From contig CBFIJH010000003.1 of assembly GCA_965662895.1 (NCBI GenBank), positions 61,150 to 125,149 of the forward strand: a DNA stretch of 64,000 nucleotides. Direction: 5' to 3'. Within the stretch, counting starts at the first letter, position 1. Each line of letters starts with the position of its first letter. Positions 1 through 64,000 of this stretch are shown piece by piece. This DNA is from Candidatus Poseidoniaceae archaeon (GTDB taxonomy: Archaea; Thermoplasmatota; Poseidoniia; Poseidoniales; Poseidoniaceae). Position numbers and translations under genes: made by a program. The notes under the pieces are model-generated. The model was given only the letters and a program-made list of their open reading frames with translations. It was not told the DNA's origin and ran no database searches.

Positions 1-415
1 CTGATTCGAGAACTTGTGCGAGTACGGCGACAAGAAAGAGAGCAATTTTTGGATTAAAAAAAGCAATCGAAAATCCTTCGAGAAATCCTTTTGCTTCTCC
101 ATGAATCGTTTGACTTTCTCCTTTGGCGTTATGATTCCACATTAACCACCCATACCAAGCCAGCAATCCAATGCCAATCCATTGCAGGATCAGAAAGATG
201 CCGGGTGCTTCTTCGAGAAGGACGATCAAACCGAATATTGCAATTCCAGCGTAGAGTCCAAAACCAATACCATGGCCGACCGCGCATAAAACTCCTCGAC
301 GCCGGCCCCCTACAATCGTATTGCGAATCACCATCAAGAGGCTCGGACCCGGCGAGATTGCTCCGAGGAAAAAGACCGTACTTGCAGCAAGAATGGCTTC
401 CCAAGCAAGGTCCAT
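1..415 (-). CDS. LysE/RhtB family translocator (partial, runs off the left edge)
   Basis: Own translation, not in the track: MDLAWEAILAASTVFFLGAISPGPSLLMVIRNTIVGGRRRGVLCAVGHGIGFG...GFLEGFSIAFFNPKIALF. Has the LysE SPGP and NPK motifs. ATCAAG element at -29. Confidence 0.88.
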   Translation of the reverse strand, partial: MDLAWEAILAASTVFFLGAISPGPSLLMVIRNTIVGGRRRGVLCAVGHGIGFGLYAGIAIFGLIVLLEEAPGIFLILQWIGIGLLAWYGWLMWNHNAKGESQTIHGEAKGFLEGFSIAFFNPKIALFLVAVLAQVLES

Positions 416-449
416 GTTTCCTCGGCGGAATCAAACTTCTTGATTGCTT

Positions 450-614
450 TCATAGCAAGAAGAAGGTATAGCCGCCTTTCCATGGATCCAGTTCTGCATT
501 TGTCTTTGCAGTGGCCTCAGCATAAATCGATGTGTATTTTCTACTCTGCATAGTTTTGAGCACGGCACGCAAAAAAGCCTCGTTCGACTGGGTTTGTTCT
601 TCACTGTTCGCCAT
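450..614 (-). CDS. Putative small protein (54 aa), unknown function
   Basis: MANSEEQTQSNEAFLRAVLKTMQSRKYTSIYAEATAKTNAELDPWKGGYTFFLL*. It fills an otherwise empty gap, and TTGATA sits at -29 from the ATG as in many real genes here. Confidence 0.45.
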   Translation of the reverse strand: MANSEEQTQSNEAFLRAVLKTMQSRKYTSIYAEATAKTNAELDPWKGGYTFFLL

Positions 615-692
615 GTACTGAAATCCGCATCAATGGTTATCAATGTTTCTTTATTTCGTTCATACAACAAAATATTTTGCCACTTTCCGGAA

Positions 693-1904
693 CTATCCTC
701 GAATACGCTTTAATTTCTGAGATGCGAGTTTCTTCATTGAGGTTGTGCTTGTTGATTTACGATATATCCTGAATCCCGTTGGCCCAGGGAGACGAAGATG
801 TTGTTCGGAAGGGTCTGTTCCTGGGCCGAGCAATATCGTCTTGTCAATATTTTTCGTATCCTTGGAAGAAAACACGACGTGACGTGGCATCGATTCGAAA
901 TCGAAGTCATCCAAATCCTCCTGAAGAACGACCCCAGCCATCTTGAGTTTGCGCTTCGCTCGAAGTGCAGAGACCGCTTCTTTTCGGTGCGAAGAACGGA
1001 GGATGTCAAGTCCAAAGTGTGTCCCAATCTTCGCTTCACGACAATCTGGGACATCGAACCACCGATCCGAACGAAGCGTCGTTTGTTTGACGATTTGTAG
1101 CGTTTTGATGTCGATGGCAGCAAGGCCTGGTGAAACGTGGTTGTAAGCTCCCACATCCATTGCAATCCAAGCAGGACGTCCATCATGGAGTCGTATGTCA
1201 CTTTGAGCGACTGAACCAGGATTTGGGCCGACTTTGGTCGTCGTCGAATGGCCGAAGATTACGGTACGATTTGGATCGACTGCATATTCGTGCGCGTAAA
1301 ATCGTTTTCGAATCCAAAGCAGTTCCTTATCTCCTTGAAGATCCAGAGGCATTCGAGGGTCATAACCTGCGTGAACAAGTCGTATGTCATCAAGGACAAT
1401 ATGGTTCGGAAGGTTGTCCATCCACATCAAGTCCTTCGCAAACTGTCTCTTCGCTTCGTACAAATCGCCACTCGCTCGAACAATATACGACCCCCATGTT
1501 GAGCGCCCACCGCGTTCAAGCCAAGGTTGCCACAACTCGACCTGCCCATCTTCTTGAAGTGATGTTATTGCCATCAGCTCATGGTTCCCTTTCAGACAGA
1601 TGATTTGAGGATGAGAGCGAATGTAGTCAACCAATCCTGCAGAATCTGGACCCCGGTCGATCATGTCTCCAAGGCAAACGACACGATCTTCAGGGTCGAG
1701 TTTCAAACGATGGATAAGTGCACGAAACGTACCGAGATGACCATGCACGTCGCCGATGGCCCACACTTTCCGGCCCTGATCCAAGCGTCCTTGAAGGTCC
1801 GCTTCAATGTGAGCATCTCTAAACGACGGGCCCAATGGAAGGTCCAATTTGCATCCCACGGTTTTCACCAGAGAAGAGTTTCCTCTTCGATACGCACTTA
1901 ACAA
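693..1904 (-). CDS. PPP-family metallophosphoesterase (Ser/Thr protein phosphatase-like) with C-terminal extension
   Basis: GDVHG, GDMIDRG, GNHE, HAG and FGHS motifs. Start codon uncertain. Confidence 0.88.
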   Translation of the reverse strand: MLSAYRRGNSSLVKTVGCKLDLPLGPSFRDAHIEADLQGRLDQGRKVWAIGDVHGHLGTFRALIHRLKLDPEDRVVCLGDMIDRGPDSAGLVDYIRSHPQIICLKGNHELMAITSLQEDGQVELWQPWLERGGRSTWGSYIVRASGDLYEAKRQFAKDLMWMDNLPNHIVLDDIRLVHAGYDPRMPLDLQGDKELLWIRKRFYAHEYAVDPNRTVIFGHSTTTKVGPNPGSVAQSDIRLHDGRPAWIAMDVGAYNHVSPGLAAIDIKTLQIVKQTTLRSDRWFDVPDCREAKIGTHFGLDILRSSHRKEAVSALRAKRKLKMAGVVLQEDLDDFDFESMPRHVVFSSKDTKNIDKTILLGPGTDPSEQHLRLPGPTGFRIYRKSTSTTSMKKLASQKLKRIRG

Positions 1905-2046
1905 TGAGGATATATTGTCTTCGCTTCATTTGAGGGTAAAAAGTGTCGATTTTCTGACCTTTTTCGATTTTTCAGTGATTAAAAACTCCATTCTCTGGAA
2001 GATGATGTAATAAAAAAATATCAATATTCTATGTTTTTGAAAAGCA

Positions 2047-5000
2047 TCACATGTTTCGACGGTATTGTCCACCAACTCGGAACAATGCTTCTGTAATCTG
2101 TCCAAGGCTTGCAACCTTGACAGTTTCCATCAACTCTTCGAAGACGTTTCCACCTGTCCGTGCAACTTCCTGCAGTTGAGCGAGAGCGGCCGTTGTAGCA
2201 TCACCTTCCTTTGTTTGACGATCTTCAGTTCGTTCAAGACAGGCTTGCTTTTCTTCAGGAGTAGCTCGAGCCAATTCCATTTCGAAATCATCCGCACTTG
2301 ATTCATCGAAGACTTGTGCGTTGGGATTCTGGAAGGTGTTGACACCAATAATTGGAAGCGTTCCATCGTGCTTGAGGTGCTCGTAATACATCGATTCATC
2401 CTGAATCTTTCCACGTTGGTACATGGTCTCCATTGCGCCGAGAACGCCCCCACGTCGAGAGATGGCTTCGAATTCTTCGAGAACAGCTGCTTCAACGAGG
2501 TCTGTGAGTTCATCAACGATGAATGCGCCCTGCAATGGATTCTCGGTCTTGGTCCAACCGGATTCCTTGTTGACAATGAGTTGGATAGCCAATGCACGTC
2601 GTACGGATTCCTCGGTTGGTGTCGTAATCGCTTCATCGTATGCGTTGGTGTGCAAGGAGTTGGCATTGTCCTGGATGGCGAGAAGCGCTTGCAGAGTTGT
2701 ACGAATATCGTTGAAGTCGATTTCCTGAGCGTGGAGTGAACGACCTGATGTTTGGATGTGGTACTTCAGTTTCTGAGAGCGTTCGTTGGCTCCGTACAAG
2801 TCACGCATGGCAACTGCCCAGATGCGTCGGGCAACTCGACCAATGACGGTGTATTCTGGATCCAATCCATTGCTGAAGAAGAACGAAAGGTTTGGAGCAA
2901 ACTTGTCAATGTCCATGCCTCGGCTCCGATAGTATTCGACGTAGGTAAAGCCGTTTGCAAGCGTAAGGGCAAGTTGCGTGATTGGGTTTGCACCTGCTTC
3001 TGCGATGTGATAGCCACTGATGGATACGGAGTAGTGGTTGCGCACGTTATGGTCGATGTAGTATTGCTGAACATCGCCCATGAGTTTGAGGGCAAACGGT
3101 GTCGAGAAGATGCACGTGTTCTGTGCTTGATCTTCCTTGAGGATGTCTGCCTGAACGGTTCCACGAACGGTTGAGAGCGTTCGTGCTTTGATTTCAGCAT
3201 AGGTTTCAGCATCAACCAATTCATCGCCACGACGTCCGACAGTTCCTAGACCGAATCCATTGTGTCCTTCTGGAAGTTTTCCACGATAGGCAACATCGAG
3301 TGGTTCGATGGATTTGCCTTGTTCTTCGAGATGTTTCTCGACTTGTTGATCAATGGCTGCATTGAGGAAGAATGCGAGTAGGATAGGAGCAGGTCCGTTG
3401 ATGGTCATCGAGACCGATGTGTTCGGGTCGCATAGATCGAATCCTGAATAGAGACGTTTTGCATCATCGCATGTTGCAATACTGACCCCTGAGTTTCCGA
3501 CCTTGCCCCAAATGTCTGGGCGGAGGGCAGGGTCACGACCGTAGAGCGTAACGGAGTCGAATGCAGTTGACAATCGAACGTAGTCTTGTCCCTGACTGAG
3601 GTAGTGGAATCGTCGGTTCGTTCGCTCAGGTTCACCTTCTCCGGCAAACATGCGAGCGCTCAGTTCATCGGTTCGCTTGAACGGGAAGACCCCAGCGGTG
3701 TATGGGAAATGACCAGGAGCATTCTCTTTGCTCAACCATTCGAACAGTTCACCATCATCCGCAAACGTTGGTAATGCAACGCGTGAAATGTTGGAATGAG
3801 CCAGCGATTCGGTCGTCGTTTGAACCGAGAATGGCTTGCCTCGAACGTGGTACGTGTATTCCCCACTTCGATATTCATCAGCAAGTTTTCGATAGTTGGC
3901 AAGATCTTCACGAGCCGTTTCAATCTCTTCGAGAAGTTCTGTAATTTGGTCGTCAACATCCTTCGCAATCGATGGAATGTGTTCCTTTGCAGATTCAAGG
4001 TGCTGGCAAAGGCGGAGTTTCTGCGCAATGGCCGTGTTCTCCTCGTGATAGGTTCGAATGGTCGCTGCAATATCGGATAGGTAATGTACTCGTTCTGGTG
4101 GAATAACACCCTTACGCTCACCAACAATTTCCATCGGCTTGCGTGCCTCAAATCCGACCATGGTTGAGAGTTTTTGCCACAATGCATCGACACCAGGGTC
4201 TGCAAACTGGCTTGCAATGGTTGCAACAACGGGGAGTTCCTCATCAGAAACATCGAAAAGATTTCGGTTGCGACGAACTTGTTTTCGAATGGCTCGAAGT
4301 GCATCTTCACTTCCACGCTTCTCGTATTTGTTGAGAACAACCAAATCGGCAACATCGAGCATCTCGATTTTTTCGAGTTGTGTATGAGCGCCGAATTCTG
4401 CCGTCATCACATACAGTGAGCGGTCCGCAACGGATGTGATGGCATCGCTTCCTTGACCGATTCCACTTGTCTCACAGAAGATGAGATCGAATCCAACAGC
4501 CTTTGCAACGTCGATGGCTCGATCGAGATTGGCACTGATTTCTGAACCACTTCCGCGACTAGCAAGGCTTCGCATGTAGAGGTCGTTGTTGGAGAGGGAA
4601 TTCATTCGAATGCGGTCGCCAAGAAGTGCGCCTCCAGTCCGCTTCCGAGTCGGATCAACACAGAGCAAGCAGACTTTCTTGCCAGGATTGTCTCGCTGTA
4701 TGCGGAGCATCAATTCATCGAGCAGGCTTGACTTTCCTGCACCGCCTGTTCCTGTGAATCCAATGACAGGGACATCGTTGGATGAGGAACGACAGGCATC
4801 GAGCGTCTGCGTGAAGGTCGCTTCATCGGCGGATTCGGAGAGTGTGAGAAGAAGTCCAACCTTGGCCATATCTTCGGGCGTAACTGGGCCATCGAGGCTC
4901 TTCATTCGAGCATCGGATGTCAGATCAACTTCCTGTGCGATGCCCATCAGATGGTGAATCATGCCGAAGAGACCCATGGCTCGTCCATCATCAGGTGAGT

Positions 5001-5379
5001 AAATCTTGGAGATGCCTGCTTGGTGCAGTTCTCGAATTTCTGGAGGCGTTATGGTTCCACCTCCACCACCAAAGATACGAACGTGCTCGCATCCTGCTTC
5101 ATCTAGAAGTTGTCGAATGTATGTGAAATACTCTACGTGGCCACCCTGATAGGAGGTTAGAGCAACAGCATGTGCATCTTCCTGAATGGCACAATCAACC
5201 ACATCTTTTGCTGACCGATCATGACCTAAGTGGATGACTTCAGCACCCGAAGATTGAATCAATCTTCGCATGACGTTGATGGCGGCATCATGACCATCAA
5301 ACAGGGATGCTGCAGTGATGACACGTACCGGTCCTGTGCTTGTTTCAAACACCGGTTGCTCTTCAGCATCTTCGGCCAT
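2047..5379 (-). CDS. icmF: Fused isobutyryl-CoA mutase / MeaB-like GTPase chaperone IcmF (AdoCbl-dependent)
   Basis: B12 domain (FDGHDAAIN...TSYQGGH), GTPase (GTGGAGKSS, DRIRMN, ETSGIGQ, NKYE), and mutase barrel (RMFAGEG, QADILKEDQAQN, SISGYHIAEAG). The ATG at 5379 is supported by TTCATG at -29. Confidence 0.95.
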   Translation of the reverse strand: MAEDAEEQPVFETSTGPVRVITAASLFDGHDAAINVMRRLIQSSGAEVIHLGHDRSAKDVVDCAIQEDAHAVALTSYQGGHVEYFTYIRQLLDEAGCEHVRIFGGGGGTITPPEIRELHQAGISKIYSPDDGRAMGLFGMIHHLMGIAQEVDLTSDARMKSLDGPVTPEDMAKVGLLLTLSESADEATFTQTLDACRSSSNDVPVIGFTGTGGAGKSSLLDELMLRIQRDNPGKKVCLLCVDPTRKRTGGALLGDRIRMNSLSNNDLYMRSLASRGSGSEISANLDRAIDVAKAVGFDLIFCETSGIGQGSDAITSVADRSLYVMTAEFGAHTQLEKIEMLDVADLVVLNKYEKRGSEDALRAIRKQVRRNRNLFDVSDEELPVVATIASQFADPGVDALWQKLSTMVGFEARKPMEIVGERKGVIPPERVHYLSDIAATIRTYHEENTAIAQKLRLCQHLESAKEHIPSIAKDVDDQITELLEEIETAREDLANYRKLADEYRSGEYTYHVRGKPFSVQTTTESLAHSNISRVALPTFADDGELFEWLSKENAPGHFPYTAGVFPFKRTDELSARMFAGEGEPERTNRRFHYLSQGQDYVRLSTAFDSVTLYGRDPALRPDIWGKVGNSGVSIATCDDAKRLYSGFDLCDPNTSVSMTINGPAPILLAFFLNAAIDQQVEKHLEEQGKSIEPLDVAYRGKLPEGHNGFGLGTVGRRGDELVDAETYAEIKARTLSTVRGTVQADILKEDQAQNTCIFSTPFALKLMGDVQQYYIDHNVRNHYSVSISGYHIAEAGANPITQLALTLANGFTYVEYYRSRGMDIDKFAPNLSFFFSNGLDPEYTVIGRVARRIWAVAMRDLYGANERSQKLKYHIQTSGRSLHAQEIDFNDIRTTLQALLAIQDNANSLHTNAYDEAITTPTEESVRRALAIQLIVNKESGWTKTENPLQGAFIVDELTDLVEAAVLEEFEAISRRGGVLGAMETMYQRGKIQDESMYYEHLKHDGTLPIIGVNTFQNPNAQVFDESSADDFEMELARATPEEKQACLERTEDRQTKEGDATTAALAQLQEVARTGGNVFEELMETVKVASLGQITEALFRVGGQYRRNM

Positions 5380-5421
5380 GAACATCCGAAGCAAATGGAG
5401 TTCATGAAATCAAGGGTGCGT

Positions 5422-7098
5422 CTAGACTTCAGAGATTTCATCATCTGCCAAAGGAGGTAGGCCTTGTTTTGCTCGAACATAATCTGTATAATTCCCAAAG
5501 TAGACTTTGATTTTCCCATTCTCAAGTTCCCAAATCCGATTGACGACTTGGTCGAGGAACCATCGGTCGTGTGAGACAGTGATGAGCGAACCTTCGTAGC
5601 CAATGAGGGCTTCTTCGAGGGTTTCTTTTGATTCCATATCCAGGTGGTTGGTCGGTTCGTCCATCAACAGCAAGTTGTTGTCTTCGAGCAAGAGTTTGAG
5701 CAAGGCAACACGAGCACGCTCTCCACCGGAGAGTTGCTTGAGTTTGGTTCCAACCTGATCGCTTGAGAATTGGAACCGTCCCAGAGCAGCACGAATGTCT
5801 CCGTATTGGTAATCTGGGCGCAGCTTCTGAATTTGTTCAACAGGGTTCAGCTCAAAGTCGAGTGTGGCGTGATCCTGATGGAAGTAACCAATCACTGTAC
5901 CAGGCGAAACATCGATTTTTCCGGAATCGAGTTTCAGCTCCTCGTTGATGATTTTGAGCAAGGTCGTCTTCCCTTGACCGTTTCCACCGACAATTCCAAT
6001 GCGATCTCCTTTCCGGACTTCGAGGGTTTGGTTGTCGAGAATCGGTCGTTCAAGTCCTTCAAACGTCTTGGTTGCATCAACGAGTTCCAACACGTCCATG
6101 CTTGCCTTATCGATGGCATCGAGTTTGAGAATCAATGGCTTTCGCTTTTTTGGCACTCGTGCTTTCAATGCCTTGAGTTCTTGTTGCATTCGTGTGATCA
6201 TCTTGTGTTTTGCAGAAATCGACTTGTCGTATTTGTTGGCTCGCTTCATCTGTTGAATAGCACCGGTCGTGGATTGGATTTTCTTTTCCAAATTACCAAT
6301 TCGCTCATTGAGCGCTTGTTCGCTGGCAACTTTCTGGACGATGAATTGACTGTAGTTGCCTTTCCATGGCCATGCTCGCAAGTTGTCGATTTCGACGATT
6401 CTGTTGCAGACTTGGTCGAGGAAATATCGATCGTGTGAGACAATAAGTTGGGCTCCTTTGAAATCCTTCAGGAAGGCTTCCAACCATTCTGTCGTTTGAA
6501 TGTCGAGGTGGTTGGTCGGCTCGTCGAGGAAGATGACATCAATGCCTGATAGACCGACAAGCTGTCGAGCAAGAGCAAGTTTTGCCTTTTCTCCGCCAGA
6601 GAGTTGAGATACGTGCATGTCCATTGGGTGTTTGTCAAGGCCGAGGCGTTCGAGAATACCTTTTGCAATACCAGCAACGTTTCCACCTCCTGAAGAAGCG
6701 AGTGTCTGTTGAAGTTCGGAATACCGTTCCATCACAGGTTCCCAATCACCTTCGTAGAAGGCCGGGTCAACCATTTGTGCTTCAATTGCCGCAATCTCAT
6801 CTTCCAATTCTTGGAACTGTCGGCCTTTGCGACCAAGTTCTTCTTCGATGGTTGAATCGGATTCAATGTCGCGAATTTGGGTAAGGTAAGCGATGCGAAT
6901 TCCTGGTGCAAAATCAATCTCACCAACATCTTGTTGTTGTTCACTAATCGTGTTAAGCAGTGTTGTCTTCCCCGCCCCGTTGTGTCCGACAATACCGATT
7001 CGTTCACCATCGTTGACGATGAGATTGATGTCTTGCAAAACATCGGTTGGTCCGAAACTTCTGTCAACGCCTTCAACTGTTATGAGTTCACGAACCAT
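5422..7098 (-). CDS. ABC-F family ribosome-associated ATPase
   Basis: Two ABC domains (GHNGAGKTT/LSGGE/DEPTNHLD and GGNGQGKTT/LSGGE/DEPTNHLD), no TM segments. Confidence 0.93.
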   Translation of the reverse strand: MVRELITVEGVDRSFGPTDVLQDINLIVNDGERIGIVGHNGAGKTTLLNTISEQQQDVGEIDFAPGIRIAYLTQIRDIESDSTIEEELGRKGRQFQELEDEIAAIEAQMVDPAFYEGDWEPVMERYSELQQTLASSGGGNVAGIAKGILERLGLDKHPMDMHVSQLSGGEKAKLALARQLVGLSGIDVIFLDEPTNHLDIQTTEWLEAFLKDFKGAQLIVSHDRYFLDQVCNRIVEIDNLRAWPWKGNYSQFIVQKVASEQALNERIGNLEKKIQSTTGAIQQMKRANKYDKSISAKHKMITRMQQELKALKARVPKKRKPLILKLDAIDKASMDVLELVDATKTFEGLERPILDNQTLEVRKGDRIGIVGGNGQGKTTLLKIINEELKLDSGKIDVSPGTVIGYFHQDHATLDFELNPVEQIQKLRPDYQYGDIRAALGRFQFSSDQVGTKLKQLSGGERARVALLKLLLEDNNLLLMDEPTNHLDMESKETLEEALIGYEGSLITVSHDRWFLDQVVNRIWELENGKIKVYFGNYTDYVRAKQGLPPLADDEISEV

Positions 7099-7158
7099 GG
7101 TGGGTCACCAAACTGAGCCCAACGATGGGGCTTCAAAACCCAATCGGTCAAAAAACCC

Positions 7159-9069
7159 TCAGTTGATGGTTGCAATCGCTTCTTCGTGACGTTTCAAGAG
7201 GTTTCGCAACTTGACCTTCATTGATGGTGTTAACAGGTCATTGTCCGTGGTCCATTCTTCATGATCGAGGATGATGGTTGCTGGAATCTCGTACCCCTTC
7301 CATGTTGGAGCCTGCATTGAATTGGCCTTCAGCTCGGAGAGCATCCAGTCACGGGTTGATTGTCGAGCACAAATCTCCTCATCGCTTCCTGATGCGTCAA
7401 CGCCACCTGCCTTCATTGCAGCTTTCATTGCCTCAAGGTTCGGGTGAACGATGAGGTACGTCTTGAGCATGTTTCGTCCATCGAGCGCAGCTTGCTCAAC
7501 CAATGGTGAAAGTTTGACGTTCTCTTCGAGTGAAGCAGGTGAAACGTACTTCCCATTTTCGAGTTTGAATTGACTCTTGACACGGCCAGTGATGGAGAGA
7601 TAGCCATCAGGTGAGAGTTTCCCGAGATCTCCAGTACGGAAGGTTCCAGGTTCAATGATGACTTCCTTGGTTGCCTCTTCGTTGTTCCAGTAGCCGAGCA
7701 TAACGTTCGGTCCAGTAACGATGATTTCACCTTCATCAGGTCGGTCAGGGTCGTCCCATGCATCGGTGTCGATGGTGACTTCAACCCCGTTCGCAACTTG
7801 GCCAACGCATCGAAGCTTCGACTTGCCTGGACCAGACCAGCCGTTTGCGGCCACCAAGGGCGCAGTCTCGGTCAACCCGTAGCCTTCGTAACAACTGAAT
7901 CCGACCATTTGAATGAATTCAGCAACGTCGGGTGACAATGCAGCAGCACCGGACATACAGAAACGGATGTTTCCACCGAACCGTGCTCGGACCTTGCTCC
8001 AAACGAGTTTGTCGTAGAGTTTGTCAAAGAAACCGCTTGGAGGGACAGCATCACATTCGACTCCAGCCTTAGCAATTCGCTTTGCAGCGGATTTCTTGGC
8101 CTTACCGATGAGAATCTTCTTGAGGCCAGTCGCCGCCTCGAATTGTGCGTTTACGCGGTCGTAGAACTTGTTCCAAACACGGGGAACAGCAAGAAGAACT
8201 GCAGGCTTAATTTCGATACACTCGTCAGCAATCTTGGTCAAGTCTGAGATGAGGTTGATGTGAACACCGCAACGAATCATCCAGTGAAGATCGAATGTAC
8301 TTCCAAACGAATGCGCCCACGGAAGGAATGCCGCGTTCTTGTCACCGACATAGATCTTGAAGGCGGATTGAACACAGAGGACGTTCGAGAGGGTGTTCCA
8401 GTTGGTGAGCATAACGCCCTTTGGGTTTCCAGTCGTTCCAGATGTATAGATGAGCGTGTTGAGTGCGAATGGATCATCGGCAACATCGATGGCCTCTTCA
8501 CTTGCTCGACCAGCGGCAACGAATTCTGCCCACTGATGGACGGTGACGCCTTCAGGAGGAAGTTCGTTTGCTGGCTCGTCACCGAGCAAGAGAACACCAC
8601 AACGTGGCCACTTTGCTGCATCATCGGGCAAGTTTGCAATCAACTTGTCGAGGACTGTTGTATCGGCAACAGCGATGAGTGATGGTTCGGAATCATCCAA
8701 AATGTAGGCCCATTCGGCACCGTGCTGGTGTGTGTACATGGCGGTGTATGCTGCACCGAGTGCGTTTGCTCCATAGGAAAGAGCAGCCCACTCGACGGAA
8801 TTGTTGAGAATCATTGCAACTCGATCGCCAGCGTTGACTCCAACATCGCGAAGTTGCTTACCAACGGCAGCCGCAAGGTCACCGAATTCACGGTACGTTA
8901 GGTGAACACGTGGCATGCCAGGACTCGGAATGTATCCAAAACATGGATGTTCACTGAATCGCTCTGCGCTCGTCATAAGCATCTGGTAGAGTGTTCGAGG
9001 GTCGTCTCCCTCTGGCTTCTTCCATTGGCGGTCGTCAGGCTGTCGTTCCCACGCAAGTTGTTGTTGCAT
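7159..9069 (-). CDS. fadD: Long-chain fatty acid-CoA ligase (FadD15/ACSL type)
   Basis: YTSGTTGNPKG, EGYGLTET, TGDLG and GRVKSQFKLENGKYV motifs. Confidence 0.92.
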   Translation of the reverse strand: MQQQLAWERQPDDRQWKKPEGDDPRTLYQMLMTSAERFSEHPCFGYIPSPGMPRVHLTYREFGDLAAAVGKQLRDVGVNAGDRVAMILNNSVEWAALSYGANALGAAYTAMYTHQHGAEWAYILDDSEPSLIAVADTTVLDKLIANLPDDAAKWPRCGVLLLGDEPANELPPEGVTVHQWAEFVAAGRASEEAIDVADDPFALNTLIYTSGTTGNPKGVMLTNWNTLSNVLCVQSAFKIYVGDKNAAFLPWAHSFGSTFDLHWMIRCGVHINLISDLTKIADECIEIKPAVLLAVPRVWNKFYDRVNAQFEAATGLKKILIGKAKKSAAKRIAKAGVECDAVPPSGFFDKLYDKLVWSKVRARFGGNIRFCMSGAAALSPDVAEFIQMVGFSCYEGYGLTETAPLVAANGWSGPGKSKLRCVGQVANGVEVTIDTDAWDDPDRPDEGEIIVTGPNVMLGYWNNEEATKEVIIEPGTFRTGDLGKLSPDGYLSITGRVKSQFKLENGKYVSPASLEENVKLSPLVEQAALDGRNMLKTYLIVHPNLEAMKAAMKAGGVDASGSDEEICARQSTRDWMLSELKANSMQAPTWKGYEIPATIILDHEEWTTDNDLLTPSMKVKLRNLLKRHEEAIATIN

Positions 9070-9113
9070 AGACTATGGTGTGCATTGCTACACTTAATTT
9101 CATCCCCTACTCT

Positions 9114-9851
9114 TCATGGTTGGGGGATTTTTGAAATGGCATTGGCTCTCCAATCCGCACCACCGTTTCGATTTGCGAGTGGCGAAGCAGGGCTTGGGTG
9201 CCACATCGAATCGATATGGACATCGGTCAGTACCGATTGAGCACGCTTTTTTGCGTAGTTGCCAACACCAACGACCGACTCGATGGCCATGATGTCAACG
9301 ACCGCCTTGAGGTGTTTGTCACATGCTTTCAAAACGGGTTCAATGGTTGATTTTGGAAGATCGACAGGCGTTACATTGCGACCCGTTTCTCCAAGAATGA
9401 GAAGTGGACAGTGATTGACGACGAAGATGTTTGAAAAAATCGATTCAGTTGAACCATAATGTTCGGATAACATCGACCAGAATCTCGTTCCTGAAACTTC
9501 CTGTCGTTCCATCGATAAACCTTCAATCGGTCGTTTTGGATGTGCCCCTGGAGGTGTTCTTACGTCCCGTTCTTTGATTTGTAGAATGTCTCGAGCCATC
9601 GCAGTCGCTCCGAAAGGAACACCTGTCTGCGCCATTCCATAGGGTCCTGGATTCATGCCAAGAAGGAGCGTTGTAGCACCAAATCCGCTCCATTTGTCGA
9701 TGAATTGTTCATGATAGGCCCATGCATAATCAAGAGGATTTGTGACGTGTGCGACCGATTTGTGTTTCATGATACGACCGATACCTCGATTGCAATCTTC
9801 TGAAAGGCGCAATGCTGCATCCTTCAATTGTTCCGAGATGGATTCTACCAT
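9114..9851 (-). CDS. SMUG1-type (family 3) uracil-DNA glycosylase
   Basis: GMNPGPYGMAQTGVPFG and HPSPASP motifs, plus EVSGTRFW. Confidence 0.92.
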   Translation of the reverse strand: MVESISEQLKDAALRLSEDCNRGIGRIMKHKSVAHVTNPLDYAWAYHEQFIDKWSGFGATTLLLGMNPGPYGMAQTGVPFGATAMARDILQIKERDVRTPPGAHPKRPIEGLSMERQEVSGTRFWSMLSEHYGSTESIFSNIFVVNHCPLLILGETGRNVTPVDLPKSTIEPVLKACDKHLKAVVDIMAIESVVGVGNYAKKRAQSVLTDVHIDSMWHPSPASPLANRNGGADWRANAISKIPQP

Positions 9852-10525
9852 GGAAGTTCGTCCCCTGTATACTCGAAGAATCGTCCGCTTCGCTCCTCTG
9901 TTTGTTGATTGATCAATCCAATAAGGCCTTCAACAGATACAGAAGCAGGAACGGGAGCACGTTCGCCACCCATGTCGGTCTTTGCCCAACCGGGGTGATA
10001 GGATGTCACCGTAATGTTGTCATTTTGTCCTTCCACAGCAAGGATTTTACTGATCATGTTCAATCCAGTCTTGCTGGTCCGGTACGCATATGATCGACCG
10101 CTCATACAATCATCAATCGAACCCATCAGGCTTGAAATGTTGGCAATCTTGGTTGGCATTGAACCTTGAAGCAGTGGCCAGAGTGCTTGTGAAACTCGTA
10201 ATGGGCCAATGGTGTTCACGTTCAAAACATCGAGTGAGATTTCTGGATCAACCTCCTCAATGGATTGCCATCGTCCATCCATGCGACCTGCATTGTTGAC
10301 GAGAACATCGATTGAATCCGTAACTGATTTGATATGATTCGCGAATTCTTTGACAGATGCTGTCGAGGCAACATCGAGTTGAAACACAGTCAATTGCGCA
10401 TGTTCAAATTCCATTGCTTTAGGATCACGAACACCTGCAAGAACCGTGTGTCCATCTGCAAGGAGTTGCTTCGCAAATTCAAGCCCTAGTCCTCTGTTTG
10501 CACCAGTAATGACCCATGTCGCCAT
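9845..10525 (-). CDS. Short-chain dehydrogenase/reductase (CsgA/C-factor-like)
   Basis: TGANRGLG, NNAG, YRTSK and HPGWAKTDMGG motifs. Confidence 0.92.
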   Translation of the reverse strand: MATWVITGANRGLGLEFAKQLLADGHTVLAGVRDPKAMEFEHAQLTVFQLDVASTASVKEFANHIKSVTDSIDVLVNNAGRMDGRWQSIEEVDPEISLDVLNVNTIGPLRVSQALWPLLQGSMPTKIANISSLMGSIDDCMSGRSYAYRTSKTGLNMISKILAVEGQNDNITVTSYHPGWAKTDMGGERAPVPASVSVEGLIGLINQQTEERSGRFFEYTGDELPW

Positions 10526-10556
10526 AGGGATACGTGGTCAAGGGGATTCATTGAGG

Positions 10557-12314
10557 TTACTTGTCGCTCAATACGGACAACATGATGGAATCGAGATTGA
10601 CCTTTGCCGCATCAAAAATTGCTTCAAGCGATGGATTCTCCTGCTTACGTTTTAATTTCGCACGAGATGAAATGAGATTCCACGCTGCCTTTTTTCCAAT
10701 ACCCGGTATGGCTTCAAGCTGCTTTTCTGTAACTGTATTAATGTTCAAATCTGTCTCAACACCCGTGATTGAACGTGCGCCATGTCCTGTAATCATAATG
10801 TCCGATGTCGTTTCAAGCGGAATGTGATATGTAACGCCAATGAGGATTGGATATGCACCAATTTGACGACCGAAGGTAAGTCCTGCACGTCCATGGATAC
10901 GCTTCCCAACGTGTTCTTCTGTAAGGTGGACAGGTAAACGCGTTCGCCCATCGTGGGTTTCCCAATGCACATCTTTGAGAACATGACCTAGAGGAAACAA
11001 TTCTTGCAGTAGTGGTGAATCGATGGTCTCACGTACAGCCGATTTGAACCGCTTGAACTCAACTTCTGGAATGTCTTGGAAACCGTCTCCCTCAACTTGC
11101 CGAATGTTGATTCTTCGCAACAAAAGTCCTTCATTCCTCAAGGATTGAAGCAGGTTTAGATTCATTTCATAGGTTTCAGGACGTTCTCCATTGAGGCCCG
11201 CAATAAAATTCAGTCCTGGTAGGAGTTTGGGAAGTCCCCGTTCACCTCGTTCACGACCGTATTGATTGATGAGTCGAAGTGCTGTCTTCAATTGATTGGA
11301 ATCACAATTCAACCAATTTTCAGCATGGACATTTGGATCGGCTGACTCAAGACCGAACGATAAGACCGCACCATCTGAGAGTGTTTCAACCAACGTTTTC
11401 GTAATTTCAGTCGAAGGTTCGATGTTCTCTGCGATAATGGATGGATTCCCGTTATCGGTATGGAGAATCTTCAACCGCTCATCTTCTCGTAATCCATGAA
11501 GCAGTTTGGCAATAGGTTCAGGATTTGGAATTGGATATTCAAGTTCCTTCACGCCGTCAGCCATGTAGGTGTAGGTGTCTGTCATTCCACCGAGTCGAAC
11601 ATGCTGAACTCCGGCATCATGAGCGAGTTTAACCTCTCGGATGATGTCTTCGGGCGTTCGCCAAATCGGAACACCTTTTTTTGGTTCGATGCAAAATTTG
11701 CATCCACGCTTGAATCGCACGCAGCCTTGGTAGACCTCTACCTCATAGGTCAGGGGGCCTTTCTTTTGCTCCATACCCAAATCAGGATGCTGCACGACGG
11801 CTTTGCTCTGTGCGCCAAGGTGTGCCCATGTTGTCCATTCCTCGCTTGTTCTCCGCTCATGTTTCCATGTCCCTGTATTGAGGAATTGATGCAAGGTTGC
11901 ATCGGTATCTTGAACAGACAAGAAGAGATTACTCCGAAGCGGTAACCATCCTTGTTGCTTCCAACCGCGAACGGCCCACCCGCCAAACAATGCAGGAATG
12001 TCGCGGGGCAGAGATCGAATCAGCTCAGTCGACTCTCTGCGAGATATCGGCGTTCCTCGAATGTAACGGCCAGGAACAACAGCACCAGCGATGCAAACGA
12101 ATCCTTCCAATTCTCTGAGAATCCGGTCTTGTTCTTGCTCGGAGCATAATCGCCACTGATCGATGGTCATGTATGTGTAATCGATGTTGTGCTGTTCGAG
12201 AACTCCACAAACATAGCGAATATGAAAACCGACGTATGGAGGAACACCAAAAGCGGCTGGTTCGTCCTCGTACCCATCGAGAACGAGCCAAGAAGGAGAA
12301 TCGTTCTCTACCAT
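10557..12314 (-). CDS. Radical SAM protein with C-terminal helix-hairpin-helix (COG1031-like)
   Basis: N-terminal DGYEDEPAAFGVPPY, CVRFKRGCKFC (CX6CX2C), GRQIGAYPIL, and INTVTEKQLEAIPGIGKK HhH. Confidence 0.88.
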   Translation of the reverse strand: MVENDSPSWLVLDGYEDEPAAFGVPPYVGFHIRYVCGVLEQHNIDYTYMTIDQWRLCSEQEQDRILRELEGFVCIAGAVVPGRYIRGTPISRRESTELIRSLPRDIPALFGGWAVRGWKQQGWLPLRSNLFLSVQDTDATLHQFLNTGTWKHERRTSEEWTTWAHLGAQSKAVVQHPDLGMEQKKGPLTYEVEVYQGCVRFKRGCKFCIEPKKGVPIWRTPEDIIREVKLAHDAGVQHVRLGGMTDTYTYMADGVKELEYPIPNPEPIAKLLHGLREDERLKILHTDNGNPSIIAENIEPSTEITKTLVETLSDGAVLSFGLESADPNVHAENWLNCDSNQLKTALRLINQYGRERGERGLPKLLPGLNFIAGLNGERPETYEMNLNLLQSLRNEGLLLRRINIRQVEGDGFQDIPEVEFKRFKSAVRETIDSPLLQELFPLGHVLKDVHWETHDGRTRLPVHLTEEHVGKRIHGRAGLTFGRQIGAYPILIGVTYHIPLETTSDIMITGHGARSITGVETDLNINTVTEKQLEAIPGIGKKAAWNLISSRAKLKRKQENPSLEAIFDAAKVNLDSIMLSVLSDK

Positions 12315-12393
12315 GCTGCTCGTCTTGGCTACCGATTGATAGCATTATGTCCACAAACGTCGATGACAATTGATATTTTGAGGGAAAGAATCT

Positions 12394-13743
12394 TCATCGA
12401 TTCTTCTTTTTCTTTTCTTCGGCAATGGCTTTCATTTCTCGAGAGGATTTCCCACCGCGAGGCTCTTTCTTTCCACCGGATTGCGAAATGTCAACTTTTA
12501 ATCGTCGACCGTTGAGTTCTTTCCCGTTGAGGGCTTTAACGACGTCATCACCCTTGTCTTTCTCATTGATAAAGACGAAAGCGAATCCTTTCGGTTTGCC
12601 GCCTTTGTCCGTTGCGATGGCAATTTCATTGATCGTCGCTGCATCACCAAAGAATGCAGTAATCGCCTTTTCATCCGCATCGAATGGCAGGTTACCGACG
12701 TAGAGTTTCAATCCCTTTGCCGGTCCTTTCGAACGCTTTTCTTTGTTGTCAGCATCTCGAACACCAATGCGACGTCCATGCAAGCGATGTCCATCAAGTT
12801 CCTTGATTGCAGCCTCAGCGTGTGATTTTTCCGTGTACGTTACAAATCCAAATCCTCTTGATGCTCCTGAATCATCGGTCATGACAATGCAATCCGTCAT
12901 GTCACCATGCTTGCCAAAGAGTTCGCGAAGTTTTTCTGTGTCGACCTCTCGAGGAAGCCCTCCAACGAACAAGCGGCACCCTGGCGCTGCTCTCTGTCGA
13001 CGACCTCCACTCTGACCTTGGCCTACAAACCGGAAATACGTTCGCTCTCGCCCATCTTCACGGACGTCAGCAGCAATGTATGTTGCGCGACCAGAGGAAC
13101 CATGAGCAAACAGTTGTTCAGCCTCCTTGCCCCAACGCTTTCCCGAGAGGTTCAATGTGGAGGCACCTTGCTCCAATTCGGCCCAACCAGCACCGAAGTT
13201 ATCAGCAAGTGCACGATAACCTTCGTATTCGCACGTTGGACAAGCAACGTTCCAATCACCGTTGACATGCGCCTCGAGGGTATCTCCACAGGGGGGACAA
13301 ATTGCATGCAAAACGCCACAATCATCTCGTTCTCGGAAATCGAGTCGAACAACGGGTTCAATTTCGGTGACAATCGCACGCGCAACATCTCTTCGTCGTA
13401 CTGCATCCGCAACGGTGTGAAGGAAGCGATCGACGATTCTCGTGACGTGGAAGTGTCCGTGGAGCTGATGCGGAAGAACGTCCCCGCTCTTTCCTTCGAC
13501 GGCGAGGATGCGTGCTTCACCACCCTTTTCTTGCAGTTTTTCGAATTGGCACAGGACTGTGTCACCAATCTGAATGTTAACAATGGATTTTGTAGCGTCA
13601 ACGATGATGTGTTCGTCTTCAATGCGCATGTAGCCCGTTGTTGTTGCCACGATGTGGTCATCAACAGTGGTTGTTCCTTCGCCAGCTCGATGTTTGCCGA
13701 CGGTTCCAATTCTTGTTCCTGGGGTGACGAGGCTCGTCGTCAT
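12394..13743 (-). CDS. csl4: Exosome cap subunit Csl4 fused to two C-terminal RRM domains
   Basis: N-terminal LVTPGTRIG...AGEGT, S1 domain, and Zn ribbon GVLHAICPPCG...CPTC..EGYRALADNFG. RRM1 has LFVGGL/RGFGFVTY; RRM2 has LYVGNL/KGFAFVFI. It follows a COG2263 methylase gene, as csl4 often does in archaea. Confidence 0.88.
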   Translation of the reverse strand: MTTSLVTPGTRIGTVGKHRAGEGTTTVDDHIVATTTGYMRIEDEHIIVDATKSIVNIQIGDTVLCQFEKLQEKGGEARILAVEGKSGDVLPHQLHGHFHVTRIVDRFLHTVADAVRRRDVARAIVTEIEPVVRLDFRERDDCGVLHAICPPCGDTLEAHVNGDWNVACPTCEYEGYRALADNFGAGWAELEQGASTLNLSGKRWGKEAEQLFAHGSSGRATYIAADVREDGRERTYFRFVGQGQSGGRRQRAAPGCRLFVGGLPREVDTEKLRELFGKHGDMTDCIVMTDDSGASRGFGFVTYTEKSHAEAAIKELDGHRLHGRRIGVRDADNKEKRSKGPAKGLKLYVGNLPFDADEKAITAFFGDAATINEIAIATDKGGKPKGFAFVFINEKDKGDDVVKALNGKELNGRRLKVDISQSGGKKEPRGGKSSREMKAIAEEKKKKNR

Positions 13744-13757
13744 ATTTTCAACTCGCT

Positions 13758-13789
13758 GCACAAGCTGCCGATGTATCGACGCGTTGTGC
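13758..13789 (-). promoter_or_regulatory. Predicted 5'-UTR hairpin of csl4-RRM
   Basis: Minus strand GCACAA-C-GC-GUCGA-UACA-UCGGC-A-GC-UUGUGC. TTGAAA at 13820-13815 lies about 30 nt upstream. Confidence 0.55.
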
Positions 13790-13839
13790 TATTTTGATGC
13801 GAGCGATGCTCCCTTTTCAACCCCTCACATAGGTTTGCA

Positions 13840-14460
13840 TCATTTTTTCTTCTCGAGACGATAGCATCGTATGCGGGTCGAAGCCTTGTTTTTTGAGTGA
13901 TGAGCATAGGCAGCAGGTAGGCGAAAATCGTCCTGATAAATTGAATGCAACGCATAGCCATTGTTGTGAGCAAGGGGTAAAAGATGCTCAGCACCAATGC
14001 TGTGAAGAAAATGAATAATCGGTATTTGCATTGCAAAAACCGTCTCAAAAAACACACGATCTGCGCGTTGGGTTTGAACACCCCACGGAGGGTTCATGAT
14101 GGCAATGTCAACGGATTTTTGCAAGTCGATTGGACTTCCGATAACGGTCTGTTCGAGTACCGTGCACATTGAATCACCCTCGACATCCTGGACATTTTTT
14201 CTCAAGACATCGACGGTTGTTGCGTCACACTCGATCAGCGTAACGTGGGCTGCGCCAAGAAAGGCTGCACCTATTCCCAGAACTCCATTTCCAGCACCGA
14301 GGTCGAGAACGTGTTTCCCTTCGAATCCATCACCAAGATTGATTTTGGTTAACCATGCAGCGGCTAGGTTCCCTTCAGTTGGATACTGTTCAAGTTCAAC
14401 GGAGTTGCATGGGTGTGGAGAAAGTGACGAAAGGCGCATCGCAAGATGCCGTTGACGCAT
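13840..14460 (-). CDS. METTL5/COG2263 family SAM-dependent (m6A-type) RNA methyltransferase
   Basis: LEQYPT, DLGAGNG and MNPPWG motifs, plus C-terminal YAHH. Confidence 0.88.
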   Translation of the reverse strand: MRQRHLAMRLSSLSPHPCNSVELEQYPTEGNLAAAWLTKINLGDGFEGKHVLDLGAGNGVLGIGAAFLGAAHVTLIECDATTVDVLRKNVQDVEGDSMCTVLEQTVIGSPIDLQKSVDIAIMNPPWGVQTQRADRVFFETVFAMQIPIIHFLHSIGAEHLLPLAHNNGYALHSIYQDDFRLPAAYAHHSKNKASTRIRCYRLEKKK

Positions 14461-14464
14461 GCAT

Positions 14465-14707
14465 TCACCAACGTCGCTGTTGACCGAATTGTTGGTTGTT
14501 GAATTGTTGTTGCTGTTGCATCTGAGCGGCGTACTGAGCCTGTTGCATGGCTTGTTGATTGCTCATCATCAAAGCGATTTGACGAATCTGCTCTGCTTCC
14601 ATTCGAAGACGTTGGATGAGTTGCTCACCAGGTTGTTGGTTGCCACAGAACCTACAAAATCGCATTCCATCGTGCAGGGATTGTCCACAAGCCACACAGA
14701 ACGCCAT
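14465..14707 (-). CDS. Zinc-ribbon protein with Q/N/M-rich low-complexity C-terminus
   Basis: FCVACG...FCRFCG followed by QQAMQQAQYAAQMQQQQQFNNQQFGQQRRW. GGTGA SD-like motif upstream. Confidence 0.8.
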   Translation of the reverse strand: MAFCVACGQSLHDGMRFCRFCGNQQPGEQLIQRLRMEAEQIRQIALMMSNQQAMQQAQYAAQMQQQQQFNNQQFGQQRRW

Positions 14708-14750
14708 CGTCTCACCTAATATTTGCTACCCGTCTTCCAATTTGAACCTT

Positions 14751-15806
14751 TCATTGAACTGCTGTTAGTTCCATGAACACTGGCCATGTTTCAAACCCAA
14801 CCGCAGCGGCTCGTTCATTGATAGATTCCCAGCGAGGATCATCAACCATATCACTCGGTTCAACACCATTTCCAAGCAGTTCAGTGACCAGAGCACGGAA
14901 TTCAATTTCGATTTCAGTTTGTGGCTGTTCAGCATCGGCTTGAGGAGCAAGTTCAGCTTCTTCCTCTGCGATTGCTGGAGGCGGTGAAGTCTGCAATTCC
15001 TTCAATTCGTCTCCTGCTGCTTGCATTTCTTCAAATCCATCGGTCGTCGCTTTGGTAATAGCCTCGCTCACAGACTGTGGTCCCTCATCTCCATCCGATT
15101 CGATTGTTGGGAGCGGTACTGATGTCTGTGCAGGTATTGTTACCTCGCTGGCTTCGACGTGTGAAGGTGCAGGCGCAACTTCGACCTCTTCTGGAATTTG
15201 TTCCTCGACAACAACGGGCTCGGGCGTCGCAGGTTCGCTTGCTCTCCCCACGCCGAGGACTTCGGCTTGTTGTCGAGCCAACTCAGCAGCCTGTCGACGA
15301 GGAAGACTAACGAAGCACTTGTTGGGAATGGATGAAGGTGGAAATGGAAGGTAGTACCGTTCGATTGCTGGGAGACTTGGGTGTCTGAAACAAATCATCG
15401 TGATGTTCTCAAATGCTCGTTGTGCAGGGACATCAACCGAAAACGGGACGGGATGGACCGATATCGAACCGCGAACCCACTTTTCGCTCGTGACCATGTG
15501 CTGCATCCATGGGCCCAAATCGGATGTTGCAAGATCGAGGAACTGGAAAGAAGCATCTCTTGGATTCAATCCTTGCTCTTCCAACAAGCGGGCTTCTGCT
15601 CGTGGTCGATGAAAAACCCCAATGACGGGTTGTCCATGCTCGACCATATCGCCATGCATTTCGATAATTTTTCGCTCTTTTCGTGGACAGATGATCATCA
15701 CTTGCATTCGCAATGCATCAGAGTCGAAGATGTCGCCCCAGCGATCCTCTGCTTCGGAGAGAAGGCCACCGATGGTTGTGCCCGGAATCATTGCTGTTAT
15801 TCCCAT
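14751..15806 (-). CDS. Hypothetical protein (globular N-domain, acidic/Pro linker, small C-domain)
   Basis: 351-aa ORF packed between asd and the zinc-ribbon gene on the same strand. Confidence 0.75.
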   Translation of the reverse strand: MGITAMIPGTTIGGLLSEAEDRWGDIFDSDALRMQVMIICPRKERKIIEMHGDMVEHGQPVIGVFHRPRAEARLLEEQGLNPRDASFQFLDLATSDLGPWMQHMVTSEKWVRGSISVHPVPFSVDVPAQRAFENITMICFRHPSLPAIERYYLPFPPSSIPNKCFVSLPRRQAAELARQQAEVLGVGRASEPATPEPVVVEEQIPEEVEVAPAPSHVEASEVTIPAQTSVPLPTIESDGDEGPQSVSEAITKATTDGFEEMQAAGDELKELQTSPPPAIAEEEAELAPQADAEQPQTEIEIEFRALVTELLGNGVEPSDMVDDPRWESINERAAAVGFETWPVFMELTAVQ

Positions 15807-15810
15807 GTGC

Positions 15811-16908
15811 TCACGATTCCGATGAAGAAGAGGAGGGATTTAGGTCTACTGATGGAATCAGATTGTTGAAGTGTGCCAACTCTGCAAGAAGGAGTACGCC
15901 TCCTGCGGCGCCGCGAATCGTATTGTGGGAGAGTGCTTGGAAAGAAACAATACCTTGTTCCACCGAAACAAGATGAACAGTCGTTGTCATGCCTGCTTTG
16001 AGGTCAATCGATGGACGAATACCATCAAGCGTTTTTCCGTTCCACAGATCACGGTCTCGTCGTGGCTTTGTGTCAATTATGACCATCGGAGCCTTGGGCT
16101 GACTTGGAAGAGGAACGATGCGATCTTGAAGGGTCGAATTGAGTTGCGTTTGTACGGAGTTAAATGATGGGCTATTGGCGACATGGACTTGGACGTTGAC
16201 GATGTGGCCATCCACTTCATCCACCCGCTTGCATTGAACATCCCATTCGATGCCCTTCAAGTCGAGAATCCGCTCTGCCTCTTCCACGATTTTTTCGGCT
16301 TCGCCTGGAATTTCTTTCCCGACAGCATTCCTTCGTTGTTCATCGTCAATGAGGAGTTTCCACCCTGCTCCAGAAAGCGCCTGCTTACTCCGAACTACAA
16401 CCTTGGTAATGGTGTGGTGTTCCGAAAGAATCGAGAGTGGGTGGAGGAGCGGAATAAGCGTGCAGTTTGTCGCACATGCATGCAGGGCTCGATGTGCAGA
16501 AGAGCGAACCAGTGCCTCTGGATTGACATCAGCTACGACGAGTGGTACATCTTGATGCATGCGATAAGCACTTGCATTGGAAAAGACGTCGATGCCGGCG
16601 TCAACAAGTCTCTTTTCAATTTGCAGAGCAGGCGCACTTGGCAAAGCACTGAAGGCGATCTGGACTTCTGCATCCAACAATTTTTCCTCGAGTTGGGGAT
16701 GATGAATATCGAGAATTTTGATGCTACTCTCAGCAAGAAATGCGGTTTGATCCTGCTCAAGATGCCAGTCAATTTTTGAGAGTTTCATGCCACTCTTTCG
16801 GCCTGCTACTGCGACAAGTTCAAACCACGGGTGGTTTGAGAGCCGCTGTTGCATACGTTGTGAAACGAGGCCTGAAGCACCGAGTATCGCAACTCGAAGC
16901 CTTCGCAT
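15811..16908 (-). CDS. asd: Aspartate-semialdehyde dehydrogenase (archaeal type, divergent)
   Basis: GASGLVSQR, FSALP, SNASAYR, catalytic TNC, QALSGAG and HNTIRGAAG motifs. Confidence 0.85.
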   Translation of the reverse strand: MRRLRVAILGASGLVSQRMQQRLSNHPWFELVAVAGRKSGMKLSKIDWHLEQDQTAFLAESSIKILDIHHPQLEEKLLDAEVQIAFSALPSAPALQIEKRLVDAGIDVFSNASAYRMHQDVPLVVADVNPEALVRSSAHRALHACATNCTLIPLLHPLSILSEHHTITKVVVRSKQALSGAGWKLLIDDEQRRNAVGKEIPGEAEKIVEEAERILDLKGIEWDVQCKRVDEVDGHIVNVQVHVANSPSFNSVQTQLNSTLQDRIVPLPSQPKAPMVIIDTKPRRDRDLWNGKTLDGIRPSIDLKAGMTTTVHLVSVEQGIVSFQALSHNTIRGAAGGVLLLAELAHFNNLIPSVDLNPSSSSSES

Positions 16909-16999
16909 GACAAACAACTAGGCTCCGTTGATTTAGTCCCTTGCTTTCGGAATTTGCCTCAAAGCATATGTTCAAGTGCTAAACGGCTAAGGCGTAGTC

Positions 17000-17440
17000 A
17001 TGGAGAGCACATCTACCATCGAAGCCTTTGCCCATTGTGACGGCCCATGTGGCGTCTACGACCCTGCTAGCGCACGTGTTGCTGCTGAAGCAGTTCAATC
17101 CATGACCAAGAAAATGGTTGCCTTGAGCAGCAGTGATGCAGACAAGTCATCTGCATCCTACATCAACACCATGAGCCGCTATGCCGCAATCAAGGAAGAG
17201 GAAGCACAAACATGCAAGGATGAACTTCTCGTCCTCTGGACAGATTTTTTCAAACCTCAACACCTTGAATCCAACCCTGATCTTCACACAACATTCTGGA
17301 TGGCCGCAAAACTTTGCTCAGCGTGCAAGGTCGAAGTCTCCGAACAACACGCCCAAGAATTGATGGACGCCGTTGAAGCAATTCACACGATGTTTTGGGC
17401 GACCAAGGGACGTGAAGTTTCTTGGGTTCGTGCAAGTTGA
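17000..17440 (+). CDS. sodN: Nickel superoxide dismutase precursor
   Basis: Short leader followed by the Ni-hook HCDGPCGVYDPA. Also LWTDFFKP and FWATK. Confidence 0.97.
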   Translation: MESTSTIEAFAHCDGPCGVYDPASARVAAEAVQSMTKKMVALSSSDADKSSASYINTMSRYAAIKEEEAQTCKDELLVLWTDFFKPQHLESNPDLHTTFWMAAKLCSACKVEVSEQHAQELMDAVEAIHTMFWATKGREVSWVRAS

Positions 17441-17449
17441 GGCGATTCC

Positions 17450-17734
17450 TTGGAATCAATTGCTGTAGTCATAAACGGCGACAGCATGTGGCCTTCTCTG
17501 AAAGACGGAGATGCAATTGAAGTCACACCTTATCGAGGACAGGGGCTTTATGTGAACGACATTGTTGTTTTCAAAGACCCTCGAGTTGAATCCCGAATCT
17601 GCGTGAAACGCGTCAAACGAATTGAATCGGATGGATTGTTCGTGGAAGGTGATAACCCTGACCCTACGGCTTCCACAGATTCCCATAACTACGGGTTGAT
17701 ACGACTGCAATTACTCATTGGTTTCAAACGATAA
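17450..17734 (+). CDS. sodX: NiSOD maturation protease (S26 family)
   Basis: GDSMWPSL, VKRV and GDNP..STDSHNYG motifs; directly downstream of sodN. Confidence 0.92.
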   Translation: MESIAVVINGDSMWPSLKDGDAIEVTPYRGQGLYVNDIVVFKDPRVESRICVKRVKRIESDGLFVEGDNPDPTASTDSHNYGLIRLQLLIGFKR

Positions 17735-18454
17735 TTTTCCTTTCCCAAGTTCTTCCTCGACCGGAGTTGGAAACAACTTTCGAACCAAAAGTTTCCTTAA
17801 AATGGATGAACCATCGCGTAGGGAACCCAACTTCGCTTCACCCACTCGTGCACTGTATGAGACTGGAATATTGGTCAATGGTATCTTCGATATTGCACAT
17901 TGAGCATACATCTCGGCTTCAATTTCAAAATCCATGCTGTTCAAATTCATCTGCAACAACGCATCACGATCGAACAGCCAGTAACCACTACAGACATCAT
18001 GAATCTCTGTGCTGTGAAGAACGACTGCCGACCAAGTAAGAAGATGATTTCCAATCCAATTAACAGGCGACATTGCATCAACATTCAGAGAATGACTCAA
18101 TCGATTTCCAACGATGACACATCCTGCTTTCAGTTGCTTAAGCATCGGAAGCATATCCATTGGGTCATAAGTAAGGTCAGCATCAAACATGACCAAGGCA
18201 TCAAATCCATTCTTGATGGCGAAATCAAATCCAACTCGAACGGCTTCCCCTTTTCCTTCGCTTGGCTGAACAAGGACTGTACAACCTGCATCGATTCCAA
18301 TCCTTTGCGATTCATCAATGCTGTTTCCATCAACGATGACGACGTCTGCATGCCAGCCTTGTTCGAGAAGAGGTTCGTATGGAATCGTCCTCAGAACAAC
18401 ATCCAGTCCCTCTGCTTCATTGAGCACGGGAAGGAGAATCATCAGTCGTTTCAC
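17711..18454 (-). CDS. GT2 glycosyltransferase (Dol-P-Man synthase-like)
   Basis: LPVLNE, DGNSID, GKG, DADLTY and DVCSGY motifs. Probable GTG start at 18454. Confidence 0.9.
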   Translation of the reverse strand: MKRLMILLPVLNEAEGLDVVLRTIPYEPLLEQGWHADVVIVDGNSIDESQRIGIDAGCTVLVQPSEGKGEAVRVGFDFAIKNGFDALVMFDADLTYDPMDMLPMLKQLKAGCVIVGNRLSHSLNVDAMSPVNWIGNHLLTWSAVVLHSTEIHDVCSGYWLFDRDALLQMNLNSMDFEIEAEMYAQCAISKIPLTNIPVSYSARVGEAKLGSLRDGSSILRKLLVRKLFPTPVEEELGKGKLSFETNE

Positions 18455-18479
18455 GAATGTCGCTTGAACTGGTCGTTTT

Positions 18480-20816
18480 TCATGGCTTCGCACCAATTGC
18501 ACTTTTCAATTCGATATGATGGATTCTGAGACCCGTCGAATCTAGAATCTGTGCATTTCTTCCTGAGAATCCCAATGGATTGATCCATGTGGTTCCACTT
18601 TCAATCAATTCGACACCAATGTCCATGGTGGAATTGAGTTCGACGTTCATGCAATCATGATGCCATCCCGGGTATTCTTCCACGTTCATCGATTGTCCAT
18701 TGATGTTGAATTCGTACGAATTAAAATCACCAATTTGTTCGTAAAGAATGCACACGTTTTGCATACCTTGTACAGACGTCTGATTCACAACATTCTCCCA
18801 AAAATAGGTGCCTTTTTGATCAAGAACAATTCGTTCGTCTCCACGGTTGAGAGGGTCATGAAACCGATGGTTACGCCACGGGTCTTGTTCCAGTGCGCAT
18901 CCTTTCAACTGTTCACAAATCGAAGTATTGAGCACTGTCGTGATGATGACACGGGAAGGCGATGGTTCATCCCACAACTTCCAGAACCTTGCCCCATGAA
19001 ACGATTGTTCAACGCTCCAGTACGGTGAAGGTCCGAGTGTGAGCGCAAGGGTCCCTATTGGGCTGGAAACTGCGTGGCCTATCTTCAGTGAACGTAATGT
19101 TTGGACGTCATCCACTCGGATGGCAGTGGTTGCTGCTGATTGTACAGTTTCATCAAGTGTAAGTAAGCCCAACGATGGAACGCTTGTGGTCTTCAATGAT
19201 GGGTCAAATCCGTAACTGTGTCCCCAATGGACGTTTTCTGAGTACACAAATCCATCCGGAGGATAAGCTGAGAGATACTCCCTAAGTTCGGCATCACCAT
19301 AAGCGGTTGCATGGAGTTCATCATGTGTCGATAGGTTCACGAGCAAACCAACGCTCAAAACAGATCCGAGCATGAGACCTACGAGAACGATCGAACTGAA
19401 CAACGGTCGAATGTATGGGTCCATCTCCAAGCCAAACCATGAGCTCGTGTCACCAATGGTCGTAAGGGACGTCGATCGGCTTGCCATAAGCCCGACAACC
19501 ACTGCGAGAGGTATGTGATAAGCATGCAATGCCATGGAATAAAGGGTGTACGATAAGAGGCTGAGAACCTGAATGTTTGCTAACCCTTCAATGAGGTGGA
19601 CGAATGAGAGCATCCAAATTGCAAGAAACCAGATTGAAAGCAAGCGAATCTCGAAACTTTTTCGACCAAGGAATACCGAAACGCCGGCGAAGAGCATCAG
19701 TGGACCGTTGAACATCAGCATAGGTTTTCCACCTTGCCAACCATATTCTGCGAAAACGGGTTCATTCAGCATCCGTGGTGCAAAGAAAATGAGTGCAATG
19801 ACGAACATCGAAGTCACAATGATGATCGATGTCAGGAAAATTGGTTTTCGTTGAACCTTTTCATCTTCCGACAGACGGTTTTGAACGACCAAACTTGCAA
19901 ACAGCAAGGCTGCAAGATAGATAGCTCCCGTTGGATGGATAAGCACAGTACAAAACGCAAGGAAGATGAACACGAGAATGTGATACTGCATTGATTGTTG
20001 AAGAGGTCGAAGCACGATAAGCAAACCAACAATCAAGCCCAATTGGCTCGTTACAGTTGGGTATCCTGAATCAAACACTTTTGCAAACAAAGCAAACGAA
20101 GCACCCATGGCAAGAACACTTGATGCTCCTGCTCCTAGACGATCCATACTTCCCCAAATTCCGAGCAACAATGCGAACAGAGAAAGATGACCAAGAAGAA
20201 GAATTGCTTGTTCAATTTCGGCGGAAGTAATGTGCTCCACCCATGCTAAAACTGTCGGAAATGCGGGTGGATAGGTCCAAAGGCCAGAATTCGGTGGTTG
20301 AACTTCAAATGTTCCAGTGTGCCCAACATTGGTTGCAAGGGTGCTGAACCCAATCCAATCAACACCAAAGGGTCGCTCAAAGATAAAAATCGGGACAAGT
20401 GTTAGCAAACAAAAACAACCAGCAAGAATTTGTAAGACTGGATTGCGATTGTTTTGAAACCATTGTTGTGCAGCAACTTCTTGCTCAATTTCAGGCTCAG
20501 TTTCGCTCAAGACAACGCCATGAATCGCAGCCTCCATTTTCTGCCATTGGGTGTACGTTGTCCGTTCTGAATGGACCTTGCGGGACAAAAATCCTATGGA
20601 GGCGAGATTCAGTAGAAGGATGGTTATGGTAAGATTTGAAGGACTCCATAACTGTACAACGTAGAGGAATCCCGAGGTGCCGAACAGTGCAAGTAAACCA
20701 AGCGGGAAGCATAACAATGCTCTACGGAAGAGATCTGCAGAAGCATCGAGAATTCGCGTCAATGCTAGACCTGGTGCGAGTGTGGGGAGAAGAATTACCA
20801 ACGCCACGTCCCACAT
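18480..20816 (-). CDS. Polytopic membrane protein, possible GT-C fold glycosyltransferase
   Basis: Many TM helices, luminal GVDWIGF...YPPAFP loop and a soluble C-terminal domain. Lies directly upstream of the GT2 gene. Confidence 0.6.
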   Translation of the reverse strand: MWDVALVILLPTLAPGLALTRILDASADLFRRALLCFPLGLLALFGTSGFLYVVQLWSPSNLTITILLLNLASIGFLSRKVHSERTTYTQWQKMEAAIHGVVLSETEPEIEQEVAAQQWFQNNRNPVLQILAGCFCLLTLVPIFIFERPFGVDWIGFSTLATNVGHTGTFEVQPPNSGLWTYPPAFPTVLAWVEHITSAEIEQAILLLGHLSLFALLLGIWGSMDRLGAGASSVLAMGASFALFAKVFDSGYPTVTSQLGLIVGLLIVLRPLQQSMQYHILVFIFLAFCTVLIHPTGAIYLAALLFASLVVQNRLSEDEKVQRKPIFLTSIIIVTSMFVIALIFFAPRMLNEPVFAEYGWQGGKPMLMFNGPLMLFAGVSVFLGRKSFEIRLLSIWFLAIWMLSFVHLIEGLANIQVLSLLSYTLYSMALHAYHIPLAVVVGLMASRSTSLTTIGDTSSWFGLEMDPYIRPLFSSIVLVGLMLGSVLSVGLLVNLSTHDELHATAYGDAELREYLSAYPPDGFVYSENVHWGHSYGFDPSLKTTSVPSLGLLTLDETVQSAATTAIRVDDVQTLRSLKIGHAVSSPIGTLALTLGPSPYWSVEQSFHGARFWKLWDEPSPSRVIITTVLNTSICEQLKGCALEQDPWRNHRFHDPLNRGDERIVLDQKGTYFWENVVNQTSVQGMQNVCILYEQIGDFNSYEFNINGQSMNVEEYPGWHHDCMNVELNSTMDIGVELIESGTTWINPLGFSGRNAQILDSTGLRIHHIELKSAIGAKP

Positions 20817-20825
20817 GATTCGATG

Positions 20826-20861
20826 CTTGATGATGCATCACATCAAGTTCATGCATGAACT
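20826..20861. promoter_or_regulatory. Two adjacent ATGCAT-centred palindromes in a divergent promoter
   Basis: CTTGATG-ATGCATCA-CATCAAG (20826-20847) and the perfect 16-bp AGTTCATGCATGAACT (20846-20861). Confidence 0.4.
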
Positions 20862-20888
20862 CATAGGGGTGAATCCCTTCTTAGGGCT

Positions 20889-21503
20889 ATGTGGGGTTCA
20901 CCAGATTTGGCAGGAACCGGCGAAAATCAATTTCATCCGATTGTTCAACTTCCTGATGAGTACTGGGTGCTCAACCTCCAAAGGCCACAAGGCGATTGGG
21001 ACCAACAGTTTGAGGTGACGATTGGACGTTACGATGAGGACAGAAAAGGCATGTACACACAAGCATTGTTTGGAGGCGAACGCACGCTTCATGTTGGTCT
21101 TGATATCGGCGCTCCCGCATCGACTCCGGTTTTTGCTTTCGAGGATGGAACAATTCACAGTTTTGCCGACAACGATGCGGATGGTTCCTATGGTCCATCG
21201 ATAATTACAGAACACCGTATTTCAATCGATGGGGTTGAACAACAGTTGTGGGTTCTGCTGGGTCATCTATCGCGTTCTTCGTTGCACGACCTTGAAATCG
21301 GAACAGCATTTCGAAAAGGTGACCAACTCGCAATCATGGGTCATGAGCATGAGAATGGTGGTTGGCCTCCACACGTCCATATCCAACTCTCATTGTTTGA
21401 ACCAACCAAACCTGATCTTGAAGGGGTCGTTCGTCCAGAAGATCGAGAACAAGCTTTGCTTCGATATCCTGATCCAAGAAACATCCTAGGTCGACTGTAT
21501 TGA
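20889..21503 (+). CDS. M23 family metallopeptidase-like protein without signal peptide (actually + strand; track label wrong)
   Basis: ATG TGG GGT at 20889 on the + strand. HVGLD (HxxxD), GHLS and PHVHIQ (HxH) motifs. Confidence 0.88.
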   Translation: MWGSPDLAGTGENQFHPIVQLPDEYWVLNLQRPQGDWDQQFEVTIGRYDEDRKGMYTQALFGGERTLHVGLDIGAPASTPVFAFEDGTIHSFADNDADGSYGPSIITEHRISIDGVEQQLWVLLGHLSRSSLHDLEIGTAFRKGDQLAIMGHEHENGGWPPHVHIQLSLFEPTKPDLEGVVRPEDREQALLRYPDPRNILGRLY

Positions 21504-22592
21504 AGCCTTATCGTCGAGGAATGCTTTGAGCGATCGAATTGGTCGTATTGCTGCAGGGTCTTTTCCGTGCAAGAATCCGAGTGCAATGGTTAACCAATCC
21601 ATGACGATACAATGGTGCAAAAGGGCCTCCAAGAGAGACGACCCTTCCCCATGAATTTTCCAAGCATAATCGGTTGGTGTATGCTCAATCATCCAATCGA
21701 TGCGACTGCGGACGCGTTGATGTAGTCCATCCCATGTTAAGAACAACGTTGCTTGATTGCTTCGAGCGGGGTCGGCATCTTCGGACACTCCGCCCCATGC
21801 GACGAGTTCATTGTGATTCATTTCAGGAATGACGCCGATCCGCGCAAATCTACCAGCATTCTCATTTAATTGATTCTTAAACCGAATCAAAACAGGATGC
21901 AGTTCTGTCGGTCCGAGCAATGAAATCGGATGCTCTCTCATGGCCATTGCAAGGTCGAGGAGAGGAGCTCCTGATGGTTTTCGAAAATCGTTGCTCTGAC
22001 AGGCGTATTCCAGTCGGACAAACATTGCCTCGCGCTCCTCAGGAGATTGTTGGGGAAGGAATCCAAGATACTCAATCACTGCGAGTTGACGTGAAAAGAG
22101 GTGCCCGAAAGCGGTACGAGGTGGTTGCCCACCAATGGAGGAAATCAGATGGCAATCGTCGTACAATTCACACAGGCCTGCAAGCATCCCTCCGGTCGTG
22201 ATAACCACTGCTGTCGCTCCTTGTTTCAATGCAGATTCAGTCGCTGCAAAGGTTTCCTCGGTGTTGCCACTGTGTGAGGTTGAGAGAACCAACCACTCTT
22301 CAGTCCACCACGACGGCAACCCATATTCTCTGTGAACAACAAACGGTATCGACCCATTTGCATCAGAGAGTCGGGCGAGAAAATCTCCTCCTGCAGCCGA
22401 TCCGCCCATTCCTAAGCAGAGAATACCGCTCCATTTTTTCTGTTTCAGGTTCACCAGCCAGGGAAGGTGTTGTTCGTTCACAACTGTGAATCCTTTTTCG
22501 AGATCGCTCACAAAGGATTCTGTGCAACCAATCATATTCTCTGAATCCAATTTCTTGATCAAATCATCGATACTGGAGGCATCGTCGTCCAT
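21486..22592 (-). CDS. Bifunctional phosphoglucose/phosphomannose isomerase (SIS domain)
   Basis: GMGGSA, SHSGNTEET, PPRTA, QLNENA and PEMNHNE motifs. Confidence 0.9.
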   Translation of the reverse strand: MDDDASSIDDLIKKLDSENMIGCTESFVSDLEKGFTVVNEQHLPWLVNLKQKKWSGILCLGMGGSAAGGDFLARLSDANGSIPFVVHREYGLPSWWTEEWLVLSTSHSGNTEETFAATESALKQGATAVVITTGGMLAGLCELYDDCHLISSIGGQPPRTAFGHLFSRQLAVIEYLGFLPQQSPEEREAMFVRLEYACQSNDFRKPSGAPLLDLAMAMREHPISLLGPTELHPVLIRFKNQLNENAGRFARIGVIPEMNHNELVAWGGVSEDADPARSNQATLFLTWDGLHQRVRSRIDWMIEHTPTDYAWKIHGEGSSLLEALLHHCIVMDWLTIALGFLHGKDPAAIRPIRSLKAFLDDKASIQST

Positions 22593-22635
22593 GGTTCTGA
22601 GAAAGGCCTGACCTTCATATGGGCTCCTATGCGAA

Positions 22636-23703
22636 TCAGTCGTCAAGGCCCATCTCATGCAACGCAATGAACTCCCCATCGATTCGAGCTAGTCGAAGTT
22701 GGGGGGCACCATCGTAATCCCATGGTAGTCGAACAGAGGTCATGTTCCAGGTGTTTGGGTCGAGAAATTCTGCCGCTGAGTCGTCCCGATTTAGGATATC
22801 AACAATCAGATGGTCTTTCATTTGTGCGAGAACATTTGCTCCCTCGAGGTCTCTCCATGATGCACCGGTTCGTTCTTGCCGAGAAATGCGTTCCATGATG
22901 GCTCCATCCTTGCTCCAAGAACTAGGTCGCCAAAGATCACCTCTCCATCGAACAACATCGCCAAGATCGTAGCCTGGTTTTCGATAGAGTAGTGTGAGTC
23001 GTGTAACATCAACACCGTCTTTTCGTCCGACCGTTGAATTGGTTTCGGTGACTTGACCGCCCCACGTTTCCGTCAAGTGTCGCCCCCATGCACGGGCTAA
23101 GCCTTTCGAGCCCATGACAACGTCGTAACCTCCTGTTACCGGTCCTTCATTGGTGATGAAGAACATTGGATCATCACTCAGATTTTCGATAACATCATCA
23201 AGGCTCGCTCGTAGATTGTTCAATTCATCATCAGCGAGTTTGCGGCCTGTTGAACGAAGTTGAACGGTTGCTTCGAAGTAATTCCCAGCTCGTCGTGTGC
23301 AGGTGAGACAAACACCATTTGACCGGCGCGCACGCATCGTCTGTTCTTGCGTGTACAGTAAATCGTCAATGACCCCTTCAATTTGCATGTGGAGCAACGT
23401 GTGTCGGTCAGAAACGACCTGCGGCTCGAAACCGAGGCCGATCTCTTCTGCACGTGCATGAAATTCGACGTTGCGTTGAATCAATTCATCCCACAATGTG
23501 TCGTCTGGAATGTTGACCCACCGTCCTTGAATATCGATGAGGCCGCAGCGTGCACACTGCGTGAAGTTGGTGTTTTCAGGTACGATGGCAAGTTTGGTCC
23601 GCTTCCGAGTGCACGCTTCGCACATTCGGTCGGTAAAGAGTGGTGGTCCACTTCCGCAAACGAGACAAAAGTCGCCCCCCAGTCCTTGATTCATTGGACT
23701 CAC
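22636..23703 (-). CDS. nmd3: NMD3 family ribosome biogenesis protein
   Basis: CxxC pairs (CLVC, CEAC, CARC, CLTC) and GNYFEATVQLR. Confidence 0.88.
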   Translation of the reverse strand: MSPMNQGLGGDFCLVCGSGPPLFTDRMCEACTRKRTKLAIVPENTNFTQCARCGLIDIQGRWVNIPDDTLWDELIQRNVEFHARAEEIGLGFEPQVVSDRHTLLHMQIEGVIDDLLYTQEQTMRARRSNGVCLTCTRRAGNYFEATVQLRSTGRKLADDELNNLRASLDDVIENLSDDPMFFITNEGPVTGGYDVVMGSKGLARAWGRHLTETWGGQVTETNSTVGRKDGVDVTRLTLLYRKPGYDLGDVVRWRGDLWRPSSWSKDGAIMERISRQERTGASWRDLEGANVLAQMKDHLIVDILNRDDSAAEFLDPNTWNMTSVRLPWDYDGAPQLRLARIDGEFIALHEMGLDD

Positions 23704-23858
23704 TCCTTTTCGTTTCGACGTATCAACATGTATTGTTCAACGGCTTCAATCCGGTTCTCAAGATCGTTGCTCCTCGAGAAAACCGTCCATGTCCATAGGC
23801 CAATCGCAATGAGCATGCCGAGGTAAGCTACGGCAAGATACGTCATACCTTCCGCCAT
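23700..23858 (-). CDS. CcmD-like small membrane protein (52 aa)
   Basis: Own translation: MAEGMTYLAVAYLGMLIAIGLWTWTVFSRSNDLENRIEAVEQYMLIRRNEKE*. Single TM with YL..AY, then a charged helix. Starts 2 nt after the ccmC stop. Confidence 0.72.
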   Translation of the reverse strand: MAEGMTYLAVAYLGMLIAIGLWTWTVFSRSNDLENRIEAVEQYMLIRRNEKE

Positions 23859-23860
23859 GA

Positions 23861-24559
23861 TTACACCTCATCCATCGCTTCTTGAATCCTTTCCAATTTT
23901 TGTTCAAACGACGTAATTCTCATGCTCATCAAGATGTGGCCTACAATGAAGGTCGTAAATGACACTGCTCCAAACAGCAGAATCAGGGCCATTTCACTGT
24001 TCAAACTTCCACTTTCTCCCCCTCCAATCACCGGGCCTGGATGTCGGATTTGCCATAGACGAGTTGCGACGTATGTCACAGGAACGAGAACAAAACCAAA
24101 CAATCCAAAAGTTGCGAACGTGTCTCTTGTTTCAACACCATCAGGTTGAGATTGCCGTCCGAGGACAAGGAACAACGCCAAAAATGTCAGCAATCCGAAG
24201 GTGTTCAATCGCACATCGGTCCAATCCCATGGAACTCCCCATTCTGCTGCGCCCCAAACCATTCCACTCCATACGGTCATTAGTCCGGTTGCTAATCCTG
24301 CCTCAGCCCCTGCAACGTGCATTCTCCAGCCGAGATTGGAACGTTTGAAAAACCAAAGTGCGGATCCAACAAAAAGAAATCCAAATGCAATGAATGCTGA
24401 CCATGCTGCAGGGACATGCCAATAAAAAATGCGTTGCGCATCTGGAGATTCGAAAGCGTTGATGGATACGCTCGGTGCTTTCAGAAATGCTAGGCCAAGC
24501 GTGACCCCGATTCCTACGAATCCGAGCAAAAGAATCACCTCTGCGAGTCGCTTGGTCAT
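23861..24559 (-). CDS. ccmC: Heme handling protein CcmC
   Basis: FYWHVPAAW, WWD-like WGAAEWGVPWDWTDVRL, and IRHPG. Confidence 0.9.
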   Translation of the reverse strand: MTKRLAEVILLLGFVGIGVTLGLAFLKAPSVSINAFESPDAQRIFYWHVPAAWSAFIAFGFLFVGSALWFFKRSNLGWRMHVAGAEAGLATGLMTVWSGMVWGAAEWGVPWDWTDVRLNTFGLLTFLALFLVLGRQSQPDGVETRDTFATFGLFGFVLVPVTYVATRLWQIRHPGPVIGGGESGSLNSEMALILLFGAVSFTTFIVGHILMSMRITSFEQKLERIQEAMDEV

Positions 24560-24597
24560 AACGCATCCACTGAATCACTTGTTTTGAAGAATTGCAT

Positions 24598-25830
24598 TTA
24601 CAACAAGTTTGAATCTGTAATCCATTGGACCAGTAATGCAAATGGTAGAATTAAAATTGGAGTAAGAATTCTTGTAAATGCAGCTCTCGGGCGTGCCAAT
24701 CGAGACGTTGCCAGATCAACCCATCGAAGAATTCCCATGGTGATTGCCGTTAACATGCCGCCAAGAACGGTCAAAACCCAGGATATCTCATCGTCAAATC
24801 CCAACTGCGTTAGTGCGGTCAAACCCGAGCCAAGAAGGAGTGCGTGTATGTACGAATGGGGAATACCTTGGCGATGAGATTTCCACCAGTCCAATGCGCG
24901 ATGTTCGTGCAACATTGCAACCATGTTATCGCCGACGAGTCCTGCTGCAAATGCCGCACTCAGGTAGAGTCCAGATGTCTGGATGAGATTTGAATCAACT
25001 GCGGATGGTTCGACAAGAGCCAACAGAATGCCGAGCGTTAGGAATCCTGCGATTCCATTGCTTGCAAGCGTTGCGAGCGTCCTTTGATTGAGAGCGAGTC
25101 CTGTGCGTAGCGCTGTGTTGTTTTTCGCGGTGGTTGTTTTGAAAATTCGCTCATCACGTTGTCCGAGATCGAACTCAGTGTTTTCAACCAATTCATCCGA
25201 TGCAAAGATGTGCGTTGCACATTTCATGAACACAGCATGATGACTCGCCAAGAGAATACAATTGCCACGTTCTCTGAGTTCTTCCAAATCTTCAACGAGT
25301 AAGAGACGCGAATCTTCATCCAAACCTGCTGCAGGCTCGTCCAGAAACAACAACCGAGGCTCGGTTCCAACAAAACCAGGTAAAATTCCTGCGAGCATTG
25401 CTACCTTTCTGCGCTGTCCTCCCGACAAATGAGCAATGAGGTCGTGTCTGCGATGAGCGAGATTGTAACGACGCAGCCAATCGTCAATTTCAATCCGTCC
25501 TCCAGCGAGATCAAGGGCATTCAAAATATGCTCTTCAACCCGTTGACTTCCAATGCATGAGTCCGATTGCAATGTAAGCCCAAAGGCTCTTTTGGCACGT
25601 TTTGTTCGACCACTCGAATCAATGATTGGTTCACCGTAATGACGTATTTCACCGGTTTCGAGTGGGAGAATGCCTGCTGATGCCTCAAGAATTGTTGATT
25701 TTCCAGCTCCGTTCTTTTCGTTCAAAAGAATGAGCTGACCTGTTGTGCATATCATGTTGAGATTCTTCAACACAGTTGAGGAACCTCGACGCACGGAGAC
25801 GTCCTTGAGTGACAAGAGCACCTCGCCCAT
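24598..25830 (-). CDS. CcmA-like ABC ATPase fused to a CcmB-like TM domain
   Basis: N-terminal ABC domain (EKNGAGKST, LSGGQRRK, LDEP, ASHH) plus a C-terminal multi-TM domain. Upstream of ccmC; TTCATT at -29. Confidence 0.72.
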   Translation of the reverse strand: MGEVLLSLKDVSVRRGSSTVLKNLNMICTTGQLILLNEKNGAGKSTILEASAGILPLETGEIRHYGEPIIDSSGRTKRAKRAFGLTLQSDSCIGSQRVEEHILNALDLAGGRIEIDDWLRRYNLAHRRHDLIAHLSGGQRRKVAMLAGILPGFVGTEPRLLFLDEPAAGLDEDSRLLLVEDLEELRERGNCILLASHHAVFMKCATHIFASDELVENTEFDLGQRDERIFKTTTAKNNTALRTGLALNQRTLATLASNGIAGFLTLGILLALVEPSAVDSNLIQTSGLYLSAAFAAGLVGDNMVAMLHEHRALDWWKSHRQGIPHSYIHALLLGSGLTALTQLGFDDEISWVLTVLGGMLTAITMGILRWVDLATSRLARPRAAFTRILTPILILPFALLVQWITDSNLL

Positions 25831-25906
25831 ACCCAATCCACAACCCTCCCATGAATGAATGCTGCGTCAGGACAAGACCCTTAGTTTGGTAAACGTTGGG
25901 AGGGCC

Positions 25907-26953
25907 ATGGGCCAACTGTATCTTTCGACATTTGGCTCCAGTGAGTGGGTTTTTCTCATTCTTTGGTTCGGTGCAGTCGCAGCCCCTATCGCTTACTCTT
26001 TTCGAAACAAGACCCCAATTGCATTAGGAATCTCAGTTGGGCTTTTGTTGGGTTACATTGTTCAGTACGCATTTGTTGTGTTTGTTTCATACGGTTTTGA
26101 ATTCAAATTCGTATGGTTTGATTTCTGGTTAATCCCTTCTCGATTGGATTCGCCAAGTCATCTTCATACAATTTTCACTGCTGGTTTCCTTCACAGTATG
26201 AACGACGTAACCCACGTATTGGGCAATGTTTTGGTCATTGCACTGGTAGGAATTCCGCTTGAGCAACGATTGGGTACAAAGCGATTCACGTTCATCTATG
26301 TTGCAGGATTGCTCGGTGGTTCTGTAGCATGGGTGCTTTTCAACGGTGGATCAAATACCCCGTCGTGGGGTGCTTCCGGGGCGGCATACGGTTTGCTGGG
26401 GGCGTATCTTGCAGGCTGGCCAAGGGATGAAATCCCATTCCCATTGATTCTGATACGACCGTGGCCGGTAACGATAATCGCGTTGTTTTACTTCGGGTTT
26501 GAGTTGATTCGAGCATTCAACACTGTTGGGCTGGGAGGTTATTCCACAGTGGCACACATGGCTCACATCGGGGGTTTTGTTCTCGCCTATGCTCTCTTGC
26601 CGCTCGCTGCAAAAGGTGGACCTTATCCGCTTGGCGTGATTGATGGTGGACCGAAAGGTTTCGGAAACGGAAGAGCCGGATTTGAACAAATGAAATCATC
26701 GATGGTTGATTTATCGTCGATGGAGGACCCGTGGACTGAACTCGGCCTTGAAGTACCGAAAAATTTGCGCGAGCCACTGCAGAAATTGAAGGAAGCTGGC
26801 GATGAAGCAGAAACACGTATTGCTTGGATGGAACACATTGCAGAAGCAGGGGATTGCCCCGTATGTCTTGCCCCCCTTGGAATGGTTGAACGACGGACAG
26901 GTCCTCAACTCCAATGCTCCAAAGAACCGAAACATTTGGCTTGGCCAAAATAG
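25907..26953 (+). CDS. Rhomboid intramembrane serine protease with C-terminal Zn-finger-like tail
   Basis: FLH..HVLGN, GASGA, AHMAHIGG and C-terminal CPVC...C...H. Confidence 0.9.
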   Translation: MGQLYLSTFGSSEWVFLILWFGAVAAPIAYSFRNKTPIALGISVGLLLGYIVQYAFVVFVSYGFEFKFVWFDFWLIPSRLDSPSHLHTIFTAGFLHSMNDVTHVLGNVLVIALVGIPLEQRLGTKRFTFIYVAGLLGGSVAWVLFNGGSNTPSWGASGAAYGLLGAYLAGWPRDEIPFPLILIRPWPVTIIALFYFGFELIRAFNTVGLGGYSTVAHMAHIGGFVLAYALLPLAAKGGPYPLGVIDGGPKGFGNGRAGFEQMKSSMVDLSSMEDPWTELGLEVPKNLREPLQKLKEAGDEAETRIAWMEHIAEAGDCPVCLAPLGMVERRTGPQLQCSKEPKHLAWPK

Positions 26954-27020
26954 GTTCAATTCGCTGAGTTCAACAAACACTCAAGCGATAGCATCAAAAT
27001 ATATCGATTTGTGGTCAGGA

Positions 27021-30000
27021 ATGGCGATTATGAGCGAAAGGTCGAGATTTTCAAATTCAAGACACGCCTTGTTCTTGGTTTTGCTTATGTTGACATTGCC
27101 AATCGCATCACAATCTCAGGCTCTGAACATTCCCACTGAATTGGACCAGCCGACCCATGCAGACCCTATTCTCGTCGATGGATTGCCCCCTCTTGTTTGC
27201 GGAGATGATTTGTGTGATCGACCGCTTCGAATGTTCGAACGCGGTGGACGAACAGCCAACATGGAATACGGCTGGTGGCAGGCTTATGGCCCTGATCTTG
27301 ACTGGAACGGAATGGATGACCGTTTGCAACGAATCATGGGAGGGCTTGAGTCGATGTCTCCGACTGCGATTCTTGGACCGGACGGTCGAAAAACAGTGGC
27401 GATTGTCGTTGATTATGCTTGGCTTCCGACGGATGAAGAATCGAAAGCCCTTCATTCCACACTGGAGAAACATGGATGGATCGGTCCCGAAGAAGGTGCC
27501 TTTTTCGAAGTGATTCGAAGCATTGATGCGATTGCAGTCGACAAAGTTCCTGTTTCAGCGCTCATGGATATTTATCATCTCAACGGCGTCGTTGTCGTAG
27601 AAATGCAAAACGTCATGGCACCGAGCAACAATGTAGCCTCGAAAGCAGCACTCGCACGCCCGTCTGAAGTTTACTCAAACACCGCCCACGAACTTGGCTA
27701 TACCGGTACCGGGGTCACCATCGCAGTCCTTGACACAGGCGTTGATAATGAGCACCGATCACTCAACGATTTCGATGACCAGAACGATGAACCTGATGCT
27801 GATGCTACGTCGTATTCTGACAGAAAGTGGATTGCAGGGTACGATGCTACAAGTCAAACTCCTGACGAGTCTGGTAATACGGACCCGGATGATGGGAACG
27901 GTCACGGCACTCACGTTGCAGGGTCTGCACTCGGAACTGGAGACGCTTCGAAAGTGCACATGGGTACTGCCCCGGGTGCAGGACTGATTGACATCAAGGT
28001 TCTAACCGATGGAGGAGGGACAAACTCACAATTTAGTCTTCGAGGACTGCAATGGATGATCAACAATGCTGATACGGATTGGGGCGTGAATTCGACCTAC
28101 ACAGGCATTCAAATCGCGTCGATGTCCTATGGCTCTCTCGGTGGTGGCCCGTTGTTACCCGGTGACTCTGGTGACAATGGTACAAGCGCCGAAGCAAATC
28201 TTGTCAATCAAGCAACATCCGCAGGAATCGTTTGTGTTGTTGCGATTGGTAACGACGGCTCCAACCGCGTACCTTCGCCTGGAAGCGCGGATACAGCCAT
28301 AACGATTGGTTCTGTTGATGACAACCAGACCGTCATCCGAACCGATGATATAGGATCAGATTTCTCCAACTATGGCCCGAGGGATTCTGATAATGATGAT
28401 GATGATGTGGATGAACAGAAACCCGATGTTACTGCGTTTGGTTCAAACATTACGTCAGCAACCTACGCAGCTTCTTTTGTCCCAATTCCTGGATCAGAGG
28501 TAGCATTAGCGGATGACCAATACGATTCGAAATCAGGAACGAGTATGGCGACACCAATCGCTTCAGGTGTTGTTGCGCTTGTCCTGGAGGCTGACCCTTC
28601 TCTCACCCCAGAAGAAGTGAAAGAGATCATACGACTTTCATCAGAACCTCGAGGTGAACCTGCAGACTCAGACATCTCTCGGTGGAATGAGACTTTTGGT
28701 ATGGGAATCATCGATGCAGCCTGTGCGATTGCGATCGCCACCGGTTTGATTTGTGACAACGGCTTGAGGGCAAAGACGAGTGACGTCAACATCACCTTCC
28801 CTGTCAACGGTACCTGGGTTATGGCGAACACAACAACCCGTATTTCAGGAGAAGTCAATCTAACCGAGGTCGATTATGAAAAAGTTGAGATTAAGATTGA
28901 ACAACGGTTCATCTTTAGAGACAAGAACAACGATGGCAAGAACGACAAGCCACCACGAACGCTCCTTGATTGGACGGAAGTCAATGGTTCGCTCGATTAT
29001 TGGTTCTACGACCTTGAACTGCAGGACTCGTGGGTTGCTTCAGATGATGAATTTATTGTCGTTTACGGGCTTGCCTCAGATGCTGAGGAGAATGAGTCCG
29101 AAATAGCGATACGAACCTTCCAACTTTCACGAACAGGTATCACTCTTGAAACGCCAATCTCAAGAAATGTGTTGAGTGGGACGATTGAAGTAACCGGTCA
29201 AGTTGAAGGTGTCGAACACGATCGTATCGAATACAAAGTCGATGATGGTGATTGGAAAACGGGTACTGAATTGACTGTACACGATGGTCCGGGACAAGAC
29301 GGCTACGATGAATGGATGTTTAATTGGGATACCACCGAAGTCGCTGATGGATACAGAGAACTCTTTGTTCGAATGGTCAACAAATCAGGCTTCTCGAGCG
29401 AGATTGAATCACGCAGTTACACCGTTGACAACGTTGCCCCTGCACCATCATTGAGGTTCCAAGGTGAGGTCGAGATTTTTGACCAAAAGTTACCTGCAGA
29501 TACAGTGTACGCAGGTAGTTTGTTGGAAGTTCAATTTGAAGTCTACAATGCAGGAGACAAAGCCGCATCCGATGTTTTTGTCCGACTTACTGCGCCGGGG
29601 GAAGAATCGGAAGTTTATCCCTCACAAGGACTCATCCCTTCACTTGAGAAAGGCGAATCTGTTGGTGTGACCTTGTTTTGGCAGGCCAGCGTAGCCGGTC
29701 TTCATGAGGTGAAAATTGAACTTGATCCAAACGATGTTCAGGGAGATTTAGAACCAGAGGACAACGTCTTGACATTCCCATTTGAAATCTTTGAACGTCC
29801 ATCTCAACCTGTACTCCGTTATCTTCCAGGAGCAGTAACGACGCTACCGAACGTTCCTTTGGCTGATGAAGAGTATACGATTTCCATTCGAATTGATAAC
29901 CTTGGCCAATCAAACGCTGTAACGCTTGACATGCTCCTTGAGTACTTGGATCCTGTTGACGGGTGGCTGCTTGTTGATGAGGAACGAATTGGATTTGTTC

Positions 30001-31910
30001 CGGGAGCAACAACGGAATCGGGCTCTGCAACGGCGCAATTCCGCCACAACAGCAAAGACATCGGAGCAGTTGTCTACCGTGCCACATTGACAGGCGATGG
30101 TGTCGAGAGCGAATTTAGTCAGTACACCTTCACCGTTGTTACCAGCGATGTATCCACAGGTCAAGGCTCTTCAACGCTCTCACTATCGGAATCTGAGATC
30201 CCAGTCGCTTTCGCAGGAATAGAGACCTCCACGCTGTTGTTTACAACGGTCGATGGAGAATTGCATGTCCGCTCGATTAACGACAATCTCATGCTGTTGA
30301 CGGATACCCTCATCGATCAAAACTGGGGCGGAGAGATTGACGTGATTGTACGTGAAGATGGTCTTGTCCATGCAGCATGGACAAGTCGAAAACAATCGGA
30401 ACAAGGATACTTCCTTAACGATGTAGCCATGACTTCCTTTTCCGCAACCGGCCAGATGCTTCCAATCCATCACCACCTTACACCTTTGAAAATCTCAGAG
30501 GGTCAGTACTGGGGTCTTGACCTTGCTGAAGAAGACGATACAGTTGTCCTTTCAGGATATTTCCGTAATATTTCTACAGGAGGTTCTTGGTCCGACTTGA
30601 CATCAATCTTCAGTATTCATTCCAGTACACCAGATGACGGTGAAAATTGGACAAACATGATCACGCACTTACCCGTTGTTGACCTTCACCCAGACGATGG
30701 TGACAAACTTGCAACTCTCCTTCATGACGGTATCCTGCACATTCTTTACCAAGAATTACGGGACGATGTAACCGGAAACGAACGAACAGGACTCATGTAT
30801 TCACGCGGTGAATTAACCTCGAACCTCTGGTCGTATCAATCTTCGATTGGAGATGAGGCACGTTCTGCACAACTTGGTATGCTTGCCGATGGCGAAAACA
30901 AGTTTTTCTTCGCTGGATGGATTGAAGGCTCTGGTCGAGATTCGAGCATCGTCGTACTTGCAACGAAAGGGGAATGGGGTGAAGATGTTCAACGAATACC
31001 TGCACCAGGAGCAACAAAAGTACTTTTCAATCAACGCGATGATGTGATTGAAGTTGTTCATGATGAAATTACAATTCGCGGAGTCGTTTCCCGATATGGG
31101 TTGTTGACAACTCAGAAACTAAATTCTGAAGAAGTTCCCGTCATTGGTTTGTCGAACATTGTTTCCGAAAAGAAATCATTGCTTGGGTACAGCATGAATA
31201 CAAAGGATGGTCTTCTGTTCACGGTATCTCCTACAGGTCGCTTCTCCATGCAAAAATTCCTCATGGATACGCCCCAGGAACCTGAAGAGCAAAAATCGTT
31301 GCTTGAACAGCTCTTGGAACCACTGCCTGGTTCTTACGAAACAAAACTCGGTATCTTTTTTGCTATTCTATCGGTCTTGGTATTGATTTTCGTGATGGTG
31401 GGCATTACTTTGCGCTCCGGCAATAAGGAAGACGAAGCATTGGATGGCTTGGCTGTAGAAGAAGATGAAATCGCCATCTTGGTGCAGGTTGAAGAAGACG
31501 AACCCGAGGAAGAACTCGTTGCATCCGTTCCTGTCGCTGCTCCGATGGTTGTTGAGATGGAGGAACCTACGCTCTCTGAAGAGTTGGAGGCGAAGAGCAT
31601 CGCAGGTGAGGGGAATGCGAGATTGAATCGTCGAATGAAGCGGAAACAAGATCGTGAAATCGCGGAAATCGTTTCAAAAGGACTCCCTCCTCTACCTACC
31701 CCGATGCCGTTACCAGTTGATTCTCCTACAGAGATTGCTCCTTCGATTCCAGTCCCAGAAATCGCGCCTGGAGCATTGCCTCCATTGGCAGATTTGCCAC
31801 CACTTCGACGACAGGCCGTTTGCCCGGCATGCAACGCAAACTTCCCAGTGACGGACTTGATGCGTGCGAGAGTCGTTTGTCCCATCTGTTCGGAACAATT
31901 CAGTCTGTGA
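27021..31910 (+). CDS. Giant membrane-anchored subtilase (S8) with Ig-like/CARDB domains, TM anchor and C-terminal zinc ribbon
   Basis: Signal peptide, VLDTG, HGTHVAG, GTSMATP, CARDB-like VYNAG...DNVL, TM LGIFFAILSVLVLIFVMVGI, then a Pro-rich tail with CPAC..CPIC. Start is 27021 or 27030. Confidence 0.92.
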   Translation: MAIMSERSRFSNSRHALFLVLLMLTLPIASQSQALNIPTELDQPTHADPILVDGLPPLVCGDDLCDRPLRMFERGGRTANMEYGWWQAYGPDLDWNGMDDRLQRIMGGLESMSPTAILGPDGRKTVAIVVDYAWLPTDEESKALHSTLEKHGWIGPEEGAFFEVIRSIDAIAVDKVPVSALMDIYHLNGVVVVEMQNVMAPSNNVASKAALARPSEVYSNTAHELGYTGTGVTIAVLDTGVDNEHRSLNDFDDQNDEPDADATSYSDRKWIAGYDATSQTPDESGNTDPDDGNGHGTHVAGSALGTGDASKVHMGTAPGAGLIDIKVLTDGGGTNSQFSLRGLQWMINNADTDWGVNSTYTGIQIASMSYGSLGGGPLLPGDSGDNGTSAEANLVNQATSAGIVCVVAIGNDGSNRVPSPGSADTAITIGSVDDNQTVIRTDDIGSDFSNYGPRDSDNDDDDVDEQKPDVTAFGSNITSATYAASFVPIPGSEVALADDQYDSKSGTSMATPIASGVVALVLEADPSLTPEEVKEIIRLSSEPRGEPADSDISRWNETFGMGIIDAACAIAIATGLICDNGLRAKTSDVNITFPVNGTWVMANTTTRISGEVNLTEVDYEKVEIKIEQRFIFRDKNNDGKNDKPPRTLLDWTEVNGSLDYWFYDLELQDSWVASDDEFIVVYGLASDAEENESEIAIRTFQLSRTGITLETPISRNVLSGTIEVTGQVEGVEHDRIEYKVDDGDWKTGTELTVHDGPGQDGYDEWMFNWDTTEVADGYRELFVRMVNKSGFSSEIESRSYTVDNVAPAPSLRFQGEVEIFDQKLPADTVYAGSLLEVQFEVYNAGDKAASDVFVRLTAPGEESEVYPSQGLIPSLEKGESVGVTLFWQASVAGLHEVKIELDPNDVQGDLEPEDNVLTFPFEIFERPSQPVLRYLPGAVTTLPNVPLADEEYTISIRIDNLGQSNAVTLDMLLEYLDPVDGWLLVDEERIGFVPGATTESGSATAQFRHNSKDIGAVVYRATLTGDGVESEFSQYTFTVVTSDVSTGQGSSTLSLSESEIPVAFAGIETSTLLFTTVDGELHVRSINDNLMLLTDTLIDQNWGGEIDVIVREDGLVHAAWTSRKQSEQGYFLNDVAMTSFSATGQMLPIHHHLTPLKISEGQYWGLDLAEEDDTVVLSGYFRNISTGGSWSDLTSIFSIHSSTPDDGENWTNMITHLPVVDLHPDDGDKLATLLHDGILHILYQELRDDVTGNERTGLMYSRGELTSNLWSYQSSIGDEARSAQLGMLADGENKFFFAGWIEGSGRDSSIVVLATKGEWGEDVQRIPAPGATKVLFNQRDDVIEVVHDEITIRGVVSRYGLLTTQKLNSEEVPVIGLSNIVSEKKSLLGYSMNTKDGLLFTVSPTGRFSMQKFLMDTPQEPEEQKSLLEQLLEPLPGSYETKLGIFFAILSVLVLIFVMVGITLRSGNKEDEALDGLAVEEDEIAILVQVEEDEPEEELVASVPVAAPMVVEMEEPTLSEELEAKSIAGEGNARLNRRMKRKQDREIAEIVSKGLPPLPTPMPLPVDSPTEIAPSIPVPEIAPGALPPLADLPPLRRQAVCPACNANFPVTDLMRARVVCPICSEQFSL

Positions 31911-31919
31911 GGTTTGAAG

Positions 31920-33737
31920 ATGTGTGGTATCTTTGGTTATATTGGAAAGAAGAACGCATCTGAATTGCTCATCAATGGTTTGCTTCGGCTCGAATATCGT
32001 GGATACGATTCGAGCGGCATTGTCGTCAAAAATGGCCACCTCGAATCCTACAAGGATATTGGAAAAGTTTCGGAGATGGCATCGTCACTTCCTCGATTGA
32101 AAGGTTCGATTGGAATTGCACATACACGATGGGCAACGCATGGAGGTGTCACGAAAGAAAATGCTCATCCGCATTTGAGCAACGATGGAAAAGTTGCCAT
32201 CGTTCACAATGGGATTCTTCAAAATTCAGAAACCTTACGCAAACGTCTTACACAATTAGGTGTACAACTCAATTCAGAAACCGATTCGGAAATTTTTTGT
32301 CACTTCATTGCAAGAGAACTTGAACAAGGCAAAGAACCACTGCAAGCACTTCAAAGTGTCCTATCGATGGCGAGAGGCACTTGGGGCCTGTGTGTCTTGT
32401 TTGAAGATTATGACTATGTCTTGTGCGCTCGAAATGGCTCTCCTCTGATTATCGGCCGAGGAAACGGTGAGATGTTCATCTCGAGCGATCCACACGCTAT
32501 CCGAGAACATACGGATCAACTGGTTGCACTTGAGGATGGTCAAATCGCAAAATTAGAACTTGATGCATTTCAGGTGATGCAGACCGATGGAAAAGAGGTA
32601 GAATCCGTCCCTCTCCATTTGGAAGAGGAATGGGGCGAGAGCGAACTTGGAGAATACCCGCATTTCATGCTTAAAGAAATACACGAACAATCCCAATCAC
32701 TCCAACATTGCATTTCAGGCCGTCTTAGGAATGCTGAAGGTACATCCGTGCTGGGCGGCCTGCAGATTCAGCCGCACGATCTTGCAGAACTTCCGCATGT
32801 ACGACTTATCGGATGTGGAACGGCATTGCATGCAGCACAAATCGGACAAATTATCATTGAACAATGGGCTCGTATCCCTGCTGTTTCTCATGTAGCAAGC
32901 GAGTTTAATGCGAACGACCCAGTCATCAACCCTCGAGCGCTTCACCTTGCAATATCGCAATCGGGTGAGACTGCGGACACGTTGTCAGCTGTGAAAGAAA
33001 TTCAACGCAAGGGTGCAGATGTTTATGGAATCGTTAATGTCGTTGGGTCAAGCATTGCTCGACAATGCGGCAAAGGCGTTTACATTCACTCGGGACCTGA
33101 GCAATCTGTTGCGTCCACCAAGGCATTCACCAACATGGTCGGGGCTTTGGCATTGTTTTCACTACAACTTGGCCGTAGTCGACACCTTTCAAAAACCAAA
33201 GGCAAAACAATCGCCCGTGAAATGAGAAAACTCCCTGACAAAATCCGAAATTATCTTGAGAATCCAGGCCCAATCAAGGAAGCGGTTGATATGATTGTTC
33301 AAGCAAAAAGTGTCCTCTTTTTGGGTCGCGGAATTTCATCTCCAGTGGCCTCTGAGGGTGCGCTCAAATTGATGGAAATTGCCTACATTCCCTGTCTTGC
33401 TTATCCTGCAGGAGAAATGAAACACGGGCCAATTGCTTTGATCGATGAGGATTATCCGGTTGTTGTTATTGCTCCGAACGATGGTGTTCAAGACCGAACC
33501 TTGAATGCGATTCATGAATGCAAAGCACGGGGTGCCAAAATTATCCTCATTCATGAAGAAGGTGACACAATTTCAGAGTATGGTGATATCAGTATCGCCT
33601 TCCCATCTACAATACCAATGCTAACACCATTATTGAGCGTCTTACCGACACAACTGATTGCATACCATGCGGCACTTGCGCTTGGCAATGATGTCGATCG
33701 TCCACGAAATCTCGCAAAATCCGTCACAGTCGAGTAA
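31920..33737 (+). CDS. glmS: Glutamine-fructose-6-phosphate transaminase
   Basis: MCGIFG, HTRWATHG, SQSGETAD and RNLAKSVTVE. Confidence 0.97.
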   Translation: MCGIFGYIGKKNASELLINGLLRLEYRGYDSSGIVVKNGHLESYKDIGKVSEMASSLPRLKGSIGIAHTRWATHGGVTKENAHPHLSNDGKVAIVHNGILQNSETLRKRLTQLGVQLNSETDSEIFCHFIARELEQGKEPLQALQSVLSMARGTWGLCVLFEDYDYVLCARNGSPLIIGRGNGEMFISSDPHAIREHTDQLVALEDGQIAKLELDAFQVMQTDGKEVESVPLHLEEEWGESELGEYPHFMLKEIHEQSQSLQHCISGRLRNAEGTSVLGGLQIQPHDLAELPHVRLIGCGTALHAAQIGQIIIEQWARIPAVSHVASEFNANDPVINPRALHLAISQSGETADTLSAVKEIQRKGADVYGIVNVVGSSIARQCGKGVYIHSGPEQSVASTKAFTNMVGALALFSLQLGRSRHLSKTKGKTIAREMRKLPDKIRNYLENPGPIKEAVDMIVQAKSVLFLGRGISSPVASEGALKLMEIAYIPCLAYPAGEMKHGPIALIDEDYPVVVIAPNDGVQDRTLNAIHECKARGAKIILIHEEGDTISEYGDISIAFPSTIPMLTPLLSVLPTQLIAYHAALALGNDVDRPRNLAKSVTVE

Positions 33738-34457
33738 TCAGAGAACAGTAAATCGCTGTTCATCCTGTTTCCAGTTGAACGGTTTGTAACCCAATGCGTG
33801 ACGCGTATGGCGCATCTTGATGATGCCGAGTTTCCGTTGAACGTCGTCCTCTTTCCGATCCATAACCAGGTGGATGACACCATCGGAGAGGTAGTCTTCG
33901 ACCCCATACTCGCCAAATTGTTTGTGATTCTCTCCAGTCATTTCGCATATGAAAAACGAGGTGAGCTCAAGTCGTCGCACCGCTTCAAAGAGGCGAAAGA
34001 TTTCATCTCGTGGATTTTCCATCTTTGTGAGCGTGAAAAAAGCACCAAGTGAATCAAAAACCAACAATTCAAACCCAATTGATTTTCTGTAGTTGGTGAG
34101 TTGTTTGATAAGCTGCCCCATCCAATCAACGCGCTTGCTCATGCCTTGTTCGTCAAGTTGGACTCGTAAGTCAGACAGATCAATGATTGCAATCCTGTTG
34201 CGAACTCGAGGGTCATCAACATTCATCCCCATGTTTGACATGTGGGCTCTCAACGATTCCTTGCCTTGTTCAAGAGTGACGTAAATCCCACTTGTTTCAC
34301 CATACAACACTGCATTGTAGAGCATTGAGAAGGTCACGCTCGATTTCATTGCACCCGAGGCTCCTGCGACAATGCAAATGTGTCCTTTCGGGATGCCGCC
34401 TTGCATGTTCTCATCAAGTCCTTCCACATGCGTGGGAATTCGTTCCATAATGTCCAT
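33738..34457 (-). CDS. Single-domain KaiC/RAD55-like RecA-superfamily ATPase
   Basis: GLDE...GGIPKG, GASGAMKSS, YVTLEQ, DSL, SDGVIHL and IKMR motifs. Confidence 0.88.
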   Translation of the reverse strand: MDIMERIPTHVEGLDENMQGGIPKGHICIVAGASGAMKSSVTFSMLYNAVLYGETSGIYVTLEQGKESLRAHMSNMGMNVDDPRVRNRIAIIDLSDLRVQLDEQGMSKRVDWMGQLIKQLTNYRKSIGFELLVFDSLGAFFTLTKMENPRDEIFRLFEAVRRLELTSFFICEMTGENHKQFGEYGVEDYLSDGVIHLVMDRKEDDVQRKLGIIKMRHTRHALGYKPFNWKQDEQRFTVL

Positions 34458-34552
34458 AACCTCGCCTCGATTTGAGGAGAAGCATTCAACACTTGAAATT
34501 CACCCTCGATTTTTTTCAAAAGTCTGATGAGGCCTATCGCCTAGGACTTGTT

Positions 34553-35137
34553 GTGCGCATCCTTCTTGCATCAGCTTCACAACGAAGAGCTGAAATCTTA
34601 GCGAAACGCTTTCCAGATGTTCGACAGAAGGCGCTGGAAGGTGTCAATGAGCGCGTACCGCGTGGGCCAATATCGCAACAGGTAGAACAGGTTGCAGCAC
34701 GAAAGGCGGATTCTGTTGAAATCAATGATGAGGCAGATGTGTTTGTTGTTGCAGATACGCTTGTCGAAGATCCGGACGACCATTGGGAAGCATTGGGCAA
34801 ACCGTCGACAAAACATGAGGCTACGACGATGCTTCTCAGATTGCGAGGGTCTCGGCATCGAGTATGGTCTGCTACGATGCTCTATGTTGCAGGGCAATGG
34901 CAGACCAGTGTTGAATCCGCACTGGTTGAAATCGAAGAGTTTTCCGATGATGATTTAATTGAACTTATTGAATCCAACTCATGGGTCGGTAAAGCAGGTG
35001 GTTACGATTTGGCTGGAATGATGGGACAGTACGCAACACTCATCGAAGGCTCAGAATCAACAGTTCTCGGATTTACTCAAACGTCGCTGGATTTACTTGA
35101 AGAGATTCAATCGTTGTTTTCGATAAGTCGATCGTAA
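34553..35137 (+). CDS. Maf family nucleoside triphosphate pyrophosphatase
   Basis: ILLASASQRR, ADT, GKP and GKAGGY motifs. GTG start at 34553. Confidence 0.9.
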   Translation: MRILLASASQRRAEILAKRFPDVRQKALEGVNERVPRGPISQQVEQVAARKADSVEINDEADVFVVADTLVEDPDDHWEALGKPSTKHEATTMLLRLRGSRHRVWSATMLYVAGQWQTSVESALVEIEEFSDDDLIELIESNSWVGKAGGYDLAGMMGQYATLIEGSESTVLGFTQTSLDLLEEIQSLFSISRS

Positions 35138-36393
35138 AACATTGGCATTCGATACCAATTATCGGATGGAAAGACTGTGTGACGTATAAACAAAACAGCA
35201 AGAAGAATCGAGGCAATGGCCTGCAAACCGACCCAAATGTAGATTGGGAGATATTCTCGTTCGAGTAAAATTGATGCATCAAACAGTGACCATGCCATGA
35301 GCGCACCTGATGCGAGGAACATGAAGATCAGATGCCAATGTGTAATCCGGGAAGACGGTGAATAGTGCAGATGGTCTTCGTGAAGATATATCGCAAACCC
35401 ACAAACGATAAAGAAACATGAATAGGCGATGAGAAGCCAGTGTGCCGGCTGGACATTTGCGAGTCCTTCATGACCCGTCCAAATCGGTGCAATTGAAACA
35501 AGAGCGAGAGCAGGGATGAGCAAATAACCAACGAACACAAACCTGGAATGAGGCTTTGCGTACGTTCCAATCGACAGACGCATCACTTTTATCGGATTCA
35601 TCATAAAGAAGACGTTCAATAAAACGAGGGCAAACATCGCATCAACCATGTCTTCTGAAACACGTTCTCTCGCTCGAAGGAAACTCAAGATGATGTAACC
35701 TGCTCCGAGGAGAAGGAGCATTGCGAACCGAAGAGGTAGTGTTCTTTGAGTGGTTGTGTTCCAACCCAATCTCCGGTTAAAATGCGACAACAGTGTTGTC
35801 GACATCATCATTGTGCAGAAGATTGCTACAATAAAGGCAACTCCAGCTTCAATCATTCCTGTTTGTTCACGTGCGAACCATGCGACTGCAACGAGCAGTG
35901 CACAACCGACAAGAACAAGTCCTGGGGCATAAGAAAAAACACCAACTTCTCCGGCATTTGATTTTTGTTTGACAATATCCATTGCGGAAGATGTAAGTGT
36001 GAGCAATGCAAGGCACATGAGAACGATACCAATGCCTGCTAATTCAAGAAAGAGGTTCCAGTTTCCGGAATAGATTCCAACGTGGATGAACACTTGACCA
36101 ATCGCATTGAGCTGGAGAAAATGCCGCATCGTTGTTTTTTCAAATGAAGGAATGTTGTAAACAAGAGGAAGTGTATCGAAGGCAATTCCTGCGAGAATAC
36201 CCATCACAGGACCGAATGCAAACAGGGTAATCAAAACGTAGTTCATGACTGATAATCGCTCCTCGTTTTCAAAAAGTTCGTACGGTGAAAAGAACGTCAA
36301 CCAAGTGAGGAGAAACGTCAAAGCGATGAAGAAAATCATCGCAGAGGTAAACAGTTCAAGGTAAGAACCGGCGAACTTTTCCTTTCGGCCCAC
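35107..36393 (-). CDS. Polytopic membrane protein (~12 TM), unknown function
   Basis: Hydrophobic 428-aa ORF with a GAGGTGA SD before the GTG start, directly after sepF. Confidence 0.75.
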   Translation of the reverse strand: MGRKEKFAGSYLELFTSAMIFFIALTFLLTWLTFFSPYELFENEERLSVMNYVLITLFAFGPVMGILAGIAFDTLPLVYNIPSFEKTTMRHFLQLNAIGQVFIHVGIYSGNWNLFLELAGIGIVLMCLALLTLTSSAMDIVKQKSNAGEVGVFSYAPGLVLVGCALLVAVAWFAREQTGMIEAGVAFIVAIFCTMMMSTTLLSHFNRRLGWNTTTQRTLPLRFAMLLLLGAGYIILSFLRARERVSEDMVDAMFALVLLNVFFMMNPIKVMRLSIGTYAKPHSRFVFVGYLLIPALALVSIAPIWTGHEGLANVQPAHWLLIAYSCFFIVCGFAIYLHEDHLHYSPSSRITHWHLIFMFLASGALMAWSLFDASILLEREYLPIYIWVGLQAIASILLAVLFIRHTVFPSDNWYRMPMFYDRLIENND

Positions 36394-36402
36394 ACATTCA
36401 CC

Positions 36403-36957
36403 TCAAGATACGCTCAAGAGTCGAGTAAGACCCAGTTCATGTTTTTCGATATCAACCACGACGTCAGCTCCTGGAATGAGCAGCAACTTGTCTTCGGAAT
36501 CAAGCGCGAAGACACCAACTCCGATTTGTTCACACATGACTCGGAGTTCTCGTCGACATGCTTGCTGATGGGACTCCATGTGAACGAGGGTCCGAAGGTC
36601 AACGACGACGGTATCGCCTTGTACAATTCGTTGAGCAATTTCACGTGTACGAATTCGATGTTTTTCATCGGGTTTCACATAACGTAGCGCTCGGTTCGGC
36701 CGTAGATTCGAACGAATTCCGTGGCTTGAAAGATCGTGAAATGGTTCCCCATCCGGTGTCATAGGACCGTTCCAGTCTTCGATTTGAGTGGGGCTGGATT
36801 GTGGTTTCAAATCCTCGGCAACAGGTTCCTGAACTTTACTGGGTTCGCTCGTCAATTGCTGATTTTGTGACGTTCTTCGTCCGTCAGAACTTCTCGGAAG
36901 AACACCAGCATCAGGATCGGGTAGACCAAAAAATTGCCACAAGTTTCCCATTCGCAT
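36403..36957 (-). CDS. sepF: Cell division protein SepF-like
   Basis: N-terminal amphipathic LWQFFG, disordered linker, then a C-domain IAQRIVQGDTVVVDL...LLLIP. Confidence 0.75.
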   Translation of the reverse strand: MRMGNLWQFFGLPDPDAGVLPRSSDGRRTSQNQQLTSEPSKVQEPVAEDLKPQSSPTQIEDWNGPMTPDGEPFHDLSSHGIRSNLRPNRALRYVKPDEKHRIRTREIAQRIVQGDTVVVDLRTLVHMESHQQACRRELRVMCEQIGVGVFALDSEDKLLLIPGADVVVDIEKHELGLTRLLSVS

Positions 36958-39900
36958 CACAGGTCCAAATCATCCAACAGGTCGGAGAGATTTGTGGTCT
37001 GTGCAGATGTTGTAGTCATTGAAGATGTCGGTTGATATGTAGGTGCAGGTGCTCGATTTGCGGCGAGGTATTGCTCTCCATAGTATGCCCATTGTTCCAT
37101 TGTCCATCCCGTTGGCAATCCCGTTGCTGGAAGCGGTGGGCCTTGATTCGTGGTCGGTTGTGGTGGTTGCACCGCTGGTTCGGGTTGGATTTGCGCTTGG
37201 GGTTGTGCAGGTTGCTCATAGGCTGGCATCTCTTCTGGCGAATAGCTGGGCAATGGAGTTGAATCCCATGCTTTGGTTGAAGGTGTTTCGAGGATTTCGG
37301 GTTGAGCGCGACGAGTGATGAGGAGGAATGAGGCCAAAACGAGAACCAACCCAATCAAACTGAGGATGACAATCGACATGGTCGGTGAAACTCCCAGCGT
37401 TTCGCTGAATTCTTCAAGGAAACCTTCTGCTGGTGGTTCAGCGACTTGGATAATGAGCGTCTTCGTATCCATCGACAGGTCATCATCGGTAATTGTAAGA
37501 TTGATGGTCCACGTTCCAGCGGGCAAATCGGTAATCGACACCGATGGACCAGTCTCTCCAAGATCTTGCTCGCCTCGCCATTCAAACTTCCACACATAGA
37601 GCATGTTGAGCAAATCCGAATCCGAATCGTTGGTACCCATTGAGGTCAGATTGAGGGTGTCGCCTTCAATCAGGTTGTCAAGTGAACCTTCCATGTACGA
37701 TATGTTCGCTCTAGGAAGTTTGTTGTCGACTTTCACCACAGCAGAGATTGAAGCCATTGCTCCGTCATCATCCATGACCCAAGCCGTAACTGTGCGGTAC
37801 TTGGGCACACTTGTTTCCCAAGTGTATTCAAAATGTGTTCCAGTTACATCGCAATCGTTGTTCATTGTTCCATCCAGATCTGCATCACGTGTTCCATCAA
37901 TATCCCAACATACTTCCAAGCTTTCTTTGTCCGATGGTGTGTCGTCAACGGTGACATCGAAAACAACACGATCGTCCTCAAGCACTGGTAGTCCGTCAAG
38001 TCGGTCTACAGCATTTTTGAAATTTGGCTGAGCAGTTATTGTAGGTGCAACGTTTTCGATGGTTACCTTTGCAAGCGAGGTCGATGAGGTTGCCCCATCA
38101 TCATCGACAGCGCGAACTGAAACGATGTGCTCTCCAGAGATGGGCCACGAGGTTGCAACATCCGATGCAGAGCCATCGGTCGATGCTGTCAGATTCTCGA
38201 GTACATCGCTGAGATTCCAGTCGATGATAAGGCCATCACGGTCGCTGAGTGTATCCTCTCCCTGAGCGCGTAAAATTACGGTTTGGTCTTCCTGAAGAAC
38301 CCACGTTCCATTGGCATCAAAGGGGGTGTTAACACCGGCAATCCAAACTTCAATCTCTCCAATTGTTGGAGCCACGTTAAGGACCTGAATCGATGAGATC
38401 ACTTCGGTTTCTTCTCCGTCATCGTCGGTCGCAATCGCCCGAATTGGCATCGTTCCCTCTTGCATCGGTGTGAATGTACACGTCGGTTGCGTGAGTCCCT
38501 CCAAGCAATTGAGGTCCGGCCAAGATACACTGACTTGCTGGCCAGATGGAGATGAAGTATCAAGATCGCCACTATCGGTTGCATCGATGGTGATCGAAGA
38601 TTCCACAGCAACTTCTGCTGAGTGGTTCAAATTGATGTATGGCGCTCGGTTGAGAATCGTAACATTGGTCACCAAAACAGTCGAGTCGAGTTCATCGTCG
38701 GTGACAACGGTGCGTAGTTCCCAATCCCCATTGTCTGACCAGTTCCAATACATGGAGCAATCGGGTGTGGTGATGACATCTATGAGTCCAGGTCTGGATT
38801 CAATTTCGAACCGGCATTCAACATCTCCACCATCTGGGTCAAATGAGGAACTAGCATCGATAAAGACATCTTGGAACGTGTAGTTTCCAGTGTCGATGGA
38901 GATGGAGGCATTCGGTGCTCGTCCGATGAAGATATCAATCTCAGCCTGATTGTTGCTTCGATTTGCATCACCTGCAACGAGTTCATCAGGATCGACCGTG
39001 AAGGTCAATGTCTGGTTGCCGATGGTTGCACCTTCAGGAACCGTCCAATCAATCTCAATTCGTTGTTCACTGTATGCATCAATGGAAGGAACCGCTTGAC
39101 GGCTTGAATCGCCATCGGGTACGACAATTTCCATTTCTGTTGAAGGAGATGGCAGGACCCCTCGATTTTGTGCTGGTAATGAGAAACTGAGTTGGTCGCC
39201 GGGAAGTGCATTGTACCCAATGGATTTCGAAAGGGTTGCAACTTCTCCATCACGAGTTCGAGTGACAATGATCGAATCTTCCTGAGCCACGAGATCGATA
39301 CCAACAACCGATAGGTCGATGACCACGGTTGCGACCCCGATAATTTCCTGTACCGGGTCCCACACTATGACGCCATTGCTGCTGAAGTCATCACTGGCGT
39401 TTGTATCGTCCGTGACGTTTGATACGTTGATGGACTCCTCAATTTGACCACTTCCGTTCGTGATTGGATTGACAAGTGTTCCCGCCATTTCATATCGCAA
39501 TTGCAAATTCTTGTTCACTTCAGGAATGCCGTTTGGAGCGACAGCATAGGTCGCATAAATCTTCGACATTGAATCGGGCAGTGTAGCAATAAACTGGGTT
39601 TCAACTTCAATATCGACGTTCCTTGATCCTGGACTTTTTCGTTTGTCGACACTAAACGAATCAACGGGTTCGTAGTCCTTAAGCAACCAATCGATTGTAA
39701 ATCCAGCCGAGTTTGAAATCCGAATCCATGAATTAAATCGCACTGCTGGACAGTACCAGTTGAATCCTGAACTTACACCGGTTTCATTCCATTCGTTGAT
39801 TTTGTAGGAATCATCGCACCCCTCATACAGAATGTTCTTGCCGTCTTCAGTTGGTATTCCATCCGTTGTAACCTGCCAGGAATTGTTCTCTGCAGCTTCT

Positions 39901-40556
39901 GTATCGAACTCCGTAGGGTCAAAGTAACTTGATGATCCGGTTACAGTGGTTCCGGACATGAATGGCATGTACCACTGGTCTCCTGTTCGAAGGGGGAAAT
40001 CATACCGCTCTTTCGGGGGGTCATAATACGTATCGAAATTGATTGTACCAATGTTTTGGGTCAGGAAGCCAAGGTTGAATGGAGCAAAATCGACATCAAG
40101 TTCAAACTCCGAATTGATGACCGCCTGGTCTCGAACCCGAATAATGTCCTCTCCTTGGTAATCAATGCTGAGTCGACCAGTTACCCCTTCTAGGGTTGCA
40201 CCACTGTTACCAGATGAGAATGAACCTTCGATTTTCAGTTTGTACGCCAGAGTTTGAACTCCATCAACTGCGATGAAGAAGATATCTTCGACTTCGTACA
40301 CAGTGTCTCCCGTGAGGGTGTTAAGACTCGCAGATACATTCGCTTGGGCAATGAGCTGGGCGACATCAAATTGCGTTTCATAGGTCCATTTGTCTCCAAT
40401 TCTCCAACTTTGGACATCCGTCGAACTTCCTGCACCTGAGGATTCGTACACCGTATCAGGACGTTCGAGGAGCGTTTGCTCTTGAGCGACAAGATGCGTC
40501 AAACTGGAAAAAGTGAGAAGAAACAGAACCAACGTTGCAACAAAACGGTTCGCCAT
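36957..40556 (-). CDS. Large secreted PKD/CARDB repeat protein with C-terminal TM and conserved cytoplasmic tail (paralog 1)
   Basis: Signal peptide, WRIGDKWTY domain, repeated (V/T)DDDG strands, TM segment, and GPPLPATGLPTGWTMEQWAYYGEQYL. Confidence 0.85.
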   Translation of the reverse strand: MANRFVATLVLFLLTFSSLTHLVAQEQTLLERPDTVYESSGAGSSTDVQSWRIGDKWTYETQFDVAQLIAQANVSASLNTLTGDTVYEVEDIFFIAVDGVQTLAYKLKIEGSFSSGNSGATLEGVTGRLSIDYQGEDIIRVRDQAVINSEFELDVDFAPFNLGFLTQNIGTINFDTYYDPPKERYDFPLRTGDQWYMPFMSGTTVTGSSSYFDPTEFDTEAAENNSWQVTTDGIPTEDGKNILYEGCDDSYKINEWNETGVSSGFNWYCPAVRFNSWIRISNSAGFTIDWLLKDYEPVDSFSVDKRKSPGSRNVDIEVETQFIATLPDSMSKIYATYAVAPNGIPEVNKNLQLRYEMAGTLVNPITNGSGQIEESINVSNVTDDTNASDDFSSNGVIVWDPVQEIIGVATVVIDLSVVGIDLVAQEDSIIVTRTRDGEVATLSKSIGYNALPGDQLSFSLPAQNRGVLPSPSTEMEIVVPDGDSSRQAVPSIDAYSEQRIEIDWTVPEGATIGNQTLTFTVDPDELVAGDANRSNNQAEIDIFIGRAPNASISIDTGNYTFQDVFIDASSSFDPDGGDVECRFEIESRPGLIDVITTPDCSMYWNWSDNGDWELRTVVTDDELDSTVLVTNVTILNRAPYINLNHSAEVAVESSITIDATDSGDLDTSSPSGQQVSVSWPDLNCLEGLTQPTCTFTPMQEGTMPIRAIATDDDGEETEVISSIQVLNVAPTIGEIEVWIAGVNTPFDANGTWVLQEDQTVILRAQGEDTLSDRDGLIIDWNLSDVLENLTASTDGSASDVATSWPISGEHIVSVRAVDDDGATSSTSLAKVTIENVAPTITAQPNFKNAVDRLDGLPVLEDDRVVFDVTVDDTPSDKESLEVCWDIDGTRDADLDGTMNNDCDVTGTHFEYTWETSVPKYRTVTAWVMDDDGAMASISAVVKVDNKLPRANISYMEGSLDNLIEGDTLNLTSMGTNDSDSDLLNMLYVWKFEWRGEQDLGETGPSVSITDLPAGTWTINLTITDDDLSMDTKTLIIQVAEPPAEGFLEEFSETLGVSPTMSIVILSLIGLVLVLASFLLITRRAQPEILETPSTKAWDSTPLPSYSPEEMPAYEQPAQPQAQIQPEPAVQPPQPTTNQGPPLPATGLPTGWTMEQWAYYGEQYLAANRAPAPTYQPTSSMTTTSAQTTNLSDLLDDLDL

Positions 40557-40580
40557 AGTCAAGTCTTGCCTCTCTTGTAC

Positions 40581-43500
40581 TTAGGAATTGTCAACTTGTG
40601 AGTCCAACCACTGTTGGCCATAATGTTCCCATTGCTCGGTCGTCCATCCCTGTGGTAAGCCTGATTGAGGAAGAGGTGGTCCAGATGAAGTTGAATTTTG
40701 AGAACTTAACGCGTCGAAGGCACCTTGAACAGGTGGGTCTTGAGGGCGATTCCTTCGTGCTGAGATTTCATGAGGCATCAAACCAACCTCCTCATCACTG
40801 AAAATCGCATTTTGTTGTTCATCGAGTCGATTCATTGCTCGCTGGTGACGACCAGATCGCCGCTTTCGCGTCACGAGACCGAGCGTGAGCATCATGAAGG
40901 CGAGGAGTGAAAGTTGGAGAATTGGGTTGGCTTCTTCGCCGACCAGTGCAGCGCTCAAATCCTCAACGATTGTTCGCTCAGGAGCCCCTATTTCCACATT
41001 GATTGTTCGCGTTCCAGGCCGTTCGGGATTCTCATCCCATGCCATGACGCGAATGGAGTATGTTCCTTGTTTCTTGAACACGTGCTCGATTTGCTTTCCG
41101 ACTTTATCTGCATCATTGTCTTTGATTCCATCGCCGTTGCTGTCGGTCATGGTATCCAAATCCCACACAACGGTGATGAGATCAAGGTCGTTCAACGAAT
41201 CAATTGTTCCCGTCGCATCAAGGACACAGGTTTCCAGTGCATTGCAAACAATATCCTTCGTTCGAACGATTGGAGGGATGTTGAGGACTTCGACGGTGAG
41301 AACTTGACTCACCCGTACTCCATCATCATCCGTGACATGATAGATGACGGTATGCGAACCACTGGTGTTCCAATGCCAAACAAGTTCATCGCCCTTGACA
41401 TCGCAGTCATCATCTGCCCCACCGATGTCGTTTGAGTCACGCCCAGGATCAACATCCCAACAGCGAATCAATGAATCATAGTCCGATGGCGTATCGGTTG
41501 CGTTCCCAATCAATCGAATTTCTTCACCTTCAGCAAGAGGTAACACTTCTTCAAGAGGTTGAACAACAGGAGGCACGTTTGCAACGCTCACCCATCGTTC
41601 GTATGTTCCACTGCTCGCCCCATCCGTATCACTGACCTCAAGCCGCATACGATGCAGTCCTGAGGTTTCCCACATCATTTCAAATTCAGAGACTCGACCA
41701 TCGAAGGTTTTGATCAGGTTTGGTTGTGCATCATCCGGCCACCAGCGATGTTTCAAGCCATCCAAGTCATCGATTGAATCCAAGGCTTGACCACGTAGCG
41801 TGACGATTTGATCTTCTTCAACGTGCCACGTTTGTTGCACATCTAGAGGAATCGAGCCACTTTCGTTCGTCATGGTAACCGACAAGCCATGCGGATCAAT
41901 GTTGGTAAATTGGATGTCAATGCTGGCCATTGTCATGGCACTGTCATCATCGACGCCAACTGCCTGGAAGGTGTGCCATCCTTCAGTGGGTGCAGTTGTG
42001 GTGCACACCCGAGTGTAGTACCCTTCCTCACAGATTGCATTTGGCCAATACACATCAACGACTCCGGGAAAAGGATCCTCTGAGTCTGTATCGTTGGCGT
42101 AAGCATAGAGTGTGACTGGATGTTCAACTTTAACTTCATTTCGAGCACTCACAACTTCAATGTTCGGTGCTCGATTGAGAACAACGACATCAAGAACAGT
42201 TTCAATCTCATCCTGCTCTTCGTCGGTAATGGTGACTTCAATTGGATATTCTCCATCATTTGTCCAGGTCCAGTTGAGCATGCAATCAATCGATTCAACA
42301 CGCGTCACGGCAGAAGTACGGGTACCATCGTACCAAGGAATGTTGAATGAGCATGAGACGTTTCCTCCGTCCTCGTCGAAACTCCCTGAAGCATTGATCA
42401 AGGTTTCAACATTGGTGTACACTTCGATAGGCTCGAGAACAGCAGTGGGCAAGCGCCCAACGAACAATTGGATTTCTCCGAGATCGTTGTTCGAATTTGC
42501 ATCCCCTGTATTGACTTTCAAGGGATCGGCTTCCCACTGGATTGGGACATAGCCAATCGGTGCGTCAACAGGAACGGTCCAAGTGAAATTTACCTTGTGT
42601 GATTCGTACGTTGAAAGCGATGGAAGGAAAAGGTCGAAACTGGAGCCGTCTGGATGATAGATGCGCAGGTCGGATGGTGTTGAGGCTGTAATTCCGCGAT
42701 TGACGACAGCAACCTCGACGGTGAGGTTATCACCTGGTAGGACATTGTAACCCGAAAGAGTGCTGACTGTACTGACAACACCGCTTCTGTTTCGAATCAC
42801 AACGGCACGATCTTCATCTGCAATCAAATCCAAGCCAACAAGATACTCATCGAGCGTAACTGTCGCTGCACCAACAAAATTTCCAGCCTTTGCAATGACG
42901 CCATGGCTTGCCCAATCGGTGTTTGTTGCAGAATAATCACTACTGTTTCCAGAATCAAATATTGTGTTCAATGAGCCGTTTGAGGCTGTGTTTAGCGTGG
43001 TTGACGTGCCGTCGTATACCACTTCGACGGCAACTCCATCGACGGTTGCATAACACGACGGACTCAAGTGAACCCAGACCTCAAACGGGGAATCGAGTGC
43101 GGTAAGGGAACGTTCGGGCACGACATCAACACACGTAGGGCGATTGCCTGGAGCGCTGTTGCTTTCCACATCCGTGGCTCCCACTGGAAGGTATTGCTTT
43201 AGTCGAAAATCAATGGTCAGTCCAACATCCTCCTCAGCATGACGCCAAGCGTAGTTGTTCACTGCAGGACAATACCATCGGTAACCGGTTGAAACACCAT
43301 CGGAGTTCCATGATGTTAGCTCATACGAAGAATCACATCCGCTGTAAGCGATACCTGCCCCGATTGCATTCCGTGGTTGTCCAATCTTTGTGACCTCCCA
43401 TGTCGTCGTATTCGTGTCTGTTTCGGGCGGTGGAAAGGGCGTGATGTAGTCACTTTGACCCGACCATTGCGACGAAGCGGTTGTTAGCGAAGTCCATCGC

Positions 43501-44081
43501 TCACCGTATCGGAGTGGGAAATCATAGGCTTCGGTTGCCGGGCTGTATTCGTTTGTAATGGTGATGTCTCCAAGGATTTGGGTCAATGACCCAATTCCGT
43601 AAGGAATGAACTTGATGTACAAATCGAGATCGTTCTTGACCGTTGCAAAATCACTTACCCGAAGATATTCGGTTTGTGTAAATTTAATTTCCGCATTTCC
43701 GGTGAACCCTTCAAGTTCAACACCGCTCTTATCGAAATCCGCAGACATGCGAAGTTTGTAGACCCATTCTGTACGATTGTCGAATTCAAGTTCAAGAAGA
43801 TCGATGACTTCTGCAGTCGAATCTCCACGAATTTCACCAACATTGGCTGATACACCGGTGTCTGTTATGAGAATGGATGGGTCGAAGGTTCCTGAGTAAA
43901 TCCATTTGTCACCAACCCTCCAGGTTGGTAAATCGGTGACACCAGGGTCAGCACCACTTTGGTGAATTTTTTCTTCATCAACAAGCTGGGTATGATGCTC
44001 AATCATTGGAATTTGACCAAACCCGAGCATCAACCCAAGCACGAGCAGGGTCAACACACGTGGTTTGAGCTGTCCGCCCAT
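40581..44081 (-). CDS. Large secreted PKD/CARDB repeat protein with C-terminal TM and conserved cytoplasmic tail (paralog 2)
   Basis: Same architecture (WRVGDKWIY...GPPLPQSGLPQGWTTEQWEHYGQQWL). The ATG at 44081 has TTGATG at -29. Confidence 0.85.
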   Translation of the reverse strand: MGGQLKPRVLTLLVLGLMLGFGQIPMIEHHTQLVDEEKIHQSGADPGVTDLPTWRVGDKWIYSGTFDPSILITDTGVSANVGEIRGDSTAEVIDLLELEFDNRTEWVYKLRMSADFDKSGVELEGFTGNAEIKFTQTEYLRVSDFATVKNDLDLYIKFIPYGIGSLTQILGDITITNEYSPATEAYDFPLRYGERWTSLTTASSQWSGQSDYITPFPPPETDTNTTTWEVTKIGQPRNAIGAGIAYSGCDSSYELTSWNSDGVSTGYRWYCPAVNNYAWRHAEEDVGLTIDFRLKQYLPVGATDVESNSAPGNRPTCVDVVPERSLTALDSPFEVWVHLSPSCYATVDGVAVEVVYDGTSTTLNTASNGSLNTIFDSGNSSDYSATNTDWASHGVIAKAGNFVGAATVTLDEYLVGLDLIADEDRAVVIRNRSGVVSTVSTLSGYNVLPGDNLTVEVAVVNRGITASTPSDLRIYHPDGSSFDLFLPSLSTYESHKVNFTWTVPVDAPIGYVPIQWEADPLKVNTGDANSNNDLGEIQLFVGRLPTAVLEPIEVYTNVETLINASGSFDEDGGNVSCSFNIPWYDGTRTSAVTRVESIDCMLNWTWTNDGEYPIEVTITDEEQDEIETVLDVVVLNRAPNIEVVSARNEVKVEHPVTLYAYANDTDSEDPFPGVVDVYWPNAICEEGYYTRVCTTTAPTEGWHTFQAVGVDDDSAMTMASIDIQFTNIDPHGLSVTMTNESGSIPLDVQQTWHVEEDQIVTLRGQALDSIDDLDGLKHRWWPDDAQPNLIKTFDGRVSEFEMMWETSGLHRMRLEVSDTDGASSGTYERWVSVANVPPVVQPLEEVLPLAEGEEIRLIGNATDTPSDYDSLIRCWDVDPGRDSNDIGGADDDCDVKGDELVWHWNTSGSHTVIYHVTDDDGVRVSQVLTVEVLNIPPIVRTKDIVCNALETCVLDATGTIDSLNDLDLITVVWDLDTMTDSNGDGIKDNDADKVGKQIEHVFKKQGTYSIRVMAWDENPERPGTRTINVEIGAPERTIVEDLSAALVGEEANPILQLSLLAFMMLTLGLVTRKRRSGRHQRAMNRLDEQQNAIFSDEEVGLMPHEISARRNRPQDPPVQGAFDALSSQNSTSSGPPLPQSGLPQGWTTEQWEHYGQQWLDSQVDNS

Positions 44082-44126
44082 GCTGACGCTTTTCTGTTCT
44101 TGCACATCAAAGGTGCGATGAAGGGC

Positions 44127-44741
44127 TCACAGAAGGTCTGCTAGTTCGTCTTTGATGATTTCAACTGCTTCCAAGATTTCGTCCTTGTGGCGAGCACCGG
44201 TAATGACCATTTTACCGCTGCCGAAAATGAGACAGACAACCTTGGGGTAATCGAGTCGATAGATAAGTCCGGGGAATTGTTCTGGCTCGTACTCGACTTT
44301 GTCGAACGGAAGATGGAATGTGAGATTGTTGAGGTTCAACTTACGTGGTTCTCCAGCAAGTGGTGCGCCAGTGAACTTGTCGTTTCCATCGTAATCTTCA
44401 GGGTAATGTAGTGCGTAGGTTGCAACCATATTTTGGACTTCGATTTCAACATCTTTGAGATCCCAGGTGGTGATTCCTGCAGCACGTAGGTCCTTGATCA
44501 TGCGATCGATACCTGTGTGAATGTTGTCCTCGTCTTTTCCTCCAGTACAGACGGCTCGTCCGGATCGGAACATGAGAATTGCGAGTTTAGGATCAGTAAC
44601 GCGGTAAACCACACCTGGGAATTGTTCAGGTTCGTACTCACAGTTGAGTTGAATTGCGATATCAGGGAGGTCGAGTTCTTCGGCTACACGGGTGCTTGCT
44701 ACGACATTGACAACAGTCAATCGCTCTTCATCGGTGGTCAT
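44127..44741 (-). CDS. tbp: TATA-box binding protein
   Basis: Two repeats of YEPEQFPG...F.SG..V.TG, with NVVAS and NMVAT. Confidence 0.97.
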   Translation of the reverse strand: MTTDEERLTVVNVVASTRVAEELDLPDIAIQLNCEYEPEQFPGVVYRVTDPKLAILMFRSGRAVCTGGKDEDNIHTGIDRMIKDLRAAGITTWDLKDVEIEVQNMVATYALHYPEDYDGNDKFTGAPLAGEPRKLNLNNLTFHLPFDKVEYEPEQFPGLIYRLDYPKVVCLIFGSGKMVITGARHKDEILEAVEIIKDELADLL

Positions 44742-44763
44742 GGGTTGCGGCTTTTCAACCGCA

Positions 44764-44772
44764 TATATAAAA
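44764..44772 (-). promoter_or_regulatory. Canonical TATA box of tbp (TTTTATATA)
   Basis: TTATAT begins 29 nt upstream of the tbp ATG. Confidence 0.75.
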
Positions 44773-44814
44773 GAGAGGCTATCTCTTTGATTGAATTCCT
44801 TTCAACAAAGGTTC

Positions 44815-45795
44815 TCAGATTATATGCTCGGCTCGCAATCCTTCTTGGTTGAAATGTGAAATAAACGCTCGACCACCTTCCATCTCAATGGCATCAACAG
44901 TTTGTTCCGGGTTTCTGGTCAATGCGATCATGCAACCTCCCCCTCCAGCACCGGTTAATTTTACGCCGAGACTTGATGGTGCAGCAGCCCGAATGAGTTG
45001 TTCAAGTTTGGGAGATGAAACGCCGAGTGATCGCAATACGATGTGATTTTCCGACATGGCTTGACCCACTGCTTCCATGTTTCCATCCTTGAGTGATTGA
45101 ATTCCTCTTCGTGCGATTGCACCAATCGTTTCAAGCTCAATTTGTCGTTCTGGATATTCTCGAATCAGATCAGCGACCTGTTGGACCATGGCCGATGTTG
45201 AACCATGAACGCCCGTGTTACCAATGACAAGAGCAACATCTTCCGGTATGCTGGCATCAAACGTATGCAAGTGCCACTGTTGCGTAGCACCATTGACTTG
45301 CATTGTCCGGGTTTCGATAAAATCGAGTCCCTCTTCAATGACATCGGAGAGGACGACAAAACCGCCAAACGAACTTGTTGCTGTGTCCATCGGGCTGGCA
45401 CGACCTCCTTGTGCTTCTGCTTCTGCGAAATGAGCAAGTTTGCTTGCTTCGAGGGGGTTGATTTCATCGCTCCGAATTTGCTGGAGAGCGCCACAAAGTG
45501 CAACCGAGAGGGCTGCTGATGAGCCAAGGCCAGATGCTTTCGGAATCGAACCTCTGATTCGAATATGGTGCGGTTGATTGCTCGAGGGCGGAAGTTGGTT
45601 GAGGATGTAGTCAATGTGCGGGTTTTTCTTGGGGTCGAACGCTCTTCCATCGAGACGCCACGCGTCAAATGTTTCCTCCCTCTCGACTTCAATGGTCATG
45701 CGTTGGTTGATGCTGCATGCCAAAGCAGGTTGGCCGTAAACGACGGCGTGTTCGCCGAAAAGAATACACTTCCCGGGTGCGCTTGCCTTGACCAT
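44815..45795 (-). CDS. mvk: Mevalonate kinase
   Basis: APGKCILFGEHAVVYG, PKASGLGSSAA, SPMD and KLTGAGGGG. True start MVKASAPGK at 45795. Confidence 0.95.
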   Translation of the reverse strand: MVKASAPGKCILFGEHAVVYGQPALACSINQRMTIEVEREETFDAWRLDGRAFDPKKNPHIDYILNQLPPSSNQPHHIRIRGSIPKASGLGSSAALSVALCGALQQIRSDEINPLEASKLAHFAEAEAQGGRASPMDTATSSFGGFVVLSDVIEEGLDFIETRTMQVNGATQQWHLHTFDASIPEDVALVIGNTGVHGSTSAMVQQVADLIREYPERQIELETIGAIARRGIQSLKDGNMEAVGQAMSENHIVLRSLGVSSPKLEQLIRAAAPSSLGVKLTGAGGGGCMIALTRNPEQTVDAIEMEGGRAFISHFNQEGLRAEHII

Positions 45796-45879
45796 GTCCG
45801 TTGCAAACCCACCTGAACCATTAGGATTGGTATTGGTTTCATCGTTGGGTTGAAGGATTGGATGTGTTTGGGTGGGTTC

Positions 45880-47907
45880 ATGATGGAACATCCACTCGAC
45901 GTGACCTATGCGGGAATCAAAGGGTATTACCTCCTTCTCGTTCTCGGTGGAATCTCGATTGCCTTCTTCGTGTATCAAGTTCAAAAAGCCACTCGATTGG
46001 TGCTTTTGGGCGCACCTGACAAGCGTTTTGATTCATGGGGAAAAAGGCTGAAAGAGACCCTTACAGTTTGGCTTGGACAACGTAAGGTACTGGAGGATAA
46101 AGTTGCTGGAACAATGCACGTTTTGATGTTCTGGGGTTTCCTTATGCTCTCCTCGGATATGCTCGATTTGGCAACTGCCAACCGATTCAGCGACCATATT
46201 CTTCCCGAAGCATTGAACGGGATTTGGAATGGAATGGTTGAACTTGGTTATACGAGTGCTCTCATTGGTTGTTTCCTCGCTTTGAACCGTCGTGTTCTCT
46301 TCACGCCCGAGAAATTGAAGGGGAAATCGCAACTTGAAGGGAATGTTATTCTTCTCTTGATTATGACCATCTGTACGACGTCCTACATTGTTGAAGCAGG
46401 TGAAAACCCGCATCCGACGTGGGAAATGATCGGCGCTTGGGTCGCAGACACATTTTCTCCCACGCAGACCACAATCAATGCTGCTTACTGGGCGCACATG
46501 GTTGCAATCTGCACGTTCTTGTTCCTAATCCCGCTTTCAAAGCACATGCACCTCGTCATGGCCTTACCGAATGTAGCGTTTTACGACACTGAGCCTATGG
46601 CCAAAATGCGACCACTTGCAACCGACGAGAGTGGATCTGCTGTTTCTCTTGAAGAACTCGATTTGGAATCGTTCGGTGCTGCAAATTACACGCAACTAAC
46701 CTGGAGAAGTTTGATTGATGGATGGGCCTGTACATCTTGTGCACGTTGCCAAGATGTTTGCCCTGCTTATGCGAGTGGAAAGGCGTTGAATCCAATGCAA
46801 ATCGTTCACGACGTTCGAAACTATGCGAACGAACATGCTTCACAACTCTTCGCCGGGGAGGCGCCAGAAGAAGACATCATCGCACGATTTGGTGAAGAGT
46901 CAATTTGGGCTTGTACGACCTGTCACGCTTGTGTTGATGTCTGTCCGGTGAACATTGAACACGTACCGAAATTAACGGATGCGCGACGTCACTTGATGAT
47001 GGAGCGAATGGAATTTGATGAGGCTGTAGAGGATACAATCATGCCACTCATGGCAACCATCGAGAATTTAGAATCCGATTCCAATCCCTACGGGTTACCA
47101 TCCCATGAGCGAGGTGACTGGGCCGCTGATCTTGATGTAAAAGTCGCTGAACCAGCGGAATACATCTATTTCGCTGGATGCGCTGCTTCCTTTGATGAAC
47201 GCAACAAAAAAGTCGCACGCGACACCATCTCCATCATGAAGGAAGCAGGTCTCGACGTTGGCATTCTTGGTATGCAAGAAGGCTGCAGCGGTGATGCAGC
47301 CCGTCGTGCAGGGAACGAATATTTGTTCCAAATGCTTGCGGAGACAAACCTCGAAACTTTCAACGAACTTGGGGTCAAGAAGGTCGTAGCTTCCTGCCCA
47401 CACTGCTTCCATACGCTTGGAAAGGAATACAAGGACTACGGCGGGGAAGACATCGAAGTGATGCATCACTCTCAGTTGATTTCACACCTTCAACAGGAAG
47501 GAAAATTACCGCAACCCAGTCACGATGGTTCTGTTACCTATCATGACCCATGTTATCTTGGCCGAATTGGTGGTGAATACGATGCACCTCGGGATGCAAT
47601 CGGAGGAGTTGATGTGGAAACTGAACGTCATGGCCGTGGATCCTTCTGTTGCGGAGCAGGCGGTGCTCAGATGTGGATGGAAGAACATGTTCCTGAAGGC
47701 AACGATCGGGTGAACATCATCCGTGCAAAGGAACTCGCATCGACGGGTGCGGACACGGTTGCTGTTGGCTGTCCATTTTGTTCAACCATGGTGACGGATG
47801 GATTGTCTGCAATCGATGCGGAAATGGATGTCAAGGATATTGCCGAATTGGTTTGGGAGCAAATCAAAGCGAACGATGCGAAAATCGAAGAAGCAAAGGC
47901 CGCTTAA
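45880..47907 (+). CDS. Membrane Fe-S oxidoreductase with TM heme-b-type domain, 2x[4Fe-4S] and CCG domains (FadF/EtfD/HdrDE-like)
   Basis: TM N-terminus with His residues (MHVLMFWGF, SKHMH). CTSCARCQDVCP, CTTCHACVDVCP, YHDPCYLGR, CCGAGG and CPFC. Confidence 0.9.
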   Translation: MMEHPLDVTYAGIKGYYLLLVLGGISIAFFVYQVQKATRLVLLGAPDKRFDSWGKRLKETLTVWLGQRKVLEDKVAGTMHVLMFWGFLMLSSDMLDLATANRFSDHILPEALNGIWNGMVELGYTSALIGCFLALNRRVLFTPEKLKGKSQLEGNVILLLIMTICTTSYIVEAGENPHPTWEMIGAWVADTFSPTQTTINAAYWAHMVAICTFLFLIPLSKHMHLVMALPNVAFYDTEPMAKMRPLATDESGSAVSLEELDLESFGAANYTQLTWRSLIDGWACTSCARCQDVCPAYASGKALNPMQIVHDVRNYANEHASQLFAGEAPEEDIIARFGEESIWACTTCHACVDVCPVNIEHVPKLTDARRHLMMERMEFDEAVEDTIMPLMATIENLESDSNPYGLPSHERGDWAADLDVKVAEPAEYIYFAGCAASFDERNKKVARDTISIMKEAGLDVGILGMQEGCSGDAARRAGNEYLFQMLAETNLETFNELGVKKVVASCPHCFHTLGKEYKDYGGEDIEVMHHSQLISHLQQEGKLPQPSHDGSVTYHDPCYLGRIGGEYDAPRDAIGGVDVETERHGRGSFCCGAGGAQMWMEEHVPEGNDRVNIIRAKELASTGADTVAVGCPFCSTMVTDGLSAIDAEMDVKDIAELVWEQIKANDAKIEEAKAA

Positions 47908-47926
47908 AATCGTTTGATGATGTAGG

Positions 47927-48856
47927 ATGGATCGAGAAGCCTTGCTTTCTTGGTACAAACGTGTTCAGCGGCCATTACCATGGCGAGTAAACCCGTCCCC
48001 GTGGTCCATCCTCCTTTCTGAAATCTTATTGCAACAAACACAAATGGATCGAGGCATCGCCTATCATGCAAAACTATTGGAACGCTTTCCAACTGTTCAA
48101 TCGATGGCTGAATCAAGTGTCGACGAAGTCTTGCATTTATGGCAAGGTGCTGGTTATTATTCCCGCGCTCGCCGATTGCATGCATTAGCGATTGAAGTCG
48201 TTGAATCGCATGAAGGTGTTCTTCCTGACAATTATGCGGGCTTGCTTCAACTGCCAGGGATTGGACCATATACAGCAGCTGCAGTCGCCTCGATTGCTTT
48301 CTCGAGACCTGTAGCTTGTGTGGATGGGAACATCCGACGTGTTATGGCTCGCCAAACAAACCAGGAAAATCCTACCGCAAAGCAAACACAATCCTATGCT
48401 GATCAGCTTCTGTTCGAATCCGCACCCGGTGACTGGAATCAAGCGATGATGGAACTCGGCGCTCTTGTTTGTCGGCCACGAAACCCATCGTGCGATGTGT
48501 GTCCAGTTTCTGACACATGTCTGGGGCGAGCACGAGCGCATGAATTGCCACGTCCAAAGAAAACAAAGAAGAAAATTCTCGAGTTATCCTGCATTGTTCG
48601 CGTTGATAAAAAGGGCCGGCCTGAATTGCACCAACGCCCAGACCATGGATTGTTTGCAGGCCTTTGGGGTCCAAGATTGGAAAAGAATCTCAATACGACC
48701 GATTGTGAATTTATAGGGACAATACGGCACCTTCTCTCTCACAGGGAGATGATTGTCTCGGTTTGGAAAACGGATGGATTGAATGGAATCAACCCGGATT
48801 CTGTAGCCCTTTCATCCCTTGATCGAAGAATTCTCGAATTGGCTGGATTGCTCTAG
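47927..48856 (+). CDS. mutY: A/G-specific adenine glycosylase
   Basis: RPLPWR, SEILLQQT, GYYSRA, LPGIGPYT, VDGN and CX6CX2CX5C. Confidence 0.95.
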   Translation: MDREALLSWYKRVQRPLPWRVNPSPWSILLSEILLQQTQMDRGIAYHAKLLERFPTVQSMAESSVDEVLHLWQGAGYYSRARRLHALAIEVVESHEGVLPDNYAGLLQLPGIGPYTAAAVASIAFSRPVACVDGNIRRVMARQTNQENPTAKQTQSYADQLLFESAPGDWNQAMMELGALVCRPRNPSCDVCPVSDTCLGRARAHELPRPKKTKKKILELSCIVRVDKKGRPELHQRPDHGLFAGLWGPRLEKNLNTTDCEFIGTIRHLLSHREMIVSVWKTDGLNGINPDSVALSSLDRRILELAGLL

Positions 48857-49552
48857 AATGTCCCAAGTGAATGAGGCCAGACATCCGAGCAACGCGAAAA
48901 ACAGGACAAACTCTGCAGGGGCAGCCACATTGACCCATGGTTGAAGTTGGTCAAGCGGAATCATGTTGGGTTCGATGTTCAATTCATTGGATCTTTGCTC
49001 GATTCCTCGAGCAAGAGAAACGGTCATGACAAAGAGCGACAAAAGCGCAAGAAGCAAGGATGCCAATCGGAGTTGACGCCCTCGATGGTTTGGATTTTCC
49101 AATGAGAAATGTGCAAGGACTGCCCATGCAAATCCTCCATGGAACACAATCATCGAAGTGTAGACATGGATTTCAATGTGGTCGTACATGTCTGCAAATG
49201 CAAGCACAGCCAGATGGCTTGAACTCAATACGCCCAGTATCGTCGCCAAAAGAAGAACTCTTTTTCGTGCACGTTCATGAAACAAAACGTACAACCGAAG
49301 AGCAAGTAGGCATTGGAAAAGTGCAGAAACAAACAGCCCACATGTAAACACGATACGCTCGAGGCCAGGATGATCTGCTTCTGAAATGAAGAAGGGTATG
49401 TCGCGATAATTTCCCGTGAGCAGATGAATTGCTACAGCACCGAAAACCGTGCTCAGCGGGACAAGCCATGCCAGTTTGACGAGTTTGTCGTCACGAAGGA
49501 CGTGTGAAGAGATTCGGACACCGTCTTGGTTACTGATGTCCAAGCCCCTCAT
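48812..49552 (-). CDS. Frag1/DRAM/Sfk1-like membrane protein
   Basis: Six TM segments, with PFFISEAD..ERIVF, IHVYTS..F and a C-terminal AEF motif resembling the family. Confidence 0.6.
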   Translation of the reverse strand: MRGLDISNQDGVRISSHVLRDDKLVKLAWLVPLSTVFGAVAIHLLTGNYRDIPFFISEADHPGLERIVFTCGLFVSALFQCLLALRLYVLFHERARKRVLLLATILGVLSSSHLAVLAFADMYDHIEIHVYTSMIVFHGGFAWAVLAHFSLENPNHRGRQLRLASLLLALLSLFVMTVSLARGIEQRSNELNIEPNMIPLDQLQPWVNVAAPAEFVLFFALLGCLASFTWDILEQSSQFENSSIKG

Positions 49553-49620
49553 CAGCGTGTCCTATGCTCCTTGACGTATCAATCTTCAAGTGAGAGTGGC
49601 GACACCGGGGGATTGTTCAC

Positions 49621-51108
49621 ATGCCACTACGAGTGCACGATACACGACGGCGGGAAAAGGTTGATTTCACAACCCAATCTCCTGGAAGAGTCTCGATGTA
49701 TGTCTGTGGCGTCACGGTTTACGACCGCTGCCACCTCGGGCATGCTCGATGTTACATCGCTTTTGATTTGATTCATCGCTGGCTTGAAGCATCAGGCTAT
49801 GACGTGGATTATGTGCAAAATTTCACCGATATTGATGATAAAATCATCCTTCGTTCGATAGAGTCTGGTGAGGATTGGAGAGCGATTGTTGAACGGAACA
49901 TTGCAACGTATTACGAAGATATGGATGCGTTGAATATCCTTCGCGCTGATCACTATCCTCGATGTACAGAGTACGTCGATTCAATGATACACATCATTGA
50001 GGATTTAATCGAAAAAGAGCATGCCTATGTCGCCAACGATGGCGTCTACTTCCGGGTTGATTCCGCACCCGAAAAGTACGGACAGTTAACCGGTCAATCC
50101 ATTGATGCTGTCCGACAAGGCGCTGGGGGACGTGTCGGTGAGACGGGTTCTGGGAAACGCGATCACAAGGATTTCGCTCTTTGGAAACAAGCGAAACCAG
50201 GCGAGCCAACTTGGCCATCGCCTTGGGGTGAGGGGCGACCTGGCTGGCACATCGAGTGCAGCGCTATGAGTCTCGATCATTTCGGAACTTCCTTTGATAT
50301 CCACGGTGGAGGGCATGATTTGCGATTCCCACATCACGAGGCCGAGATTTTCCAAAGTGAATGTCATACAGGCCATGCTCCGCTTGCTGGGTATTGGTTG
50401 CACAATGGATTTGTCAACATCGATGGAGAAAAGATGAGCAAGTCACTCGGAAACTTCTGGACAATTCGAGACATCATCCAGAACGTCGATCCGCTTGTTC
50501 TTCGCCTTGCATTGGTCAATGCACACTACCGTTCACCAATCGACATGAATGAACAACTTCTGAACGATGCTTCCCGAAATCACGACCGAATTCTGCAGGT
50601 GTATGCCTCAGCATTGCGTATGGCAAGCGAAGGACGCCACCATGCACTGCCAACTCCTGATAGGGGAAGCTCTGACCCATTGGCAAAGACACTTGGTCTA
50701 CTTGAGCGACTTGCAGAAGGCTTCGCTCAAGCCATGGATGATGATTTCAACAGTCGTGAAGCGGTTGCAAAAGTTCTCGCAGCGACCAAACAACTGCAAC
50801 TTCTTATGACCCTTGGTACAGATGATGGTGACAAGCGAGCCATTGCAATGTATGCGAAAGAATGGTTGGAAGAAACGGCCGGTAACATACTTGGAATTCT
50901 TCCTACGCCTGATGTCCTCTTAGCGGAACCCGTCGAAGACCCTCGAAAGGCAGAAATTGCTGACCAAGTTGAAGCCTTACTCGTCGAACGAAGCGATGCT
51001 CGAGCCAGCAAGGATTGGTCACGGGCGGACGAAATTCGTGACCAACTCAATGAACTCGGAGTTCGCGTGACCGACACTGCAGAAGGTCCGGTATGGGAAC
51101 TCAACTGA
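49621..51108 (+). CDS. cysS: Cysteine-tRNA ligase
   Basis: [26 protein letters not shown] and KMSKS. Confidence 0.97.
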
Positions 51109-53625
51109 TCATTCTTCTTCCATTGAAGGTGGAGGAGCAAGCGGCGGTAATTCAGGAACGAATTGCTTGTCTTCGTCTTGCCACTGTTTTTCAATCATAA
51201 CCGTTTGGTCGACGCTCATTTCTTCGTCTTCTTCAGTCGTTCGAGTAAGAATTCCTACAGCTAAAAGAAGGAGAATGACAAGAATGACCAGGAGTGATTT
51301 CGGCCCAAGTAGCGAGGATTCTTCGCTTGAGGCATCATCAACATCTTCTCCAAGAATACAGTTTGGTGGGCAGTTGGAATCTCTTCCTGAATCTCCGGTG
51401 GTGTCGTTGCTGTTCTGATTTGTATCCTCAATGGGCGTATCGTCAACGGGAGTTGTTGTTGAATCACCGGTATTGTCTTGAGGTTCAAGAACAACGTTGA
51501 CGCCGGTACGGTCACCGTTCTCCATCGGAATGGCGTAGTAGTCTTCCAATTGACTCAATTGAATGTGGGTATTCGCATGCATCGAGCCAGTGATCACTCC
51601 AAAATGACGCGTATCACCTGTTGTGAAAATACTGTTGAGGACGTTGCCTTGCATGCTTGAGTAACTGTCCGTACTCGATGACCATGTTGCTGCGACATCG
51701 TCAGGATTTAGGGCCATTGCCATTTCCATGTCGGCCAAAATAGTCGACCACGATTGCGTTCCTTCCGGAACCGAGCGGTCCGTCACATCCACGGCTTTGT
51801 TGAATCCTGGACCTTCAACCAACTCCCAATCGTCACCCTTCAATTGTGACATAAGGTCAACATCACCAAACACAGGCTGTCCATTGACGACCGTCAATCG
51901 GACGTCTGCATCAATGGCTTCAATCAAGTTTCGATATGGGTTTTCATGGAAGGTATCAATGACCACAAGGTCGGCGTATAAGCCGGGGTTGATGGTGCCA
52001 ACAAAGCCATCCCAGTTGCTCGCAAGTGCTGGGTTTTTCGTCACCATTGCAGCAAGTTCGTAGTCGGAAAAGTAGGAATCAAGGTTGTTCGAATTCCACA
52101 GATCGGCAATCTTCAGTTCATGCAAACTGTTCTTTGAACCACTTGGTCCCCAATCGGGAGCAAGCGATATCCGAACACCGGCTTGGTCTGCTGCGACAAC
52201 ATCGGTTGTATCTCCATAAAGGAGCAGATTTGAGAGTGGCGACCAAGCGAGGTCAGCTCCCACTTCGCCCATCATTTCAAATTCGGTGGATGTGAGAGCA
52301 GTTCCATGGATCACAACCAACTCTCCAACAAGCAGATTGTTTTGTACGAGAATATCAAACTCAGCTCGGCTTTCCTCATCAACACCCTCGGAAAGGTGCA
52401 AGTACCATGCGTTCAAGCTTCCACTTGTGTTGCCCGATTTTATGTGATTGCCTTGATAATCAGACTCAAGGGTAGTAACTTTTGTGTGCATACCGTCGCC
52501 GCCAAAGTTGTATAATTCGATGTTCCGTGAGAGCATACTGTCCCAGGCATCCGTGTTGCTTGAGGGCGAACCTTGGATTGATGTAACGCCACCAGCAACA
52601 GCCATAACTTCTGCATACTTCATTTGCTCATCGGCCATGTTCCACATCGATCCTGATTGTACGAACGTCTTCATCCAGGAGATGTCACGTTTGTAATTTG
52701 GATTGTATTTCCATTGGTTTCGATTTGAATAGCCACCTTCATCAGATTTATCGTTTGTATGAACTTCAAAGTCCCACAGGGGGATGTGATTGTAATGGAC
52801 ATGGTTGTGCGTGTCGATTAGACCGGGGTAGATTGTACCGTTTGTTTCAACAACAGGTACGCCGGTTAAATCGACGTTTTGAGGGATATTTTGACCGGAC
52901 CATACTGCGGAAATTTTACTGTTTTGAACCAGAACATTGCCATCATTGATGACATTGCTTTCAGCGTTCATGGTCACAACTCGCCCTTTGAGGAGCATGG
53001 ATTCAACATAACCTCCATCACTAATACCAAAACATCCAATCATATTTTGGGCAACATCAAACGATTCATCTTGGGAATATCCAGGTGTTGGAGGTCTAAC
53101 CTTCCAAATCGAGCCATTGTCAAGTGGAATGTAGGAATTTCCGTACCAGGAATCTCTTTCCGGGTACGACAATGCATCAACAAGCGTTCCGTCATCGGTA
53201 TAGAGGTTCACCGTATCTCCGTCATAATAGTCCAGTTCGATTCGAGAGGCGTTGATGAACACTGAGACGTAGCCACCTGGTTGGATGACAGTGTTGCGTG
53301 CAAGTTGACACGGCGCGCTTCCTCCATCGGCAATGTCGTCCAAAACCCAGTTGGAGATATTAATCGGAGCTGTTGTCGGATTGTGCAATTCAATGAATTG
53401 ATCAGAAAATTTTCCATACTCTCCATCTCCATTCCAATCTGTAGCATTGTAGCAATTCGAACAGGTTTCGTTGTTTTTCATACTGTTTGGCGAGGCTAAG
53501 ATTTCTGAAATGATAATGGATTCTGGTGAAGAATTTGAATCGTCTGTTTCTTCTGAAACTCCAAGCGGCGCAGCAAGAACGCCCAGAAGAAGAAACACGA
53601 CAAGGAACGATGACACTCTGCTCAT
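51109..53625 (-). CDS. Secreted, C-terminally anchored lamin-tail-domain + amidohydrolase (deaminase-like) protein
   Basis: Signal peptide, LTD (IIISEILASP...FIELHNP...ISNWVLDD), GLIDTHNH, HLSEG, IHG, APDW, then a C-terminal TM. TTGATG at -29. Confidence 0.85.
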   Translation of the reverse strand: MSRVSSFLVVFLLLGVLAAPLGVSEETDDSNSSPESIIISEILASPNSMKNNETCSNCYNATDWNGDGEYGKFSDQFIELHNPTTAPINISNWVLDDIADGGSAPCQLARNTVIQPGGYVSVFINASRIELDYYDGDTVNLYTDDGTLVDALSYPERDSWYGNSYIPLDNGSIWKVRPPTPGYSQDESFDVAQNMIGCFGISDGGYVESMLLKGRVVTMNAESNVINDGNVLVQNSKISAVWSGQNIPQNVDLTGVPVVETNGTIYPGLIDTHNHVHYNHIPLWDFEVHTNDKSDEGGYSNRNQWKYNPNYKRDISWMKTFVQSGSMWNMADEQMKYAEVMAVAGGVTSIQGSPSSNTDAWDSMLSRNIELYNFGGDGMHTKVTTLESDYQGNHIKSGNTSGSLNAWYLHLSEGVDEESRAEFDILVQNNLLVGELVVIHGTALTSTEFEMMGEVGADLAWSPLSNLLLYGDTTDVVAADQAGVRISLAPDWGPSGSKNSLHELKIADLWNSNNLDSYFSDYELAAMVTKNPALASNWDGFVGTINPGLYADLVVIDTFHENPYRNLIEAIDADVRLTVVNGQPVFGDVDLMSQLKGDDWELVEGPGFNKAVDVTDRSVPEGTQSWSTILADMEMAMALNPDDVAATWSSSTDSYSSMQGNVLNSIFTTGDTRHFGVITGSMHANTHIQLSQLEDYYAIPMENGDRTGVNVVLEPQDNTGDSTTTPVDDTPIEDTNQNSNDTTGDSGRDSNCPPNCILGEDVDDASSEESSLLGPKSLLVILVILLLLAVGILTRTTEEDEEMSVDQTVMIEKQWQDEDKQFVPELPPLAPPPSMEEE

Positions 53626-53717
53626 GTTCGATGCTTGTCGATTGAGCACATCAACCCGTCGATTGAACCTTTTGGTAAAATGCATGAGCACTTATACTGT
53701 GACCCCTAGGCTTAACC

Positions 53718-54080
53718 ATGGCAACAGTAGAGATGCATGAATCATCCTTCAATGATATCATTGAGGGAAACGACCTCGTCATCATTGATTTCTGGGCTGA
53801 ATGGTGCGGACCATGTCGCGCCTATGCACCGGTCTTTGAACGTGTATCCGAGGAATTTTCAGATGTTGTTTTTGCCAAAGTTGACACCGAAGTTGAACAA
53901 GCACTCGCTGGTTCGTTTGGTATTCGTTCCATTCCGACGACGATTGCCTTCAAAGAAGGAATTGGTGTCTTCATGCAACCGGGGGCTCTCCCAGAGGACG
54001 CTCTCCGCGACTTAATCACCAAACTCCAAGGATTGGACATGGACGAAGTTCGTGCAGAACTTGAAACACGTCAATCATAA
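53718..54080 (+). CDS. trxA: Thioredoxin
   Basis: DFWAEWCGPC and SIPT motifs. Confidence 0.95.
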   Translation: MATVEMHESSFNDIIEGNDLVIIDFWAEWCGPCRAYAPVFERVSEEFSDVVFAKVDTEVEQALAGSFGIRSIPTTIAFKEGIGVFMQPGALPEDALRDLITKLQGLDMDEVRAELETRQS

Positions 54081-54132
54081 GATTTAGCATAAGGCGCAAA
54101 GCGTCATATGTCGGTTGTGAGACGATGGATTG

Positions 54133-55932
54133 ATGCGGGGCATCTCGTTGTTGTTGGTTTTTCTTTTACCTTCCCTATTATCGGGATGTTTCGGAGAAGA
54201 TCTACAAAATAATGCAGGTGAAATATCCGATATGATTTACCCCGAACCTTGGGATCGAAAAGACCGTAGTTATGACGATACGGATGTTTTCTCCCGAGTT
54301 ACAACAAACGGTTCCTACGATATCGGACCTGTCCAATCAGTGTTCGTTCCGGTTCCGAGTATCACACTCGCTGATGGTGGCGCAGGCGCAACAGGAGGAG
54401 CTGAAGTACACCTCGGTCTCTGGCTCCCTGTGATTGAAGGGTGTGACTATTCTTCCGCAGACAACTTGAGTGAGTCGTGTCAAGTGCCGGTCATTGCAGA
54501 GATTGGCCCATATTACAGCGATGGAGATGTTGATGCCTTAACACCTGCAAACCGATTGGGTCGGATGCTCATTGAAAATTATGTTCCGCATGGTTACGGT
54601 GTTGCTCAAGTCTCGGTTTTTGGTACGGGTGAATCAAATCACTGCATGGATCTCATGGGCACCGATGAACAACGTGGAATCGATGCTGCAGTCACATGGC
54701 TCGGAACGCAGTCATGGTCCAATGGAAACGTTGGAATTATTGGAAAGTCGTATGACGGATCAACTCCATGGCAGGCAGCCACATTTGGCAACCCACACTT
54801 AGCAACAATCGTACCAATGTCAGGTCTGATTGGTGTGCATGAATTGATGTGGCGCAACGGTAGCATGGAAGCACGTGGTATGATTATGCACAACGGCGTT
54901 TACGGTTCGTTTGGAATTGATGGGGACGCGGAAGACAGTCATACATTGTGCGAAGGCTACATCCAAGGCTACGTCAACGGGCCCGCTGCTTATTTGAGCG
55001 GAGGAATGGTCGACTATGGAGGAAACACGTATTGGACAGAGCGCTCGTTTCTCGACCGTGTTCTCCAAAATTACAATGGCTCTGTTTACTTGATTCAAGG
55101 AATGCAGGATTGGAATGTTGACCCACACATGTCGTTCCCTGTACATCAGCAGGTTGCCGATGCTGGAATCGAAATCAAGACTCTTGCTGGACAATGGGCA
55201 CATGATTATCCCGACCGTGTTGAAGGCCACTCTTCTCAAGGAGAAGGTCGAGGGGCTGAAGCCTATCCCTACACACTTCGTTGGGATTGGGCGGATGAAA
55301 TGCTGTACTGGTTTGATTGGTACCTGAAAGGAGAAGGACGTGCACCTACGCTTGGTGTTGAAATGCAGGATAATCGAGGCGGGTGGCGCTTTGAGCAAAC
55401 CTATCCTCCACTCGATGCTGAACATTTGGAACTCACGGGAAGTGATCTTGCACCAACAGGTTCGACAGTCTCAGCAACCAGTTCTGTAACGCTGAGCTAC
55501 GGACCTTTCGAAGAAGAAACACGTATCATTGGTATGCCGACCTTCCACATCGATGCTACCCCTAGCTTAACCGGAGGCCATCTTTTCATTGAAATGACCG
55601 ATGGGACGGGTATGCATCTCGGGCATGCAGTTATGGATTTGCGATACCATGCTGGCGGTCGAGATGGACAAGAGATTCTCGTTCCGTTCGCATCTGTCAA
55701 TGCTTTGATGGAATTCATGCCGATGGATGTGGTGCTTCAGGAAGGAGAGGGTATTCTCCTCACAGTTTCGCAAACAGGAGAGGACTACGTTCCATCTCCT
55801 GCAGCATCAGGTGCTGTAACAATTGATTGGTCTCAAAGCACGCTCACACTACCGCTTATTGACCGAACATGCGAGGACTTGTTCCAGGTTCCAATGCTTG
55901 ACTATTCAAGCGATGGTGGACGGCAATGCTGA
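54133..55932 (+). CDS. CocE/NonD (S15 X-Pro dipeptidyl-peptidase-like) hydrolase, lipoprotein
   Basis: Lipobox LSGC, nucleophile [14 protein letters not shown] and GQWAH. Confidence 0.88.
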
Positions 55933-55933
55933 A

Positions 55934-57925
55934 TTAAAACAGCGAGAGAATATCGCTGAACACCGTCTTTGCGTCGCCAGTCGATCGCTCCACCAAACGT
56001 CGGACAATGAGTTCTGGAGTTGAGCGAGCCAAGCAGTTTCGTTTTGGTGTTCGGTCCACAATCAACTCAAGGTGTTCATCCAATCCTTTAGCTTCAATCC
56101 CATCAATTCGCAACGCATCACCACCGTAAGCCTCCACAATTGCAGGGGCAAGGTGTGTGACGAGAACCATACTTGAATCGGGTTGTTCGTTTGCCGCACG
56201 TAACATTCCAGCAATGATTCTCGCACCGGCACCGGGTTCTGTAATTGCCTCAAGTTCATCAGCGAGAATCAGTTTAGGTTGTGGATTGCTGACAACTTGG
56301 GCGAGGTCGACCAAGGTTGTTTCAAGCGCTCCAGCGCTTTGCGTTCCACTTGACTTTGCGAGAACATGCAGAGCATCAACACGTCCAACAAGGGCAGTCT
56401 GTGCAGGTACGGGTAGTCCCATGTGTGCCAAAATGGTAATGTGTGCAACCAACTCCAGAAGCGTGGTTTTACCACCACTGTTGGCGCCCGTGAGAAGGGC
56501 TATTGGTTGCTGATCACCTTTCGGCGCAGCGAGTCCCAATCCGTAATTGACGGGTTGGACTTCACCATCGATGAAGAGATGTCGCCCGTGTTCAAACCAA
56601 ATGCCATGGTGAACCAAATCAGGTAGTCGCGCATTGTGATGCAATGCCCATGCTGCTATGCTGTACCACATGTCGTGTTCAATCAGGCGCTGGATAGCTG
56701 TTTCACACAATGGTTTGAGATCGGCGAGTTTTGTCGCTAATCGGAGCAGGTGTTCGTTCCGACTGTCGTTGATTCTTCGCTCGAGTTCCTCATTGAGTTT
56801 ATCCAAAACAGAACGATTGAATTTCACGGGCCAGTTTGATGCAAAGAGGTCGAATGGTGATTGAAGCCCACCGGGCTCAAGGAACGATGAGAATTCGCTA
56901 CGCCCTTGCTCAAGGATGTCTGTGATAACATCCTCAGTTGCGGATGCAAGTTTTCTTTGGAACGTGGTCGCATCTGCAAGCGCTTCAAGCATGTCGGAAC
57001 CCGTCAAATCAAGCGTTGCAGTTTCCATTCCCGCCGAGATTCGTCGATTCAAATCCTCCTCCATCTGCTTTGCCGTGCTCCAAAGTTCGTCACGAATCGA
57101 TTCCATGGTTTCAACATCCGCTGAATTGCCCATCATTGCAAAGACGGTTGCGAGTTGCTCCAATCCATTGGTTTCATCAAAGATCGATTCCAATGTGGGA
57201 TGGATTGTTGTACCTTGCTCAATTCTCCACTGCATCAAGTCGAGAATCACCTTCAGCGTCTTTTTGTTGTTCGTAAACCAATCGAGTGTAAATTCGGGAA
57301 CCATGACATCGGATCGACTGTTTTCAGGCAGGTTCAGCCAACCCGGAGGCAAATCCTCTGGACCATGACGGCCAACCCATGTCACGGTTTTGAAAACGGT
57401 GTAATCCTTCCACGATTCTTGGGCACTAGGTGTGAGGATACGTACATGTTGACTCCATTCAGGATGCTCCAATTGACTGACGATGACTCGTTCATAACGT
57501 TGGGTTGGTCGACGAGTATAATTCAAGTTCTTGAAGAGAGTTCGGAGATGCGCAAATTCTTCTGGCGCTTCCTGAGCAAACAGCAACATTTGACGACAAC
57601 GAATTCTGCGTTCATCGATTTGATGGCAAGGCATCAGCATTTGCATTCGAGATGAGCTTGCTTTGTTTGATGCAAAACCCTGCATTTGTGTGATAAGTTG
57701 TGCATGCAATTTTACAGCCTCTGTGGTTGCAAGAAACGATGTTTCTGCCCCATTGTATTCTCTCGCAAGGGCAAGAGCACGCTTGACCGAAATTCCTTCG
57801 ACCTCTGCAATTCGCGAGATGTCCCCCGATTCGAGCGTTTTTAGGAGTTCTTGACGTCCTCCAAAATGCGAGTCCAATCGCTTCATCAATCTCTCGCCGA
57901 TACCCGGTAAGTTCGTGAGCACCAT
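55934..57925 (-). CDS. Archaeal MutS-related ATPase with N-terminal HhH (MutS5-like)
   Basis: LPGIG HhH, TGANSGGKTT, SAGALE, DELEAITEPGAG and VTHL. Confidence 0.88.
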   Translation of the reverse strand: MVLTNLPGIGERLMKRLDSHFGGRQELLKTLESGDISRIAEVEGISVKRALALAREYNGAETSFLATTEAVKLHAQLITQMQGFASNKASSSRMQMLMPCHQIDERRIRCRQMLLFAQEAPEEFAHLRTLFKNLNYTRRPTQRYERVIVSQLEHPEWSQHVRILTPSAQESWKDYTVFKTVTWVGRHGPEDLPPGWLNLPENSRSDVMVPEFTLDWFTNNKKTLKVILDLMQWRIEQGTTIHPTLESIFDETNGLEQLATVFAMMGNSADVETMESIRDELWSTAKQMEEDLNRRISAGMETATLDLTGSDMLEALADATTFQRKLASATEDVITDILEQGRSEFSSFLEPGGLQSPFDLFASNWPVKFNRSVLDKLNEELERRINDSRNEHLLRLATKLADLKPLCETAIQRLIEHDMWYSIAAWALHHNARLPDLVHHGIWFEHGRHLFIDGEVQPVNYGLGLAAPKGDQQPIALLTGANSGGKTTLLELVAHITILAHMGLPVPAQTALVGRVDALHVLAKSSGTQSAGALETTLVDLAQVVSNPQPKLILADELEAITEPGAGARIIAGMLRAANEQPDSSMVLVTHLAPAIVEAYGGDALRIDGIEAKGLDEHLELIVDRTPKRNCLARSTPELIVRRLVERSTGDAKTVFSDILSLF

Positions 57926-57949
57926 CGCTCCACATCGATTGTCAAGGGC

Positions 57950-57970
57950 TTTTGAGGATAACCCTCAAAA
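57950..57970. other. Inverted repeat TTTTGAGG-N5-CCTCAAAA (terminator or operator)
   Basis: 8-bp perfect arms between the lipoprotein stop and the MutS-like start. Confidence 0.45.
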
Positions 57971-57975
57971 TGTGG

Positions 57976-59379
57976 TCATTCTTGATAATCCGGTAGGTTG
58001 AGTTCAACGGCAAACAGAGGGTCAACATGCGTCGAATCATGATAAGCAACGACAACACCTCCATCACGAAGGATACCTAAACTGGCAAAATCAAATCGAA
58101 TATCGTTTCCAGCTCCAGATGTTGAATCGAGGTCGCCCTGCCCGATGTATGTGAGTGTGTCTGGCCTGAGGTCTTGGCTGTATTCCCTCGTGTGGAAGAG
58201 CACATCAACATCTGGCCCATCGCTCGATTGGTATCGTACATTAAGCACGAAAAGATCGTGCTCACCGTTGGCTTGGAATTCCCATTCCTCGATGCTGGAA
58301 GCAGCGTCTCCGAGATCGTAGGTGTAATTGTTCCAACTCACTGCACCATCCGTGGAGGAGTAGTGTGTAAAGGAAGTACCTGAGTTCGCAACACAGTGAA
58401 TTGTTCCTGTCATGTCGATGTGGCAATACTCACTTGGGAACTGCACGGCCAACTCGTTCCAAGAAAGCGTGGTATCAAGAAACGCAGCGTTACCATTGTC
58501 GAAGTATTGTGGAAACAGCAGACCTCCACTCGGAACTGCAAATGCTCGCATCTCTTTGTGCGGCTTGTTGACGTCCCAGTGAAAATCCAACGATGCGTTG
58601 GTAAAGTCGAGGTCGACTTCGATATCGGGTTGTGAGGATGAACGTCCAGGGAATTGGATTGGATAGTAATTCAAACCATCCACTGAGATTTGCCCCCCAG
58701 CATTTTGCGACTGATGCCAGAAATTGGAAATAACCAGCGATGCCCATTCACCGTCGCCGATGCTTGAAGAAATTGGTCCAACAACTTCAACTTGCCAACT
58801 TCGATCGTAAAAGGGCTCTGTGATTCGGTTGTAACACCACTTCCATTCCATTTCAGAATCATCGTAGAGGATTGCATAGAACTTGTCGAGTTTCAGGTCA
58901 CCCCCCACGTAAGGGAACCACGACATCGAAATGATGTCTCCATTTGTTGCTTGTACGATGCTGCCCTCACCAAGACCTTCCGTGCCAGGGTTGGTTGGAA
59001 CAAAGGTTCGGCATTGCAAATCGGGAGTAACGCCCGGAATCCATGTGTCCCAGTCGTGGCCTCTGTCGACCGACCAAACGGGATATTCTCCTCCGATATT
59101 CAAGATTGAACCTGAAATGGTTGTTGCAATGTAATGCTCACAGCAGTTCCCTCCCTTTGATTCATCGAAGACCGCCCACGTCATGGTGGTTGTCTCATTG
59201 GTTCGCAGGTCAACGGTCATGAATTCACGTGGAGATTCATGTGGCTGCTCATCGATGAGGACGTACTCTTGCCATGCTGGTTGGATTTCCTCGGTTTTTA
59301 CAACGGTTTCTCCATCACCATAACATCCCGCTAGAACCATGCTGAGAACCAGCATGACGGCGAGAAATCCTCTGCGCAT
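57976..59379 (-). CDS. Lipoprotein with Asp-box (BNR) motifs, putative beta-propeller
   Basis: Lipobox LAGC, plus SVDRGHDW and STDGAVSW Asp-box-like motifs. Confidence 0.7.
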   Translation of the reverse strand: MRRGFLAVMLVLSMVLAGCYGDGETVVKTEEIQPAWQEYVLIDEQPHESPREFMTVDLRTNETTTMTWAVFDESKGGNCCEHYIATTISGSILNIGGEYPVWSVDRGHDWDTWIPGVTPDLQCRTFVPTNPGTEGLGEGSIVQATNGDIISMSWFPYVGGDLKLDKFYAILYDDSEMEWKWCYNRITEPFYDRSWQVEVVGPISSSIGDGEWASLVISNFWHQSQNAGGQISVDGLNYYPIQFPGRSSSQPDIEVDLDFTNASLDFHWDVNKPHKEMRAFAVPSGGLLFPQYFDNGNAAFLDTTLSWNELAVQFPSEYCHIDMTGTIHCVANSGTSFTHYSSTDGAVSWNNYTYDLGDAASSIEEWEFQANGEHDLFVLNVRYQSSDGPDVDVLFHTREYSQDLRPDTLTYIGQGDLDSTSGAGNDIRFDFASLGILRDGGVVVAYHDSTHVDPLFAVELNLPDYQE

Positions 59380-59386
59380 GGTCGGG

Positions 59387-60154
59387 CTATTCCTCTGCCA
59401 TTTTCAAATCCTTGCAAAGTTCGTTAAACATACGCAGTCCGGTCAGAGTATGACTTCCAAACCACGTCAAGGCTTCACCATCGATGCATTGCGTCCAAGG
59501 TCGTTGGCCGCCAATTTCTTCAACAGCGTTGGCAATTTCTTCCCCCTCCTGCTTTGAGAACTCATGCGGTTCGCTTGAGAGCAGCAATCCTTCAACCGAA
59601 TGCGATGTGATGTGTTTTGGTGTCACCACAGGATAACCGTTCCCATCTGGCTCGATGTCGGGTACCTGAAATCCACACGTTTCAAGCAATGCTCCTGCGT
59701 ACTTCTTGGGAGACACTGCCATGAGTGGGTCGTGCCAAATCATCGGTAAGACCACCGGGCCTTGTTCTGAGTCCATGCAGTGGATTTCATTGGAGATTGC
59801 TTCAGCAAGCATGCTCGCCTTTTCCAACCGATTCAATCGTTGGCCCAGTTGCATCAACATTTCGGGAACGTCGCTCGGTCGCTCGACAGTGCTCACAAAG
59901 GTCTCGATACCAAGTTTGACAAGTTCGTCATGAATTTGTTTTGGGTTTTCTTCACGATCGAGAATGACCAGATCAGGTTGAGCGTTTCGTATCTTTTTCA
60001 GATTCGGCGTCTTCGTTCCACCTACAATTGGGATTGCTTTCACGAACGATTCTGGATGGATGCACCACGGTGTTCGACCAACAACATGAGAAGCATCAAC
60101 GCCCAAATCCGCAAGCGTTAGCGTAAGACTTGGAACGAGCGAAACCACCCGCAT
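59387..60154 (-). CDS. BtuF-like helical-backbone metal/cobalamin-binding protein lacking a signal peptide
   Basis: RVVSLVPSLT, VVGRTPWCIHP, VGGTK.PN, PDLVI..EEN and SSEP. Confidence 0.85.
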   Translation of the reverse strand: MRVVSLVPSLTLTLADLGVDASHVVGRTPWCIHPESFVKAIPIVGGTKTPNLKKIRNAQPDLVILDREENPKQIHDELVKLGIETFVSTVERPSDVPEMLMQLGQRLNRLEKASMLAEAISNEIHCMDSEQGPVVLPMIWHDPLMAVSPKKYAGALLETCGFQVPDIEPDGNGYPVVTPKHITSHSVEGLLLSSEPHEFSKQEGEEIANAVEEIGGQRPWTQCIDGEALTWFGSHTLTGLRMFNELCKDLKMAEE

Positions 60155-60163
60155 TCTTCTCCC

Positions 60164-63100
60164 TCAACGCTCGTGGACGCGGTATGCGATTTCAGCACCG
60201 TCAACATCGAAGGATTCAGCATCTTTGGGCGGTTGATCGGAAGTGAATGTCATCCCTGATGCTCTCGTTTCCTTAGCGATCCAGTTTTGGTCTTCTTCGA
60301 AAAGCTCAGGGGCATTGTTCATCCAAATTTCAACATCGATCATGGATTCGATGGCCAAGTCCATGTCTTTCCTCTTGGACTGAATCCGACGTGTAATGTC
60401 GCGCGCAAGACCTTTCGAAAGAAGATGAGGTGTATCTTGCATGTCGAGAACCAAGCTTACGTGGGATGTGTCATCGCCCTCGCCGACGGTTATGGTGGAA
60501 GCTGCGTATCCTTCTCGCTCCGCACGTCGAATTTCAACATCCGATTCTAAGATATCAACGCCCATGATGGTGCATGAACCGTTTTGGATGTCAGCAAGCA
60601 GCGCCTCGGGATCCGGATGGTTCTTGATTTGGCCAGCAATGGCATTGACGTCACCTTTTGCTCGCGGAGCCAAGGCACGGAAATTCACACCAAGTTCAAC
60701 TCGCTGGAATCGGTCAAGGTCGTTTTCGACAGCGATGTTTTCAACGTTCAATTCTTCGCACAACAGGTCATGATACGGTTCCAAGTTCGGTCCAGCAACA
60801 ATCCAACCTTCAGCACATGGGAGTCGCTGCCGGCGTTGAGCATCAATTCGAATCCGACGACCGGTTTCAGCAAGTTCACGAACAAGTTCCATCTCATGCT
60901 CTAGGTCAGCATCATGTGGAGGAAGTTGTTGTGTTTCTGCGACGAGGCTTTCGTCCCATGCATCGGCTGTCGCACCTTCAGTCGAACCAGGTGTCCCAAG
61001 CGGCCACGCTGCAGTATGAACGGTTGTTCCAGTAAGGTTTCGGTGGATGGTGTCAACCATGAACGGACTGACTGGAGCAATGAGTCGGCACACCGTAACG
61101 AGAATTTCGTGCAGGGTGTGTTGGCAGGCAAGTTTGTCGCCAGATTCAGCCTCATCCCAAAGTCGACGTCGGCTTCTGCGTACGTACCAATTGGAAACAT
61201 CGTTAACTATGAAATCCTCGAGTTCACGACATGCTTTGTGGAAATTCCAATTGGTGAATCCTTGATGATATGCCTTGGCTGTCGAGTGAAGTTTGGAGAG
61301 AATCCAGCGGTCAAGTCGTGGTCGTTGCTCAACTGGCGATATTGCGTTCGTTGGGTCGAAGGAATCCAATGCAGCATAGTCGGCATGGAATCGGTAAATG
61401 TTCCAAAGTGTCAAGAACATCTTGGCATAGGTTTCGCGAACTCCGTTTGAGTCAAATTTGAGTGGATTCCAAGGTGCACCTGCTGTGACCATGTACCAAC
61501 GCGTTGCATCTGCGCCCTCACGATTGAAATGATCCCAAGGGTCCACGATGTTCCCTCTCGATTTCGACATTTTCTTCCCTTCCGCATCGAGAATGAGTCC
61601 AAGCGAGAGACAGCGCTTGTAGGCGGGCGAATCAAAAACGGTTGTCGAGACAGCAAGAAGAGTGTAGAACCAACCACGTGTTTGGTCAACTCCTTCGCAG
61701 ATGTAATCAACAGGGAATGAAGAATCAAACGTCTTGTTTTCATCGAACGGGTGGTGCCATTGGGCGAACGGTGCACATCCAGAATCAAACCAGCAATCCA
61801 TCACAAAGGGCTCACGGCGCATTGGTTTACCATTGTCTGAGACAAGGGTGAATGCGTCAACGACAGGGCGATGCAAATCAACATCATCTGGACAATCAGG
61901 GTTTTCAATTCCTGCTGCAATAGCCTTGGCAACCTCTTGTTGCAGTTCTGAAATGGAACCAATGCATTTCATGTTTCCATCATCATCTCTCCAAACTGGC
62001 AGTGGTGTTCCCCAGTATCGTTCTCTTGAAATGGCCCAATCTTTGACGTTTCGTAGCCATTCACCAAATCGTCCTTCTCCAACCCAATCTGGGGCCCACT
62101 CCACATCATCGTTGAATTCAAGCAACCGGTCTTTGACGGCTGTCATTCGAACAAACCATGAGTCCATGGCATAGTAGAGGAGGGGATGATCGGTCCTCCA
62201 GCAGTGTGGGTAGTCGTGGAGGTAACTTTTCTCCCGATAGAGCAGGCCGGACTGGACAATATCGCTACGGTTAATCAGGATGTCCATGACCGAATCATCG
62301 CAAGATTTGACGTATCGTCCATCGAGTTCAGGATGGACTCCATCGACGAAGTTACCTTCCATGTTGACGGTGTGATAGGCTGGCAATCCAACCTCCATTC
62401 CAAGATGATAGTCGTCTTCACCGTACATGACCGCTGTATGGACAACACCTGTACCATCGGTTGTTGTGACCCAATCTGCGGACAAGACCGTCCATGCTGT
62501 GGTTGACTCACCGCGAGGTACTGCATCAGGGAAGAGTGGCTCGTAGGATTTCCCAACCAAATCTGAGCCTCGAATCTCTTCGAGAACATCGACATGGTGG
62601 CGAAGAACTTCGCCCATCAAGTCCTTTGCAAGAATGAGCTCTTCGCCGACTGAAGCCCCCCCTCGTCCTTGCCAACCTTCAGGTTCTTCTCGAATTTGAC
62701 AGCGAACATACGTAACATCGGGACCAACTGCGAGGCCAACGTTTCCTGGAAGCGTCCATGGTGTTGTCGTCCAGGCGAGAATGGATGCAGAATCATCAAC
62801 CAGCTTGAATTTCACATACACCGAAGGTTCCTCGACTTCCTTGTAGCCCAAGGCCACCTCGTGACTAGAATAGGACGTCCCGGTCTGTGGGCAATATGGC
62901 AAAACCTTGTGTCCCCTGTACAGCAAATCTTTGTCGAACATTTGTTTTAACGCCCACCAGCATGATTCGACGTAGTCGTTGTGGAGCGTGACGTATGGGT
63001 TGTCCAAATCAACCCAGTAAGCCATGCGCTCTGTCATCTCACGCCAAGCGCTTTCGTATGTCCAAACGCTTTCTCGACACGCATCGTTGAATGCTTGCAT

Positions 63101-63439
63101 GCCGAAGTTCTCAATGGCTTCATTGCTCATGAGATCGAGTCGTTTTTGCACCTCAATTTCGACCGGAAGACCGTGTGTATCCCATCCACCTTTTCGTTCA
63201 ACGAGAAAACCTTCCATGGATTTCCATCTGCAAACAAGATCCTTGTAGGCTCGAGCCACGACGTGATGAATTCCGGGCTTTCCGTTCGCAGTAGGCGGGC
63301 CTTCGAGAAAGATAAATGGCGCACCGTTTCGATTGGAATCGATGGACTGCTGGAAGGTTTGTTCCTTCTTCCACGTTTCAAGAAGCGCCGTTTCAAGTGC
63401 AACAGCATCAAGGTCACCGGCGGGACTTGGTCGAACCAT
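60164..63439 (-). CDS. ileS: Isoleucine-tRNA ligase, IleRS2 type, with GIHH signature
   Basis: EGPPTANGKPGIHH, GWDTHGLP, WTTTPWT, DWAISRERYWG, DQTRGWF and KMSKS. Confidence 0.97.
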   Translation of the reverse strand: MVRPSPAGDLDAVALETALLETWKKEQTFQQSIDSNRNGAPFIFLEGPPTANGKPGIHHVVARAYKDLVCRWKSMEGFLVERKGGWDTHGLPVEIEVQKRLDLMSNEAIENFGMQAFNDACRESVWTYESAWREMTERMAYWVDLDNPYVTLHNDYVESCWWALKQMFDKDLLYRGHKVLPYCPQTGTSYSSHEVALGYKEVEEPSVYVKFKLVDDSASILAWTTTPWTLPGNVGLAVGPDVTYVRCQIREEPEGWQGRGGASVGEELILAKDLMGEVLRHHVDVLEEIRGSDLVGKSYEPLFPDAVPRGESTTAWTVLSADWVTTTDGTGVVHTAVMYGEDDYHLGMEVGLPAYHTVNMEGNFVDGVHPELDGRYVKSCDDSVMDILINRSDIVQSGLLYREKSYLHDYPHCWRTDHPLLYYAMDSWFVRMTAVKDRLLEFNDDVEWAPDWVGEGRFGEWLRNVKDWAISRERYWGTPLPVWRDDDGNMKCIGSISELQQEVAKAIAAGIENPDCPDDVDLHRPVVDAFTLVSDNGKPMRREPFVMDCWFDSGCAPFAQWHHPFDENKTFDSSFPVDYICEGVDQTRGWFYTLLAVSTTVFDSPAYKRCLSLGLILDAEGKKMSKSRGNIVDPWDHFNREGADATRWYMVTAGAPWNPLKFDSNGVRETYAKMFLTLWNIYRFHADYAALDSFDPTNAISPVEQRPRLDRWILSKLHSTAKAYHQGFTNWNFHKACRELEDFIVNDVSNWYVRRSRRRLWDEAESGDKLACQHTLHEILVTVCRLIAPVSPFMVDTIHRNLTGTTVHTAAWPLGTPGSTEGATADAWDESLVAETQQLPPHDADLEHEMELVRELAETGRRIRIDAQRRQRLPCAEGWIVAGPNLEPYHDLLCEELNVENIAVENDLDRFQRVELGVNFRALAPRAKGDVNAIAGQIKNHPDPEALLADIQNGSCTIMGVDILESDVEIRRAEREGYAASTITVGEGDDTSHVSLVLDMQDTPHLLSKGLARDITRRIQSKRKDMDLAIESMIDVEIWMNNAPELFEEDQNWIAKETRASGMTFTSDQPPKDAESFDVDGAEIAYRVHER

Positions 63440-63535
63440 GAATCGCCAAATGCGCCGTTGTTTTCAATCTCTCCCTCAAATAACAGCAATTGAATGGACT
63501 GACACATTCAAGTCCTTTGAAAACTAGGGCAGCGT

Positions 63536-64000
63536 ATGGCCGGCTCTTCCAATGGACGAGGCATTGCCCTGTTCGTTTTGTTTTTGTTTGTAGCAAGCCC
63601 GTACACGACCCTTGTACCTTCCGCTCCTGCCTCAATTCTCGGGGAGTCAATACCGGTAAGATTTGTCTCTCAAGGAACGCCCGTAACCGTTGATATTCGC
63701 CCTGGCCAGACAAGTCAATCGCCTTTCGAACTTGACCTGCCATCAGGAAGCGGAGCGATTACCGCACTTGATTTAAACGTCCAGTCAGCAACAATGGAGA
63801 ATTCACAGTCCCTGCTCTGGGAAGGTGATGCGGCATGGAACCACCCAGATGCCGTGAAAAACAACACATTTTCTCAATCTGGTATTTTGACACGCGATGG
63901 ATCAGCCCCTGACTATGATTTCAACAACGGACTTCAGGGTTGGACTGTTTCCTCAGCAACCTATGTTGGTCGATACACGAATAATTCGTGCGGTTACAAT
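63536..64000 (+). CDS. Secreted protein (partial, runs off the right edge)
   Basis: Own translation: MAGSSNGRGIALFVLFLFVASPYT...YDFNNGLQGWTVSS..., open to the window end. TTCAAG at -29. Confidence 0.8.
   Translation, partial: MAGSSNGRGIALFVLFLFVASPYTTLVPSAPASILGESIPVRFVSQGTPVTVDIRPGQTSQSPFELDLPSGSGAITALDLNVQSATMENSQSLLWEGDAAWNHPDAVKNNTFSQSGILTRDGSAPDYDFNNGLQGWTVSSATYVGRYTNNSCGYN

What the first reader, a model, noticed from the sequence alone, without database searches (positions are those of the whole stretch)
12394..13743. Archaeal exosome cap subunit Csl4 fused to tandem eukaryote-like RRM domains
Seen: a complete Csl4 (N-domain, S1, Zn ribbon) continues in frame through a Gly/Arg linker (GQGQSGGRRQR) into two RRMs. 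Both have textbook RNP2/RNP1 motifs (LFVGGL...RGFGFVTY at ~12980-12755; LYVGNL...KGFAFVFI at ~12710-12485), followed by a basic tail. Known: archaeal Csl4 is normally ~190 aa, ends at the Zn ribbon and recruits DnaG. Canonical RRMs are uncommon in archaea, while eukaryotic exosomes use separate RRM adaptors (RBM7 in NEXT, Nab3/Nrd1). Inference: this lineage hard-wires a sequence-selective RNA adaptor onto the exosome cap, a possibly undescribed targeted RNA-decay system.
Basis: partly seen in the sequence, partly recalled or inferred. Interest (0 to 1): 0.9.

Follow-up and report, generated by a model that had tools for sequence, protein, structure and literature searches.

The report
Exosome cap protein with built-in RNA-binding arm
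In a whole order of abundant marine archaea, the Csl4 cap subunit of the RNA-degrading exosome is permanently fused to RNA-binding domains, which probably give the machine its own arm for catching RNA.

Summary
Window 12394-13743 (-) is one 449-aa ORF.

It is not a chimera. 119 of 121 sampled genomes of the order hold it, and contigs from three studies bridge the junction. All folded parts are under strong purifying selection.

The genome has SBDS-rrp4-rrp41-rrp42, dnaG, no second Csl4 and no other RRM. The sister order keeps a 184-186-aa Csl4 and a separate 84-120-aa single-RRM protein.

The arm is modular across the order: 2 RRMs, 1 RRM, Zn finger + RRM + RGG, or 2 Zn fingers + RGG.

Best reading: a cis-tethered RNA-capture arm on the exosome cap. 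It resembles the engineered Csl4-DnaG-NTD fusion that redirected the Sulfolobus exosome (PMC4227792).

RNA binding, sequence selectivity and a eukaryotic origin of the RRMs are not shown. My six literature searches found no description. Verdict: a new variant of a known kind.

The parts
12394..13743 (-). Whole gene: Csl4 + RNA-binding arm, 449 aa plus stop (stop 12394-12396)
   Evidence: dN/dS 0.042 over the whole ORF against 5 congeners
13594..13743 (-). Csl4 N-terminal domain (about residues 1-50; boundary approximate), the ring anchor in solved archaeal exosomes
   Evidence: Pfam ECR1_N residues 5-41, 27.0 bits = cut-off; strands 11-50 in the model; the anchoring role is stated in PMC4227792
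13324..13581 (-). Csl4 S1 domain (about residues 55-140; boundary approximate)
   Evidence: aligned to 2ba1_A; beta strands 62-135, pLDDT 76-92
13195..13317 (-). Csl4 Zn-ribbon domain (about residues 143-183) with C149, C152, C168, C171
   Evidence: all four Cys invariant in 28 sequences; aligned to the Zn ribbon of 2ba1_A
13066..13194 (-). Order-specific conserved extension (about residues 184-226), short helices, no known family
   Evidence: invariant N198, G201, R203, W204; helices 194-226, pLDDT 79 falling to 52; dN/dS 0.032; absent from sister-order Csl4; no Pfam hit; Atlas finds only its own family
12979..13065 (-). Disordered Gly/Arg-rich linker (about residues 227-255)
   Evidence: pLDDT below 50 over 217-253; residues 217-255 hold 8 K+R and 7 G of 39
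12742..12978 (-). RRM1 (residues 256-334): RNP2 LFVGGL, RNP1 RGFGFVTY
   Evidence: Pfam RRM_1 residues 258-326; fold in model, pLDDT 83-89; dN/dS 0.022
12484..12711 (-). RRM2 (residues 345-420): RNP2 LYVGNL, RNP1 KGFAFVFI; groups with the single RRM of the other large family of the order
   Evidence: clade of 8 RRM2 + 8 single RRMs, SH-aLRT 95; dN/dS 0.027
12397..12483 (-). Basic tail (residues 421-449) with a short motif (GKSSRE..A..EE) conserved in families f1 and f2, predicted helix 434-448 at low confidence
   Evidence: dN/dS 0.10
13840..14460 (-). Upstream neighbour: small SAM-dependent methyltransferase (206 aa), also found next to csl4 in the sister order
   Evidence: Pfam MTS / Cons_hypoth95; 30% identity, E 1e-19, to the gene upstream of the unfused csl4 in L025; ORFs of 204-229 aa stand beside the fusion in loci L015-L023
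10557..12314 (-). Downstream neighbour: 585-aa radical-SAM protein with a C-terminal helix-hairpin-helix
   Evidence: Pfam Radical_SAM + HHH_3; a long ORF follows the fusion in loci of the other family too

Best explanation
This is the organism's only Csl4 and its only RRM protein. I propose that it forms, alone or mixed with Rrp4, the trimeric cap on the Rrp41/Rrp42 phosphorolytic ring. Its N-terminal and S1 domains do the usual Csl4 job.

An order-specific extension and a roughly 30-40-residue disordered Gly/Arg linker leave the peripheral Zn ribbon. They carry two canonical RRMs and a basic tail. These act as a flexible, cis-tethered arm, up to three per complex. The arm binds single-stranded RNA and raises its concentration at the S1 pore, so it biases which RNAs are degraded or tailed.

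Shown: domain identity, conservation, purifying selection, presence of the exosome genes, and the modular variation of the arm. Inferred: assembly on the ring, RNA binding, effect on substrate choice, and any sequence preference.
For: Domain identity: Csl4 equivalog 90.8 bits over profile 2-178 of 180 and two RRM_1 domains. The fold matches A. fulgidus exosome Csl4. The RRM folds and the disordered linker appear in the model.

Sole copy: it holds the only 2 RRM_1 matches in the 1.86-Mb, 92%-complete genome. It is the only Csl4-like match apart from Rrp4.

Exosome genes present: SBDS-Rrp4-Rrp41-Rrp42 operon and DnaG.

Conservation: 119 of 121 genomes, 21 of 21 genera of the order. All 120 listed database homologues cover at least 83% of the query. 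dN/dS is 0.02-0.05 in the core, the extension and both RRMs. RNP aromatic and glycine positions F387, F389, G382 and G386 are invariant or nearly so.

Modular arm: it varies while Csl4 plus extension stays (2 RRM; 1 RRM; CxxC-x17-CxxC finger + RRM + RGG; 2 fingers + RGG). That is expected of an exchangeable nucleic-acid-binding appendage.

Experimental precedent: an RNA-binding domain fused to the C-terminus of S. solfataricus Csl4 still formed a cap. [quoted passage not shown]
Against: Nothing here tests RNA binding, cap assembly or any effect on decay.

The Csl4 score only just passes its cut-off (90.8 vs 90), and a member of the other family scores 80.1, below it. Rrp4 (165 vs 200) and Rrp42 (239.8 vs 280) are below their cut-offs too. 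This exosome is therefore divergent.

pTM of 0.41 gives no fixed position for the arm.

DnaG is retained, so an RNA-binding partner already exists.

The zinc finger of the alternative arm is known only to bind zinc; its function is unknown (PMC12704099, passages).

Expression evidence is one 164-nt contig at depth 2.6 in an RNA library, which may hold DNA.
Confidence: 0.65

Rival explanations
1. The arm takes over, or shares, the job that DnaG does in other archaea: it targets A-rich or ribosomal RNA to the Csl4 face of the cap. DnaG docking would be weakened or remodelled in this order.
For: DnaG's C-terminal domain is needed for binding the Csl4-exosome in Sulfolobus (PMC4227792, passages).

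In 26 of 31 genomes of the order, the DnaG family match stops at profile position 271-287 of 419. The C-terminal domain then scores only 17-27 bits as a separate hit where one is listed. Totals are 312-355 bits.

In the sister order with unfused Csl4, 23 of 30 genomes match continuously to position 413-419 at 424-514 bits (3 vs 3 proteins).
Against: DnaG keeps a recognisable, alignable C-terminal domain.

After normalising, the extra divergence is small. C-terminal domain identity over NTD+TOPRIM identity is 24/46 = 0.52 between the orders and 44/70 = 0.63 within the sister order.

The whole exosome of the order scores low against family models.

This is one evolutionary event, not independent replicates.
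Confidence: 0.15
2. A nucleolin-like role in ribosome biogenesis: RRMs plus RGG or basic tails hold pre-rRNA for 3' trimming by the exosome, rather than serving general decay.
For: The architecture is RRM(s) plus RGG-rich tails in the other family. One source labels homologues 'nucleolin'. The exosome operon starts with the ribosome assembly factor SBDS. DnaG-exosome acts on rRNA in Sulfolobus (PMC4227792 abstract).
Against: The label is automatic. The SBDS-exosome linkage is usual in archaea (recalled, Koonin 2001, not read here). There are no data on substrates.
Confidence: 0.1
3. The RRMs are protein-binding modules (UHM-like). They recruit another factor, such as a helicase or nuclease, rather than RNA.
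For: Some eukaryotic RRMs bind peptides (recalled). The conserved tail motif and the conserved extension have no assigned partner.
Against: Both RRMs keep canonical RNP1 and RNP2 with the aromatic positions, which are conserved across the family. Peptide-binding RRMs usually have degenerate RNP motifs (recalled).
Confidence: 0.05
4. The junction is an assembly chimera or a mis-called read-through of two genes.
For: None found.
Against: The same fused frame occurs in 119 of 121 genomes, including single-contig genomes (G003, 1 contig of 2.1 Mb). Homologues sit on contigs up to 2.37 Mb. Contigs of three DNA studies cover 12468-13743 or more without a break, with 2-5 differences. The frame has no stop and dN/dS is 0.02-0.05 on both sides.
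Confidence: 0.01

Closest known systems
Canonical archaeal Csl4 (A. fulgidus AF_0206, PDB 2BA1/3M7N/3M85; NCBIfam PRK09521)
   Same: N-terminal domain, S1 domain and four-Cys Zn ribbon, aligned end to end (residues 5-186 to chain residues 3-177). It is the best fold match. The genome holds the ring genes.
   Different: The known protein ends at about residue 180. This one carries 266 further residues: extension, linker, 2 RRMs and tail. Sequence identity is only 26%, and the family score just passes the cut-off.
Engineered Csl4-NT fusion of Sulfolobus solfataricus (Hou et al. 2014, PMC4227792)
   Same: An RNA-binding domain attached to the C-terminus of full-length Csl4. In that work the fusion formed a homotrimeric cap, gained RNA binding and enhanced degradation of the RNA class bound.
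   Different: That fusion is man-made and uses the DnaG N-terminal domain. Here the fusion is natural, order-wide, and uses RRMs, Zn fingers or RGG modules on a long flexible linker.
Archaeal DnaG as the Csl4-docked RNA-binding subunit
   Same: It adds RNA-binding capacity at the Csl4 side of the cap (PMC3672285 and PMC4227792 abstracts).
   Different: DnaG acts in trans and is unrelated in fold. It is still encoded here (363 bits), but its C-terminal domain matches the family profile poorly.
Stand-alone prokaryotic single-RRM proteins (Rbp; NCBIfam NF058537)
   Same: Same RRM_1 domain with RNP1/RNP2. Identity to RRM1 is 41-55%. They are present in the sister order (84-120 aa) and in 26 other genomes of the phylum sample.
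   Different: Those are 80-158-aa free proteins. In the tree they form a separate clade (SH-aLRT 98) from the fused RRMs.
Eukaryotic RRM-containing exosome adaptors (RBM7 in NEXT, Nrd1-Nab3) and bacterial PNPase KH/S1 domains (all recalled, not tested here)
   Same: The logic is the same: an RNA-binding module selects or feeds substrates to an RNase-PH-type ring. In PNPase the modules are also fused in cis.
   Different: Eukaryotic adaptors are separate proteins that reach the exosome through the Mtr4 helicase. PNPase fuses KH/S1 to the catalytic chain, not RRMs to a cap subunit. No homology beyond the RRM fold is claimed.

Membership tests
Csl4 (exosome cap subunit, NCBIfam NF034126 / PRK09521) | Whole-protein score at or above the curated equivalog cut-off, covering the full profile | tested here: met
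   90.8 bits vs cut-off 90; residues 5-183 = profile 2-178 of 180. The pass is marginal: a member of the other family scores 80.1, and the sister-order unfused Csl4 scores 159.1.
Csl4 (exosome cap subunit, NCBIfam NF034126 / PRK09521) | Three-domain fold: N-terminal domain, S1 barrel, Zn ribbon with four Cys | tested here: met
   AF2 pLDDT 80-92 over residues 11-180. Foldseek top PDB hit is 2ba1_A, E 2e-15, TM 0.63 on the target. C149, C152, C168 and C171 are invariant.
Csl4 (exosome cap subunit, NCBIfam NF034126 / PRK09521) | Partner genes for the Rrp41/Rrp42 ring in the same genome | tested here: met
   Rrp41 323.7 bits (cut-off 318.7); Rrp42 239.8 (below 280, best family); Rrp4 165.1 (below 200, best family); arranged as an SBDS-rrp4-rrp41-rrp42 operon.
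Csl4 (exosome cap subunit, NCBIfam NF034126 / PRK09521) | Physical assembly on the ring as a cap subunit | not testable with these tools
   Needs reconstitution or co-purification.
RRM_1 (Pfam PF00076) | Domain score above the gathering cut-off, with RNP2 and RNP1 motifs including the aromatic positions | tested here: met
   Two domains, 128.9 bits in total (cut-off 20.7); 78.9 and 57.7 bits separately. Motifs located and conserved.
RRM_1 (Pfam PF00076) | Beta-alpha-beta-beta-alpha-beta fold | tested here: met
   Model elements E256-261, H269-279, E282-289, E295-303, H306-316, E327-330, and the same order for RRM2. Tandem-RRM PDB chains match at E 1e-12 to 1e-15.
RRM_1 (Pfam PF00076) | Binds single-stranded RNA | not testable with these tools
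   Inferred from the conserved RNP motifs only.
Bacterial-type Rbp (NCBIfam NF058537 Rbp_regulator) | Small stand-alone single-RRM protein scoring above the cut-off | tested here: not met
   The score of 103.7 vs 100 is reached only by summing two domains. The protein is a 449-aa fusion. The fused RRMs fall outside the clade of stand-alone Rbps. So it is not filed here, and descent from such a protein remains possible but unresolved.
Eukaryotic exosome adaptor complexes (NEXT, Nrd1-Nab3-Sen1) | A separate RRM protein linked to the exosome through a helicase or scaffold | tested here: not met
   Here the RRMs are in the same polypeptide as the cap subunit. The resemblance is in function only. 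The family features are recalled, not taken from a call.

The most novel reading that the evidence does not exclude
Poseidoniales have turned the exosome cap into a modular, cis-encoded targeting platform. A conserved docking extension on Csl4 carries interchangeable eukaryote-style modules (RRM, RGG box, zinc finger). These modules set lineage-specific RNA decay or tailing programmes. They partly supersede DnaG, and through multivalent RRM/RGG arms (three per complex) may nucleate RNA-protein condensates. This would be an archaeal, hard-wired counterpart of eukaryotic exosome adaptor complexes.
Probability: 0.15. Interest if true: 0.85.

Novelty: new variant of a known kind. Interest (0 to 1): 0.62.

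Why it matters
How the archaeal exosome chooses its substrates is poorly understood. The known specificity factors are Rrp4, DnaG and a few interactors, all studied in thermophiles.

Here an entire order of very abundant, uncultured marine archaea has a natural version of an experiment already done by hand: an RNA-binding domain fused to the C-terminus of Csl4. Several alternative arms exist on one conserved scaffold.

This gives a directly testable system for how appended RNA-binding modules programme an RNase-PH ring. It is also a clear case of RRM and RGG modules recruited into core archaeal RNA metabolism, and a lineage marker for Poseidoniales. The proteins are small and soluble-looking, so reconstitution in E. 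coli should be feasible.

Tried and rejected
Assembly chimera: rejected.

A larger fusion in genus g14: one search gave open frames of 1059-1106 aa there. Locus L020 shows a stop after a 479-aa ORF, then a separate radical-SAM ORF in the same frame. One search gives 491 aa for the same place. So there is no larger fusion.

Origin of the RRMs:
- The whole-library phmmer search (35,242 hits at E <= 0.001, best 150 listed) is swamped by long multi-RRM proteins without names. It says nothing on origin.
- The 118-domain tree (quick method, 86 columns, 54 of 115 inner branches open) leaves the backbone unresolved.
- Per-domain BLAST is a tie.
- No named eukaryotic sequences were available, so 'bacterial vs eukaryotic' stays open.

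Other Csl4 fusions elsewhere: searching longer proteins with the sister-order Csl4 found none among 1775 candidates. This is weak evidence by the tool's own note. Only this phylum was sampled with genomes.

The extension: no Pfam family. The ESM Atlas on residues 140-256 returned only its own family at 0.76.

Co-divergence of DnaG with the fusion: considered as a main reading and demoted after normalising.

Complex prediction of Csl4 1-235 with the DnaG C-terminal domain 290-395: no verdict, score 0.00. I count it neither for nor against binding.

RNA evidence: one small contig in one RNA library. This is not enough to claim transcription of the whole fusion.

Supplementary alignments of PMC4227792 (its Figures S2 and S3 on the DnaG C-terminal domain) could not be seen and may bear on the DnaG comparison.

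Literature: no paper with Csl4+RRM+archaea describes a fusion (9 listed). 'Poseidoniales' + 'RNA recognition motif' gave 0 papers. 'RRM' + 'archaea' + 'Marine Group II' gave 1 irrelevant paper. 'Archaeal exosome' + 'RNA recognition motif' gave 10, none relevant by title or abstract. 'Poseidoniales' + 'exosome' gave 2, and I read the passages in one (PMC7414124), which concern loss of Csl4 in DPANN. One search was judged from the listing only.
Full report
WHAT IS THERE. The minus strand of window 12394-13743 is one open frame of 449 codons from ATG 13743. An upstream GTG at 13761 is possible, but homologues begin at the ATG.

NCBIfam's Csl4 equivalog (PRK09521) matches residues 5-183 over profile positions 2-178 of 180, at 90.8 bits against a cut-off of 90. 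Pfam finds the ECR1_N domain at 5-41 and two RRM_1 domains, E 6.4e-38.

An AlphaFold2 model built on a 28-sequence alignment has mean pLDDT 76.3 and pTM 0.41. Its parts are:
- a confident Csl4 part (blocks of 80-92);
- short helices at 194-226, with confidence falling from 79 to 52;
- a disordered stretch at 217-253;
- two RRMs of the canonical strand/helix order (81-89);
- a low-confidence terminal helix.

Foldseek's best PDB hit is Csl4 of the A. fulgidus exosome (2ba1_A, E 2e-15). phmmer with residues 1-230 finds only that chain, E 7.6e-11, aligned 5-186 to 3-177.

Between the Zn ribbon and the linker lies a conserved extension, with N198, G201, R203 and W204 invariant in 28 sequences. It has no family match.

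IT IS REAL AND CONSTRAINED.
- A word-indexed search returned 859 homologues. All 120 listed cover at least 83% of the query at 59-88% identity. Some sit on contigs of up to 2.37 Mb. NCBI names some 'exosome complex RNA-binding protein Csl4' from Candidatus Poseidonia or 'Euryarchaeota archaeon', and JGI labels some 'nucleolin'. Candidatus Poseidonia is in Poseidoniaceae, Poseidoniales, Poseidoniia, Thermoplasmatota.
- In a sample of the window's order, 119 of 121 genomes (21 of 21 genera; families f1 58/59 plus the window's own genome, f2 2/2, f3 58/59) hold a match. The two without one are 93% complete.
- Contigs of three separate DNA studies cover 12300-13830, 12445-13743 and 12468-13743 with 2-5 differences, bridging the Csl4/RRM junction. 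One 164-nt contig of an RNA library covers 12837-12999.
- Against five congeners, dN/dS is 0.047 (Csl4 core), 0.032 (extension), 0.022 (RRM1), 0.027 (RRM2) and 0.10 (tail). dS is 1.2-1.7, near saturation, so these ratios are approximate.

GENOMIC SETTING. The genome is 1.86 Mb in 26 contigs and 92% complete. It has:
- an SBDS-Rrp4-Rrp41-Rrp42 operon (Rrp41 323.7 bits, above its cut-off; Rrp42 239.8 and Rrp4 165.1, best family but below cut-off);
- an archaeal DnaG (363.3 bits);
- a bacterial-type RNase PH (240.5 bits).

The two RRM_1 matches in the fusion are the only ones in the genome. No second Csl4 was found.

The gene lies between a small methyltransferase and a radical-SAM/HhH protein. 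The methyltransferase is also the upstream neighbour of the unfused csl4 in the sister order (30% identity, E 1e-19). So the fusion arose at the ancestral csl4 locus.

WHERE THE FUSION BEGINS AND HOW IT VARIES. In 30 genomes of the sister order (families f4 and f5), no listed match joins the two halves. Csl4-part matches lie in open frames of 185-327 aa. RRM-part matches lie in frames of 57-121 aa on other contigs. The ORFs I read are Csl4 of 184-186 aa (159.1 bits to the family) and single-RRM proteins of 84-120 aa.

In a 151-genome sample of the phylum, RRM_1 occurs in 51 genomes (26 of 94 genera). In the 27 genomes outside the order, every listed hit lies in an open frame of 80-158 aa. Inside the order the frames are 301-598 aa, the 301 being cut by a contig end.

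Within the order the arm differs:
- The window's family f1 has two RRMs and a conserved tail motif.
- Of the two f2 proteins read, L023 has two RRMs and L024 has one, both with the tail motif.
- Family f3 has a Gly/Arg linker, a CxxC-x17-CxxC zinc finger (Pfam zf_Tbcl_2 28-39 bits; TIGR04272 40.8 bits), a helical stretch, one RRM and an RGG tail.
- One database representative has two such fingers (76.4 bits), long RGG repeats and no RRM. Another has one RRM.

In a quick tree of 118 RRM domains, eight of the nine f1 RRM2 domains and the single RRM of f3 form one clade (SH-aLRT 95). The C-terminal RRM is therefore probably ancestral to the order. The first module was either RRM1 or a finger. With 86 columns this needs caution.

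ORIGIN OF THE RRMs. Stand-alone Rbps of the sister order and other Thermoplasmatota cluster with some bacterial Rbps (SH-aLRT 98), apart from the fused RRMs. The backbone is unresolved.

RRM1's best scores are 76.6 bits (44%) to prokaryotic Rbps, 78.6 bits (53%) to unnamed multi-RRM proteins, and 67.4 bits (45%) to sister-order Rbps. Named small relatives are bacterial, with the Deltaproteobacteria protein at 55%. In species genomes, 597 of 600 candidate stretches were confirmed, and the best 80 are at 41-58% and mostly bacterial.

'Eukaryote-like' is therefore neither supported nor excluded.

HOW IT MOST LIKELY WORKS. [quoted passage not shown] For that reason Hou et al. fused the DnaG N-terminal RNA-binding domain to the C-terminus of Csl4. 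[quoted passage not shown]

The natural protein has the same topology. Its Csl4 core and Zn ribbon are intact, a 30-40-residue disordered basic linker follows, and then come RNA-binding modules whose RNP residues are conserved.

I therefore read it as a cis-tethered RNA-capture arm, up to three per complex, that biases substrate choice for degradation or tailing (confidence 0.65). Assembly, RNA binding, and any sequence preference are inferred, not shown.

THE DnaG QUESTION. DnaG's C-terminal domain is needed for binding the Csl4-exosome (PMC4227792 passages).

In the order, the DnaG family match ends at profile position 271-287 of 419 in 26 of 31 genomes. It is continuous in 4 and split in 1, and totals are 312-355 bits. 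In the sister order, 23 of 30 genomes match continuously to 413-419 at 424-514 bits. The rest are truncated by contig ends, weak, or absent in incomplete genomes.

This looks like co-divergence with the fusion. However, the C-terminal domain is the less conserved part everywhere. The ratio of its identity to that of NTD+TOPRIM is 0.52 between the orders and 0.63 within the sister order. I keep 'the arm partly replaces DnaG' as a rival at 0.15.

COMPARISON AND NOVELTY. The N-terminal 183 residues meet the tests for Csl4. The RRMs meet those for RRM_1. The protein is not a stand-alone Rbp and is not a eukaryotic-type trans adaptor.

Sequences are in public databases under generic names. Six literature searches found no description of a Csl4-RRM, Zn-finger or RGG fusion. 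I rate it a new variant of a known kind, interest 0.62.

Noticed in passing
G000 contig C5:136982-137365 region (locus L003:1108-1929, minus strand): Besides the exosome, the genome encodes a bacterial-type RNase PH (TIGR01966, 240.5 bits, cut-off 141.5). That is a second phosphorolytic 3'-5' exonuclease in an archaeon.
   Followed up: partly
Protein P0207 (460 aa, unnamed library representative): A Csl4 + extension protein whose arm has two CxxC-x17-CxxC zinc fingers and very long RGG repeats but no RRM. Its taxon and frequency are unknown.
   Followed up: partly
Loci L015-L022 (family f3 of the order): The fused proteins end in Arg-Gly-Gly repeat tails resembling eukaryotic RGG boxes. Sister-order stand-alone Rbps of family f5 also carry Gly/Arg-rich tails (L032, L034).
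   Followed up: no
DnaG genes: G000 C2:142127-143257 (L008) and 30 other genomes of the order: The C-terminal (exosome-binding) domain of DnaG matches the family profile only weakly throughout the order, but fully in the sister order. After normalising, the excess divergence is modest.
   Followed up: yes
window 14465-14707 (-): An 80-aa ORF with an N-terminal CxxC...CxxC zinc-ribbon-like motif followed by a Gln-rich tail, two genes upstream of the fusion. Not analysed.
   Followed up: no
window 10557-12314 (-): A 585-aa radical-SAM protein with a C-terminal helix-hairpin-helix lies directly downstream of the fusion. A long ORF follows the fusion in loci of the other family as well. A functional link to RNA modification is possible but untested.
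   Followed up: no
window 13714-13830: In run X10 a short 117-nt contig at depth 170 (against about 8 for the gene) lies on the intergenic stretch and start region with 11 differences. It probably comes from a more abundant relative. Not pursued.
   Followed up: no
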